DNA from: Selaginella moellendorffii
Lineage: Eukaryota > Plantae > Lycopodiophyta
Direction: 5' to 3'
Length of the DNA stretch: 64,000 nt
NCBI RefSeq assembly: GCF_000143415.4
Contig: NW_003314295.1
Span: 504,125-568,124 of the forward strand
Under the pieces are notes generated by a model. That model ran no database searches. It had not been told where the DNA came from and was given only the letters and a program-made list of their open reading frames with translations. Position 1 is the stretch's first letter, and each line of letters opens with the position of its first letter. Positions 1-64,000 of this stretch are shown here, one piece after another. The position numbers and the translations under genes are program-made.

Positions 1-600
1 AGGCTCACGTTGCAAAAGTTGGATGCCTGTCAAGGCTGCTGGATGCGATAGTACTTTTGTTTTTCTCCTCTCGAGTGAGGAGCTTCCCTTTGTTCTTTCT
101 ATGAGAGAGAAATTGTGCAAACAAAGAAATCCAAGAGAATGATCAAAAGTTAGCATTAAAAGCAATGGAATCCAGAATGGCATTGGCAAGCTGGCCTGGG
201 CATCTTCTTAATTGTTCGTCACCCTGTAGGGAATCGAACCTGGGTGGAGTCATTTAAAAGCGCCCATGGCTAGGGCAAAGAAAATTTAATACGGGGCAAT
301 TTTTTTTGTTACTGGCAGAGGGGGGAGGGGACGATAGCTGCGCTCGCGCTGCGAATGGAGGCGCTGGTTCTCGCATCATCCACATCGCCGCTGCGGATCT
401 TCTCCATTTCCTCCTCGTCCTCGCCGCTGGCTATGCCGTTGTGGAGGAGCGCGCCGCCGATGTTGCTGCTGCCGTTGCTGGACGGGTTCTTTGGCGCCAG
501 GAGCGCGGCGATTAGGTCAAGCGGGCGGGCGTGAGGGAGGATTCGCGCAATGCACAAGAGGTACACGCAGATGGGCCGGGAGCAAATGCTGCTGCCCAAT
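1..600 (-). other. possible 5' exons of a spliced minus-strand gene running off the window start
   Basis: Minus ORF 309..599 ends at a CA|GTAAC donor-like site (~311); plausible acceptors lie near 240 and near 100, with a further C|GTGAG donor near base 8. No recognisable domain. Confidence 0.25.
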
Positions 601-1033
601 TTATTATAGTTACCACAGGGGGAAAGAGAGGAAGAGATTGTAGTCTATCATAGGCTATAGTTCCTTGATTTTTTCTTCATTCTGGTAGAGGATTCTGGTA
701 GAGGCAGCGGCGGGGTTAATCCGGGCTATAGTTTCTAATGGGTTAGGCCTGGGAAGAAAGAAAAAAACAAAGAGACAAGGGGAGATAGCGAGAAAAACTG
801 GGTGTTAGATGATGGAGATAGGAGCATGCAGGAGGTGCACGGGAGCATTGTGACACCAACACTGGTTTTGTCGCTGCTGGATTTGGATCCGAGCAGCAAG
901 AACAGGTTGGAGGGGTGGCACTCTCCCGAGAGGCCCGACGAAGACGACGAGCTCGACTCACACGAAGACGAAGAAGAAGAAGAAGAAGAAGAAGTGGACG
1001 AAGGATTGGGAGTTTTGGTAGCGAACACAAAGT

Positions 1034-1897
1034 GTGTGCTCGCTGGCTTCCAAAAGGAGACGTGGGTGCTCCCACTTGCTGGGCTCCTGTTGCTGCTGGG
1101 GTGCCGGGGACGAGACGACACCCATCGCTACGAGCTCCAGCAATCCGTCGTCCGCCAAGGTGGAAAATCCCGCGGGCCGTGGAGGTGGCGGCGGTGGCGG
1201 CAGCAGCAGCAGCAGCAGCAGCAGCACGGGGGAGTCGCCTATGCCGCCGTCGGCGCAGCCATCGTCCATGCCACCTCCGATTCCAGTTCCAGCGTTCCTC
1301 AGCAGCGACGAGCCCGTGCACCCGACCAATGGCGAGCGGAACTCGTCGGCGGCGTCGTCCGAGAGTGCTGGCGGGGACGCTGCCGGAGGAGGAGGAGAAG
1401 AAGGCGAAGTGAAGAAGGAGGTGGCGCGGCTGCCCGAAGTGAAACCGGGGCCGGGAGGAATCCGGAGGAAGAGATCAGGTGTTTTGGCCAAGAGGAAGAT
1501 TACGTGGGTGGATGATCACGGAGTGGACATAGCTCAGATCAAGGAGTTCGAGCCCAGGTACAGCTCTTCTTCCTTTTTTCTTGTTTTTTTTCTTCCCTTT
1601 TTCTCTCTTTTTTTTGCTGCGATTGCTTCTTTCTTTTGGTGGTTGTTCTTGTTTGACTCTTACTCTCTGCGTCAAGATTCCGTCAGCTTTAGTGGGCTGG
1701 TCTGGACGTTCTTGTTTTGACTCGGGGATTTTCCTTTTCCGTTCTCCACTGTTCTTGCTCTTTTACCTTTTATCCGTTCCCAGCTTTTTGGGTGTTTTCG
1801 TTGGTGTTCTTAGAAGTTTTAGTGCAGTGACTCCGAGGACTCCGATGAAGAGGGCGATGACGAATCCCCCCAGTCGTGCTCCTGCGTTATACAATAG
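1034..1897 (+). CDS. plant uncharacterised protein with RKITW..EFEPS motif and C-terminal CaaX box (5' end uncertain)
   Basis: Exon ends at 1557 (AG|GTAC), intron 1558-1827, and last exon 1828-1897 gives EFEPS-DSEDSDEEGDDESPQSCSCVIQ*. This resembles a plant family ending ..CxCxI[MQ]. The frame has a stop at 1019 and its first in-frame ATG is 1241. Confidence 0.65.
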
Positions 1898-2195
1898 CAT
1901 CGAATTTTCGCTGGAGCAATTGACACCAAGAACAAGAGAGCTAAACTTTTTTCTGGGACTGGAAGAGGAACAAAACGATCAAAGCCACCGGGACGGTCGC
2001 TCTGTATATTGGCTGTATTTCTACTGGCGCACCCGTCCGGGCTCACTACTTATCGCATTCCTCAAAACGCTGAGAAATTTTTTGTACGGGTCTTGTAATG
2101 TTCGTACGTTACCTTGCCAACCCTAAAACATCAATTATAAATGGGCCCAGTGTCCTTTAATTGCCGCCGACAACCTCCTCTCGTTCTAGAGAGCT

Positions 2196-3683
2196 ATGGC
2201 TGCTGCTACTCTCGCGCACATCGTCGCAGTGCCCATTCTGCTCCAGGGCCACATCGCGCCCATGCTCCACCTCGCCCACGCCATCGCTCGCACCGGCAGG
2301 GCGATCGTGTCGTTCATCACCGCGGAATCTCACGCGCGGGTGCTCGCCGGATCCAAGCACTCGTGGTACTGGCAGGGGATTGACGAGTCGCGGCTGCGAT
2401 TCCTGGGATTACCCGACTCGAGCGCTCGCAGTGGGCAGGGCGAGTGGATCGACGAGCAGGGACGCTGGCGGGGCGGCATGGACGCATTCGCTGGCGCGAT
2501 GACGGGGCATATGGCAATGGAGGCGACCCTGGCGGCGACGATCGAGGGCTTGGAATCAGTCGATTGCTTCATCTCGGATTCTCTCTCGCCGGTGCTCGAT
2601 CCAATCGCTTCCAAGCTCGGGATTCCTTTGGCGGCGCTCTGGACTGGGTCAGCATCACTGTTCGCGTTGTATCTCGACATCCAAAGTCTCGTCGACAATG
2701 GGTATATTCCAGTGCAAGGTAGAGAATCTTTTTGAATTTAAAAACTGTTTCAAAGAGTTGTTCTAGGCGGGAAATCGAGCGAGCGGGTGATAAGAGGAGT
2801 TCCTGGAATTCGGGAGCTGCAAGTCACTGATCTTCCAACTACTCTCTACACGGATCAAATCGATCCTGGATACCAGAAAGCCTACATCGCGATGGCCAGG
2901 CTCAGGGAGGTCCAATTCGCAATAGTGAATGCTTGCGAGGGGCTAGAGGGCGAGGTGTTGGCGGAGATCAGGAAGAGTCACCCAAATCTCCTTCCAGTCG
3001 GGCCTCTCGTCAAGATCCCTGGCGACGCTGATGACAATCACGGCCCCTTGAACAGCTCGAATGTAGGGCTGTGGGACGAGAATCACGACTGCATTACCTG
3101 GCTGGATTCCAGAGCACAGCACTCGGTCATCTACATCTCATTCGGGAGCATGAGCGACTTTCGATTCGAGGAGATCGAGAGCATCGGGCAGGGGATTGCA
3201 GCCACCGGGCGATCATTCCTGTGGGTTCTTCGCGAGGAGCTCGTGAGGGACATGCCGGAAGATTTCGTCAAGATGTTTGCGAGAAGGACGAAGGAACAGG
3301 GGATGGTCATCCCGTGGTCACCGCAATCCCAGGTTCTAAACCACAAGGCCGTGGGAGGATTCTTCACCCATTGCGGCTGGAGTTCGTGCATGGAAGCCAT
3401 CCTCGCTGGAGTTCCCATGCTTGCGCTGCCCCGGTTTGTGGATCAAATGTTCAATGCCAAGGTGGTTTGCGACGATTGGGAGGTGGGACTGCGGATGATC
3501 CCAAAGGGCGATGTTGATGGAGTCGTGAGTAGGGACCGCGTGGAAGTGGGGATCAATGCGCTGGTGGAGAAAGGTGGCGAGCTGAGGAGCCGCGCGATGG
3601 AGTTGCGCAAGAAGGTCGGAGCTGGATCACGCGAATCGATCGAGGGGTTCATCGACTCGATTGTGGAAAGGAGGAAGGACTGA
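2196..3683 (+). CDS. family-1 UDP-glycosyltransferase, 2 exons (2196-2718, 2767-3683)
   Basis: N-terminal catalytic His (QGHIAP); PSPG box WSPQSQVLNHKAVGGFFTHCGWSSCMEAILAGVPMLALPRFVDQ; a 48-nt GT-AG intron (2719-2766) joins the two ORFs in frame. Confidence 0.93.
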
Positions 3684-3754
3684 CAGTTTGTTTGGTATCA
3701 AAGCAAACTAATCCTCGAGTGGGAGTGTGCCACAAATGAAATGGTATCGATCAA

Positions 3755-5902
3755 ATGAAGCACAACACTCGAGAGAAGTGGCTGGAACTCATCGAGAATT
3801 GTGACAATTTTTCTACTGCCCGGCGCATTCACTCGGGAGTCCTTGGCCAACACTCGCATCTTGATGTTTTCGTGCTCAACAAGCTTGTGGGCATGTATGG
3901 CAGATGCGGTAGCCTAGCGCACGCCCGAGAGGTTTTCGATGCCATTGCTGCCAAGGACGCCTTCTCCTGGCAACTCCTGCTATCAGCCTGTGCCCGCAAT
4001 GGAGCGCTCGGGCAAGCCAGAGAAGTTTTTCTCCAGATGCCTGACAAAGATTTGGTATCCTGGAATTTGCTGCTGGGAGCAAATTCTAAACACGGATCTC
4101 TCGAAGATACCAGGAAGACCTTCGATTCCATGCCGCAGTGGGATTGTTTCTCGTGGACCATCTTGCTCAATGTATATGCCCAAGCGGGGGATCTGGAAGA
4201 CGTTAAGAAGATCTTTGATAGCATTCCAGTTAAAAACATCTTCATGTGGAGCACTATGATCAAGGCATTTCATAAAGATGGTGATGCTGCAAACGCGCAG
4301 AAGTGTTTCCACCACATTCCATTGCATAACCTTATAATCTGGAATGCGATGCTTACAGCTCATGCCCAAAGTGGGCATCTAGTAGAAGCGAGAAAGATAT
4401 ACGAGCAGTTTCCGGAATGGAATCTTGAGTCCTGGAATATAATCCTGGCCGCGTACGCCAGGAATGGTAAGCCGATGGAGGTGCGTAAAGTGTTTGAATC
4501 CATGGAGCAACGGAATCTAGTGTCTTGGAACTCCCTTCTTTGGGCATATGCCCAAGGCGGGCATCTAAGAGAGGCCAGGCGAGTGTTCCAATCAATGCCA
4601 GAGAGGGATCTCATCTCCTGGAACACGCTGCTCGATGCGCACTGCCAGCACGCCGGATCGATTGACGAGGCGAGGCTGCTGTTCGATACGATGTCACATC
4701 GCGACGCGGTGTCATGGAATTCGATCGTCGCGGGGTACGCGCGGGCTGGCAATCCCGAGGAATCCAAGCGTCTGTTCGATAGGGCTCCTCAGCTGGATCT
4801 TAAGATCTGTACCACGATGGTAGCGGCGCTGGCAGAGAGCGGCCAGATCCAAGAAGCCCGGGCGCTCTTCGATGGGATCCTCGAGAAGGATTTGGCGCTC
4901 TGGAACGCTCTGCTCGCTGGCTGTTGCCTGCGTTCGCAATCGCTGGACGAAGCGCTGGAAATCTTCAATGCGATGCCGCGGGTGAATCTCTCATCGTGCT
5001 CGTCCCTGCTCTCGTGCTACTCTCGATTCGGGGAGCTGGAGCGCGTCAAGCAGTTCTTCGATCGAATGCCGCAGCAAAATCTCGTGTCCTGGAGTTGCAT
5101 GCTACTCGCGTATGCGCAGAACGATCGCCTGGATCACGCCAGGAGCTTGTTCGATCGGATTCCAGAGCGGGACCTCGTGTGCTGGAATTCGATCTTGGGA
5201 GCGTATGCCGGCAGTGGCGATCTGCACGAATGCCGCAAGATCTTCCAAGAAATCCCGGATCCAAGCGTGACCTCCTGGACATCGCTACTCACCGCCTTCG
5301 CGATCCAAGGGCATCTCGCGGAAGCCAAAGAGCTCTTCGATCGATGCCCCAATCGAGACACGATCATCTGGAACGCGCTGCTGGCGGCGTACGCGACCAG
5401 CGGGCGACCAGCGCTGGCGATGGATCTGTTCGCCAAAATGCCCGATCAAACGCCCATCGCTTGGACTTCCTTGCTAGCAGCACTTGCCGCGAGGGGGCAT
5501 ATTTTAAGATGCGAGGAATCCTTCGCGGCGATGAAAACTCTCCACGCCCCTGGGGAGGCGTGCTTCGTGCTGGCGCTGGCGGCGTCTGGGCACGGGGGTC
5601 GCGTGTTCGATTCGCGCCGCCACTTCCAGTCAATGGTGGCTGACTTTGACCTGGAACCCCGAAAGCAGCACTACAGCTGCATGGTGGACGCGCTGGCCAG
5701 GGCGGGCTACTTGGACGACGCGATGGAGCTCCTGGAGAATATGCCTTACCGCCCGGATACCGTCGATTCGATGTGCTTCCTGGCCGCGTGTAGGAGCCAC
5801 CATGGCGACCGCCCCCTTCGTCTTCTCCACGAGGGCGACAAAGAATCGTCCACTTACGCGCTCCTGGCTAGCATTTCCAGCTCTAGAGTCACTGCTCCTT
5901 GA
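3755..5902 (+). CDS. PLS-class pentatricopeptide repeat protein (mostly ~31-aa S-type repeats, E-like C-terminus, no DYW)
   Basis: 715-aa intronless ORF of repeats like D/NLVSWNxLLxAYAQxGHLxEARxxFxxMP, ending HYSCMVDALARAGYLDDAMELLENMP. Confidence 0.9.
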   Translation: MKHNTREKWLELIENCDNFSTARRIHSGVLGQHSHLDVFVLNKLVGMYGRCGSLAHAREVFDAIAAKDAFSWQLLLSACARNGALGQAREVFLQMPDKDLVSWNLLLGANSKHGSLEDTRKTFDSMPQWDCFSWTILLNVYAQAGDLEDVKKIFDSIPVKNIFMWSTMIKAFHKDGDAANAQKCFHHIPLHNLIIWNAMLTAHAQSGHLVEARKIYEQFPEWNLESWNIILAAYARNGKPMEVRKVFESMEQRNLVSWNSLLWAYAQGGHLREARRVFQSMPERDLISWNTLLDAHCQHAGSIDEARLLFDTMSHRDAVSWNSIVAGYARAGNPEESKRLFDRAPQLDLKICTTMVAALAESGQIQEARALFDGILEKDLALWNALLAGCCLRSQSLDEALEIFNAMPRVNLSSCSSLLSCYSRFGELERVKQFFDRMPQQNLVSWSCMLLAYAQNDRLDHARSLFDRIPERDLVCWNSILGAYAGSGDLHECRKIFQEIPDPSVTSWTSLLTAFAIQGHLAEAKELFDRCPNRDTIIWNALLAAYATSGRPALAMDLFAKMPDQTPIAWTSLLAALAARGHILRCEESFAAMKTLHAPGEACFVLALAASGHGGRVFDSRRHFQSMVADFDLEPRKQHYSCMVDALARAGYLDDAMELLENMPYRPDTVDSMCFLAACRSHHGDRPLRLLHEGDKESSTYALLASISSSRVTAP

Positions 5903-5968
5903 TAGCAATCGATGGTATTTATGGATTAGAGGGACAAGGATCTCCGATCCATGAATTTGTCTAGATGA

Positions 5969-6388
5969 TCAGGGTTTCTTGGACGAGGCCTCCTCCTCCC
6001 GGTCGACCACGGCGTGGAGCAAGCTATCGTCGCCCACGACCATCTCCATGGGCGAGCTGCCGAGGCCGTCGGCCACGGCCAGCAAGATCTGCTTGAGCTG
6101 CTCGCGGAACTCGGCGAGATCCACCTTGCCGTCGTGATCCATGTCGAACATCTCGAACGCCGACTGGTAGAGCGCATTGAGCTCCTCGGGGGTCTTGCTC
6201 ACCGGGAATCCGCCCACAGTCTCGAGGAGATTGAGGCGCTCCAGCGCGACGCGGAGCTCCGAGCGCGAGAGGACGCCGTCGTTGTTGACATCCAGCTCCT
6301 TGAACTGGGGATCCACGGCCTTGATCAGCGCCGCCTCGTCCAGCGCGAAGTTGCGCACAGCGTTTCCATCCAACAGCACCACGCCCAT
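5969..6388 (-). CDS. two-EF-hand calcium-binding protein
   Basis: ATG at 6388 (MGVVLLDG..); canonical EF loops DVNNDGVLSRSE and DMDHDGKVDLAE. Confidence 0.88.
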   Translation of the reverse strand: MGVVLLDGNAVRNFALDEAALIKAVDPQFKELDVNNDGVLSRSELRVALERLNLLETVGGFPVSKTPEELNALYQSAFEMFDMDHDGKVDLAEFREQLKQILLAVADGLGSSPMEMVVGDDSLLHAVVDREEEASSKKP

Positions 6389-6479
6389 CGCCAAAAGCAC
6401 CAAAGCACACAAACCTTGAGAATCCTGGCCTCTTAACCGTTAGATAGTGTCGCTAATGCGAATATGCCCTAAATTTCGC

Positions 6480-6489
6480 GCCACGTGGC
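6480..6489. promoter_or_regulatory. palindromic G-box/ABRE (GCCACGTGGC) in a bidirectional promoter
   Basis: Perfect 10-bp palindrome within the 151-bp gap between divergent ATGs at 6388 and 6540. Confidence 0.5.
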
Positions 6490-6539
6490 ATTTAAAAAGT
6501 TTCCTTTGACATTTCTAGGGTTTGCCCGCGCGATTGGCT

Positions 6540-8150
6540 ATGGCGGAGGGGCAGCGAAGAGAGGTTTTGCTCGACGACGACACGCTCATCGCCATTTTTC
6601 GGCTGCTGCTGCCGCGATCTCTTGCCAGATGCGCTGCGGTCTGCTCCCAATGGTGAGTCTCGATCGAAGCTTGCAGGAAATATGTCCCTGATCGATTCAA
6701 TGCCTTGCTCCAGGCACAGGCTAGTAACTTCACAGCTCATGAAAGACGCATGCAGTAGACATGGGGGTTTAGTGTATAGCGATCCCTCGCGCTGCAAAGA
6801 GGCTATGATCAGAACGGAGCAGTTTGATCGACTTTTAAAATGCAACCCGAGAGTTCTTTCTTCTCAAGCTCACTCTGGCAGGTAAGCTCTATTTTTCCTC
6901 TTGTGATTTTCCAGCCCGAGGTTTCTCCAGAGTGAACTGCTGTCACTGGTCGATGGACACACTTGCAACAGGTTCCAGTGATAATGTAAGCTCGTCTAGA
7001 AAAAAATTTCTTACGTTTTCTTGCTTTTAATGCTTTATTTCATGGTGGCAGACTGTTAGTGTTTGGTCGATGGATTCCATGCAATGCATGGAAGAATACA
7101 GAGTTCCAGATAGCGTCGCAGCTGTTAAGTTTGATGGAAGCAGAGTAAGTTCTCTAGTTGCTGGCCAATTCAAAGACTTCCATCCAGATATTCGCAGCGG
7201 CTGGCAAGGATGTCCACATATGGAAACGTGGGAACCGCGAAACTCTTCGAGTTCTTGGAGGTCACAACCAACGCTTGCATTCTATGCAGTAAGCCTACGC
7301 TATCGAAGCTTGAAATGATTTTTCTTGATTGTTTTCCTTTCTGTTAGCTGCATCGATCCTGAGTTAGCGGTGGGCTGTGCGGATGGCACAGTAAGGATTT
7401 TCGACATGTACACTGCTCGCTGCTCGATGCTCTTAAGGTGCGTTCCTTTTCGTTGAATGAAACTCTCAGACGTTCTTTGCAGGCACCACACGGAAAAGGT
7501 AACGTGTATCAGATCTTTAAATAAGCCCAACGTACTAGTTAGTGGCTCCTATGACTGCTCCGTGCGACTATGGGATCCTTTGTCGGGGGAGAACGTTCGA
7601 AGCTACTTTCCGGCTTCTTCAGGTGCAGTCGCTCAACCCTTCGCAACTTCTATGAACTTGATAGCTCATCCCCTTACCAGCAGGCATTTCCTGTCTTCAT
7701 GTGGGAAAGGACAGGATTGAGCTCATCGTTGGAACTGTCTTGGGCGACATAGATTGCTTCGATATCCGGTACAATCTCTTCAACTGCTTGGTTTTCAGCT
7801 AGTTTCAACGTTTTTTCTTTTGTAGAGTCGGAGGCAGGCGGCCTTTGTGGTCTAGGCGCAGTGGTAACGGTCCAATCAACAGCATCCACTGGCCAACCTA
7901 TACACTCGACAATTCATGCATGATAAAGGCGATTCTGATCGGGGGAAACGATGGCAAGCTGCATCTTATCAATAGCGACACCGGCCGCACCTTTCGTACG
8001 TTTACGCGCGAGAGTCACTCTTCTCCAGTTTTATCAGCGAGGCTGGGACATACTCGGTTCGTGTCATGTCATGCCGACGGCACCGTGACAAGGTGGATAT
8101 TTGATCAAGGACGTACCCGCGTCGGCTTGGCCATCTGCCAAGCGTACTAG
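6540..8150 (+). CDS. F-box/WD40-repeat protein, multi-exon (3' end approximate)
   Basis: Exon 1 (6540-6652) reads MAEGQRREVLLDDDTLIAIFRLLLPRSLARCAAVCSQW, an F-box. Intron 6653-6713. Later exons carry WD40 signatures (LAVGCADGTVRIFD, HTEKVTCI, LVSGSYDCSVRLWD, FVSCHADGTVTRW). Confidence 0.8.
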
Positions 8151-8543
8151 ATCTAATCAACTTCGTTATCAAGGTAATACTCTCCTTGTTTTTTCTTGTT
8201 TCCTAACGCCAAATCATCCCAGACATTTCAACAGAACATGAAAATCCAGAGACTAGTCCGCTGCATTGCTTTCAAGCAAAGTTTCTCGGCTTTTCCGGTC
8301 TTTGGAATGCGCATAACTTTCCTGGAATCCTCGAACCGCACGACTGTTGTCTAGCAGCCAGCACCAGGTTCTCGTTTTCCTAGCAATCTCTAGCACCTAT
8401 TTTTTCTACTCTCCAGATGTGAGCGAGACAATGGCTTAACTTGAGTATAAGAGTCGCAACATGCATTGAAATAGCCAACGCTCAACGCTCAAACAATTAT
8501 ATGGGTACGCTTATGATCCGCCTTGTCTAATAGATCGACTAAG

Positions 8544-10409
8544 TTACTGCCTAGAAGGAAGTTTTACCGTACGTCGAGCTCCCAAGCTACCGGAAGAACG
8601 ATCTTCGCTGCGACGATCGTGGAGTGTTGCTGTCTCACCCAGCCCCCACCGCCGCATGAAGGCCTCCGTCTCCACATCCTCCACTAATCCAGCTCGCGTC
8701 TTCATGACGTGCGTGGTGGCTCTGTGGAGCTCGACCTCGGCAGCTTTCATGATGCACGCCAGATCCAGGTCGTCCTCTTTCTTCCAGGTCGGGACGAACG
8801 CCTGGAAGTCGACGGAGTCCATCGCCGGCTCTGGGCTGGAGGAAGGAAGCTGGAGCTTTGGAACCGGGGCGGCTATGGGGATGTAGCGCGTGGAGGCGGC
8901 GTCGCCTTCGTCCTCCTCTTCCGGGATGGGTGCCAGTATCCAGTTGCCTTCGTAGACTGGGGATCCCAGAGGCTCGGGGGATTGAGCGGACTCGTCGCCT
9001 TCTTCGAGCATCTTGAGGAACTGCCGCGCGACCGAGTTGGCCTCGTCGTAAATGTTAGTGGCAGAGCGGTCAGTGCTATCAGCGGCGTGGTCCTCATGGA
9101 TCTTCGGTGTGACTTTGGCGATGGCAAGCTCCTTGCCCGTCTCTGCTATTGAATCCACCTCTTCCTCCGAGCCGGTTGAGTCGTCCAGGCTGTAGTCTTC
9201 TTTGGAGATCTCCACGGGCTCTTCGATAGTCGGCTTCTTCTCGCGTCGCTTTGATGATGCGTCGGAGGTGCTCTGGATCTGTGCTTGAACGAGGGAGCAA
9301 AGCATGGAGTCGAGGCGGCTGTCCGGGGCGGTTCTCAGGTCCTCCTCGTCTTGGTTGTGATCTTCGCCACCTTGGTCGTTGTCCGAGCAAGAAGACGAGC
9401 ACGCCTCCTGCGCGAGGCCTGCGAGATCGGGCATCGACTTGAGCGACTCGGAGCGGGCAAAGAGCGTGGACGAGACGTTGACGAGGCCGCTGAGAGGACG
9501 GAGCCGCCGCCAGAGTGCTGGGCGATTGTGCTGCTGCTCGTTGGCGAATCGGCAGCTCTCGGTTCGGATGGATGGATTTGAAGGAGCTGGAACAGCGGTT
9601 GCCGCAGCATCGCCACCACCACCACTGCTTTTGGAGAAGTTGACAAACTCGTACCCAATGCTTGCGACCACACTGGCGCCTTTGAGGTTCTCGGAAGCGC
9701 TGATCACGAAGGCGGCAGTCCAGGCGCTCGAGGCGGCAAAGTCGGCGGTGTCGCCGATCGCGTCTGGGAGAATGCTGCCGAGGTCGAGCGTGAGCTCGCC
9801 AAGAACCGCCTGATCGAAGCTCGACACGATGAGCAGCCGGAACGACTTGGACACCGGGTGCTTGATGGCGTGCGGCGAAGCCCTGGACGCCCTCACCTTG
9901 GAGTGGAGATGGAGCGTCTCCTCGAATTCAACGCTGCCATTGAGAGCTCGCGACGCCAGAGTCTTGGAAGAACGCGCCTTGCGCAGGCAGTGGACCTCGA
10001 GGAGGATGCCGTGCGTGAGGTAGACGGGGAGATCGCGAATGGCGTGGATGTGGATGGAGAAGACGCAATCGAATGCCCGGTAGTGGAAGAAGCGCCAGCC
10101 CCAAAACCTCTGCTGCTGCTGCTGCTGCTCCTGCTGCCGAATCGGATGATCCTTCTTCTTGCTGTTCTTCGCGTTGTTCTTCGCGATCTTTGGCTGCTCA
10201 AAACCCTGGGAGTGCGTGAGATATCGCCTCCATTCCCCCGCCTCGGGCCTTGGCGCTGCGTCTTTGCCTGCATTGTAGCTCACTGGCCCCGATCGCGACT
10301 GGCTCGCCGCGGCCTTCGATCCGGGCGGCTTGAGCAGCCTCGAGCTCGGCTTCTCGGTCGCATCAAACATCCTGCCCATCTCCCTGCCGAAATACCCAGC
10401 TCCAAACAT
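8544..10409 (-). CDS. PMI1/PMIR-like protein with N-terminal NT-C2 domain
   Basis: NT-C2-like segment FDCVFSIHIHAIRDLP..GSVEFEETL; PMIR-like blocks SVARQFLKMLE and LVEDVETEAFMRRWGL. First ATG is at 10409. Confidence 0.75.
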   Translation of the reverse strand: MFGAGYFGREMGRMFDATEKPSSRLLKPPGSKAAASQSRSGPVSYNAGKDAAPRPEAGEWRRYLTHSQGFEQPKIAKNNAKNSKKKDHPIRQQEQQQQQQRFWGWRFFHYRAFDCVFSIHIHAIRDLPVYLTHGILLEVHCLRKARSSKTLASRALNGSVEFEETLHLHSKVRASRASPHAIKHPVSKSFRLLIVSSFDQAVLGELTLDLGSILPDAIGDTADFAASSAWTAAFVISASENLKGASVVASIGYEFVNFSKSSGGGGDAAATAVPAPSNPSIRTESCRFANEQQHNRPALWRRLRPLSGLVNVSSTLFARSESLKSMPDLAGLAQEACSSSCSDNDQGGEDHNQDEEDLRTAPDSRLDSMLCSLVQAQIQSTSDASSKRREKKPTIEEPVEISKEDYSLDDSTGSEEEVDSIAETGKELAIAKVTPKIHEDHAADSTDRSATNIYDEANSVARQFLKMLEEGDESAQSPEPLGSPVYEGNWILAPIPEEEDEGDAASTRYIPIAAPVPKLQLPSSSPEPAMDSVDFQAFVPTWKKEDDLDLACIMKAAEVELHRATTHVMKTRAGLVEDVETEAFMRRWGLGETATLHDRRSEDRSSGSLGARRTVKLPSRQ

Positions 10410-11454
10410 CAAGAAAGTGCCGCCGCTGTCAAGAAACAACAGCTTACCGCGGCGATCGCAAAGAAAGAATGGTCAGCTCATGGCGCGGGCGCGCGCGCGC
10501 TGGCATGGAAGCGAAGAACCCTAAAATCCTCTCCCCACCACTCTCTGAATCAATGCAGCACACCGGCACTAAATCTTTGTTTTCTACTTCAAAATACCGG
10601 TAGCGCGGGATATGGGTTTGATCCTCGAGGGCCATTTATTCCAACGCCTGGCAAAATCTGGGCCGTTGATCTGCCAAGGCCAGAATTTAGAGTAACTTTG
10701 CCGCATTTTTAAAAAGTCACACTCCATTTTTAGGGCTCTTGCCCATGAGCCTCTAGGGTTTCAATTCCTTTGAGACAAGAATCCACAGCGCCTTGGAGCG
10801 GCCGTGGGCGCCGCGATAGATCCGCTCTCGCAACTCGAGGTACTGTAAATCCTCCCGTGCTCTCTCTGTTCAAGGTCGAATTTTTTTCTTTCTTTCTTTC
10901 TTTTTTTCTTTCGTTTTCTTTGGTCCGGCCCTTTCGTGAATTGCCCCGATCTGCGAGAATTTTGCCTTGTTTTCCTTAGCTCGACAAAATTGCAGGGCTG
11001 CATGTCCGCTACTTCTTGAGTTTTCTAAGAGTTTGTAAAGTTAGCGGAGAAAAGCAATTGGGCAAACACCTTGTGTTTGTTCCTGTGAGGCGGAGGAAAA
11101 AAAAAAAAGACCCTACAAAGCACGCTGGGAAAAATGCTACTGGATATCAAAAACTGTGTATGAGACACATACTGGAGAAAGATCCTCTTATTTTACCTGA
11201 AAACTTCGATCTCGATCGACTCTTTGCTTTTTTCTTGTGAGTGTGCCTTTTGTGAGTGTGCCTGGTGTCATTACTTCTTTGACTATCACACCACTGTTCT
11301 CTCTCGTATTGCTTGCTCGCTTGCTTTGCGTGCTGGAGCTTGAGTGTGGCTTCAGTGTTCTTCGTTTTGCTTTGCTTCGTTTTTCTGGTTCCTCGTTTTT
11401 AATGGTTGTTGACAGTGGCATAGTTGTATAACAGGTAGTGAAATCTCTCTCAGA

Positions 11455-12771
11455 ATGCCAAAGGATAAAAGTAGCAGCACTTTCTCAAATAAGTCTCATG
11501 ATTTGTTTTACAAGCCTTACTCGACAACGCGGGGGGCATCGCCCAAGCAGGAGGACACCGCCGAGTGGGAGGACGTGACTTGCCCGATATGCATGGAGTC
11601 ACCCCACAACGCAGTGCTCCTCCTGTGCTCCTCCTCGGACAAAGGCTGCCGCCCCTATATGTGCGATACCAGCTATCGCCACGCAAACTGTCTAGACCAG
11701 TACATCAAAGCTCACGCGAAAGCTCAGTCACCCAGCAACGCCAGCGTCAACACCTTCATCACCAGCGGCGGCGGCGGCGCATCTCTGAACTCACCGGCTG
11801 CTCGCTCCGCCGCCACCTCCGCCGCTAGAGGACCGACAGACATATCCGGACATATCGAGCTATACAAGGCTTGCAAAGGCTTGGAGCTCGTGTGCCCGCT
11901 GTGCCGGGGCAAAGTTAGCGGCTGGAAGGTGGTGGAGAGAGCCCGGCAGAAGCTCAACGTGAAGCGGCGGGGCTGCGCTCACGACTCGTGCGCGTACGTC
12001 GGGGCTTACGACCAGCTGCGCAAGCACGCCAGATATGTGCATCCTTACGCTCGCCCCTCGGAGGTTGATCCGGCTCGCCAGAGGGACTGGTGGCGGCTCG
12101 AGAGCCAGAGGGACTTGGGCGACGTTTTCAGCACCATCCAGTCGGCGATGCCGGGGGCGACCATCGTCGGGGACTACGTGATCGAGGATGGCGACGAGGA
12201 GGACGAGGAGCGGGACGAGGAGCACGAGCACGAGTTCGATCTGGAGCACGAGCACGAGGACGACGACGACGACGACGACGACGACCAGTTCCACGACAAC
12301 AACGCTGGCGTTGGCGGTGGTGGCAGTGGTGGCGGTGGTGGTGGTGGCGGCGGCGGCAGCGGTGCTAGCGGCTCGCCCGTCGCCGGTGTGGACCGCAACT
12401 TGTGGACGATGCTGTTTCTCTTCCGAGTCTTTGGGGGATCGTCGTCTTCGTCCTCTGCCGCTAGCAGCCGAGATCATCACACGAGCAGCAGCGGTGGGAG
12501 CAGCCACTCTCATCACCAGCAGCAGCAGCAGCATCGCGCTCACGGCGGCAGCAGCCGCCAGCAGCATTACCAGCCCCGTCACCGCCATCACCTCGGTGTG
12601 GCTCCGCCGCCCAGGAGCTACCGAGGAGCCACATCGCCATACTTTGCGCCCCGTGGTGGTGGAAGCTCCTCGAGCGGCAGCAGCCGCGCTGCGATAATGG
12701 ATCGCAATAGGACGACGACTTCGTCTTCGTCATCGGCGTCTAGAAATCGACGCCGGAGCCACCATCGCTGA
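11455..12771 (+). CDS. DUF1644 C2H2/RING-like zinc-finger protein
   Basis: WEDVTCPICMESPHNAVLLLCSS..GCRPYMCDTSYRHANCLDQY, LVCPLCRGKV.GW, LRKHAR..HP.ARPSEVDP; low-complexity acidic/Gly/Ser tail. Confidence 0.9.
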   Translation: MPKDKSSSTFSNKSHDLFYKPYSTTRGASPKQEDTAEWEDVTCPICMESPHNAVLLLCSSSDKGCRPYMCDTSYRHANCLDQYIKAHAKAQSPSNASVNTFITSGGGGASLNSPAARSAATSAARGPTDISGHIELYKACKGLELVCPLCRGKVSGWKVVERARQKLNVKRRGCAHDSCAYVGAYDQLRKHARYVHPYARPSEVDPARQRDWWRLESQRDLGDVFSTIQSAMPGATIVGDYVIEDGDEEDEERDEEHEHEFDLEHEHEDDDDDDDDDQFHDNNAGVGGGGSGGGGGGGGGGSGASGSPVAGVDRNLWTMLFLFRVFGGSSSSSSAASSRDHHTSSSGGSSHSHHQQQQQHRAHGGSSRQQHYQPRHRHHLGVAPPPRSYRGATSPYFAPRGGGSSSSGSSRAAIMDRNRTTTSSSSSASRNRRRSHHR

Positions 12772-12914
12772 GCAAAGACGAGAGCAAAGTTCTTATTTCT
12801 TCCTTTTTTCAAATCAAATAGCCCGCCCAAGGGTATATTCCACTTCTCTGCTTTTTTGAATTCAAATCACCCGCATATTCTATATCATTTTTAGGGTTCT
12901 TGGGGCTAGGGTTT

Positions 12915-15476
12915 ATGGCGACCGCGATCTCGTGGAGCGCGCATTCTCCGCCTCTCCCGCAATGCGGCGTCTCGATCGGAGTGTTTCGAACGTCCCGAGC
13001 AGGGACATCGGCTTCGGCGGCGGTGGCGCCGTCCTGTGCCACTGGTGCCGACGAGATTTTCAGCGTGCGCGGTGCCGAGGAGGCGTCCAAGCAGATCGAG
13101 ACGAGAGTCGCCAAGCTGGTGAGTGCCTTCTCGTCGCCGGGGGGGAAATCACAGGATCTGGAGGGCGTAGCGCTGTGTCCTCGTGTGGCGGGGCGTGTCC
13201 TAGAGAGGATGTCCGACCCAGATGCCGCGCTGCGCTTCTTCCACTGGGCGAGCAAGCAGCAGGGCTTCGATCACAACGTCTACACCTACAATCGCCTGTT
13301 TGAGGCGCTGCTGCGGGCTCGCCGGATCGATGAGACTTGCCACATCCTTAAGAACGGGTGGCCTCCCGGGATCACGCCCAACGTCTTCACGTATGCTGTG
13401 GTGATCCAGAGCCTGTGTAAGTCCGGGGATCTGGACAAGGCTTGCGAGCTCCTGGAGGAGATGAGAGAATCCGGGCCCGTCCCAGATGCCGCGATTTACA
13501 ACTTCGTCATCCATGCTCTCTGCAAGGCCAGGAACACCGCAAAGGCTCTCGACTACTTTAGAAGCATGGAATGTGAAAAGAATGTGATCACGTGGACCAT
13601 TATGATCGATGGCCTCTGCAAGGCAAATCGCCTACCCGAGGCCACCACCTATTTCGCGAAGATGAAGAAGAAAGGTACTGTGCCTAACGAGTGGACTTAC
13701 AATGTGCTGATCAATGGATTTTGCAAGGTACACAAGGTGCACAGAGCCTACTTGCTGCTCAAGGAGATGAAAGAGTCGGGGCTTGCTCCAAATGTGGTGA
13801 CTTACAGCACGGTTATCCATGGATTCTGCCGGCAGACAAAGGTTGACACGGCTTACAAGCTCTTCCGGCAAATGGTGGAGAACGGCTGCATGCCAAACCT
13901 TGTGACTTACAACACGCTGCTCTCGGGGCTGTGCCGCAATGGGCTCATGGACGAGGCTTATGAGCTCTTGGACGAGATGAGGGAACGGGGGCTCCAACCG
14001 GACAAGTTCAGCTATGACACCCTCATGGCTGGGCTTTGCAAGACTGGGAAGATCGATATGGCTTTGAAAGTCTTCGAGGATAACAGCAACGGTGATTGTC
14101 CTCCGGACGTTGTAGCTTACAGCACTCTCATCGCTGGGCTTTGCAAGACTGGAAGGCTTGACGAGGCTTGCAAGCTCTTTGAGAAAATGCGAGAGAACTC
14201 CTGCGAGCCTGACGTTGTCACTTTCACGGCACTCATGGATGGACTGTGCAAAGGGGACCGTTTGCAAGAGGCGCAACAGGTTTTGGAGACGATGGAGGAC
14301 CGGAACTGCACTCCCAACGTGATCACTTACAGCAGCCTGATCGACGGGCTTTGCAAGACTGGCCAGGTGCGAGACGCTCAAGAGGTTTTCAAGAGAATGA
14401 TAGTCCGGGGCATTGAGCCAAACGTGGTGACTTACAACAGCTTGATCCATGGCTTTTGCATGACCAACGGGGTAGACTCCGCACTTTTGCTGATGGAAGA
14501 GATGACAGCAACAGGGTGCCTTCCGGATATCATCACCTACAACACACTTATTGACGGACTTTGCAAGACGGGAAGGGCGCCGGAAGCGAACAGGCTGTTT
14601 GGAGACATGAAGGCCAAGTTTTGCAACCCGGATGTTATCACGTACAGCTGCTTGATCGGCGGGTTTTGTAAGCTGGAGAGGATCGACATGGCTCGCACGT
14701 TGTTCGACGACATGCTCAAGCAGGCAGTCCTCCCCGATGTCGTCACTTTCTCGACACTAGTGGAAGGATACTGTAATGCTGGACTGGTGGATGATGCCGA
14801 GAGGCTTCTGGAAGAGATGGTTGCCAGTGACTGCTCTCCGGACGTGTATACTTACACAAGCCTGGTCGACGGCTTCTGCAAAGTCGGAAGAATGGTGGAG
14901 GCGCGCAGAGTTCTCAAGCGAATGGCCAAGCGGGGATGCCAGCCCAACGTGGTGACTTACACCGCTCTCATTGACGCGTTCTGCAGAGCTGGGAAGCCGA
15001 CAGTGGCTTACAAGCTGTTGGAGGAGATGGTTGGCAACGGCGTCCAGCCGAACGTTATCACGTACAGGAGCTTGATCGGTGGCTTCTGTGGGACTGGGGA
15101 CCTGGAAGAGGCTCGCAAGATGCTCGAGAGACTGGAGCGCGACGAGAACTGCAAGGCGGATATGTTCGCGTACCGGGTGATGATGGACGGGCTGTGTAGA
15201 ACAGGGAGAATGAGCGCAGCTCTGGAGCTTCTCGAGGCCATCAAGCAGAGTGGCACGCCTCCTCGCCACGATATCTATGTGGCGTTGATCAGGGGGCTGT
15301 GCCAGGGGAAAGAGCTCGGCAAAGCCATGGAAGTTTTGGAAGAGATGACGCTCTCGAGGAAAAGCAGGCCAAATGCCGAGGCTTACGAGGCGGTGATCCA
15401 GGAGCTAGCGAGAGAAGGGAGGCACGAAGAGGCAAACGCGCTCGCAGACGAATTACTTGGTAACAAAGGCCAGTAA
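12915..15476 (+). CDS. P-class pentatricopeptide repeat protein (intact, block copy 1)
   Basis: Long run of 35-aa repeats (P[ND]VVTYNxLIDGLCKxG); Ser/Ala-rich N-terminus like a transit peptide; ATG at 12915. Confidence 0.93.
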   Translation: MATAISWSAHSPPLPQCGVSIGVFRTSRAGTSASAAVAPSCATGADEIFSVRGAEEASKQIETRVAKLVSAFSSPGGKSQDLEGVALCPRVAGRVLERMSDPDAALRFFHWASKQQGFDHNVYTYNRLFEALLRARRIDETCHILKNGWPPGITPNVFTYAVVIQSLCKSGDLDKACELLEEMRESGPVPDAAIYNFVIHALCKARNTAKALDYFRSMECEKNVITWTIMIDGLCKANRLPEATTYFAKMKKKGTVPNEWTYNVLINGFCKVHKVHRAYLLLKEMKESGLAPNVVTYSTVIHGFCRQTKVDTAYKLFRQMVENGCMPNLVTYNTLLSGLCRNGLMDEAYELLDEMRERGLQPDKFSYDTLMAGLCKTGKIDMALKVFEDNSNGDCPPDVVAYSTLIAGLCKTGRLDEACKLFEKMRENSCEPDVVTFTALMDGLCKGDRLQEAQQVLETMEDRNCTPNVITYSSLIDGLCKTGQVRDAQEVFKRMIVRGIEPNVVTYNSLIHGFCMTNGVDSALLLMEEMTATGCLPDIITYNTLIDGLCKTGRAPEANRLFGDMKAKFCNPDVITYSCLIGGFCKLERIDMARTLFDDMLKQAVLPDVVTFSTLVEGYCNAGLVDDAERLLEEMVASDCSPDVYTYTSLVDGFCKVGRMVEARRVLKRMAKRGCQPNVVTYTALIDAFCRAGKPTVAYKLLEEMVGNGVQPNVITYRSLIGGFCGTGDLEEARKMLERLERDENCKADMFAYRVMMDGLCRTGRMSAALELLEAIKQSGTPPRHDIYVALIRGLCQGKELGKAMEVLEEMTLSRKSRPNAEAYEAVIQELAREGRHEEANALADELLGNKGQ

Positions 15477-16108
15477 AGAGAGATTGTAATCACAAATCCT
15501 GAATATTGTGTGAATACTATAGATGTTCTCCTGGTATGTTTCCTAAGGCTTTTGCAGAAATCAACAACAGTGGCCTTAAAACTTATGTTCCATACCACTC
15601 ATTTGCTAGCGATAAGTCAAAGCCTATATATCCATCGTGTCATAACAGAATGTCATTTACTTTTTCAACCCGTGAGAATTGTAGATCTCGTTAGCAAAAA
15701 TTATTCACAAGACCCTAGATCACATCCATAATAGATGGATCACCAGCATCACTTTTTCACCTCATTGTTAACTTTCAATTTTTCCGTAATGATTCCTTTG
15801 AAAGTGATAAAAATGATTTCATTATTCTCAATTGTAAATCATAAATTTTTCTTTTTCACTTTGTCTTGGTTTTAGTTATGTTCCAATTTTTTCTTAGCCT
15901 TATGTATATTCATTTACATACTACACGAACAACCAAAGGTTCCCACTTATTGTACTAATTCATTCTTCGCCTTATGTAGATTCAACTACGTGCTACATGA
16001 ATAACACGAGCAACACAAGCAAGAGAACAACCATTCAACTGTTCAGTTTCTATTTTTATTTATAAAGCCCTCTTTCACAGTTTAAAGTTCACATAAGACT
16101 CTTCTTTC

Positions 16109-17155
16109 ATGGCTGTTTCATCCATTGTGAGCATTTTTGCAGCGGAGAAAAGCTATTCCATTCCACCAGTGTGTAAACTCCTTGCCTCTCCAGTGCTGAA
16201 TCCTCTGTACGATGCAAAGGCCGAGTCTCAGATCAATGCGTGGTGCGCCGAGTTTCTGAAGTTGCAACCTGGAAGCGAGAAAGCTGTCTTTGTTCAAGAA
16301 AGCAGGCTTGGATTGCTCCCGGCTTATGGTTACCCCAGCATTCCATACGAGAAGATTGTTCCGGTTGCAAAGTTCTTCGCTTGGTACTTTCATGCAGATG
16401 ACATTCTGGATAGCCCGGAGATCTCCTCGTCGGACATGAGGAATGTGGCAACTGCATACAAGATGGTTTTAAAGGGAAAATTCGACGAGGCCACGCTTCC
16501 AGTGAAAAATCCGGAGCTGCTGAGGCAAATGAAGATGTTATCTGAGGTCTTGGAAGAATTGTCCCTCCATGTAGTGGATGAATCAGGCCGATTCGTGGAT
16601 GCTCTGACCAAGGTGATCGACATGTTTGAGATTGAATCGAGCTGGCTTCGCAAGCAAATCATTCCCAACTTGGATACATACCTCTGGCTGAGAGAGATCA
16701 CATCTGGTGTGGCTCCTTGCTTTGCTCTGATTGATGGTTTGCTGCAACTTAGGCTGGAGGAGCGTGGCGTGCTGGATCATCCTCTCATACGCAAGGTTGA
16801 GGAGATTGGGACGCACCACATTGCGCTCCACAATGACATGATCTCGTTCAGGAAGGAGTGGGCGAAAGGATACTACCTCAACGCCGTGCCCATTCTCGCC
16901 AGCAATTGTAAGTGTGGCTTGAACGAGGCAATTGGCAAGGTTGCGAGCATGGTGGAGGATTTGGAGAAGGATTTCGCCCAGACAAAGCATGAGATCGTTT
17001 CAAGTGGGCTTGCCATGAAGCAAGGAGTCATGGACTATGTGGACGGGATAGAGGTGTGGATGGCCGGAAGCGTAGAATGGGCATGGACGAGCGCTAGATA
17101 CCATGGAATTGGGTGGATCCCTCCTCCAGAAAAATCAGCGACCTTCCAACTCTAG
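16109..17155 (+). CDS. MTPSL: microbial terpene synthase-like protein, copy 1
   Basis: 348 aa, intronless, alpha-domain only; DDILD (DDxxD), effector Arg in WLREITSG, NDMISFRKE (NSE/DTE), WTSARY; TATA-like TATAAAG at ~16061. Confidence 0.93.
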   Translation: MAVSSIVSIFAAEKSYSIPPVCKLLASPVLNPLYDAKAESQINAWCAEFLKLQPGSEKAVFVQESRLGLLPAYGYPSIPYEKIVPVAKFFAWYFHADDILDSPEISSSDMRNVATAYKMVLKGKFDEATLPVKNPELLRQMKMLSEVLEELSLHVVDESGRFVDALTKVIDMFEIESSWLRKQIIPNLDTYLWLREITSGVAPCFALIDGLLQLRLEERGVLDHPLIRKVEEIGTHHIALHNDMISFRKEWAKGYYLNAVPILASNCKCGLNEAIGKVASMVEDLEKDFAQTKHEIVSSGLAMKQGVMDYVDGIEVWMAGSVEWAWTSARYHGIGWIPPPEKSATFQL

Positions 17156-17189
17156 ATTGTTGCTCAAATAGTAAATAATAATTTCTCTC

Positions 17190-18689
17190 ATGGAGTGTTT
17201 TAGAAATTCATATCTAAGCAGTGTTTTCGTCCTGAACAAGCAAATTGAAATGCACGGTAGATGTGGTAACATCAAGCACGCAGCTCAGATCTTCCATGCT
17301 ATGGCCAAGAGGGACAAGTTCAGCTGGGATCTTTTGCTGGTTGCCTACTGCAAAAACGGGCACTTTGATGAAGCGCGAAGGTTCTTCAGCTGCATGCCGT
17401 GCTGGAGCCTTGTGTCATTTACTACTATGATTTCTGTTGCCTCCCAGAGAGGCCAAATGCAAGAAATACAATCCGTTACAAACTTGATGCCAGAGCACGA
17501 TCTTTTCTCTGTAAACGCGGTGCTTTTTGCATTTGCCGAAAATGGGCATCTTGATTTTGCCAAGGTAGTCTTTAGCAAAATGCCTGCTCGCAACTTGGTG
17601 TCGTGGACGACGATGCTGGGGGCTTTATCTCAGCTCGCGGATGTGGAAAGCACTTTTGAAGAGATGCCGGAGCACGATGTCGTCTCGTGCACTTGCGCAA
17701 TTGCAGCATTCTCCCGTCACGGGCATCTGGAGTCTTCTCTGGAGCTCTTCCACGCCATGCGTGTGAGGAATCTCTCGACTTGCACGGCAATCCTCTCCGG
17801 CTACGTCCACTGCGGCCTCCTGAAAGAGTCTGAGCGCTTCTTTCACGATCAGATGCCACAGCACGATCTTGTCTCCGTCACAACGCTGCTCGTCGCCTAC
17901 ACCCAAAGCCAACGCCTTGAGGAAGCCAGCTGCCTCTTTGATTCTCTTCCGTACGTAGATGCCGTGTGTTGGAACGCCATAGCCACGGGATTTTCCCAGT
18001 GCGGCCTCCTGGACGAAACCACGAAAATCCTCGACAAAATGCCGGCATGGAATCTTGCAACCTGGAACACGCTGCTAACATCACACTCCTTGCAAGGGAA
18101 TCTTACCGGGGCTATAAGAGTCTTTCACGAAATGCCAGACAAGAACTTGGTGTCGTGGAACGCCATGCTCTCGGCATATGCCCAAAACGGGCATCTTTCT
18201 CTTGCAAGGAAGGTGTTCCAAACGATGCCCTTGCGCAGCGTTGAATCCTTCAGTGCAATGCTGACCGCATATGCCCAAGCCGGCAGCCCCAGCGACGTGT
18301 TTGATTCCTTCGAAGAGATGAAGCTAGTGGAGATGCCCGACGATTCCTGCTTCACTTTGGTGCTGATTGCGAGCAGTCAAGTTGGCGAGCCCAAAGTCGG
18401 CGGCTCCTACTTCAGCTCCATGCGTCTGGATTACGGGGTGGTGGCGAGGAAGCAACACTACTGCTGCATCGTGGACATGCTGGGGCGAGCGGGATACCTG
18501 GATGCGGCGGAAGAGCTTGCGCAAACCATGCCTTTTCTTCCCAACTCGTGGGACTGGACGTCCATGCTAAGTTCTTCCAGACGCGATAGAATCTGGAAAA
18601 ACGGTGCTCGAGTGACGAAACGAGCTTTGCTTTCGGGCCCCAGCGATGGAGCTGCTCTTGTGCTGCTCGCAAACTCACGCTCCTCTTGA
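17190..18689 (+). CDS. PLS-class PPR protein (intact, block copy 1)
   Basis: 499-aa ORF of S-type repeats ending HYCCIVDMLGRAGYLDAAEELAQTMP; no DYW. Confidence 0.85.
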   Translation: MECFRNSYLSSVFVLNKQIEMHGRCGNIKHAAQIFHAMAKRDKFSWDLLLVAYCKNGHFDEARRFFSCMPCWSLVSFTTMISVASQRGQMQEIQSVTNLMPEHDLFSVNAVLFAFAENGHLDFAKVVFSKMPARNLVSWTTMLGALSQLADVESTFEEMPEHDVVSCTCAIAAFSRHGHLESSLELFHAMRVRNLSTCTAILSGYVHCGLLKESERFFHDQMPQHDLVSVTTLLVAYTQSQRLEEASCLFDSLPYVDAVCWNAIATGFSQCGLLDETTKILDKMPAWNLATWNTLLTSHSLQGNLTGAIRVFHEMPDKNLVSWNAMLSAYAQNGHLSLARKVFQTMPLRSVESFSAMLTAYAQAGSPSDVFDSFEEMKLVEMPDDSCFTLVLIASSQVGEPKVGGSYFSSMRLDYGVVARKQHYCCIVDMLGRAGYLDAAEELAQTMPFLPNSWDWTSMLSSSRRDRIWKNGARVTKRALLSGPSDGAALVLLANSRSS

Positions 18690-18749
18690 TTCTTACTACT
18701 TTTCCGAAACTTTACCTTTATAGAATGGGTTATCGAATTTGGGCTCATA

Positions 18750-19598
18750 ATGGAGCAAGAAGCTCAATCGTTCTTCGATTCGGCCCCGCCTCTCCGATGG
18801 ACGATGTGGTCGCGAGCGTGAATCGCTTCTTGGATATCTGGAAGGCGGCATCGGCCATCGGCCAAGGTTTATCCTTACTAGCATTTCTCATATTTTGGAG
18901 CCGAATCGCGTGATTCTAGAGGAGGCGCATTGCCGTTGTTACATCCGGGGGCACGACCGTGCCCTTGGAGCGACGATGCGTTAGGGTCATTGACAATTTC
19001 AGCTCGGGGAGTCGATCGGGAGTCGATGAGCAGCCTCCACAGAGTGCGTTATTCTTTTCTACTCATTCTTCTTTTATGATTTTTCTTTTTTTTTTTTTTT
19101 TTGCAAGGTACTTTTGGCTGCATGCAAGAATGTCTCGAGCCTGTGGATGGATCAATCCGGGGTAAGTGAAATCTGCCATTTATTTCTTCGAGAGTTTAAC
19201 TCCTGCTTCGCAGTACGAGAAAAATGGTTTGATGTTGTGACTCGGGCAGTCACAGGACATCATTCTGTAAGCTCAGTTCTTGTTTCTCTTTTTGAGTTCT
19301 TAAGAATCAAAACAGGCGGTGCTCCAGAAGAAGCTGTTGAAGCTCGAGTTCACTACGCTCTTCGAGTACCTCCAAGTAAGAAATGTGCCGCGCAAACACT
19401 GGTTTCTATGACGGTTTTTCGTGGCAGATTTTAGAGATTGTTGGAGCTGCCATGAAACCAGTTGGCAGGCATGCTATGTTTTACTTTGCAGCGGCTGTCT
19501 CTGACTTCTACATCCCTTGGAACTCCATGGTAAGAACTTCTCGTCTTCTCTTGTTTTGTTTTCGGTGGAAATCTCAAAAATAATCTTCTCTAAGATCC
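18750..19598 (+). pseudogene. PPCS: phosphopantothenate-cysteine ligase pseudogene (copy 1)
   Basis: Near-identical to 25484-26877 but with a 4-bp deletion in exon 1, a duplicated GGGAGTCGAT, loss of most of exon 3/start of exon 4, and truncation by a repeat at exon 8. Confidence 0.85.
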
Positions 19599-21710
19599 TG
19601 TCAAAACTATCTCACCGAAAAATTAAATGTTTAAAGTGTCAGATATATTTAGGTTAAATATATTCAGGGAAGAAGCTCAAAGCAATCATTTCCTTAAATG
19701 AACGAAACCATTTTTAGGGTTGGCAGTCCAGGAGGAGCGTGGGGTTTTGATAAATTTATATGGAATAATATACTCTAGGAAAACTAGTGTTGATTATACT
19801 TATATAGTGGGTGATAATATAAGAATTAGAGAGTCTAAAGTTAGAGTAAATATTGATGGATAAATAGAGTAAATTAGTGAAGTATTTAAGAGCTAACTTT
19901 AATTCTAACCTGTCAGAAAGATTTACTTATAAGCTTTTTCTAAATTCCTTGTATGTGAGTTTTAATCCAAGATCAAACAATATATAAAGCTTTTCACTTG
20001 GGTTCTTTTATTTAGAGTGTAAAAAAAGTTTAAAGCATTCTTATGCATTTCTAAGTAATGCAGATAAATCTTAGATAAAGCTTTTCAATGAACTCTAAAA
20101 CAAAATTTTAGGAATTAGCAGTTACAAAATCTTTATATTTTTTTATTCAGATATGTGTTTGTTAGTTTTAATGAGTGTTTTGAGAGTATTTGAGTGAGAT
20201 TTTTAAATTTACTTTTTTACAAGATTGTTATAAATGTTTTTAGAGTTTGGTTTCATGATTTTTAGAGTAGTGTACAAAAAGTTTAAAAGTTTTTTTTAAA
20301 TCTTTTTGTTAGTTTATGCTTATAAGGAATTTTTAAAAGTTTGAGAGATTTTTCTTATATATTTATCCCTTGTATCATCTTATCGTTTAGTTTAGTGCCC
20401 TTGAGTATATATAGCTATTTGATGTCTCATGTATAATCATCTCTTTTGATTGAGAAACTTTTACTTGAATGGAGAACAACATCTAATATATAGTAAGTGT
20501 ATAAGAGGTTATAAAGTGTTATAAAAAGTGATTTTAAAATCCTTGAGTGTTTAGCAAGCATAAAACCTTGTGATTGAGCTCTCCAAGCTCTAGACTAACA
20601 TCATAGTATATACATAGTTTTTGTATTTGGCGCATTTTAGAAGTTTAATGTCTATTCATATGCATTAGTCAAGTGTTGTTGCTATATAAACTCCTCTTTG
20701 GACACATATAACTTAAAGGAATTCTTAAGGTTTATATGCTAGTAATTATTAGACAATGTTGTTGGTAAATGAGTCTTCATCATTTATAATAGATTCCAAA
20801 GAAGAGCACAATTAAAACATTACACCAATGGTGGCAACTATTCATATCCTTTATAGGGCAATGGACTTCCCAAAGTTCTATCTTGGATCAAGTATTTTGG
20901 CTTACAATCATATTAATCAATTTCAAACTTACTTAAGATACAACAAAATCACCAAAGATGCTTTGTCCCAAGAATTATTCTTGAGATCCTTAAAAACAAT
21001 AGTAGTAGATTGGGCATCTTTCTTGCTTCCAAATGAATGATGGTCATTGTCTACAATGATTGACAAATTTCTCAAACAATTTAGAATGGAGAAAACTAAC
21101 TAACAACTCTACATAAACTGTTTTAAGTTTGGCAAATGCTGCAAAAGAATATCAATAACTACACTATCCAATTTAAAAAGTATTAGTGTGCATGTTTGCT
21201 ATAGACAGATGAGAAGCCCATGGTGTCAGCATTCATCCAAAACTCAAGCTTGAAGTGCAACACAAAGTCCTCAAGTGCCAACATGAAACTTGCAAACTAA
21301 CATTTAGCTATGCATTAAAGGACATGCTCTTTGAGCTTGGCATGCACCATGACATCCACTCTTAACCAGGCTTCCAGGCCCAAATGTGTGCCATTCCCAA
21401 TCTACCACATGTTGTTAAAGACAAGATGCCCACAGTGATTGAGTTGGTGCTTAATGAGCTTAAAGAGCATTGAGCATTTGTGCAACAGTAGACTCAATAG
21501 CAAGAGAAGCTTGTGGAGGAGCTACAATCTCTTAGGATGTAGACTGAAACTCGGTGGCATCATTACTGGTGCAAGAAATATAACGTTGATACACACAACA
21601 TTGCAAGATGTTGGAACTCCATCTAGAACTTTGGCTTTAGTGACCACAGTGAGTCCAATGACAACCACTTGCAAACAACACAACCCTAGCTTCGTCCTCC
21701 ATAGATTATC
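19599..21710 (+). mobile_element. decayed LTR retrotransposon 5' remnant ('R': LTR-like start plus gag)
   Basis: Starts TGTCAAAACTATC; AT-rich; broken gag-like frame (FPKFYLGSSILAYNHINQFQTYLRY..ELFLRSLK..DW). Homologous copies lie at 30258+, 39455-41478 (inverted) and 44980-46430. Confidence 0.7.
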
Positions 21711-22345
21711 ATGAGAATGACAGTCTGGGGCATTGAGCCAAACATGGTGACTTACAACAGCTTGATCCATGGCTTATGCATGACCAACGGGGTAGACTCC
21801 ACACTTTTGCTGATGGAAGAGATGACAGCAACAGGGTGCCTTCCGGATATCAACACCTACAACACACTTATTGATGGCCTTTGCAAGACAGGAAGGGTGC
21901 CAGAAGCGAACAGGCTGTTTGGAGAAATGAAGGCCAAGTTTTGCAACCCAGATGTTATCACGTACAGCTGCTTGATTGGTGGGTTTTGTAAGCTAGATAG
22001 GATCAACATGGCTTGCACGTTGTTCGATGACATGCTCAAGCAGGCAGCCCTCCCCGACGTCGTCACATTCCCGACACTAGTGGAAGGATACTGTAATGCT
22101 GGACTGGTGGATGACGCCGAGAGGCTTCTGGAAGAGATGGTTGCTAGTGACTGCTCTCCAGACGTGTATACGTACACAAGCCTGGTCGACGACTTCTGCA
22201 AAGTCAAAAGAATGGTGGAGGCGCACAGAGTTCTCAAGCGAATGGCCAAGGGGGGGTGTACAGGAGCTTGACCGGTGGCTTCTGTGGGACTGGGGACCTG
22301 GAAGAGGCTCACAAGATGCTCGAGAGACTGGAGCACAACGAGAAC

Positions 22346-22533
22346 CGTTGGAAAATGGATCTGCCAATCCATGCCTACCACAGGCCATCCAACCATAGCT
22401 CCGATACCATATTGGAAAATATGGTCTACTAGACAGGCCAGGGATTAAACCCAAGACCTCCTACACTAGTGCCAGGTGCTCTACCACTGAGCTACCTGCC
22501 CTGGTTGTGTGCATGTTCAGCTTAGTTCTAACA
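22346..22533 (-). mobile_element. non-autonomous LTR mini-element (TRIM) with tRNA-like LTR, internally deleted
   Basis: Absent from PPR copy 1; 5-bp TSD AGAAC (22341-45, 22534-38); 124-bp LTR TGTTAG..TTTTCCAATA (22533-22410); PBS TGGTATCGGAGC (22409-22398); terminal ATTTTCCAACG left from the second LTR. Confidence 0.85.
22430..22501 (-). pseudogene. 72-nt tRNA-like cloverleaf inside the TRIM LTR
   Basis: GGGCAGG-TA-GCTC-AGTGGTA-GAGC-A-CCTGG-CACTAGT-GTAGG-AGGTC-TTGGG-TTTAATC-CCTGG-CCTGTCT-A: canonical spacing, intact A-box, degenerate B-box and stems. Confidence 0.75.
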
Positions 22534-23038
22534 AGAACTGCAAGGCAGATATGTTCGCGTACCGGATGATGATGGACGGGCTGTGTAGAACCGGGAGAAT
22601 GAGCGCAGCTCTGGAGCTTCTCGAGGCCATCAAGCAGAGTGGCACGCCTCCTCGCCACGATATCTATGTGGCGTTGATCAGGGGGCTGTGCCAGGGGAAA
22701 GAGCTCCGCAAAGCCATGGAAGTTTTGGAAGAGATGACGCTCTCAAGGAAAGGCAGGCCAAATGCCAAGGCTTACAAGGCGGTGATCCAGGAGCTAGCGA
22801 GAGAAGGGAGACACGAAAAGGCAAATGCACTCTCAGACGAATTACTTGGTAACAAAGGCCAGTAAAACGAGATTTGTAATCACAAATCCGGAACATTGTG
22901 TGAACACTATCTGGGATGTTTCCTAAGGTTTTTCGCAGAAATCAGCAACCATTCAACTATTTAGTTTGAATTTGCTTCTAATTTTATCTATAAAAGCCCT
23001 CTTTCAGTGTTTAAAATTCACTTAGGAACTCTTCTTTC

Positions 23039-24143
23039 ATGGCTCTTCCATCCATTGCGAGGATTTTCGCAGCAGAGAAAAGCTATTCCATTCCACCAGT
23101 GTGTAAACTCCTTGCCTCTCCAGTGTTGAATCCGCTGTACGATGCAAAGGCCGACGCTCAGATCGATGCGTGGTGCGCGGAGTTTCTGAAGTTGCAACCT
23201 GGAAGCGAGAAAGCTGTGTTTGTTCAAGAAAGCAGGCTTGGATTGCTCGCGGCTTATGTTTACCCCAGCATTCCATACGAGAAGATTGTTCCGGTTGCAA
23301 AGTTCTTCGCTTGGTTCTTTCTTGCAGATGACATTCTGGATAGCCCGGAGATCTCCTCGTCAGACATGAGATATGTGGCAACTGCATACAAGATGGTTTT
23401 CAAGGGAAGATTTGACGAGGCCACGCTTCCAGTGAAAAATCCGGAGCTGCTGAGGCAAATGAAGATGTTAGCTGAGGTTTTGGAAGAACTGTCCCTCCAT
23501 ATAGTGGATGAATCAGGCCGATTCGTGGATGCTATGACCAAGGTGCTCGACATGTTTGAGATTGAATCGAGCTGGCTTCGCAAGCAAATCCTTCCCAACC
23601 TGGATACGTACCTCTGGCTGAGAGAGATCACATCTGGTGTGGCTCCTTGCTTTGCTCTGATTGATGGTTTACTGCAACTTAGGCTGGAGGAGCGTGGCGT
23701 GCTGGATCATCCTCTCATACGCAAGGTTGAGGAGATTGGGACGCACCACATTGCGCTCCACAATGACTTGATCTCGTTCAGGAAGGAGTGGGCGAAAGGA
23801 AACTACCTCAACGCCGTGCCCATTCTCGCCAGCAATTGTAAGTGTGGCTTGAACGAGGCAATTGGCAAGGTTGCGAGCATGGTGGAGGATTTGGAGAAGG
23901 ATTTCGCCCAGACAAAGCATGAGATCGTTTCAAGTGGGTTTGCCATGAAGCAAGGAGTCATGGACTATGTGGACGGGATAGAGGTGTGGATGGCCGGAAA
24001 CGTAGAATGGGGATGGACGAGCGCTAGATACCATGGAATTGGGTGGATCCCTCCTGCAGGTAGAATGGGGATGGACGAGCGCTAGATACAATGGAATTGG
24101 ATGGATCCTTCCTCCAGAAAAATCAGCGACCTTCCAACTCTAG
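23039..24143 (+). CDS. MTPSL: microbial terpene synthase-like protein, copy 2 (stop at 24085 unspliced, or 24143 if 24060-24117 is spliced)
   Basis: DDILD, NDLISFRKE and WTSARY are all intact; 58-bp tandem duplication near the 3' end. Confidence 0.9.
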
Positions 24144-24159
24144 ATTGTTGCTCAGTTCT

Positions 24160-25440
24160 ATCAAATAAGCAAATTGAAATGCACAGTAGATGTGGTATCA
24201 ACATCAAACACGCAGCTCAGATCTTCCATGGTATGGCCAAGAGGGACAAGTTCAGCTGGGATCTTTTGCTGGTTGCCTGCTGCAAAAACGGGCACTTTGA
24301 TGAAGCGCACTGTGATGGGCATCTTGATTCTGCCAAGGTAGTCTTTAGCAAAATGCCTGCTCGCAACTTGGTCTCGTGGACGACGATGCTGGGGGTTTTA
24401 TCTCAGCTCGCGGATGTAGAAAGCACTTTTGAAGAGATGATTACGTATGGAAGAGAATCAAAGAGGCAGCTGGCTTCCTCAAGGCGTATAGGCGACGAGC
24501 AGCGTTGTGACGGAGACAAGATCGTGCTGCGGCATCTGATCGTGAAAGAAGCGCTCCGACTCTTTCAGGAGGCCGCAGTGGACGTAGCCGGAAAGAATTG
24601 CCGTGCAAGTCGAGAGATTCCTCACACGCTGGAAGAGCTCCAGAGAAGACTCCAGATGCCAGTGACGGGAGACACGATGTCGTCTCGTGCACTTGCGCAA
24701 TTGCAGCATTGCTGTGTGTGGAACGCCATAGCTACGGGATTAACCCAATGCGTCCTCCTGGACGAAACCATGAAAATCCTCGACAAAATACCGGCATGGA
24801 ATCTTGCGACCTGGAACACGCTGCTAACATCACACTCCTTGCAAGGGAATCTTACCGGGGCTAGAAGAGTCTTTCACGAAATGCCAGACAAGAACTTGGA
24901 GTCGCGGAACGCCATGCTCTCGACATATGCCCAAAACGGGCATATTTCTCTTGCAAGGAAGTGTTCCAAACGATGCCCTTGCGCAGCGTTGAATCCTTCA
25001 GTGCAATGCTGACCGCATATGCCCAAGCCGGCAGCCCCAGCGACGTGTTTGATTCCTTCGAAGAGATGAAGCTAGTGGAGATGCCCGACGATTCCTGCTT
25101 CACTTTGGTGCTGATTGCGAGCAGCCAAGTTGGCGAGCCCAAAGTCGGCGGCTCCTACTTCAGCTCCATGCGTCTGGATTACGGGGTGGCGGCGAGGAAG
25201 CAACACTACTGCTGCATCGTGGACATGCTGGGGCGAGCGGGATACCTGGATGCGGCGGAAGAGCTTGCGCAAACCATGCCTTTTCTTCCCAACTCGTGGG
25301 ACTGGACGTCCATGCTAAGTTCTTCCAGACGCGATAGAATCTGGAAAAACGGTGCTCGAGTGACGAAACGAGCTTTGCTTTCGAGCCGCATGTTCTTGTG
25401 CTGCTCGCAAACTCACGCTCACTACTTTTCCAAAACTCGA
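24160..25440 (+). pseudogene. PLS-PPR pseudogene (block copy 2)
   Basis: Copy of 17190-18689 with lost start, deletions, frameshift near 24960 and an inverted internal segment at ~24441-24672. Confidence 0.85.
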
Positions 25441-25483
25441 CCTTTATAAAACGGGTTATCGAATTTAGGGTTCATCGGTCATA

Positions 25484-26877
25484 ATGGAGCAAGAAGCTCA
25501 ATCGTTCTTCGATTCGGCCCCGCCTCTCCGATGCCGCGACGATGTGGTCGCGAGCGTGAATCGCTTCTTGGATATCTGGAAGGCGGCATCGGCCATCGGC
25601 CAGGTTTTATCCTTAACTAGCATTTCTCGTATTTTGGAGCTGAATCGCGTGATTCTAGACGAGGCGCATTGCCATTGTTACATCCGGGGGCACGACCGTG
25701 CCCTTGGAGCGACGATGCGTTAGGGTCATTGACAATTTCAGCTCGGGGAGTCGAGGAGCAGCCTCCACAGAGTGCGTTATTCTTTCTACTCATTCTTCTT
25801 TTATGATTTTTTCTTTTTTTTTTGTTGCAAGGTACTTCCTTGCAAGTGACTATGCTGTGATTTTCCTTCATCGGAGGCAAGCAGCACTCTTTTTTTCTTT
25901 TGCAAATGGTGATGCTACTTTCGTGAAATACTTTTTAGAGGATCTATGCAGCCATTTTGCCGCTCGCTGCCGGATAATCCTATACAAGAATGTCTCGAGC
26001 CTGTGGATGGATCAATCCGGGGTAAGCGAAATCTGCCTTTTATTTCTTCGAGAGTTTAACTCCCGCTTCGCAGCACGAGAAAAATGGTTTGATGCTGTCA
26101 CTCGGGCAGTCACAGGACATCATTCTGTAAGCTCAGTTCTTGTTTCTCTTCTTGAGTTCTTAAGAATCAAAACAGGCGGTGCTCCAGAAGAAGCTCTTGA
26201 AGCTCGAGTTCACTACGCTCTTTGAGTACCTCCAAGTAAGAAACGTGCCGCGCAAACTCTGGTCTGTATGACGGTTTTTCGTGGCAGATTTTAGAGATTG
26301 TTGGAGCTGCCATGAAACCAGTTGGCAGGCATGCTATGTTTTACTTTGCAGCCGCTGTCTCCGACTTCTACGTCCCCTGGAACTCCATGGTAAGAACTTC
26401 TCGTCTGCTCTCGTTTTGTTTTCGGTGGAAATCTCAAAAATAATCTTCTCTATCCAGATGGAGCACAAGATCCAGTCGGATGACGGCTCGATGACAATGC
26501 AGCTCGCTCCGGTTCCAAAGATGCTTGGATTGTTACGAAAGCATTGGGCTCCGGAGGCCTTTTGCGTCTCGTTCAAGGTTTTTCATTTCCTCTTTACTCT
26601 TCTTCTCTATAGCAGCTCAATCGAGCAAAGTTTTCTCTCGTATCAGCTGGAAACGGACGTGGACATACTCCTCAAGAAAGCACGCTCGTCGCTTTGCAAG
26701 TATGGCATGCACGCGGTGGTCGCCAACGAGCTCGAAACGAGGAAGAACAAGGTCGTGGTTGTGACGAGAAAAGTAGAGATGGTTTTGGAAAAGGGTGACT
26801 GCCCCGACATAGAGTTGCCGCTGGTGAATTGTCTGGTCGCCCGGCAGACCATGTATCTCCAGCAGCAACAAGCATGA
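25484..26877 (+). CDS. PPCS: phosphopantothenate-cysteine ligase (CoaB), 9 exons, intact
   Basis: Manual splicing gives an open frame: [92 protein letters not shown]. Intron 3 is GC-AG. Confidence 0.9.
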
Positions 26878-26989
26878 ATTTGGCAGCAGCACGAGAGCCT
26901 CGCGATGTAGGCCAAGTCCACTCACTCGCGAGTTCTTCCTTGTCTCAAGCACTTCCCAGCTCCCAGGTCTTCCTCTCCAATCTCCTCAT

Positions 26990-27500
26990 ATAAATGTATG
27001 GAAGATGCGGCCGACGCTCTCTTTGTGTTTGAGGGGTCTTGTTTGAACTCTTGTTCTCGGCATATGCCCAAAAACGGACATCCACAAAGGTCATGGACGG
27101 CCATGTTGGTATTATACGCACGGAATGGCACCTTGGCGATGCCATGGGAACATGTCGTTCAGAGACACTGTGGCCAACTGTGGCATATGCATCTTGTTAA
27201 AGAGCTTAAAATTTCTAGAGAGATGCTCAAAGAATCTTGTAGGGGGCATCTTGTTGGCGCCAAGTTCAGCGAGAGGGATGATGCCCGAGCGAGATCTTGC
27301 GTGGAGCGTGATCTCGTGTCCTTGGCCAGAGTCTGTGGCATCTGATGAGCAGTAGCTGGGCATAGGCGGACAAGCTGTCCTTGAAATCCCCTTACAAATG
27401 CTCAGCTAATTTCTTATGCCGAGCGGGGCGATTGGATCCGCTAAGCTTTCCTTTGATGCTATGCCGGGATCAAGTATCCTGGAATGCTAAAATTTTTGTG
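26990..27500 (+). pseudogene. degraded PLS-PPR remnant
   Basis: Scattered frameshifted motifs (SWTAMLVLYARNG, MMPERDL, AYAQ-like). Confidence 0.5.
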
Positions 27501-29726
27501 CCGGGCATTTGTCACTGTCGAAACTGATGCTTGATAGTGTTCCTTATCATATTGGAATGCAATGTTATCAGCAGCATCTTCAGTTTTCCGAATCAGTTTC
27601 TTTCATCAAATGCCAGACGTGTCTTGGAATGCAATGTTTTTCTTCATGCTTGTTATTTCCTTCAACACCATTTAGCTTGGAGGGAAACAAGGTATCGTTT
27701 TTCAAGCAACGGAAACACTAAGGATACTATCCCTGACACCCTTTGGTCAGTTGGATCCAATCGACTTAGGGTGTGAAGGATAAAATCTTAACAGTGGCTC
27801 TTTTGGACCATCTATTGCTGGACTCACTATAACGGGGGAATGTGTTAATCTTTTTACGTAAAAGCGTTCATATGTGTGGAGCTAAAGAAGTTGTACTTGC
27901 TATGTAAACAACTGTGAAGTACTAATGAGGAATAAGCCTTTGTTGTTTCAATGGTTTAGATTTTTGGTTATATATTTCTTACGGTTTGAATTACATCATA
28001 AGATCTAAATTTTAACGAATAAAATTCACTTTTATGGCCTGCGATGGAGGAAAGAGTGCCCAGCATGGTGATCAGGAGTTTTCCATTTACTAGGTTGGTA
28101 GCTTGGTGCTTCAATCAAGCTAGCTTGCCCTATCGTTCATATCTCTCTGTGGCGGAAAACAAGCTATGGCACCAGTGTATATGCTGAGTCCGCTGCTCCA
28201 AGCAACCTCTAAACGTCTCAGATTCTCTGCCAAATTTTACTCCTTCCTGGTTTTGCTGGCTGCTTATAGTGCATTTCATGCTTTGGCTGGCTGGATCTAG
28301 GACTTTATTCTCAGCACGCTTGTACTTAGCAGGCTTTTATTCCAGTGTCAAGCAAGCATATGGCTCTAGAGAATGAAACTCCAGCTAGAATCATCCAACT
28401 CCAGCTTCATCCACTGGATCAGCTTGCTGGTGGCAGCATTCACGCAGCCCAAGCCAAATGATCTGGATGACGTTTCACGCATGTTCTGTTAATCCCATTG
28501 TTTGCTCTTAACATTCCCCAAAGACATCAGTGGATTCATTGATTACAATGATACGTGATGTGACTTTATCTTTCTTTTTTCACATTTCTGCAAAGCAGTT
28601 TCTTCAGTCCAAGGACACCCATCAGTGAGTGCTCAATGTTAAACTTTCTTTGCTGCCTCTGACCTTGTGCTTTCAAGGTCCAAGTCAGGAGTCTCCTAAT
28701 GAACTCATTGTGTTTTTTATTGACTCTCTTGCAGGTTTGTGCCAGCTTGATCAGATGCTTGAGCACTATCAATTCAAAGTGCCTGCACCTGTAACCTGTT
28801 TTTCACCTGACGTTGCTCAAGTGTTTTTAGATTGATTAGTGTTTTATAGACATCGTAGATACTCACACAGGCTGTGAGCTGTTGTCTACTAGGTGTGGTG
28901 ACAAGATTTGGTGACACTTCCAAGAAATTTTTGAGACTTAGTTATGTCTGATTAAGATTAAGAAAATGATGAATGCTATCAAAACAAATAGGAAGTGTTA
29001 AATTTTATTTATAATGATAACTATTTGATTAAAACAAACTGAAATAAGAAGAACAGAAAATCAATTAAGCTGCACTAATGCGAAGCTCAATCATGTATTG
29101 TGATTTGACTAAATTAAATATTAAATCAGATTAAAATAAGTTATATAAGAATAAAAAATGAAGTTTAGATCAACATTTGATTTCTATCAAACCTCAAAAA
29201 TATTATTCTGAACATAGCAAAATCCTGATATTTCACATATACTTGCTCCAATTGATTTGGGAGCAATTGAGTTTATAGTAGTTTTAAGGGAATTTAAGCA
29301 ATTTATACAACTATAACTTGGAGGAAATTGAAAAACCATAAATATTTCCTTTATGCACACAATTAGGATATATTCATGATATATTTTTATTGATCAAAAG
29401 ACTATAAATAGTAGGTAAATTTCTTTCAAATAGGTGATACTATTATATCTAACTATGCATGGCTCTGGTGCATCAAAAGGGCAAAAATTTGAATGTAATT
29501 CTTGTATCTTTAGTACTGTTAGAGTTAAAAAATTTAGAATTTTTATTTCTAACTACTGAAAATAGAAAAGATAAACTACTATGTTGAGGAATGTATTCAT
29601 AAATATGAAAGTTGAGGCTATATAGTGATAATTTTAATAGTAAATAATTAGTTTTTATCTATCTGGTGAAGAAAGTAATGAAAATTGTAGTTGGCTTGGT
29701 TAAATAACAATAAAAATAAGACATTG

Positions 29727-29728
<2 letters not shown>

Positions 29729-29767
<39 letters not shown>
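29729..29767. repeat. (AT)n microsatellite
   Basis: Uninterrupted AT run. Confidence 0.95.
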
Positions 29768-29771
<4 letters not shown>

Positions 29772-30257
29772 TAAATTATTGTTATCTATAATTTCAAGGT
29801 TTAATTGGGCTTTTTTTCAGCAGAACTGTATGTATTAAATTATTAGAGAAATATACAAAAGTTTTAAACTATAGAAGAAATAAAACTTTACCATCATTTC
29901 AGTTATTAATAAAATTATTTGTAAATCTTTATCATTTATTATTTATATTCATTTATCTCTAAAATTATTATAATTAATAGATATAAAACACCAATCCTTA
30001 AGTCCTAAAATAGAGCTAAAAGGTGTGCTATGTAGCAATGGCTGAGGCAAAAGTTCAATAAACATAAAATATTTAGACTAAAAGTTTTGACTTGAAAAAT
30101 TAAAAATGAGAGTGAAAATTTAAAGAAGGCTTGAGGAAAAAATACTAAATAAGTAATGAATGAGTTTCTAAAAAAGGATTAAAGAATGACTAATGTGTTT
30201 TGATATATAAAAGTGTCAAAACTGAAGTGCTAAACTCTAATACTCAAAATAGAACAA

Positions 30258-30385
30258 TATCAAAACTATCTCACTTTGACCAAAAAATATAATGTTTAAA
30301 GTGTCAGACATATATAGGGCTAAATATATTCAAGCGTAAATATATCTAGGGGTGCCCAAAGCAATCATTTTATAGATTTTTGGGG
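30258..30385 (+). mobile_element. 5' end of repeat R, cut by the inversion breakpoint
   Basis: TATCAAAACTATCTCAC..AATGTTTAAAGTGTCAGA matches 19599+. Confidence 0.75.
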
Positions 30386-31540
30386 CTTTCCCCTGGCACA
30401 GCCCCCTGATCAACGCCACATAGATATTGTGGTGAGGAGGCGTGCCACTCTGCTTGATGGCCTCGAGAAGCTCCAGAACTGCACTCATTCTCCCTGTTCT
30501 ACACAGCCTGTCCATCATCACTCGGTACACGAACATATCCGCCGAAAAGTACTAGGTTGGATGACCTTTCAAAAAGTCCAAATTCAAGAGGTTACAAAAA
30601 GCCCAAAGCAATTGTCTCCTAAACTTTAAGCGTGAAAAGAACTAGAACAAGAACAGTGTGTTTAGGGTTTTGGGGATTTGGCGCCTTGCCGCTGCGGCGC
30701 ATGGCGGCCTTAGTGCTGGCTCAAAAGCTGCATCAAAAACATTACCTGACGCGAGAGATAGCATGGGTTACCAGTTTGGCACTCACTGCAAGATGTGGTG
30801 GGTGATGATATAACCACTGAAGAGTTCAAGGCTAAAGTGAACATAGACAAACAAATGGGTTAACTTAGTGAAGTGTTCAAGAGCCTACTCTAGCTCCTCT
30901 AGGAGATCAAATGGTTAGAAGCCACCGATCAAGCTCCTGTACGTGATAACGTTCGGCTGGACGCCATTGCCAACCATCTCCTCCAGCAGCTTGTAAGCCA
31001 CCGTCGGCTTCCCAGCTCTGCAGAACGCGTCAATGAGAGCGGTGTAAGTCACCACGTTGGGCTGGCATCCCCGCTTGGCCATTCGCTTGAGAACTCTGCG
31101 CACCTCCACCAATCTTCTGACTTTGCAGAAACCGTCGACCAGGCTTGTGTAGGTATACACGTCCGGAGAGCAGTCACTGGCAACCATCTCTTCCAGAAGC
31201 CTCTTGGCGTCATCCACCAGTCCAGCATTACAGTATCCTTCCACTAGTGTCGAGAAAGTGACGATGTCGGGGAGGACTGCCTGCTTGTATGTGATAACAT
31301 CTGGGTTGCAAAACTTGGCCTTCATTTCTCCAAACAGCCTGTTCGCTTCTGGCACCCTTCCCAGCCTTGCAAAGTCCGTCAATAAGTGTGTTGTAGGTGA
31401 TGATATCCGGAAGGCACCCTGTTGCTGTCATCTCTTCCATCAGCAAAAGTGTGGAGTCTACCCTGTTGGCCATGCAAAAGCCATGGATCAAGCTGTTGTA
31501 AGTCACCACGTTTGGCTCAATGCCCCAGACTATCACTCTC
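30386..31540 (-). pseudogene. inverted P-PPR fragments of block copy 3 (30386-30543 and ~30918-31540)
   Basis: Reverse-complement matches to the 3' half of 12915-15476, split by an R-related insert at ~30544-30915. Confidence 0.85.
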
Positions 31541-32152
31541 ATGATAATCTGTGGAAGATGAAGCTAGGGCTGTGTTGTTTGCAAGTGGTTGTCCTTGGAC
31601 TCACTGTGGTCACTAGAGCCAAAGTTCTAGATGGAGTTTTAACACCTCACAATGTTGTGTATATTAACTTTGCATTCCTCACACCACCAGTGATACCACT
31701 AATTTTCAATTTATATCCTAAAAGATTATAGCTCTTCCACAAGCTTCTTTTGTTATTGGGTTTACTGCTACTCAATGCTCCTTAAGCTCATTGAGTGCTA
31801 CACTATGGGCATCTTGTCCTTAACGACATGTGCTAGCTTGGCAATAGCACATATTTGAGCTTGGAAGCTTGGCAAGAGTGGATATTGTGATGCATGCCAA
31901 GCTCAAAGAGTATGTCCTTTATCACCTTTAATGCATGGCCAAATGTTATTTTGCAAGCTTCATATTGGCACTTGAGGACTTTACATTGTATTTCAAGTTT
32001 GAGTCCTTGGATGAATGCTAACACCATGGGCTTCTCATTTGCTATCAACCTTTATAACAAGCATGCACACCAATGCTTCTTAAATTGGATAGTGTAGTTA
32101 TTGATACCCTTTTGTAGCATTTCCCAAAATTAAAACAGTTTATGTAGAGTTG

Positions 32153-35100
32153 TGTTGTGAATGTGATTTCGGGTATTGAAAAATACTTGTTAGCTAGTCC
32201 TTATGGGCACTCTTTCCTTACTGCCATGACACCAGGAGGTCGGTACTACTGGTCCCTTTTATGGTCTCCACCCAAGCTAGTTGAGAAACTGATCATCGCG
32301 TGTGCACTTGACCAGATGAGCATAAGGACGGAATTCTTACATGCTATTTGTCAAGCATACTTGACTTAGTTAGAGAAACTCATTTGTTGACTTGCACTTG
32401 TTAGTGTTGGAAACCCCCGCGATATTGAGACTAGTCCCTCAATATTCGCTAAATGATAGATTACCGTGTTTGCCAAACACCCTCGCTATCATGCCCTTTG
32501 TGTTAGTCTCATTTTGGTCCCAAGTGCTATTTATGGAAAGTGTTTAGATTAGCTCATTTGGTATATCTACGGAATGTAGAGATCGGCCTGAACACAATGG
32601 TGTTCGTCCCGTGTCCAAATTCGCAATCTATCACCATTCCATATTTAGTAAGTTTTGGACTTGTCCCAGAGACTAACTTCTGGTACTAAGAGAGGCTGGG
32701 GGNNNNNNNNNNNNNNNNNNNNNNNNNNNNNNNNNNNNNNNNNNNNNNNNNNNNNNNNNNNNNNNNNNNNNNNNNNNNNNNNNNNNNNNNNNNNNNNNNN
32801 NNATGTATAGTAGGGATAGTGGTTGGAATGCATGTCTGACCACCTGAGACATTAGTTTGGCTCCCACTGGGTTGTGTCACTCCTTGTTCTGCATTCGGCT
32901 TGGGTCTAAGCCCAAGCTCCACGCTGTTCTAGTTGGTGGGGTATCTTCCTCTTCGCGTTAGGCCACCGGTATGCCAAAATTGTGTCAGACTCCGTCTGAC
33001 ACCATTTTGCATGTAGGTGCTGGATACGAGGAGATGGTGCTTGTGGGATTGTACTGAACCCTCGCTTCGTAGCGCAACAGGCTTGGAGTTTGGCTCCAAA
33101 TTCAGGTGCACTACATTTGGTATCAGAGGAATTGTCTCAGTGATTCCTATCCAACTTTTGTTAGGTTTTCTGACTCAAGTTGCATATATAGAGACTTTTC
33201 TAGTAGATCAAAAACAACCTGTGTAGGATTAGTTGGATAGCACCATTCGGTAAGAACATTGTAAGCATGTTCAGTTACTGATACAGGCATGCATGCAACT
33301 AGCAAGATGGTGAAGAGGAACCGTGCTGATGACACTGAAATCTCTAGACGGGCGAATTGAGAGGAGGAAACTCCTACTAGAGATGCTGCAAAAGAGGTTG
33401 AGGTTGAGTCAGAAGAGGAAGAGTCAGATGCTACAGCATTGCAGCGTATGAGGCAGCTAAACCAGCTAAGCCTAAGCAACCAGACTCCTCTTCGAGTTTT
33501 GAGGACGATGAAGTTTTGCAGCCGCTCCCTGTTGCACGAGTTTCAAAGTTCAAGCCTCCAAAACCACCCAATTTCAGAGGCATGCGGGACTATCAAGTTT
33601 TGGAAGACTAGGTCTACGATATGGAAAACTATTTCATAGTGGCAAACGTAGATGATTGTATGAAAGTTGCATGCGCGCAATCCTTTCTCACCGATCATGC
33701 CAAAACTTGGTGGCGCCAGGTGTGTGCTGAAAAAGGGCAGACTAGAAGTTGGACCAAGATGCGGTCTCGCATCCATAAGGAATACCTACCGGATGATCTT
33801 GGTCTGAGACTTTGTGCGGAGCTGCGGCGGTTAAAGCAGCGAGGGGATCTCATGCATTACGTTAATGCGTTTGCTCAGAAGCACATTATAATTGCAAATA
33901 TGAGTGACGAAGATGCTCAGAGTTATTTTCTGGAGGGTTTAAGTTCATTTTCTCGCAATGAGATTTTGAAGTTTAAGCCGAAGACGTACCTAGAGTGTAA
34001 GGAGGCAACACAGCAAGTTGCCTTTAGTCACTCGCTCATGGAATAATATCAGCAACCGTATGCTGGTAACTCGGATAAGAATAAGAATTTTAGGAATAAA
34101 CAAGGTGATCGGAAATAGAGGGTGGAAGGTAGGTTCCGCTCTGGAGGCTCACAAGCAACGGTTAACAAAGGTGGTGGTGGTTGGAGACCACCAGCAACTT
34201 CTTCTGGTCCTAGGCCCTCTGTTCTTCCTCCTGGTGGATACAAGCAATAGCAACCTACAAAACTTGCTCCTAGTGGAATGGGTAGTGTGGGTCATTTCTT
34301 CCATTGTGGAGAGTCGGGACATAGGTCCTCGGAATGTCCCAACAAGCATAAGACAAGATCTCGTATTAATGTCATGAGGGAAGATGGTGGAGGTGAAGCT
34401 GAAGGAGTTGACGAGTTGGTCAATGCAGACTATGAGGAAGAAGAGGTGAGTAACTTTCGTTGCTTTCCTCAAGCTTTTCTTGCAGTCAATGCAAACACTA
34501 ATCCGTTGATGTATATGGTAAGCTTTGTCCATGGACACTGAATCTGAGTGATGATTGACATGGGAGCTACGCACAACGTGATATCTGAAGACTTAGTTAA
34601 GTTGTTAGGATTGAATGCTGAGAAAATGTCGCCTATGCACTTCCGGTTTGCAGAAGGTGGGCAAGTAGCCAGAAAGTTTGTGAGTGATGTTCCAATAAAG
34701 ATATCCAAGTGAAAAGAAAGAGTGGACTTGGTAGTGTTGTAAATACCAGATTTTTAGATGGTGTATGGTATGGATTTCTTCAACAAGTATATAAAAGGGA
34801 TTTATGGTGCTGGACAAAGTCGTATCACGTTGAAGTCCGAAGGACGTCTTAATGTGTCCTTCCAGTTGCAAAGGCATTCCTCAAAGGATTGGGATGCTAA
34901 GTTCCTAACTGCGAGGGCCACTCAAAAAATAGCTAAGAGGGGATGTCGGACCTTTTGGGTTCAAGTGATGGAAGCTGAGAGTGTTAGTGACTCAATTCGA
35001 ATCGGTGATGGGGTTGATCTTGTACCACAGAAGATATTGGAGTTGTTGGCGCGGAATCAAGATATTTTCCCGAAGGATTTGCCACCAGAGCTACCTCCTA

Positions 35101-38100
35101 GCCGTGAGGTTGATCATCGAATTGAGGTTATTTCGGGTTCTAAACCACTTACGAAAACTCCGTATCGATTGAACATCAAGGAGATGGCTGAACTCAAGAA
35201 GCAACTCACAGAGCTTCTTGACAAAGGTTATATCCGACCAAGCAAATCACCTTATGGAGCGCTGATCCTTTTTGTTATGAAAAAGGATGGAACCATGAGG
35301 ATGTGTATTGACTATCAGGCATTCAACAAGATCACGGTTAAAAACAGTTATCCTTTGCCTCGCATTGATGACTTGTTTGACCAACTCTTAAAGGCTAAGT
35401 ATTTTACGCAACTTGATTTGCAGTCCAGGTATCATCAGATACGGGTGGCGGATCAAGATGTGGAGAAGACAGCCTTTAAGACTCGGTATGGATCTTATAA
35501 GTTCCTTGTCATGCCATTCGGGTTATGCAATGCTCCGGCAACGTTCAGCACTATGATGGATAGAATATTTGGAGATTATTTAGACACATTTGTTGTCTTA
35601 TATATCGACGATGGTCTACTCTTCAACAAAACGTTGGAAGATCATTTGAAACACTTGGAGCTGGTGTTTCAGAAGTTGCGCAAACACAAACTGTATGCTA
35701 AGGAAAGTAAATGCGCTTTTGAACAATTGCGCGTAAACTTTCTCGGATATATAGTTGGTGGTGGCATAATTGAGGTTGATCCAAAGAAGGTGGAAGCCGT
35801 GAAGTCCTGGGAAGTCCCGACCACTGTATCAGATGTTCGTTCCTTTCTCGGTTTGGCGGGATACTATCGTAAGTTTGTCCGCAATTTTGCAAGAATTGCT
35901 CTTCCGTTGACTGAGTTGACGAAGAGTAGTATTCCGTTTCATTGGACACCGGCTTCTCAGCGTGCTTTTGTACGGTTGAAGGAGATCTTGACTACGGTTC
36001 CTGTTCTTAGGATCCTAGAGCTTGATAAACCATTCGAAGTGCATTGTGATGCATTTGGCTATGCTATTGGTGCCGTGTTGCAGCAAGATTGTGACAAAGC
36101 GGTTGGTGTTACGGTAAGGTGACATGGTTGTCCCGTTGCGTTCTATTCCAAGAAATTGGATGAAACTCAACGAAGATGGCTAACGCATGAAAAAGAGATG
36201 TTTGCTATAGTGTCGACCCTGGAACACTGGAGACACTACTTGGGTGGACACACCAAGGTTTATACAGATAGTAACACACTAAGCTACTTTGCTACGTAGC
36301 CTAAGCTTATGCCGAAGCAGGCTCATTGGCAAGAGAAGCTTGCTAGATATGATATTGAAATTATATATAAACCTAGTAAAGATAATATTGTTTCGGATGC
36401 ATTGAGTCGTGAGGCTCAGTTCCGGGCAATATCAACAATCAGTTCGGACTGGTTAGAGGATGTTCGGGCTTCATATGGAAGTGATCCATTGGTGAAGGCA
36501 ATCTTAAGTCGTGCGGGGTTGTTGAAGCAGAGCCCTGGTAGCAAAGCAGCGAAAGTTGTTAGTCGCACTAATGTGACGCTTCACTTCTCAGTTCAGGATG
36601 GGCTTATATTCTATAAGCAAGAAAGATTGTATCTTCCCTCTAAGGATCTACAGCAGTTGTTTCTGCGAGAACATCATGATGTTCCAACAGTGGGACATGA
36701 TAGAAAGCAAAAGACTCTAGCTTCATTGAAAAAAGGGATTTTTCTAGTCTGATATGGAAGGTGATGTAGCGGATTATGCCCTATATGCCAGCAATGTAAG
36801 CGCAAAACTAAGAAGCAGGCTGGAAAGTTGTAGTGCATTCCAGCACCGGCATGGCCATTTCAGAGTGTGACACTTGATTTCATCACTTGCTTGCCGAAGT
36901 CTAAGGGTTATGATACTTTGATGGTGGTTGTGGATCGGTTGTCAAAGATTGCACACTTCATTCCAACTGTAGGAATAGTAAATGCGAAACAAGCAGCAAA
37001 GCTCTTTTTCCATGAAGTAGTGCGGGTTCGTGGTCTCCCTAAAGAGATGATCTCGGATAGAGATTCGAGATTTATGGGGAAGTTTTGGGGCACACTGTTC
37101 CAATTATTCAATACCAAGTTGAAGTTTAGTATGGTTTATCATCCTCAGACTGATGGGCAGACCAAACGTGTGAATGCTCAAGTTAAGGATTATCTGCGGT
37201 ACTATGTCGCGGCAGACCAACGTGACTGGGTTGAGCATTTGGACACAGCAGAAATCTGTTATAACAACACATTTCACAGCGCTATTGGCTATTCTCCATG
37301 GGAGATGCTGCAAGGGAATGCTCGTGGGGTCCCTCAACAGATTGTTGTACCGAAACCAATGTCCGAAGTGTTGGTCCTAGCTGTTGAGACTTATGTGGAG
37401 TAGCTACGCCACAATTAGTCTAGAGCTACTGAGGCGATAGGCAAAACTCAGGATAGGTATCGACGTGATAAGGATTAGCATCGTCGGGATGTATCTTATC
37501 AAGTGGGAGATCAGGTGTGGCTATCTTCCCGGAACTTGAATATTAAGGGTTCTTTGTCTCGGAAGCTCTTGCCGAGATATGTTGGACCCTATCGGGTGCT
37601 AAAACGCATTAGTGATGTATCATATTGGTTGGATCTACCTGCGGAGATGTCCAATGTTCATAATGTATTTCATGCCAATTTATTGGCTCCTTACACTATG
37701 GATGTTGAGTGTCACGTGGAAATTCGTCCACCGCCAGAAGTTGTGGATGGTGAACCTAAATACGAAGTTGAAAGCATTCTGTCATGTCGCCGGAAACGTG
37801 GTGGTCGTGCGAAGGAATATCTAGTTAAGTGGAAAGGTTACCCGCCTTGTGAATCAACTTGGGAACCTCTTAGTAATCTTACCCATGCTCGTGAGCTTGT
37901 CACGGAGTATGAGAATAGTAATAAAAACTAATTTTTGTAAAAATCTTGTAATAAATCTTGCAAATCAATAAAGTAATATATTTCTATCAATCAAAGTGTC
38001 GTTTCTCTTGTTCGTTCATACTTGGGTCAGTTTTGGCAGGTTGACTTCGGCATTTCGGTGCATGGGTCCAATCCATAACCATGGGGATAACTATTATAGA

Positions 38101-39454
38101 TTGATCACAAGTCCCCGCCTCTCTCGATAACTCACTTTTGAAAAGGGGCGTGGTCGTGTAAACAATTTAATCTGCCAGTTTATAATAGTTGTCTAAATCT
38201 TCCCAACAGGGTTGATTTCTTGCTCAGTGTGAAGTTGGGCCTCTAGCCTTCTCCCTATGTCCCTGTGGGCAGGGATGTATCATTCCTTTGTAAGCCGAGT
38301 GGTACTTGGAGTAGCAAGGGTGGCTAACTCTGTTAGTCATTTCTTTGTCGGTGACGGCCGGAGGGTGTCTGAGTCTTAGTGTCTTTGGATATAGAGGAGA
38401 GGTCGTTCTATAACTCATTTAAGTTGGTGTGTTTCCCATATAGTGTGCTTTCCGTTTACTTTCGGAGTTGTTTCCTTGATGGTTTGCAAGACTCGGGTCT
38501 GCATTGACGAAGACGTCGATCTTCCCAAAGGGGGGGAGAGTGTCGCGAATATGACTTCGGGTATCGAAAGATACTTGTCGGCCAGTCTTTACGGGCACTC
38601 TTTCCTTACTACCACGACGGCAAGAGGTCAGTACTACTGGTCCCTTTTATGGTCTCCACCCAAGCTAGTTGAGAAACTGGTCATCGCGTGTGCACTTGAC
38701 CAGATGAGCATAAGGACGGAATTCCTACATACTATTTGTCAAGCATACTTGACTTAGTTAGAGAAACTCATTCATTGACTTGCACTTGCTAGTGTTGGGA
38801 ACCCCCGCAATATTGAGACTAGTCCCTCAATATTCGCTAGATGATAGATTATTGTGTTTGCCAAACACCCTCGCTATCATGCCCTTTGTGTTAGTTTCAT
38901 TTCGGTCCCAAGTGCTATTTATGGAAAGTGTTTAGATTAGCTCATTTAGTATATCTACGGAATGTAGAGATCGGCCTGAACACAATGGTGTTCATCCCGT
39001 GTCCAAATTCACAATCTATCACCATTCCATATTTAGTAAGTTTTGGACTTGTCCCAGAGACTAACTTCTGGTACTAAGAGAGGCTTGGGGTGAAAGCCCA
39101 AAGCGTGTGTCCCTCAACAGGGGGGCTGTGGGGGGTTCCAAATGTATAGTAGGGATAGTGGTTGGAATGCATGTCTGACCACCTGAGACATTAATTTGGT
39201 TCCCACTGGGCTGTGTTGCTCCTTGTTCTACGTCCGGCTTGGGTCTAAGCCCAAGCTCCACACTGCTCTAGTCGGTGGGGTATCCTCCTCCTCGCGTTAG
39301 GCCACCGGTATGCCAAAATTGTGTCAGACTCCGTCTGACACCATTTTGCATGTAGGTGCTGGATACGGGGAGCTGGTGCTCGTGAGATTGTACTGGACCC
39401 TCATTTCGTAGTGCAACAGGCTTGGAGTTCAGCTCCAAATTCAGGTGCGCTACA
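32153..39454 (+). mobile_element. Ty3/gypsy chromovirus, full length but degenerate
   Basis: LTRs 32153-33115 and 38541-39454 (TG..CA); TSD AGTTG/AGTTA; tRNA-iMet PBS TGGTATCAGAG at 33118; PPT before 38541; gag, PR, RT (YIDD), RNase H, integrase and chromodomain (EYLVKWKGY..STWEP), with stops and frameshifts. Confidence 0.93.
32703..32802. other. assembly gap (100 N)
   Basis: Run of N inside the 5' LTR. Confidence 0.99.
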
Positions 39455-41478
39455 AGTTATTAGTCAATTTTCTCAATTCCAAATCATTTGAAGAACTTAT
39501 CAATCATTGTAGAAAATGACTATCATTCATTTGGAAGCAAGAAAGATGCCCAATCTGCTACTCTTGTTTTCAAGGATCTCAGGAATAATTTTTGGGACAA
39601 AGCATCTTTAGTGATCTTGTTGTATCGTAAGTAAGTTTGAAATTGATCAATGTTATTATGAGCCAAAATACTTGATCTAAGATAGAACTTTAAGAGGTCC
39701 ATTGCCCTATAAAGAATATAAATAGTTGCCACTATTGGTGTAATGTTTTGATTGTTCTCTTCTTTGAAATCTATTCTAGACGATGAAGACTTACTTACTG
39801 AGAACACCATTTAGTAATTAAGCTGACATATAAGCCTTAAAAATTCCTCTAAGTTATATGTGTGTAAAGAGGAGTTTATATAACAATAACACTTGACCAA
39901 CAGGTATGAATAAGCATCAAACTTCTAAAATGTGCCAAATGCCAAAATTAGGTACTTGCTTTGATGCTGGTCTAGAGTTTGGAGAGCTCAATTACAAATT
40001 TTTATGTTTGCTAGACACTCAAGGATTTTAAAATCATTCTTTATAACACTTATAACCTCTTATACACTCACTATATACTAAATGTTGTTTTCCATTCAAG
40101 TAAAAGCTTCTCAATCAAAAGAGATGATTAAAATAAGGCATGAAATAGCTATATATACTCTAAGGCACTAAAATAAACCATAACATAATGCAAGGGATAA
40201 GTATATAAGGAAAAGTTTTTAAACTTTAAACACACCAAATGTTTTAAGGGATGAAGCCTAAAGCTAAAAAGAAAAGACACTTAAACTTTTTGCATACTAC
40301 TCTAAAAATCATGAAACCAAACTTTAAAAACATGTATAACAGTTTTGTATGAAAGATAAACCTAAAAATTTCACTTAAATATACTTAAAACACTCACTAA
40401 AATTAGCAAACACATAACCGGATGAGAAAATATAAAGATCTTACAGTTCTAAAATCTTATTCTAGGGCTCGCCAAAAAGCTTTATCCAAGATTTATTTAG
40501 CCATGTAAGAAAGATCCATCTATATTACTCAAAATTGTGTGAGAATGCCCTAAACTTTTTTTACACTCTAAATAAAAGAACCCAAGTAAAAAGCTTTATA
40601 AATTACTTGATAAAACTCACAGTTGAAGATCTATTGTATATCAAACTCTTGAAATGAGTATTACACATATCATGAATAAAAATTATTTGCATGTTATGCT
40701 CTAAGAATGGAATTGAGAAATTTGTGATATTAAAATAAAGTGCTCAACAAGATTTAAAAACCCATTAGCTCCATTGCTTAATTTAATCAGCAACTAAGGG
40801 GCAAAGAGGAGAAAATAACTATTCTTAGTTTAAAAAAGAAGAAAATTCAAGAAATCCTTAGAATTTAAACATGGTACCTAGAATCTTACAGTTGGGCACA
40901 CTTATTCTTACTCCATCACCACAATGCAAATCTTTTGAGAATTTGCCCTAAAATTAAAAAAAAAATGAGATTAAATCTTGAATCTTGGACTCGGTCTTGA
41001 ACTCAATTTCAAATTTGGTCTCGAACTTGATTTCGATCTCGGACTTAATTTCATCCGATGAACTATTTATCATTCCAATCATGATTTTAAAGATCCTTTA
41101 ATTTATAGGGAGTTAATTCCTTATACATTCTTCTTCCTTTCCATAGTGAATGACTTTTAGATGACATTTCAAAACACTAAAACTAAGTGTGAATATTATG
41201 GGTATTCTCCCCACCTCCAATTACATGGCTAGATTGAGGTTTTGATAAACCATATAAAGTATTTAAGCAGATAGTGCAACCCATAAGAGTATTGAATTTA
41301 ATCTCTCAAAGGAATTATAGCTAACTTTTAAATATTTCACCAAATTACTCTACTTATCCATCAATGTTTACTCTAGCTTTAGACTCTTTAATATTTTAAT
41401 TATCACCCATTATATAAGTATAATATTCCTTAGTCATATTAGTTTTTCTAGAGTAATCCCTAGAAATTTACTAAACCC

Positions 41479-41630
41479 AGCTCGGCAAAGCCATGGAAGT
41501 TTTGGAAGAGATGACACTCTCAAGGAAAGGCAGGCCAAATGTCGAGGCTTACAAGGCGGTAGCGAGAGAAGGGAGGCATGAAGAGGCAAACGTGCTCGCG
41601 GACGAATTACTTGGTAACAAAGGCCAGTAA
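41479..41630 (+). pseudogene. 3' tip of P-PPR (block copy 3)
   Basis: Matches ~15313-15476 with a small deletion. Confidence 0.85.
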
Positions 41631-41790
41631 AAAGAGATTTGTAATCACATATCCTGAATATTGTGTGAATACTATAGATGTTCTCCTGGGATGTTTCCTA
41701 AGGCTTTCACAGAAATAGAGTTTAGTTTCAATTTGCTTCTAATTTTATATATAAGGCCCTCTTTCAGAGTTCACTTAGGACTCTTCTTTC

Positions 41791-42837
41791 ATGGCTGTTT
41801 CATCCATTGCGAGCATTTTCGCAGCAGAGAAAAGCTATTCCATTCCACCAGTGTGTCAACTCCTTGTCTCTCCAGTGCTGAATCCTCTGTACGATGCAAA
41901 GGCCGAGTCTCAGATCGATGCGTGGTGCGCGGAGTTTCTGAAGTTGCAACCTGGAAGCGAGAAAGCTGTGTTTGTTCAAGAAAGCAGGCTTGGATTGCTC
42001 GCGGCTTATGTTTACCCGACCATTCCATACGAGAAGATTGTTCCGGTTGGAAAGTTCTTCGCTTCGTTCTTTCTTGCAGATGACATTCTGGATAGCCCGG
42101 AGATCTCCTCGTCGGACATGAGGAATGTGGCAATCGCATACAAGATGGTTTTAAAGGGAAGATATGACGAGGCCACGCTTCCAGTGAAAAATCCGGAGCT
42201 GCTGAGGCAAATGAAGATGTTATCTGAGGTCTTGGAAGAATTGTCCCTCCATGTAGTGGATGAATCAGGCCGATTCGTGGATGCTATGACCAGGGTGCTC
42301 GACATGTTTGAGATTGAATCGAGCTGGCTTCGCAAGCAAATCATTCCCAACCTGGATACGTACCTCTGGCTGAGAGAGATCACATCTGGTGTGGCTCCTT
42401 GCTTTGCTCTGATTGATGGTTTACTGCAACTTAGGCTGGAGGAGCGTGGCGTGCTGGATCATCCTCTCATACGCAAGGTTGAGGAGATTGGGACGCACCA
42501 CATTGCGCTCCACAATGACTTGATGTCGCTAAGGAAGGAGTGGGCGAGTGGAAACTACCTCAACGCCGTGCCCATTCTCGCCAGCAATCGTAAGTGTGGC
42601 TTGAACGAGGCAATCGGCAAGGTTGCGAGCATGGTGGAGGATTTGGAGAAGGATTTCGCCCAGACAAAGCATGAGATCATTTCAAGTGGGCTTGCCATGA
42701 AGCAAGGAGTCATGGACTATGTGAACGGCATAGAGGTGTGGATGGCCGGAAACGTAGAATGGGGATGGACGACCGCTAGATACCATGGAATTGGGTGGAT
42801 CCCTCCTCCAGAAAAATCAGGGACCTTCCAACTCTAG
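41791..42837 (+). CDS. MTPSL: microbial terpene synthase-like protein, copy 3
   Basis: 348 aa intact; DDILD, NDLMSLRKE, WTTARY; upstream TATATAAG. Confidence 0.93.
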   Translation: MAVSSIASIFAAEKSYSIPPVCQLLVSPVLNPLYDAKAESQIDAWCAEFLKLQPGSEKAVFVQESRLGLLAAYVYPTIPYEKIVPVGKFFASFFLADDILDSPEISSSDMRNVAIAYKMVLKGRYDEATLPVKNPELLRQMKMLSEVLEELSLHVVDESGRFVDAMTRVLDMFEIESSWLRKQIIPNLDTYLWLREITSGVAPCFALIDGLLQLRLEERGVLDHPLIRKVEEIGTHHIALHNDLMSLRKEWASGNYLNAVPILASNRKCGLNEAIGKVASMVEDLEKDFAQTKHEIISSGLAMKQGVMDYVNGIEVWMAGNVEWGWTTARYHGIGWIPPPEKSGTFQL

Positions 42838-42880
42838 ATTGGTGCTCAGTTCCATCAAATAGTAAATAATAATTTCTCTC

Positions 42881-44078
42881 ATGGAGTGTTTTAGAAATTC
42901 ATATCTAAGCAGTGTTTTCGTCCTGAACAAGCAAATTGAAATGCACGGTAGATGTGGTAACATCAAACACGCAGCTCAAATCTTCCATGGTATGGCCAAG
43001 AGGGACAAGTTCAGCTGGGATCTTTTGCTGTTCTGCAAAAACGGGCATTTTGATGAAGTGCGAAGGCTCTTCAGCTGCATGCCGTGCTGGAGCCTCGTGT
43101 CATTTACTACTATGATTTCTGTTGACTCCAAGAGAGGCAAAATGCAAGGAATACAATCTGTTACTATAAACGCGGTGCTTTTTGCATTTGCCGAAAATGG
43201 GTAAATCTGCCAAGATAGTCTTTAGCAAAATGCCTGCTCACAACTTGGTCTCGTGGACGATGATGCTGGGGGCTTTATCTCAGCTCGTGGATGTAGAAAG
43301 CACTTTTAAAGAGATGCCGGAGCACGATGTCGTCTCGTGCACTTGCGCAATTGCAGCATTCTCCCGTCACGGGCATCTGGAGTCTTCTCTGGAGCTCTTC
43401 CACGCCATGCGTGTGAGGAATTTCTCGACTTGCACGGCAATCGTTTCCGGCTTCTTGAAAGAGTCGGACCGCTTCTTTCACGATCAGATGCCACAGCACG
43501 ATCTTGTCTCCGTCACAACGCTGCTCGTCGCCTACACTCAAAGCCAACGCCTTGAGGAAGCCAGCTGCCTCTTTGATTCTCTTCCATACGTAGATGCCGT
43601 GTGTTAGAACGCCATAGCCATGGACGAAACCACGAAAATCCTAGACAAAATGCCGGCATGGAATCTTGCAACCTGGAAGACGCTGCTAACATCACACTCC
43701 TTGCAAGGGAATCTTACCGGGGCTAGAATATTCTTTCAAGAAATGCCAGACAAGAACTTGGTGTCCTGGAACGCCATGCTCTCGGCATATGCCCAAAACG
43801 GGCATCTTTCTCTTGCAAAGAAGGTGTTCCAAACGTGGAAGCAACACTACTGCTGCATCGTGGACATGCTGGGGCGAGCGGGATACCTGGATGCGACGGA
43901 AGAGCTTGTGCAAACCATGCCTTTTCTTCCCAACTCGTGGGACTGGACGTCCATGCTAAGTTCTTCCAGAGGTGATAGAATCTGGAAAAACGGTGCTCGA
44001 GTGACGAAACGAGCTTTGCTTTCGGGCCCCAGCGATGGAGCTGCTCTTGTGCTGCTCGCAAACTCACGCTCCTCTTGA
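42881..44078 (+). pseudogene. PLS-PPR pseudogene (block copy 3)
   Basis: Copy of 17190-18689 with frameshifts, TGG>TAG at 43605 and a large internal deletion. Confidence 0.88.
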
Positions 44079-44142
44079 CTCTTACTACTTTTCCGAAACT
44101 TTACCTTTATAAAATGGGTTATCGAATTTAGGGTTCATAGCA

Positions 44143-44979
44143 ATGGAGCAAGAAGCTCAATCGTTCTTCGATTCGGCCCCGCCTCTCCGATGCCGCGACG
44201 ATGTGGATCTGGAAGGCGGCATCGGCCATCGGCCAGGTTTTATCCTTACTACTAGCATTTCTCGTATTTTGGAGCTGAATCACGTGATTCTAGACGACGC
44301 GCATTGCCATTGTTACATCCGGGGGCACGACCGTGCCCTTGGAGCGACGATGCGTTAGGGTCATTGACAATTTCAGCTCGGGGAGTCGATCGGGAGTCGA
44401 TGAGCAGCCTCCACAGAGTGCGTTATTCTTTTCTACTCATTCTTCTTTTATGATTTTTCTTTTTTTTTTTTTTTTTGCAAGGTACTTTTGGCTGCATGCA
44501 AGAATGTCTCGAGCCTGTGGATGGATCAATCCGGGGTAAGTGAAATCTGCCTTTTATTTCTTCGAGAGTTTAACTCCCGCTTCGCAGCACGAGAAAAATG
44601 GTTTGATGCTGTGAGCCGGGCAGTCACAGGACATCATTCTGAGTTCTTGTTTCTCTTCTTGAGTTCTTAAGAATCAAAACAGGCGGTGCTCCTGAAGAAG
44701 CTCTTGAAGCTCGAGTTCATTATGCTCTTCGAGTACCTCCAAGTAAGAAACGTGCCGTGCAAACGCTGGTTTCTATGATGGTTTTGAATGGCAGATTTAG
44801 AGATTGTTGGAGCTGCCATGAAACCAGTTGGCAGGCATGCTATGTTTTACTTTGCAGCGGCTGTCTCCGGCTTCTACGTCCCCTGGAACTCCATGGTAAG
44901 AACTTCTCGTCTTCTCTTGTTTTATTTTCGGTGGAAATCTCAAAAATAATCTTCTCTATCCCGATGGAGCACAAGATCC
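44143..44979 (+). pseudogene. PPCS: PPCS pseudogene (copy 3)
   Basis: Shares the GGGAGTCGAT duplication, exon-3 deletion and R breakpoint with copy 1, plus further deletions. Confidence 0.85.
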
Positions 44980-46430
44980 CGTCAAAACTATCTCACTTGA
45001 CTGGGGGTTTTGGTAAATTTATATGGAATAATAAACAGTGTAGATTATACCTATATAATGGGTGATAATATAAGTATTAGAGAGTCTAAATATTGATGGA
45101 TTGATAGATAAGTAGAGTAAATTGGTGAAGTATTTAAAAGCTAACTCTAATTTTAACCATTTTAATCTTTCTTTAACTTGTCAGATAGATTTTTTTTAGA
45201 CTTTTTTTAAAGTCCTTGCATGTGACTTTTAGTCCAAGATCAAGCAATTTATAAAGCTTTTGGGTTGGGTTCTTTTATTTAGAGTGTAAGAAAAGTTTAG
45301 GGCATTCTCATGCAATTGTAAGTAATGCATTTAGATTTTTATTACATGGCTAGATAAATCTTAGATAAAGTTCTTCAATGAGTGCTAAAACAAGATTTTA
45401 GGAATTGGCAGCTACAAGATCTTTATATTTTTTTATTCGAATATGTGTTTGTTAGTTTCAGTGAGTGTTTTGAGTGTATTTGAGTGAGATTTTTAGGTTT
45501 AGTTTTTTACAAGATTTTTGTACATGTTTTTAGAGTTTGGTTTCATGATTTTTAGAGTAGTGTACAAAAATTTAAGGGTCTTTTTTAAAAGCTTTTTGTT
45601 GGTTTATGCTTATAAGGAATTTTTAAAAGTTTGAAAGATTTTCTTTATATATTTATCTCTTGTATCATTCTTATGGTTTATTTTAGTGCCCTAGAGTATA
45701 TATAGCTATTTGAAGTCTCATGTTTAATCATCTCTTTTTGATTAAAAAACTTTTACTTGAATGGAGAACAATATCTAATATATAGTGAGTGTATAAGAGG
45801 CTATAAAGTGTTATAAAGAGTGATTTTAAAATCCTTGAGTGTCTAACAAGAATAAAACCTTGTGATTGAGCTCTCCAACCTCTAGACTAACATCATAGTA
45901 TATACTTAGTTTTCACATTTGGCACATTTTAGAAGTTTAATGTCTATTCATATGCATTTTTCAAGTGTTGTTGCTATATGAACTCCTCTTTGGACACACA
46001 TAACTTAGAGGAATTCTCAAGGCTTATATGCTACCTTAACTACTAGACAATGTTGTTGGTAAGATAATTTATAATAGATTCCAAAGAGGAGCACAACTAA
46101 AACATTACACTAATGGTGGTAATTATTCATATTCTTTATAGAGTAATGGATCTCCTAAAGTTCTATCTTGGATTAAGTATTTTGGCTTGCAATCACATTA
46201 ATCAATTTTAAACTTACTTAAGATACAACAAGATCATTGAAGATGCTTTGTCCCAAGAATTATTCTTGAGATCCTTGAAAACAAGAGTAGTAGATTAGGC
46301 ATCTTTCTTGTTTCCAAATGAATCTTGTCTACAATGATTGACAAGTTCATCAAACAATTTAGAATGGAGAAAATTGATTAACAACTCTACATATAAATTG
46401 TTTTAATTTTGGCAAATGCTGCAAAAGAAA
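44980..46430 (+). mobile_element. repeat R copy (LTR-like start plus gag remnant)
   Basis: CGTCAAAACTATCTCAC start; colinear with 19599-21150. Confidence 0.8.
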
Positions 46431-49400
46431 CACCTCAGCAATGATTCAAAGCTTGTTTTAAGCTTTGACACCTTTTCTAGGCTTTTTGGAGGCCTCTCCC
46501 AAGGTCCTTAACAGTCATATGAAGTAGTCAAATGAGACACATGTATCAAATGTGGATATATGTATATCACTACATACAAGGTGGCAATAGTGGCAAATTC
46601 ATTCCTATAGTAACTCAATTTTCCCTTCTAGCACTTAAAGGTGATACTAACCCACTGAAACCACAAGATCCCAGCTGAAGCATCACTCGACACAATTGTG
46701 GCCTCTTTCGCAGATAACACTATGGAACTTATCCACTAAATTCATGATGACTTAGGTGGTTTTCAACTTTGGAGGCACTCTATCCCGACATATAAAAGCT
46801 CTCAAGCTCATGACACGAACAGAGTTCACTCGAGGATATAGCAATCCACCTTAATGCATTAAGATGACATCTAACTTTAAAGGTTGACATAGTCAGCTTC
46901 ACTAGCATCTTTGGGCCTCCTTCAAAACACTTTTTTCCCACCTTGAGTATATTATAGCACAATGATATTAAACAGCTCTTAGCATCACTACCAACTTTTC
47001 TAATATTGAGTTTTTTTCTCTTTTCTTTATTTCTTTACTTTCAACTTGCCTTTCAAGACTTATATCCTTGCAGTGGCAAACTCAAGCTTGGATTTCAATC
47101 TTGAGGTGGCATCAATTTCAATCATCTGGAAGGTCATTCTTTCCCTCCTATAGTTTTTAGACTCTTCTCTACATCAAATTAATCCACACCTCATCACCAT
47201 CACTCTAATCTACTCATAGCCACTATCTAGTCCATTTTCCATTTGCTACAGCTTTATCCATCACTTGCTATATTTGTCTAAATCATTTTTCTCCACTTAT
47301 CTTACCATAAACACCTCCATTTTGGGACATCTTTACATAACATTATCTACTATACTCATATGTAGTAGATGCAATAAGAAGCAACCCCCCTGACCCATGT
47401 AACTCAAGATATGGAATGAACTTAATCGATAAAACACACTCTTGCAAATACTAGACACTAAAAGTTATTTTTGACTAGCCAAAAGTCCTTAACTGTAGTA
47501 CAAAGCTAAACATAGGCAAACAGTATTTCCTAAACTCATATAGATACAATAAGATACAATGATCTAAAATTGCCACTAGTTGCAAACATTTTCTTTTGCA
47601 ATGATTGCTATATAAGCTACTAATGATCATCCACATATTGCAAGATTCCTTCCATTACCAGTCTATTCAAGTTTGCTAACCATTCCACCCATCATTTGTC
47701 ACTATGATTGCAATCTTTCTGTTCCACCATATATCCCAAACTAGGCAACACATTCATTTCTCTTCCACTTTCTTTGGAACTTTGGGAGCAAACTTAAATT
47801 GTGTTTGAGGAACTTTTGAGAGGTTTGGAGACTTTAGAGGCTAGAGTCTAGGTTACTGCTTTGTTTCCTCTTGGATTCTTACTCCTTTTTCTTTGTTTTT
47901 CTTAATTATTCATTATTTTTTCTTCTTTCCACAATTTTTCTTAGGTTGAGTTCTTAGTTCTATAATCAAGTTTTCCCTATGTGGTTTCTTGATCTTAGAA
48001 CACTAGAACTTCTTTTCCCACTTTTATTTTCTTTGTTTTATCTTTGGTTTTCTTTCTTATATAGTTGATAGAAGATATTACATTAGAGCTTTCAACAGCA
48101 ATTTAGTTGTGAGTTTTTGCATGTGATAAAGTCTGATATGATTCCCTGTGGTCACCTATTAGGATATGCATATCCTTTAAACAAGATTCTCTAAAATATT
48201 CCACCATTAAAATTGTCCGAGGGCATTAAAAATATTTTGGGAGAGGGGGTATATACCCCTTTCTCCCCATTTAGAGGAAGTTCATTTAAAATATGGTTGA
48301 GCTTTATTTTCAACGCATGAGAAAGTGTTCTCTCCACCGTTGAAAGGTCTCAACAATGATACAAATAGTCTTGAACTATTAGTAAAATGATGAGAATAGA
48401 CATTATATTAGTATAAAAGGTTAATATCTAGGTGGCACTTTTGGATAGCAAAAATAGGAATTAGATATATAGAGTACTTGGACCAAAGTGCAAAGTTAGT
48501 GTGGCCTTGAGGCCATTTTTGGGTTGTAAGTTGCATAAAGGTTGTGATTGAGACTCCTTCAAGTGCAAAAGTGTAGTTAAGTGGTTAAGCAGAATGAAAA
48601 ATTTAAATAGAATCATATAGAATGCTTAACCATTACCAAACTATGTTAATTGTATTAGTAAATAAAGATATAATTAAGTTAATTAATTATTAATGACTTT
48701 ATATATTATAAATACTATCCATTAAGGATATTTAAGCAGTAGGAGTAGCAAAGTAGAGCTTTAAGGGTAGTGAGGAACTTCATACTCAAGAGTTTTTCAA
48801 GGGATTACGCAATCAACTATATTTTAGGGATGGTTATCAAAGTCTAAAATTGTATTTTCTAACTCATTAAAAATCTCTTGTCAAGATCTATTTAGCCATA
48901 GAAATAAATATTTTTTCTTAAAATTACGTGAAGCTATAAATTTCTCTCACTTTAAATAAAAGATTGCAAGAGAAAAATGTTGTGAATTGCTTGATCTTGG
49001 GTAAAACAATATTTTCTAGTGAAATCATCAACTCCCAATAGTGGATATATACTTAAACTTAAAAAATTTCATCCTTCTTAATATTCATAAAAAGGTGAAT
49101 ATACCCCTTTCTTAAAATATCCCTTATTCCTCATATTCATGTAATAAAATATTTTAAGGAATTCACTACCTTTAGTATAACAATCTAGCACATTCAAATG
49201 TTAGTAAAACTATATTCATCTAGTGGTGATGTAAGTTTGGTAAATAACCTTATGGAAGGGTAAGGTGATTTAGATGATTTTGATCTTAAAAACTTTTCAT
49301 TTATAAAGAATGTTTTGCTTAATTTCTTGATAAGGAGGAAGAGCTATGTGTTGCATGTGTAGTGTTAAAGGTCTTGTTTATAGATTTGACTTGACCATTT

Positions 49401-52400
49401 TCTTAAGGATAGTATGGTGTTAAATCTTTGTGCTTGATTGTCATGTTGTCAAATTTTAAGTGGTAGATGATAATAAATCTTCTCAAATCTTATTTTTCAA
49501 TGACAGAATCTCCAAGTAGCCAAAGGGAGGTGCTTTGCTTAGCCCCCACTGTGCGGCAATGAAGCTAGTGGCATGTAAAATTAAAAGAATACTTTAGTAA
49601 TCAACCATATTACAGAGAAATAGTTTTAGGTTTTAGCAAACATTTTAAAATTTAATAATAGACTATTAAATGGTGTGGGCGAAAGGCGGAGTGTTACACT
49701 TCCAACAATTATAACTAAAAAGGCATTTCATACTTTCTCCTCAACAAGAAGAGTTTGGCTCTTTTGGGTTCAATGTAAACTTCAATCTTGATTGTGAACT
49801 AATGGCACAAAGTTATATTTTATATTATTTTTAATAAGTTTTTTATTATTGGAGGATTTCTAGGTCCTACAAAAATTGAATGTACTAAGGGTACATGGGC
49901 ATTGAAGGAAGTGGGCTTTAACACTTAGTGGCAAGTTTGTATTAACAATCCAAAGTTGATAAATGTGGCTACTTATGAGACTTTTACTTTCTCTATGTTT
50001 AGAGTAGAATGTAAGATGAATTAATTGGAAAAATGAGTTTTGGAATTAAAGCCACTAACTTTTGGTAGAGTTATTTATATGTGGTTATATTGGTTTGTTT
50101 GGATAACAATTTATAATGTTATATAACAATATGAGTGATTCAAGAAATTCAATATCAAGAAATTAAATATCTAGTAGATCTAAACACCTTTTATAAATAG
50201 CTAAAAAAACCAAATTGAGACCAATATATAATAGCAAGAGTATCTAGTGGATATGATAAGCTATTGTATAGTGATATTGAGGGACTAGTGCTCAATATAT
50301 AAAAGATTTTTTATCAAGCTAATACAAGACAAAACAAATAAGAACTAAAAATTGGGCTAGGTATACTCAATAAGAAATACATATGAGTTCTTACTATATG
50401 CTTATTTGGCTCAAATGTTAAATCTAATTTAGTAACATTTGAACAAAAACAACTAACACAAGGAATTGGAAATATTGATTTTTTGTCATTGTGGCAATAA
50501 AGATAGAATATTTGAAAGATTTAACATATAATACCTAGAGTCATATTTGCAATACTACAAAAGACTTTTTCCATTGCTATACTTTAATCATTTCCCAATA
50601 CTATGCAATCCATTAAAAAAAAAGTTTTCAAAGATACATTTGAGATTGGAATTGGGGACCTAGAACTCATTCCAAACATTTCAAAACCAACACTTAGAAT
50701 ACAATATAATTAAAGCATTTCTTTAATACTTTATAACTTTTATATAAATGTAGTGAGATATGCAATTAAATGCAGCCAAAATAACTAAATATGTGAGGGA
50801 GTTATATTGCAAAAAGTACTAATAACTTCTTTATTAAGTGCCAAGTGTCTTAAATACTATTGAGAAAAAATCTATATATGTCTAAGAAACACAAAACAAT
50901 TATGCAAAACTAAAGTGTTTGAGAAAATTTCTAGAGGTTAGAAATTTATTAAATATAGCTATCTAAGTGTGTTATTTCATACAACCTTCCAAGTCTATTT
51001 TACAATTACAAAATAGGAGTGATCACAATGATCTTGTAGAGAAAATATAAAAGGACCTAAATAATTATTTCTCTTAGGCAAAATGATCAATTTTTCCTAA
51101 CAATACAACTTCAAATATTAAAGAAAGAGATGGTAGATCAACACAAATATACAGTTAGTCTAATTTGTTATTATATGATATATATTTGTAATGCATATAG
51201 TTTTGACTCTATACCATATAGTAATTTAAAAAATTGAACATATAGTTATAAGCTATAAATTTTTATTTTTCAATTTGCTAGCTTACTTCGTTTATTTGAC
51301 CACCTTTGTCTTGACTTTAGTTAGGTTCTTTTGCTAAAGTTCATGCCTATCATATTAATTCCAACTTGATTCTACTTAGGTTCAACTATTAATTATATGA
51401 GCATGGGGGGTTAGCCAACTCTTTACAGATTCCTAAAGTCTCTTTTAATCCCCCTCCTTGAGTTAGATTGAACTTTAGGTTCATCTACAATCTTTGTAAG
51501 CACAAGCAACCAAGCACATTAAACCTCTAGATTCCTAACGTTCTATAATATAGTAAAACTTATTTATAGAACCTTCTAAATCCCAAGCCTTAGGTGCATT
51601 CTTTTAGTTTGGGAACCCAAAGGGAAATATTATGGTTTAATGACTTGATATAAATACCTTAACTCCCCACCTCTGTCCTAAATGGAAGGTCCAAGCCTTT
51701 AAGAAAAAGCAAAGACTAATGAACCTCATGATACTCAAGTGGGACACCACTCTACCAGAGCTAGGAGCACTACAATTAGTTTCCTTTTCGGAAGTGGGAA
51801 CTGCTTTTGAGCACTTTCTTAAGAAGCCTCTTTAGCATTCCTTAAATCTATGTTTACTAACCCCTAATCCCAACCCTAACTTGATTTTGAAGCATTACTG
51901 GTATTCTAACCTCACTATCCCTATTATACTTTTGGAACCCTTTTCACGTTTAAGAGATGATCGCTTTGGGCTTTCACTTTACGATTTGTATTAGTATTTG
52001 AACTTGCCCCTTGGACTTGGTTTTGGACTTAATCTCGAACTCAATCTCGGATCTCAAACTCAATCTCATCAAATGAACTCTTTATTATTCTGGTCTTGAT
52101 TTTGGGGATCTTTTTAGCCTATGACACTTTCAGTAAATTGCTGCCAAAAAGCAAAGGAATAAAAGCACATAACAACTCACAAACATATAACTAAAGAGTA
52201 AAAGAAAAAGAGTATAGAGTGATATTGAAATAGTTCTAGAGCATATAACATCCCAATGTGAATACCTATATGTAAATGGAGCTATAGAGTTTGGGTTTAG
52301 ACCCAAGTCAAATGAAAAACAAAAATAAACATACTCAATAAGGAGATAAACAATGTCCAACCTACCTTTTATCCCTACTATATATTTTATACCTTCTATC

Positions 52401-52885
52401 CCTACTATCTAAGGATACCTATAAGTTATGTTATGTCAATTGCACATACAATTAAGTAGTATTTTCCTTTTGAGCCTAATGTTTGTACATTTAGAGATTT
52501 GCTAGATCATAAGATGGGCTATAAAGTACCTAAAAGAACTAATTTAACAAGCTATAAGTGTGGAAGTTACTTCTCATGTATGTAGTGTAACTGAAAATTA
52601 TTTATTTTGATCATAAAATGTTATAATTTTGACAACAAATGCTACTCTTCAGATTGTAACATTGATAATAAAGAAGAGCCCAAAGAGGTAAAAAAAATTT
52701 AAGATGTATATATCATTGATTCATTATATTAAGGATTCTATGTCAAAATTATTAGCTAATAACAATCCAATATAATTGTATAATATTAAAATATAAGATT
52801 ACTATTAGATGAAAATTTAGACTATAATGTGAAAGTATATTTAAGAATACTCTAAGTTTTGATTAATAAAATTAATTACAGAATT
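46431..52885. repeat. AT-rich mosaic of decayed transposon fragments
   Basis: Essentially no ORFs. Contains an inverted R fragment (~48820-49005), an old chromovirus LTR (~50150-50553) and a segment (~52015-52125) similar to ~40975-41110. Confidence 0.6.
50150..50553 (-). mobile_element. heavily decayed LTR fragment related to the 32153-39454 chromovirus
   Basis: Minus-strand TATTGCAAATATGACTCTAGGTAT vs LTR start TGTCGCGAATATGACTTCGGGTAT; ATATTGAGGGACTAGT block shared. Confidence 0.65.
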
Positions 52886-53401
52886 TGTGAGGGCCAAGTG
52901 TACGGTTACGATGCCGTATACTAATATTAGCTTAGTGGGGTTTTGGTAGCTGTTGGATTGGTTTCAATCTGGACCACTCGCTCCTGTATATAAGCTAGGG
53001 TTTTTGGGCTAATTAATATGCACATTTCTGTATTCCCTTTCCATATTCCATGCACTCACATTGGTGGAGATGAAGGGCACCTTTGATTGTCTTTAAGGAG
53101 TGCTTGGATTTGGGATTTTGGTTTAGATTTAGCTTTTGCATCGTCTAGATCTAGCTTTTTCCATTTCCTTTCTTTTGTTCTTTCTTTCAGGGTTTTGGTT
53201 TAGATTTAGCTTTTTGCGTTGTCTAGATCTACCATTTCCTTCTAGCTTTTTGTCATTTTTTTTCTTTTGCTCTTTCTTTTTCGTTCATCTTCATGGCAGA
53301 TCAGCAATCTCCTCCTTTGACTCTAGAGCAGCAGTTGGTACAATTGCTTGATGCTATGCACTTGCAATTGAACAACCAAACTCAGTTGATGGTGGCGTTC
53401 A

Positions 53402-53495
53402 CGGCACGTGGTACAACTCCTCCTGTTCTTGGTGCCAATCCTCGCGTTCGGCACGTGGTACAACTCCTCCTGTTCTTGGTGCCAATCCTCGTGTT
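53402..53495 (+). repeat. 47-bp tandem duplication frameshifting gag
   Basis: CGGCACGTGGTACAACTCCTCCTGTTCTTGGTGCCAATCCTCG[C/T]GTT twice. Confidence 0.9.
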
Positions 53496-56452
53496 CGGCC
53501 GGAGTTCTTTCGCAGGAATCCTGGGGATGATGTGTACCATTGGTTCGATCACTTCACAGTGATTGCCACATATCATTCTTGGGATGATGCTCAACGTTTG
53601 CGTGAGTTTCCCACGTGTCTCCAAGGGATGGCGTTGCAGTGGTACAATGGTTTGAGCGCAGCCACTCGTGGGGATTGGAGTGTTCTCCCGAACGTCTTCA
53701 AACGCGCCTTCAGACATGCCGATAATTATGATGATGCTTTCCAACAATTGCATTGTCTTCACCAAGGGCCATCTGAGTTGGTGATGCAATTTGGCATTCG
53801 TTTCCGAAGTCTTTTGCTTCGTGTGGAGCCAAATATGTCGGAGCGGATCAAGCTAGGAATGTTGTGGCCAGCACTTCGTCAAGATCTTGTCAGACTTGTG
53901 CATGCACTTGCTCCTGCCACCCTTGACGATGCTCTTCGCTTGGCACAACGTTATGAGACGTCGCCTCTTCCACTTCTCGCTACACGTCCTTCCGCTCCAC
54001 TTCCTATGGGTGATGGTCCTGTTCCAATGGAGGTTGATGCTGCTGCTGCTCGAGTCCAAGGACAAGCGTGAGGACGTGGTCGTGGCCGTGATGTTCGCGG
54101 CTGGGCGTGTGATGAAGTTTGTCATACTTATCGGCGTTGTCGTCGTTTTCCGGATTGGCGACCTCCATTTCCTGGGTGGAGACCTTGGCATCAGCAACAT
54201 CCCGTGTGTGCTATTGCAGTGGAAGGTCTGGACACCAAGATGCCTCCAGGAAACGAGGAGTCGCGCGAGTAACGGAGGGACCTTGCGCGAATAAATCAGT
54301 GACCCCTCCATCTTTCTTTCGGGAGTATCATCAAGGGGTTCACTCGGCACCGGTTCATCCAGTGTTTACTTTCCAAGCTCGTTTTTATAACAAGAGGTCT
54401 CCTATTATTCTCTCCGTGTTGGTTGATACAGGTTCGAGTTTGTTGCCACACGTTGTCGTCTACACTTGTGTCGTGCGGCGGAACCAGTTTTCATTTTTTA
54501 TGGCAACGGCCGTACACATGCATGTGCACGGGATGAGGTGGACCTGGTTGTGCATGTGGGCAATCTCGAGCTTGAGTTGCAGTCGTTGCGGGTGGTGCCG
54601 AGTCAAGCTTTTGACCTCATTCTTGGTATGGATTGGTTGCAGCGCAATCATGCCAAGTGTGACTTTGAGGCTTCTCCCCCTTGTCTCATACTTCCTTATG
54701 TTTCATCCATTCCTCTCACTTCCATACCTCTTCGTCCCTCTACTTCTACCTTTGCTTCCATTACTTTTGTTCCCCCACTCTTTCCTTCTGTGTTTCCATC
54801 TTGTTTTGCTTTTCCCTTTTCCGATCCCTCCGACGATCTTTGTGTTGCAGTAGTTGACCGGCTCATGAAGGAGTATTCTGATCTCTTTGAATTTGACCTA
54901 TCGTATGGGGCCAAGATTGCCACACGTCATCCGATTCCAACTGGGGATGCTAGTCCAATCAAGGTTCCTGTTCGTCGTCGGTCACCTAAGGAGATCAAGA
55001 TTTTACGAGCGAATGTCAAGGAAATGCTAGAGAAGGGTGTTATTTGGAAGTCATGGAGTCCTTGGGCATGTGAACCTCATCTTGTGACAAAGCCTAATGG
55101 GAGTATTCGTTTTTACATCGACTATCGTCCGTTAAATGAAGTGACGATCCCAGATGTGTATCCTCTTCCTCACACTGCTGATCTCTTGGATTGTCTGGGG
55201 CGAAGTCGTTGGTTCACCAAGCTAGATCTTGCTTCTGGGTATTGGCAAGTACCGATAGCCAAAGAAGATATTTCTAAGACTGCTTTTCATACACCATTTG
55301 GTTTGTACGAATTCTTGGTGATGCCTTTTGGTTTGAACAATGCTCCAGCAACTTTCTGTCAAGACCCCCAACAAGATCAAGACTAGAAAATGCTAAAGAC
55401 AAAGAGAAAAGCTAGTGGAAACAAAGAAGAGGCCTTAGATTGGTGTTGATTCAGATTGTGGAGAAATGGAACAAGGCTAACCTATATATACTATAGGTTG
55501 ATGAAGCTCCACCACTCTTGGATTGAGGACGGCCTAAATATAGCTGAGGTCGAGGAGGCGCCACATCATCATCAAGAATATGGCTCGAGACTCAAGAATC
55601 GGGAAGTGTCTCGAGAGTCAGGAATAGGGAAGTGTCTCAAGAGTCAGGAATAGGGAAGTGTCTCGAGAGTCAGGAATGTGGTCTGCAGGTCAGGAATCCG
55701 GCGCGAGTCAGGAATGTGGCAAGAATTGGGGGATTCCTGACAGCACCCCCTCCTCAAGAACGAGTGGAACGAGGATGTGAACGAGAACGAAGAGGAGGAT
55801 GAGATGAGCGGCGAGGAATGGGAGATGGAGAAAAAGAATGAGGACTGGGACGAGAAGGATAGCGGCGGTGGAAGTCCTGAACAAGGTCAGGAGAATGAAT
55901 CAGGTTGTCCGCAGGTTCCCAAGTGCGTTCCTCAGGTCCGTAAACCTTCCAGTCAACCAGATAGTAGAGTTTAGACCGTGAAATCTTGGAATCAAGGATG
56001 TCCTGAACCTCGTACTCAGACCCATCCTCGAGCTGCACTGGTGGAGGTGGAGGAATGACCCGATTTGGAATAGGACTGGGAATATAAGGCTCAAGGAGAG
56101 AGGAGTGAAAAATGGGGTGAATTTGATATGAGGAGGGAAGTGCAAGGCGATAAGTGACGGGATTAATGATGGTAGTGATAGGAAAAGGACCGAGGCGTTT
56201 GAAATCGAGTTTTGGACAGGGCCTGGTGGTGGAGATATTTCGCCTGAGGAGCCAGACTTTATCCCCAATATTGTAAGGGGGACAATCTTGACGATGGATA
56301 TTGGCAAATGTTTTGTGAGATTCCTGAGCACGATGGAGGTGGAAGGAGATGGAGTTGTGGATTTCTTGAAGGTTGGAGATAAATGCCTCAGAGCGGGGAT
56401 TTGAACGAGAGGATTCAGATGGAGAAGGAAGTGAGAGATTGAATTGGGGATT

Positions 56453-59400
56453 TCAGCCAGAGTTCGCAAAGAAGGGGGAAACTCGAAGAGAGGAGTGAAC
56501 AGAGTTGTTATAGGAGAACTCAGCAAGGGGAAGGATATCGAACCAGTTATCCTGATGATAGTTGATGAAGCACCTCAAGAATTGTTCCAGCGTCTGAATC
56601 GTTCGCTCGGACTGTCTATCAGTTTGAGGATGATATGCCGAAGAGAGGTTGGCCTTCACTCCAAGCAGCTGCAAAAACCGTTGCCAGAAATGAGAGATGA
56701 ACTGAGGCCCCCGATCCGAAACCACATCTATAGGAATCCCATGAAGTCGGAAAATTTCCCTGAATACCAGTTTTGCCATGTCCTCGCCCGAAAATTCCTT
56801 GGTACACGGCAAGAAGTGCGCCATCTTTGTGAAGCGATCCACCACAACTAAAATACTGTTGAAGCCTCCAGAACTCGGAAGATCACTCAAGAAATCCATG
56901 GAGATGGATTCCCAAGGACCTAAAGGGACCGGGAGGGAACGAAGCAAACCTGAAGGAAGGTGGCGAGGTACCTTATTCCGAGCACAAGTGTCACAGGAGG
57001 TAACAAAAGCTTTGATGTAGTCATCCATGTGAGGCCACCAAAAGTCCCGTCCAACTAGCTCATATGTTTTCACAATGCCGAAATGACCAGCAGTCGGGCT
57101 ATCGTGGCACGCCATCAGGACCAACCTTCGAGCATTACCTTCAGGAACGTAAAGCTGCTCCCCACGGTACAATAAGCCATCTAAGAACTCGAACTCGTCA
57201 AATCGTCGGCAATCGGGAGTCACTGGGTGTCCAGCCTGAAGATGGGTGAAAATATTGCTGGCGAGGTCATCAGATTGGAGATCGTTTCTGATTGCATCCA
57301 TCAAGGAGGAGTCCTGAGGGGCCAGGGAAATTGCCATAACTTGAAGCCGATCAGGACCGAGGATAACTTGATCCTGTTGATCGAAGGCAGGATTACCAGG
57401 CCTGAGACTGAGATAGGAGCGCCTTGAAAGAGCATTAGGAAGGCCTTGAAGCTTTCCAGGTCTGTACTTGATAACAAAGTCAAACTGACTCAGGAATTGT
57501 GCCCACCTTGCTTGATGACGGCTCAAAACTCGGGAAGTGGCAAAGTACTCGAGATTTTTATGATCCGTCCAGACTGTTGTTTGATGGCCCGCCCCCTCCA
57601 AGAAACGGCGCCACTCTCCAAAGGAATCCACGATGGCAAGGAGCTCCTTGTCGTGGATTTCGTAATTGATCTCCGCATGCTGGAATTTCCGAGAATGGAA
57701 AGCGACCGGATGAAGTTCAAGATCCGCTCCGAGTTGAGACAGCACAGCACCAATGGCAAAGTCGGAGGCGTCAGCCTCGATGAAGAAAGGTTGTGAGGAA
57801 TCAGCATGGATCAACACGGGAGCAGAACTGAATGCTGCCTTGAGTGTGTCGAAGGCGTGCTGGGCAGCAGTAGACCAAGAGAAGGGAACATACTTGCGAG
57901 TGAGATGCGTGAGAGGAAGGACAATGTCAGAGTAGTGATCAATGAATTTGCGGTAGAAGTTGGCGAAGCCAAGGAAAACCTGAACGTCCGACATTGATTG
58001 TGGAGGCTCCCACTCGAGAATAGTCTTGACTTTGGCAGGATCCATCGTGATACCTTCAGGAGTGACAATGTACCCAAGGAACTCCACAGACTGCTGATCG
58101 AAGGAACATTTCTCAAGCTTCGTGTATAGGCCGTGTTCTCGCAGCTTCGCCAGCACCTTACGTACATGTTCGTCGTGCTCCTCCTGAGTTCTTGAGTAGA
58201 TGAGGATGTCATCGAGGTAGACGATCACCATCTGATCAAGAAACTCCCGAAAGACGTCGTTCGCCATGTGTTGGAAAACTACGGGAGCATTTGTCAAGCC
58301 AAATGGCATGACAGTGTACTCGAAGTGGCCATAGCGGGTTCGGAATGCAGTCTTCCATTCATCACCAGGCCGGATCTGGATCAGGTTGTATGCGCCACGG
58401 AGGTCAATCTTGGTGAAGAAGCGGGCACCGCCGAGGCGTTCCAATAGGTCCGAGATCAGGGGCAGCGGATAACGGTTCCGAACAGTCACCTTGTTCAAAC
58501 CTCGGTAATCGATGACTAGCCGCAAACTCCCATCCTTCTTTTTGACAAAGAAGACAGGCGTGCCAGCCGGGGACTGCGAATGTTGAATGAACCCTGAGGC
58601 AAGGTTCTCATCCACGTACTCTTTGAGGGCCTTAAGCTCGGACGGGGATAACCCGTAGATAGGCCCCCACGGAGGCGACGCTCCTTCCTGTAAATCAATG
58701 GGACAGTCATAAGGCCAATGAGCAGGCAGTACACTAGCTTTTTTCTTGTCAAACACATCCCCAAAATCATGATACTTCTCAGGAAGACTAACAGGAAAAA
58801 CATGCAAAGCAAAAAGGAAAATAGATTCTTCATGAAGGAGTTCTTTCATAGTGATTGTGGAGATAGGAGGAGGTGTACGACTAAATGGAATGATGAGACG
58901 AGGATACTGTCCAGTGTAAGATGGAAGAGAGGAAAAAGAAGAGGATGAAAACTTCGTAGAGTCAAGAACAGAACCCCGACTTGAGTTTAGGGAACTTTTC
59001 CTGATTCGGACTTGATGAACACCAGGGGAAGCCGTGGGAGATGGTGATGTGGGAGAGATGAGCTGTAAGTCCTTCCAACAAATCTGAGGCTGATGTAGTT
59101 GGAACCAAGGAAGACCGAGCACCACAGAGGAGGACTTGCTGTTGATGATGTTGAAGGCGATATCGGTGACGGTGGACCCGATGTGTACTCGAACGGGCAA
59201 CGTTTCCCTAAGTCCAGAAGATGGAGACACAAAATGCCCGCCGATGCCTTCAACCCTCAGATCCCGTATGGTAGGAGAAAGAGGAACGTGATGTCGGGCA
59301 GCAAAGTCCGTGTCCATGAAGCAGGAAGTTGCACCCGAGTCCAGTAGCGCCAAAGCCTTGAGTCCTGATTGTCCGGTGAAAGAAAGGAGACATGGGACGC

Positions 59401-59527
59401 GGAAGTTGCGGGAATTGGTGGTGGCTTTGATGAAAGGTGGTGAGGAGCTTGATAAGGAAGAAAAGTGATTTTTATTTGGGGAGTCCAAACAGACAGCTCC
59501 TACTCTGTTTGGACAGGGTCGTTTCCC
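56453..59527 (-). CDS. pol of nested chromovirus (-1 frame; premature TGA at 56453 before the GPY/F and chromodomain region)
   Basis: PR-RT-RH-IN motifs in order in the 1046-aa ORF. Confidence 0.85.
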   Translation of the reverse strand, partial: GKRPCPNRVGAVCLDSPNKNHFSSLSSSSPPFIKATTNSRNFRVPCLLSFTGQSGLKALALLDSGATSCFMDTDFAARHHVPLSPTIRDLRVEGIGGHFVSPSSGLRETLPVRVHIGSTVTDIAFNIINSKSSSVVLGLPWFQLHQPQICWKDLQLISPTSPSPTASPGVHQVRIRKSSLNSSRGSVLDSTKFSSSSFSSLPSYTGQYPRLIIPFSRTPPPISTITMKELLHEESIFLFALHVFPVSLPEKYHDFGDVFDKKKASVLPAHWPYDCPIDLQEGASPPWGPIYGLSPSELKALKEYVDENLASGFIQHSQSPAGTPVFFVKKKDGSLRLVIDYRGLNKVTVRNRYPLPLISDLLERLGGARFFTKIDLRGAYNLIQIRPGDEWKTAFRTRYGHFEYTVMPFGLTNAPVVFQHMANDVFREFLDQMVIVYLDDILIYSRTQEEHDEHVRKVLAKLREHGLYTKLEKCSFDQQSVEFLGYIVTPEGITMDPAKVKTILEWEPPQSMSDVQVFLGFANFYRKFIDHYSDIVLPLTHLTRKYVPFSWSTAAQHAFDTLKAAFSSAPVLIHADSSQPFFIEADASDFAIGAVLSQLGADLELHPVAFHSRKFQHAEINYEIHDKELLAIVDSFGEWRRFLEGAGHQTTVWTDHKNLEYFATSRVLSRHQARWAQFLSQFDFVIKYRPGKLQGLPNALSRRSYLSLRPGNPAFDQQDQVILGPDRLQVMAISLAPQDSSLMDAIRNDLQSDDLASNIFTHLQAGHPVTPDCRRFDEFEFLDGLLYRGEQLYVPEGNARRLVLMACHDSPTAGHFGIVKTYELVGRDFWWPHMDDYIKAFVTSCDTCARNKVPRHLPSGLLRSLPVPLGPWESISMDFLSDLPSSGGFNSILVVVDRFTKMAHFLPCTKEFSGEDMAKLVFREIFRLHGIPIDVVSDRGPQFISHFWQRFLQLLGVKANLSSAYHPQTDRQSERTIQTLEQFLRCFINYHQDNWFDILPLAEFSYNNSVHSSLRVSPFFANSG

Positions 59528-60471
59528 GACTGCAACAGAGGTGGACTTTGAGGCAGAGTGAACTCGACCAATCGGGGAGGCTTCCTGGGACACACAGCTG
59601 CTTTGTGATTAGGATCAGCACAGTAGAGGCAAAGATTATGAGATATTCGACGTTGCCTCTCAGCAGGACTCAACTTCCCTCTAATGAGTCGGGGAGTACC
59701 AGAAATATCCATTGGGACCGGAGTAGTAGGTTCAGGACTATGCCCCGAAGACTCAAGCTGGGATTCCTGAGTCTGGGACAGAAAAACAGCGGCGCGGCGA
59801 CTTTCCTGACGACGTTCAAAGAGACGATTGTCACATCGAACAGCTTTGTTGATGGCGTCCGACAGATCCTTGGGATCCTCCATAGTGAGCAACAAATCCT
59901 TGACACCGTTGTTGAGGCCGAAACGAAATTGGTCAATCAGGGCCTGCTCATCCCACTGAGTGTCCAAGGCAAGGAGTTGGAACTCTGCAGCGTAGATTGA
60001 GGCAGGACGAGACCCCTGAGAGAGACGTCTCATCTTTGTGGTAGCAGCCCGAACCCGATCCGTCTCGCCAAAACATGCTTCGAGCTTCTCTTTGAACAAT
60101 TGAAGATCCATCAGCTCCGGAACCACGACCCCTTTCATGCTCTTCTCCAGAAGAGGAGAAAACCATGACAAAGCTGCACCCTCAAGCAACGTCCCAATCG
60201 CGCCGATTTGAGACTCGGGAGTGGGGTACCGCCGATGTTGAAGTGCAAAGATCAGCTCCATTTGGTTCAAAAATCCACGAAGCTCCGAACGCTTGCCTGA
60301 AAATTTCGCCGGGAAACTCACCTTCGGTTCAGGAACTTTGTTGGATCCTTGAGCCGAAAGTGAAGCAAGCTCCTGCTGCATGCGAAGAAGGGTCGCCTTC
60401 AGCTCGGTATTCTCAGACTGGATTTTTGCAAGGACTTCGGCAAAGAAATCAGGATGGCTTGGAGACTCCAT
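59500..60471 (-). CDS. gag of nested chromovirus
   Basis: PEPKVSFPAKFSG.., CLYCADPNHKAAVC; ATG at 60471. Confidence 0.85.
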   Translation of the reverse strand: MESPSHPDFFAEVLAKIQSENTELKATLLRMQQELASLSAQGSNKVPEPKVSFPAKFSGKRSELRGFLNQMELIFALQHRRYPTPESQIGAIGTLLEGAALSWFSPLLEKSMKGVVVPELMDLQLFKEKLEACFGETDRVRAATTKMRRLSQGSRPASIYAAEFQLLALDTQWDEQALIDQFRFGLNNGVKDLLLTMEDPKDLSDAINKAVRCDNRLFERRQESRRAAVFLSQTQESQLESSGHSPEPTTPVPMDISGTPRLIRGKLSPAERQRRISHNLCLYCADPNHKAAVCPRKPPRLVEFTLPQSPPLLQSGNDPVQTE

Positions 60472-63400
60472 TGGCAAGAAGAAAGAAAAGAAAGGGGGAA
60501 AAAGACAAAAGCAATCAAATAATCAAAACGAGCTAAAAGAAAAGCAAAAAGCACAATCTGAATCAAACTGTCAAGACCCCCAAGAAGATCAAGACTAGAA
60601 AATGCTAAAGACAAAGAGAAAAACTAGTGGAAACAAAGAAGAGGCCTTAGACTAGTGTTGATTCAGATTGTGGAGAAATGGAACAAGGCTAACCTATATA
60701 TACTATAGGTTGATGAAGCTCCACCACTCTTGGATCGAGGACGGCCTAAATATAGCTGAGGTCAAGGAGGCGCCACATCATCATCAGGAATATGGCTCGA
60801 GACTCAAGAATCGGGAAGTGTCTCGAGAGTCAGGAATAGGGAAGTGTCTCGAGAGTTAGGAATAGGGAAGTGTCTCGAGAGTCAAGAATGTGGTCTGCAG
60901 GTCAGGAATCCGGCGAGAGTCAGGAATGTGGCAAGAATTGGGGGATTCCTGACACTTTCCAGCGGATGATGGACGAGGTTCTTTGCGATATGCCGAAGGT
61001 GACTGCTGACTTCATTGATAATGTCTTGATCCACTCAAAGGGGACGTGGGAGGAGCACATTCGTGATGTTTGTAAAGTGTTGGATCGGCTACGCAACGTT
61101 GGTTTAAAGCTGAAGCAGTCAAAGTGCGTGTTTGGGTCCAAGGACACAACTTATCTTGGGTACCGTATTTCTCGTGAGGGTTTGCAAGTTGATCCTGACA
61201 AACTTATGGCTGTTCTAAAGTTCCTTACTCCGAAGTGTGTGAATGATGTGCAGCGCTTCTTGGGTAAGGTGCAGTATCTCGGTCGTTTTGTGGATCATCT
61301 TTCCGATTGCACTACACCATTGCGAGCATTGCTGAAGTCATCAACGTCATCTTTCATCTGGTCTCCGGATTGTGAGCGGGCGTTTGTGGATCTCAAAGAG
61401 CTATTGACGACTCCTTTGGTTTTGGCATATCCTGACTACACTCGACCTTTTATTTTGCGCATGGATGCTTCTGACATTGGTCTTGGAGGTGTGTTGATGC
61501 AAGAGAGCTCGAGTGTGCCTAGTTAGTGCCATTCCATTGCATACATAAGCCGTACATTACAACTAGCGGAGATGAACTACTCCACGACAGAGAAGGAGTG
61601 TTTAGTAGCAGTCTGGGGTTTTGAGAAACTTCATACATATCTACATGGTTCTCGGATGTTATTTGAAGGTGACCATGCTGCTGTTACTTCATTATTGAAA
61701 CGGAAGAACCTGGTTGGTCGTACGGCTCGATGGGCTTTGAAGCTTCAGATATATGATTTCGATGTTGTTCATCGCCCAGGGAGTTCTATGGCTAATGCTG
61801 ATGCCCTTTCTCGAGCTCCTCTTCCTTCTCCACTCACTTCTCATGTTTCTGACGAACCTGTTGTTCCAGCATCTGTGGATTTTCTAGATGAGGATTCTGT
61901 GCTGTCGGTGGTTGCTGTCCTTGATGTTCAGTGTCCACAAGACGCAGAGCAAGATCTACCTTCTCTTAATGAGGTTCGCGAGGCTAAAAATATTGAGCCG
62001 TGGATTTGAAGGCTTCGAGATGGGTTTGAGAATCCTGCCTCACTTGCTGATGACTTGCCTTTCCGGCATTTACATTCTCAATATTGCTTTGAAGATGGCC
62101 TTCTTTATTTTGTGGGGACGGATCTTGATGATCATTTACGGCTGGTGGTGCCTTCGGTGTTTATTCCGCGGTTTCTCCATGCCTACCATGATTCTCCTGT
62201 TCTAGGTGGGCATATAGGACACCGTCGTGTCACCGAGAAGCTACACAGGTCTTTCTATTGGCCGGAGATGCGACGTGATATTATCCGGTATGTGCATAAC
62301 TGTGTTTGGTGCCAAGCTCGTAATACTCCCCTTCGTGCTGCGGAAGGACGGTTGGAGTCAATTGTGGTTTCCCATCCGTTTGAGTTAGTGGCGTTTGATC
62401 TTATGGGACCTTTTCCACGGTCGACTGCTAGCAATGAGTATGTTATTATTGCTTCTGACTACTTGATTCGTTGGGTGGAAGTTGGTGCTTTTGCTAGCGC
62501 TTCTGCAACTGCTGTTGGCTACTTCCTCCTCAATCGAGTGGTGTTCCAGCATTCTTGTCCAGAGCGGATTCTTTCGGATAATGGTCCCGCATTTATGGCT
62601 GAGGCATTTCATGTTTTGACGTCTCGGTTGGGGATACGCCACACTTTCACGAGTGCTTATCATCCACAATCAGACGGTTTGGTGGAACGGCTCGTCCGGA
62701 CATTCAAAGGGATGATTGCGAAGTATGTGAACTTTCAGCATTCGGATTGGGATGGTTACTTGCCGTCTCTTTGGTATGCATATGTTACAGGGGTGCAGAG
62801 TTCTGTTGGTGCTTCACCATAAAAACTCCTATATGGTCATGATTCAATATTACCAATGGAGTTGGGTTTACCTTCGCGATTGCCATGAGCTACCGATGCT
62901 AGATCATGGGATCAGTATTTGACGAGCATTCTTCCACTTGTCCGAGCAGAGTCTGCTGAACACTTAGGCCGCGTACAAGTGGGACAACAACGGTGCTACA
63001 ACTCCCATCATCGTCCACCTACGGAGTACAAAGTGGATGATTTGGTGTTAGTTCATTTTCCCCATCTTACGGTATGTGGTTTATCTAAGGGGCTTCTTGC
63101 GCAATAGAAAGGACCGTATCGGGTGTTGCGGCAAGTTGGACCACAAGTTTATGAGGTTCGGTATGACGTTCAACAGGCCGATCCTCCAGAGATTGTGCAT
63201 GTGCAGCGGTTGAAACGCTTCGTACAAAGGGATCAGGAGGAGTTTATACCACCTACAGATCCACCAATGCCTCCTCCTGACGTTCCTCCGGATCCCGGCC
63301 CATCTTCAAGAGAACCTTGATGGCCTTCCATTATCCCGAGAGGAGGGGATGATGTGAGGGCCAAGTGTACGGTTACGATGCCGTATACTAATATTAGCGT

Positions 63401-63945
63401 AGTGGGATTTTGGTAGCCGTCAAATTAGTTTCAATCTGGACCACTTGCTCCTGTATATAAGCTAGGGTTTTTGGGCTAATTAATATGCACATTTCTGTAT
63501 TCCCTTTCCATATTCCATGCACTCACAAATCTAAATATTTTTCTATCAAATTTTATAAAAACAATTTGAAATAATAATTAGATTTTAACAATTCGACTCT
63601 ATATGGTAGTAGATTTACTTTGTTTTAATATAGCACTAATAAAAGCTGACATTTCCTTGACTATATAGTGGTTAGTTCTTTTTTGATTCATCATCCCTCT
63701 TAGGGTATGCTATGCCTCTCCAAACAGTAGTTGATTGATTGTAATGCCAAAAGTTTGCACCTCTAATTGCATTTTTTGCTTAGATGAATCTAATAAAATC
63801 TAAACCTTAAAATCTTAAATGTTAATTAAATAAAAGATATTTTATTTTTTAAATTACGTTTATTTAAACTGTAAAGGACCAATAAGTAAATAATTTTAAA
63901 TTTTATTTTATCTAAATTTAAAATATTTTGTTTAAAATATAGGTG

Positions 63946-63959
63946 TGTATGTATGTATG

Positions 63960-64000
<41 letters not shown>
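63946..64000. repeat. (GTAT)n/(TA)n microsatellite
   Basis: Direct inspection. Confidence 0.9.

What the first reader, a model, noticed from the sequence alone, without database searches (positions are those of the whole stretch)
24002..24143. Candidate newborn intron created by a 58-bp tandem duplication in MTPSL copy 2
Seen: 24002-24059 is repeated at 24060-24117. The junction creates CAG|GTAGAA, and the second unit ends TCCTTCCTCCAG|A. Removing 24060-24117 restores WIPP[A]EKSATFQL* (stop 24141-43) and 348 aa, matching the paralogs; unspliced it gives PAGRMGMDER*. 58 nt fits other introns here (48-62 nt). The putative intronic unit has 3 substitutions versus 1 in the exonic unit. Intron gain by tandem duplication is a proposed but rarely captured mechanism, and here the intronless sister copies lie alongside.
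Basis: partly seen in the sequence, partly recalled or inferred. Interest (0 to 1): 0.8.

Follow-up and report, generated by a model that had tools for sequence, protein, structure and literature searches.

The report
58-bp duplication, untested candidate intron
One of three neighbouring terpene-synthase genes of the clubmoss Selaginella moellendorffii carries a real 58-base tandem duplication at its very end that looks like a possible brand-new intron, but nothing yet shows that it is spliced, and the gene reads through it with only its last nine amino acids changed.

Summary
Window 24002-24059 is repeated at 24060-24117 (54/58 identical), inside an intronless microbial-type terpene synthase (MTPSL) gene of Selaginella moellendorffii, scaffold GL377599.1. 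None of seven close relatives has the duplication. These are the two copies in the window and five on other scaffolds, including the collinear counterpart on GL377583.1, probably the other haplotype.

The junction makes CAG|GTAGAA and unit 2 ends TCCTTCCTCCAG. Removing either unit restores the ancestral frame and stop.

The intron reading is untested and somewhat disfavoured:
- The unspliced ORF is also exactly 348 aa. Only the last 9 residues change, beyond the conserved RY motif.
- That unspliced ORF is the public gene model, and no spliced model exists in the protein collection.
- Unit 2 is exon-like in composition (T 22%, G 33%; seven real local introns have T 27-44%).
- The same 58 nt is kept as exon in the cloned SmMTPSL15 cDNA.

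- All four unit differences fall in unit 2 (4:0, not 3:1).
- The proposed diagnostic junction differs by one base from the duplication-free counterpart's native sequence.

Verdict: a real, well-polarised duplication and a testable candidate for the known AGGT tandem-duplication route of intron gain. I put splicing at an appreciable level at about 0.2-0.25.

The parts
23039..24085 (+). MTPSL copy 2, unspliced ORF as publicly annotated (348 aa, tail ...WIPPAGRMGMDER*)
   Evidence: ORF list. Pfam PF19086 Terpene_syn_C_2, E 2.8e-32. The exact protein is in NCBI/UniRef and the gene is called as 1047 nt without an intron on GL377599.1.
24002..24059 (+). Duplication unit 1. Identical to the single-copy sequence of the nearest relatives. 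It encodes VEWGWTSARYHGIGWIPPA, including the RY motif.
24060..24117 (+). Duplication unit 2, the candidate 58-nt intron (CAG|GTAGAA...TCCTTCCTCCAG|A). It carries all four differences: 24089 A, 24101 A, 24108 T, 24114 C.
   Evidence: Composition T 22%, G 33%, GC 50%. Pyrimidine run of 10 before the AG.
24083..24085 (+). TAG stop used if the duplication is read through
24118..24143 (+). Ancestral C-terminal coding piece ((E)KSATFQL*) with the ancestral stop at 24141-24143. It is reached in frame only if 58 nt are removed.
   Evidence: alignment with paralogues.
16109..17155 (+). MTPSL copy 1 (SmMTPSL15 type), intronless, no duplication
   Evidence: The primers in Table S3 of PMC7826640 match its two ends.
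41791..42837 (+). MTPSL copy 3 (counterpart of SmMTPSL17, the (+)-germacrene D synthase on GL377583.1), intronless, no duplication

Best explanation
A 58-bp stretch at the 3' end of an intronless Selaginella moellendorffii MTPSL (class I, alpha-domain-only terpene synthase) gene was duplicated in tandem on one chromosome copy only.

Read through, the duplication shifts the frame after Ala-340. It replaces the last residues (EKS(A/G)TFQL) by GRMGMDER and stops at 24083-24085. By coincidence the product is again 348 aa. The catalytic motifs (DDILD, NDLISFRKE, RY) are untouched. The most likely product is therefore this unspliced mRNA and a functional or nearly functional enzyme with a new tail.

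Unit 2 has since drifted as unconstrained sequence: three GC-to-AT changes, plus one site that may come from a short gene-conversion patch of copy-1 type.

The duplication happens to create a good donor context (CAG|GTA) upstream of a good acceptor (a 10-nt pyrimidine run followed by AG), 58 nt apart. It is thus a latent intron of the Rogers type and may be spliced in a fraction of transcripts.

Shown: the duplication, its polarity, its absence from relatives, both reading outcomes, and the signal quality. Inferred: that the bulk of the mRNA is unspliced.
For: - The duplication and its four differences.
- Absent from 7 relatives, including the collinear counterpart on GL377583.1, which has the same neighbours (PPR, PPR, DFP) and dS 0.023.
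- The unspliced ORF is 348 aa and is the annotated gene.
- No spliced product and no fragment in the protein collection.
- Homology to solved terpene synthases and to a fungal homologue ends at the RY motif (residues 330-331), and the fungal protein ends there, so the changed tail lies outside the conserved core.
- Unit 2 is exon-like in composition. It has T 22%, G 33%, GC 50%. Seven real introns of the neighbouring PPCS gene have T 27-44%, G 12-31% and pooled GC 40%.
- The SmMTPSL15 cDNA (copy-1 type) was cloned end to end as 348 aa, so the single 58-nt GT...AG segment behaves as exon there: PMC7826640.
- dN/dS of copy 2 against its counterpart is 0.56, similar to the other pairs (0.45-0.48), which gives no sign of decay.
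Against: - Donor (six contiguous U1-matching bases, CAGGUA), acceptor and length are fully comparable with real local introns.
- Equally good AG|GTA...YAG intervals of 45-70 nt are rare in exons: 4 in 17.9 kb of long ORFs, only one with a similar pyrimidine tract.
- The subfamily's C-terminal tail is conserved even in an 83%-identical paralogue. Losing it may matter, which would favour splicing.
- Gene models are predictions. The locus is weakly expressed (FPKM about 2 in one tissue), so a missing spliced model is weak evidence.
Confidence: 0.6

Rival explanations
1. Newborn spliceosomal intron. Unit 2 (24060-24117), or alternatively unit 1, is removed from an appreciable share (10% or more) of copy-2 transcripts. 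This restores the ancestral protein ...WIPPAEKSATFQL. It would be a young, allele-specific instance of intron gain by tandem duplication.
For: - GT...AG bounds exactly one unit and its removal restores the frame.
- The new junction supplies CAG| to a pre-existing GTAGAA, and the acceptor has a 10-nt pyrimidine run.
- 58 nt lies within the size range of real local introns (49-107 nt, five of seven at 49-55 nt). The species' intron-length distribution is described as fungus-like and sharply different from that of other land plants (PMC6157073).
- Real local donors are loose (GTTTTA, GTTTTT, GTACTT), so GTAGAA is not disqualifying.
- Comparable pseudo-introns are rare in local exons.
- An engineered AGGT duplication was spliced at 6-16% in human cells (PMC3265369).
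- The conserved tail suggests a benefit from restoring it.
Against: - There is no transcript evidence of any kind.
- The public model is unspliced.
- T-poor, G-rich composition lies outside the range of the seven local introns.
- The same internal sequence and acceptor stay unspliced in the SmMTPSL15 cDNA (PMC7826640).
- The unspliced product is intact, so nothing enforces splicing.
- No alternative-splicing event at scaffold_34 528183/528242 appears in the held part of the supplement of PMC5310277. That text is truncated.
Confidence: 0.23
2. Copy 2 is a silent or decaying gene. The duplication is a first disabling lesion in a redundant tandem family, and neither mRNA form matters.
For: - The family is large and redundant, with copies alongside.
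- Expression of the whole locus is very low.
- The conserved tail is lost.
- Other family members on the sister scaffold are visibly broken or mis-modelled (P0003, P0004, stop loss in P0012).
Against: - The ORF is otherwise intact over 340 codons and all catalytic motifs are present.
- dN/dS of 0.56 is no higher than for the sister pairs, although only 15 substitutions are involved.
- Only three private substitutions occur in 963 nt upstream.
Confidence: 0.13
3. Assembly or sequencing artefact: the duplication is not in the plant's DNA.
For: It is present on one scaffold only, and raw reads could not be examined here.
Against: The two units differ at 4 of 58 positions, and three of those states are found nowhere else among eight sequences. 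A collapsed or stuttered assembly would give identical units or paralogue-derived states.
Confidence: 0.03

Closest known systems
[quoted passage not shown] Examples: vertebrate ATP2A1 with its experimental re-enactment (Hellsten et al. [quoted passage not shown]
   Same: A short exonic segment is duplicated in tandem. AG|GT lies at the repeat junction. The candidate intron is exactly one repeat unit long, and its removal leaves the ancestral peptide unchanged.
   Different: - Splicing has not been shown here.
- No AGGT pre-existed inside the segment. The segment itself starts with GT and ends with AG, so the AGGT is made by the junction.
- The duplication lies in the last 27 codons, so read-through costs only nine residues.
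- The ancestral, unduplicated allele is still present in the same assembly.
Potato RdRp intron gain by tandem duplication (Ma, Lan & Niu 2016, PMC4974935)
   Same: A plant case in which a young duplication is polarised by close relatives.
   Different: In potato the duplicated piece spanned an existing intron-exon boundary. Branch site, pyrimidine tract and intron-like composition were therefore inherited, and splicing was demonstrated. Here the piece is purely exonic, exon-like in composition and untested.
SmMTPSL15 and SmMTPSL17 ((+)-germacrene D synthase), microbial-type terpene synthases of S. moellendorffii (Li et al. 2012; PMC7826640)
   Same: 90-91% identical 348-aa proteins in the same tandem cluster. 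They share the DDxxD, NSE/DTE and RY motifs and are intronless.
   Different: They lack the 58-bp duplication and keep the tail PPEKS(A/G)TFQL.

Membership tests
Intron created by tandem duplication (Rogers model) | Tandem duplication of a segment that is exonic in the ancestral gene | tested here: met
   TRF period 58, 2.0 copies, 93% matches. The single-copy state is coding in 7 relatives.
Intron created by tandem duplication (Rogers model) | GT and AG supplied by the repeat, one unit apart, with AG|GT at the junction | tested here: met
   CAG|GTAGAA at 24057-24065 and CCAG|A at 24114-24118.
Intron created by tandem duplication (Rogers model) | Removal of one unit restores the ancestral reading frame and peptide | tested here: met
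   The exon pieces translated by reference give ...WIPPA and KSATFQL*, with the split codon G|AA = E. This matches relatives ending PAEKSGTFQL.
Intron created by tandem duplication (Rogers model) | The segment is actually spliced out of mRNA | not testable with these tools
   No transcript data could be reached. No spliced protein or fragment is in the protein collection. No event at these coordinates appears in the held part of the PMC5310277 supplement.
Intron created by tandem duplication (Rogers model) | Intron-like auxiliary signals (U-rich composition, branch site, pyrimidine tract) | tested here: inconclusive
   The pyrimidine tract is good (run of 10) and the donor context is good. T is 22% and G 33%, against 27-44% and 12-31% in seven local introns. 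No yUnAy motif is present, but several real local introns also lack one.
MTPSL / microbial-type class I terpene synthase | Alpha-domain-only protein matching Terpene_syn_C_2 | tested here: met
   PF19086, E 2.8e-32, residues 88-288 of 348. The best solved relatives are microbial sesquiterpene synthases.
MTPSL / microbial-type class I terpene synthase | Metal-binding DDxxD and NSE/DTE motifs and the C-terminal RY pair | tested here: met
   DDILD at 97-101, NDLISFRKE at 242-250 and RY at 330-331 are invariant in the alignment. All lie upstream of the frameshift.
MTPSL / microbial-type class I terpene synthase | Terpene synthase activity | not tested
   Activity is reported for the paralogues SmMTPSL15 (PMC7826640) and SmMTPSL17 (UniProt name seen), not for copy 2.

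The most novel reading that the evidence does not exclude
The 58-nt unit is a spliceosomal intron caught at birth. It was created in one step by an exonic tandem duplication in a genome with very short introns. It is still heterozygous against its intronless allele in the sequenced plant, and it is already accumulating changes (three GC-to-AT, one lengthening the pyrimidine tract) that make it more intron-like.
Probability: 0.2. Interest if true: 0.75.

Novelty: new member of a known kind. Interest (0 to 1): 0.42.

Why it matters
Intron gain by tandem duplication is an accepted model with very few natural examples. The literature read here lists ATP2A1, two fission-yeast genes and potato RdRp (PMC4974935, PMC3265369). 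In all of these the ancestral allele is gone.

This case has four useful properties:
- The duplicated and unduplicated forms coexist in one assembly.
- Intronless paralogues sit alongside as controls.
- The host genome has very short introns.
- Read-through is nearly harmless, which is the condition under which an inefficiently spliced newborn intron could persist.

One RT-PCR or a re-mapping of public RNA-seq would decide it. If the unit is not spliced, the case is an ordinary small duplication that rewrites the last nine residues of a redundant enzyme.

Tried and rejected
- Inferring local introns from gene ranges and product lengths alone, by exhaustive GT..AG threading. This gave dozens of equally valid solutions and was dropped. 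It shows that GT...AG at the right spacing alone is worthless: about 106 such intervals occur per 1-kb MTPSL ORF.
- Exact threading of database proteins onto the window. These failed, once because the wrong file was used and then by timing out. They were replaced by a spliced BLOSUM alignment of P0015, which gave seven introns.
- A branch-site motif (yUnAy) as a criterion. Real local introns often lack it in the proper place, so it does not discriminate.
- Dating the duplication from unit divergence. Four changes in 58 nt is more than expected from the divergence of adjacent sequence (Poisson P about 0.008-0.07). However, copy 2 is a mosaic of paralogue types, so gene conversion makes any clock unreliable. 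I draw no conclusion.
- Searching for a donor paralogue carrying the unit-2 variants. None was found in the window or in 8 loci.
- Searching for transcript-derived proteins or fragments, and for an alternative-splicing record in PMC5310277. Nothing was found.
- Li et al. 2012 (PMC3437839) is not held.
- The spliced (joined) protein was deliberately not built, searched or looked up. The exons were examined separately by reference.

Full report
**1. What is there**

The window comes from Selaginella moellendorffii scaffold GL377599.1, with window base 1 at about record base 504125. It holds three intronless genes for microbial-type terpene synthases (MTPSL; Pfam PF19086, E about 1e-31). They lie at 16109-17155, 23039-24085/24143 and 41791-42837 and are 90-92% identical.

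Each gene sits in a repeated block of PPR gene, MTPSL, PPR fragment and phosphopantothenate-cysteine ligase gene. By the primers in Table S3 of PMC7826640, copy 1 is of the SmMTPSL15 type. Copy 3 pairs with SmMTPSL17, the (+)-germacrene D synthase on GL377583.1.

**2.

Tandem Repeats Finder gives 24002-24117, period 58, two copies, 93% matches, no indels, score 204. No other gene in the window has such a repeat.

The boundaries are exact. The bases flanking the array do not extend the repeat, so the duplicated segment begins with GT and ends with AG, and the junction reads CAG|GTAGAA.

Read by pieces, 23999-24058 gives NVEWGWTSARYHGIGWIPPA and 24120-24143 gives KSATFQL*. The split codon G|AA would be Glu.

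Read through, the frame gives GRMGMDER*.

**3.

- The unspliced ORF is itself exactly 348 aa. This very protein is what NCBI and UniRef hold, and the gene is called as a 1047-nt intronless unit.
- The 90%-identity cluster has nine members, and none is the spliced form.
- A search with the last 110 residues found no fragments either.
- GL377583.1 carries the same three gene types in the same order and orientation, with the same neighbours. dS to copies 1, 2 and 3 is 0.036, 0.023 and 0.020.
- The assembly is described as two haplotypes of about 106 Mb (PMC7801247). This is most simply the other haplotype, though spacing differs and a recent segmental duplicate is not excluded.
- The counterpart of copy 2 has no duplication. 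Neither do four further relatives.

**4. Polarity of the differences**

The nearest relatives (P0010, P0012, P0013) read CCTCCTGCAG|AAAAATCAGGG. The G at 24056 is therefore ancestral for this lineage, and unit 1 equals the ancestral sequence.

All four differences lie in unit 2. Three are private GC-to-AT changes (24089 A, 24101 A, 24108 T). The fourth (24114 C) matches the copy-1 type, as does the nearby 24127 C.

Copy 2 is visibly a mosaic of the two paralogue types, with type-1 states at 23776-23927. A short conversion patch is therefore a reasonable source for these two sites (inference).

Private changes are 17-fold denser in unit 2 than in the upstream coding sequence: 3 in 58 against 3 in 963, Fisher P = 0.003. 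This shows relaxed constraint. It is predicted equally by an intron and by out-of-frame or 3' untranslated sequence, so it does not discriminate.

**5. Would it be spliced?**

I obtained seven real introns from the neighbouring ligase gene by spliced alignment to the S. moellendorffii protein P0015.

| Feature | Seven local introns | Candidate (unit 2) |
|---|---|---|
| Length | 55, 107, 52, 49, 52, 68, 69 nt | 58 nt |
| Donor | GTTTTA, GTACTT, GTAAGC x2, GTAAGA x2, GTTTTT | CAG\|GTAGAA |
| Pyrimidines in the 12 nt before YAG | 3-10 | 9 (run of 10 before the AG) |
| T content | 27-44% | 22% |
| G content | 12-31% | 33% |
| GC content | 40% pooled | 50% |

On length, donor and acceptor the candidate is as good as the real introns. 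Equally good AG|GTA...YAG intervals are rare in local exons: 4 in 17.9 kb, only one with a comparable pyrimidine tract. On composition it is plainly exon-like.

There is also a natural control. The same 58 nt, with the same GTAGAA and acceptor but a different upstream context (AGC| or AAC|), is retained in the full-length 348-aa SmMTPSL15 cDNA cloned from leaf RNA (PMC7826640).

For scale, an engineered AGGT duplication in human cells was spliced at only 6-16% (PMC3265369).

**6. Does the gene need splicing?**

Alignments to solved microbial terpene synthases and to a fungal homologue end at the RY pair (residues 330-331), and the fungal protein ends there. All catalytic motifs precede the frameshift. 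dN/dS against the counterpart is 0.56, like the sister pairs.

On the other side, the tail PPEKSGTFQL is conserved even in an 83%-identical paralogue, so it may have some role.

**7. Transcript evidence**

None could be reached. In PMC5310277, scaffold_34 is this scaffold, because gene 417303 maps there. The locus spanning copies 2 and 3 is listed as tissue-specific, with FPKM 2.17, 0 and 0.03. I did not verify which column is which tissue.

No event at 528183/528242 appears in the held part of the supplement, which is truncated.

**8. Verdict**

The duplication is real, cleanly polarised and allele- or scaffold-specific. It makes a bona fide candidate for the known tandem-duplication route of intron gain.

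The evidence available favours mostly unspliced read-through with a rewritten nine-residue tail (confidence about 0.6). Appreciable splicing gets about 0.23, a silent decaying copy about 0.13 and an artefact about 0.03.

The case is cheap to settle and would be a valuable natural example if splicing is found. As it stands it is a candidate, not a captured event.

Noticed in passing
window 24101-25012 (+): The unit-2 substitution G>A at 24101 creates an ATG. That ATG opens a 303-aa ORF running in frame into the downstream PPR ORF, whose annotated start is at 24233. The PPR ORF begins only 90 nt after the MTPSL ancestral stop. This is probably coincidence, but it means the MTPSL 3' end and the PPR fragment are tightly packed or co-transcribed.
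   Followed up: partly
window 23776-23927 within copy 2: Copy 2 carries copy-1-type states at five diagnostic sites within an otherwise copy-2-type gene. It does so again at 24114 and 24127. This is a mosaic pattern, suggesting ongoing gene conversion among the tandem MTPSL paralogues.
   Followed up: partly
window 55356-60867; ORF 56453-59593 (-): Direct repeats of at least 300 bp, 97% identical and 5.2 kb apart, each carry a 26-bp x 3.6 tandem array. They flank a 1046-aa ORF with protease, reverse transcriptase, RNase H and integrase domains. This looks like an apparently intact LTR retrotransposon with the Ty3/Gypsy domain order.
   Followed up: partly
window 53402-53499: A second young tandem duplication (47-bp unit, 2.1 copies, 98% identical), just upstream of the retrotransposon region. 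It was not examined.
   Followed up: no
L003:3001-4059 (GL377583.1, reversed): The paralogue P0012 has lost its stop codon through a small deletion at the 3' end (...CAACTC|AGTTCT...). It runs on for four more codons (SSIK), giving 352 aa. This is another example of C-terminal remodelling in this family.
   Followed up: no
window 34758-36122 (+): A 454-aa ORF with reverse transcriptase and a partial RNase H domain. It is a truncated retroelement lying between MTPSL blocks 2 and 3.
   Followed up: no
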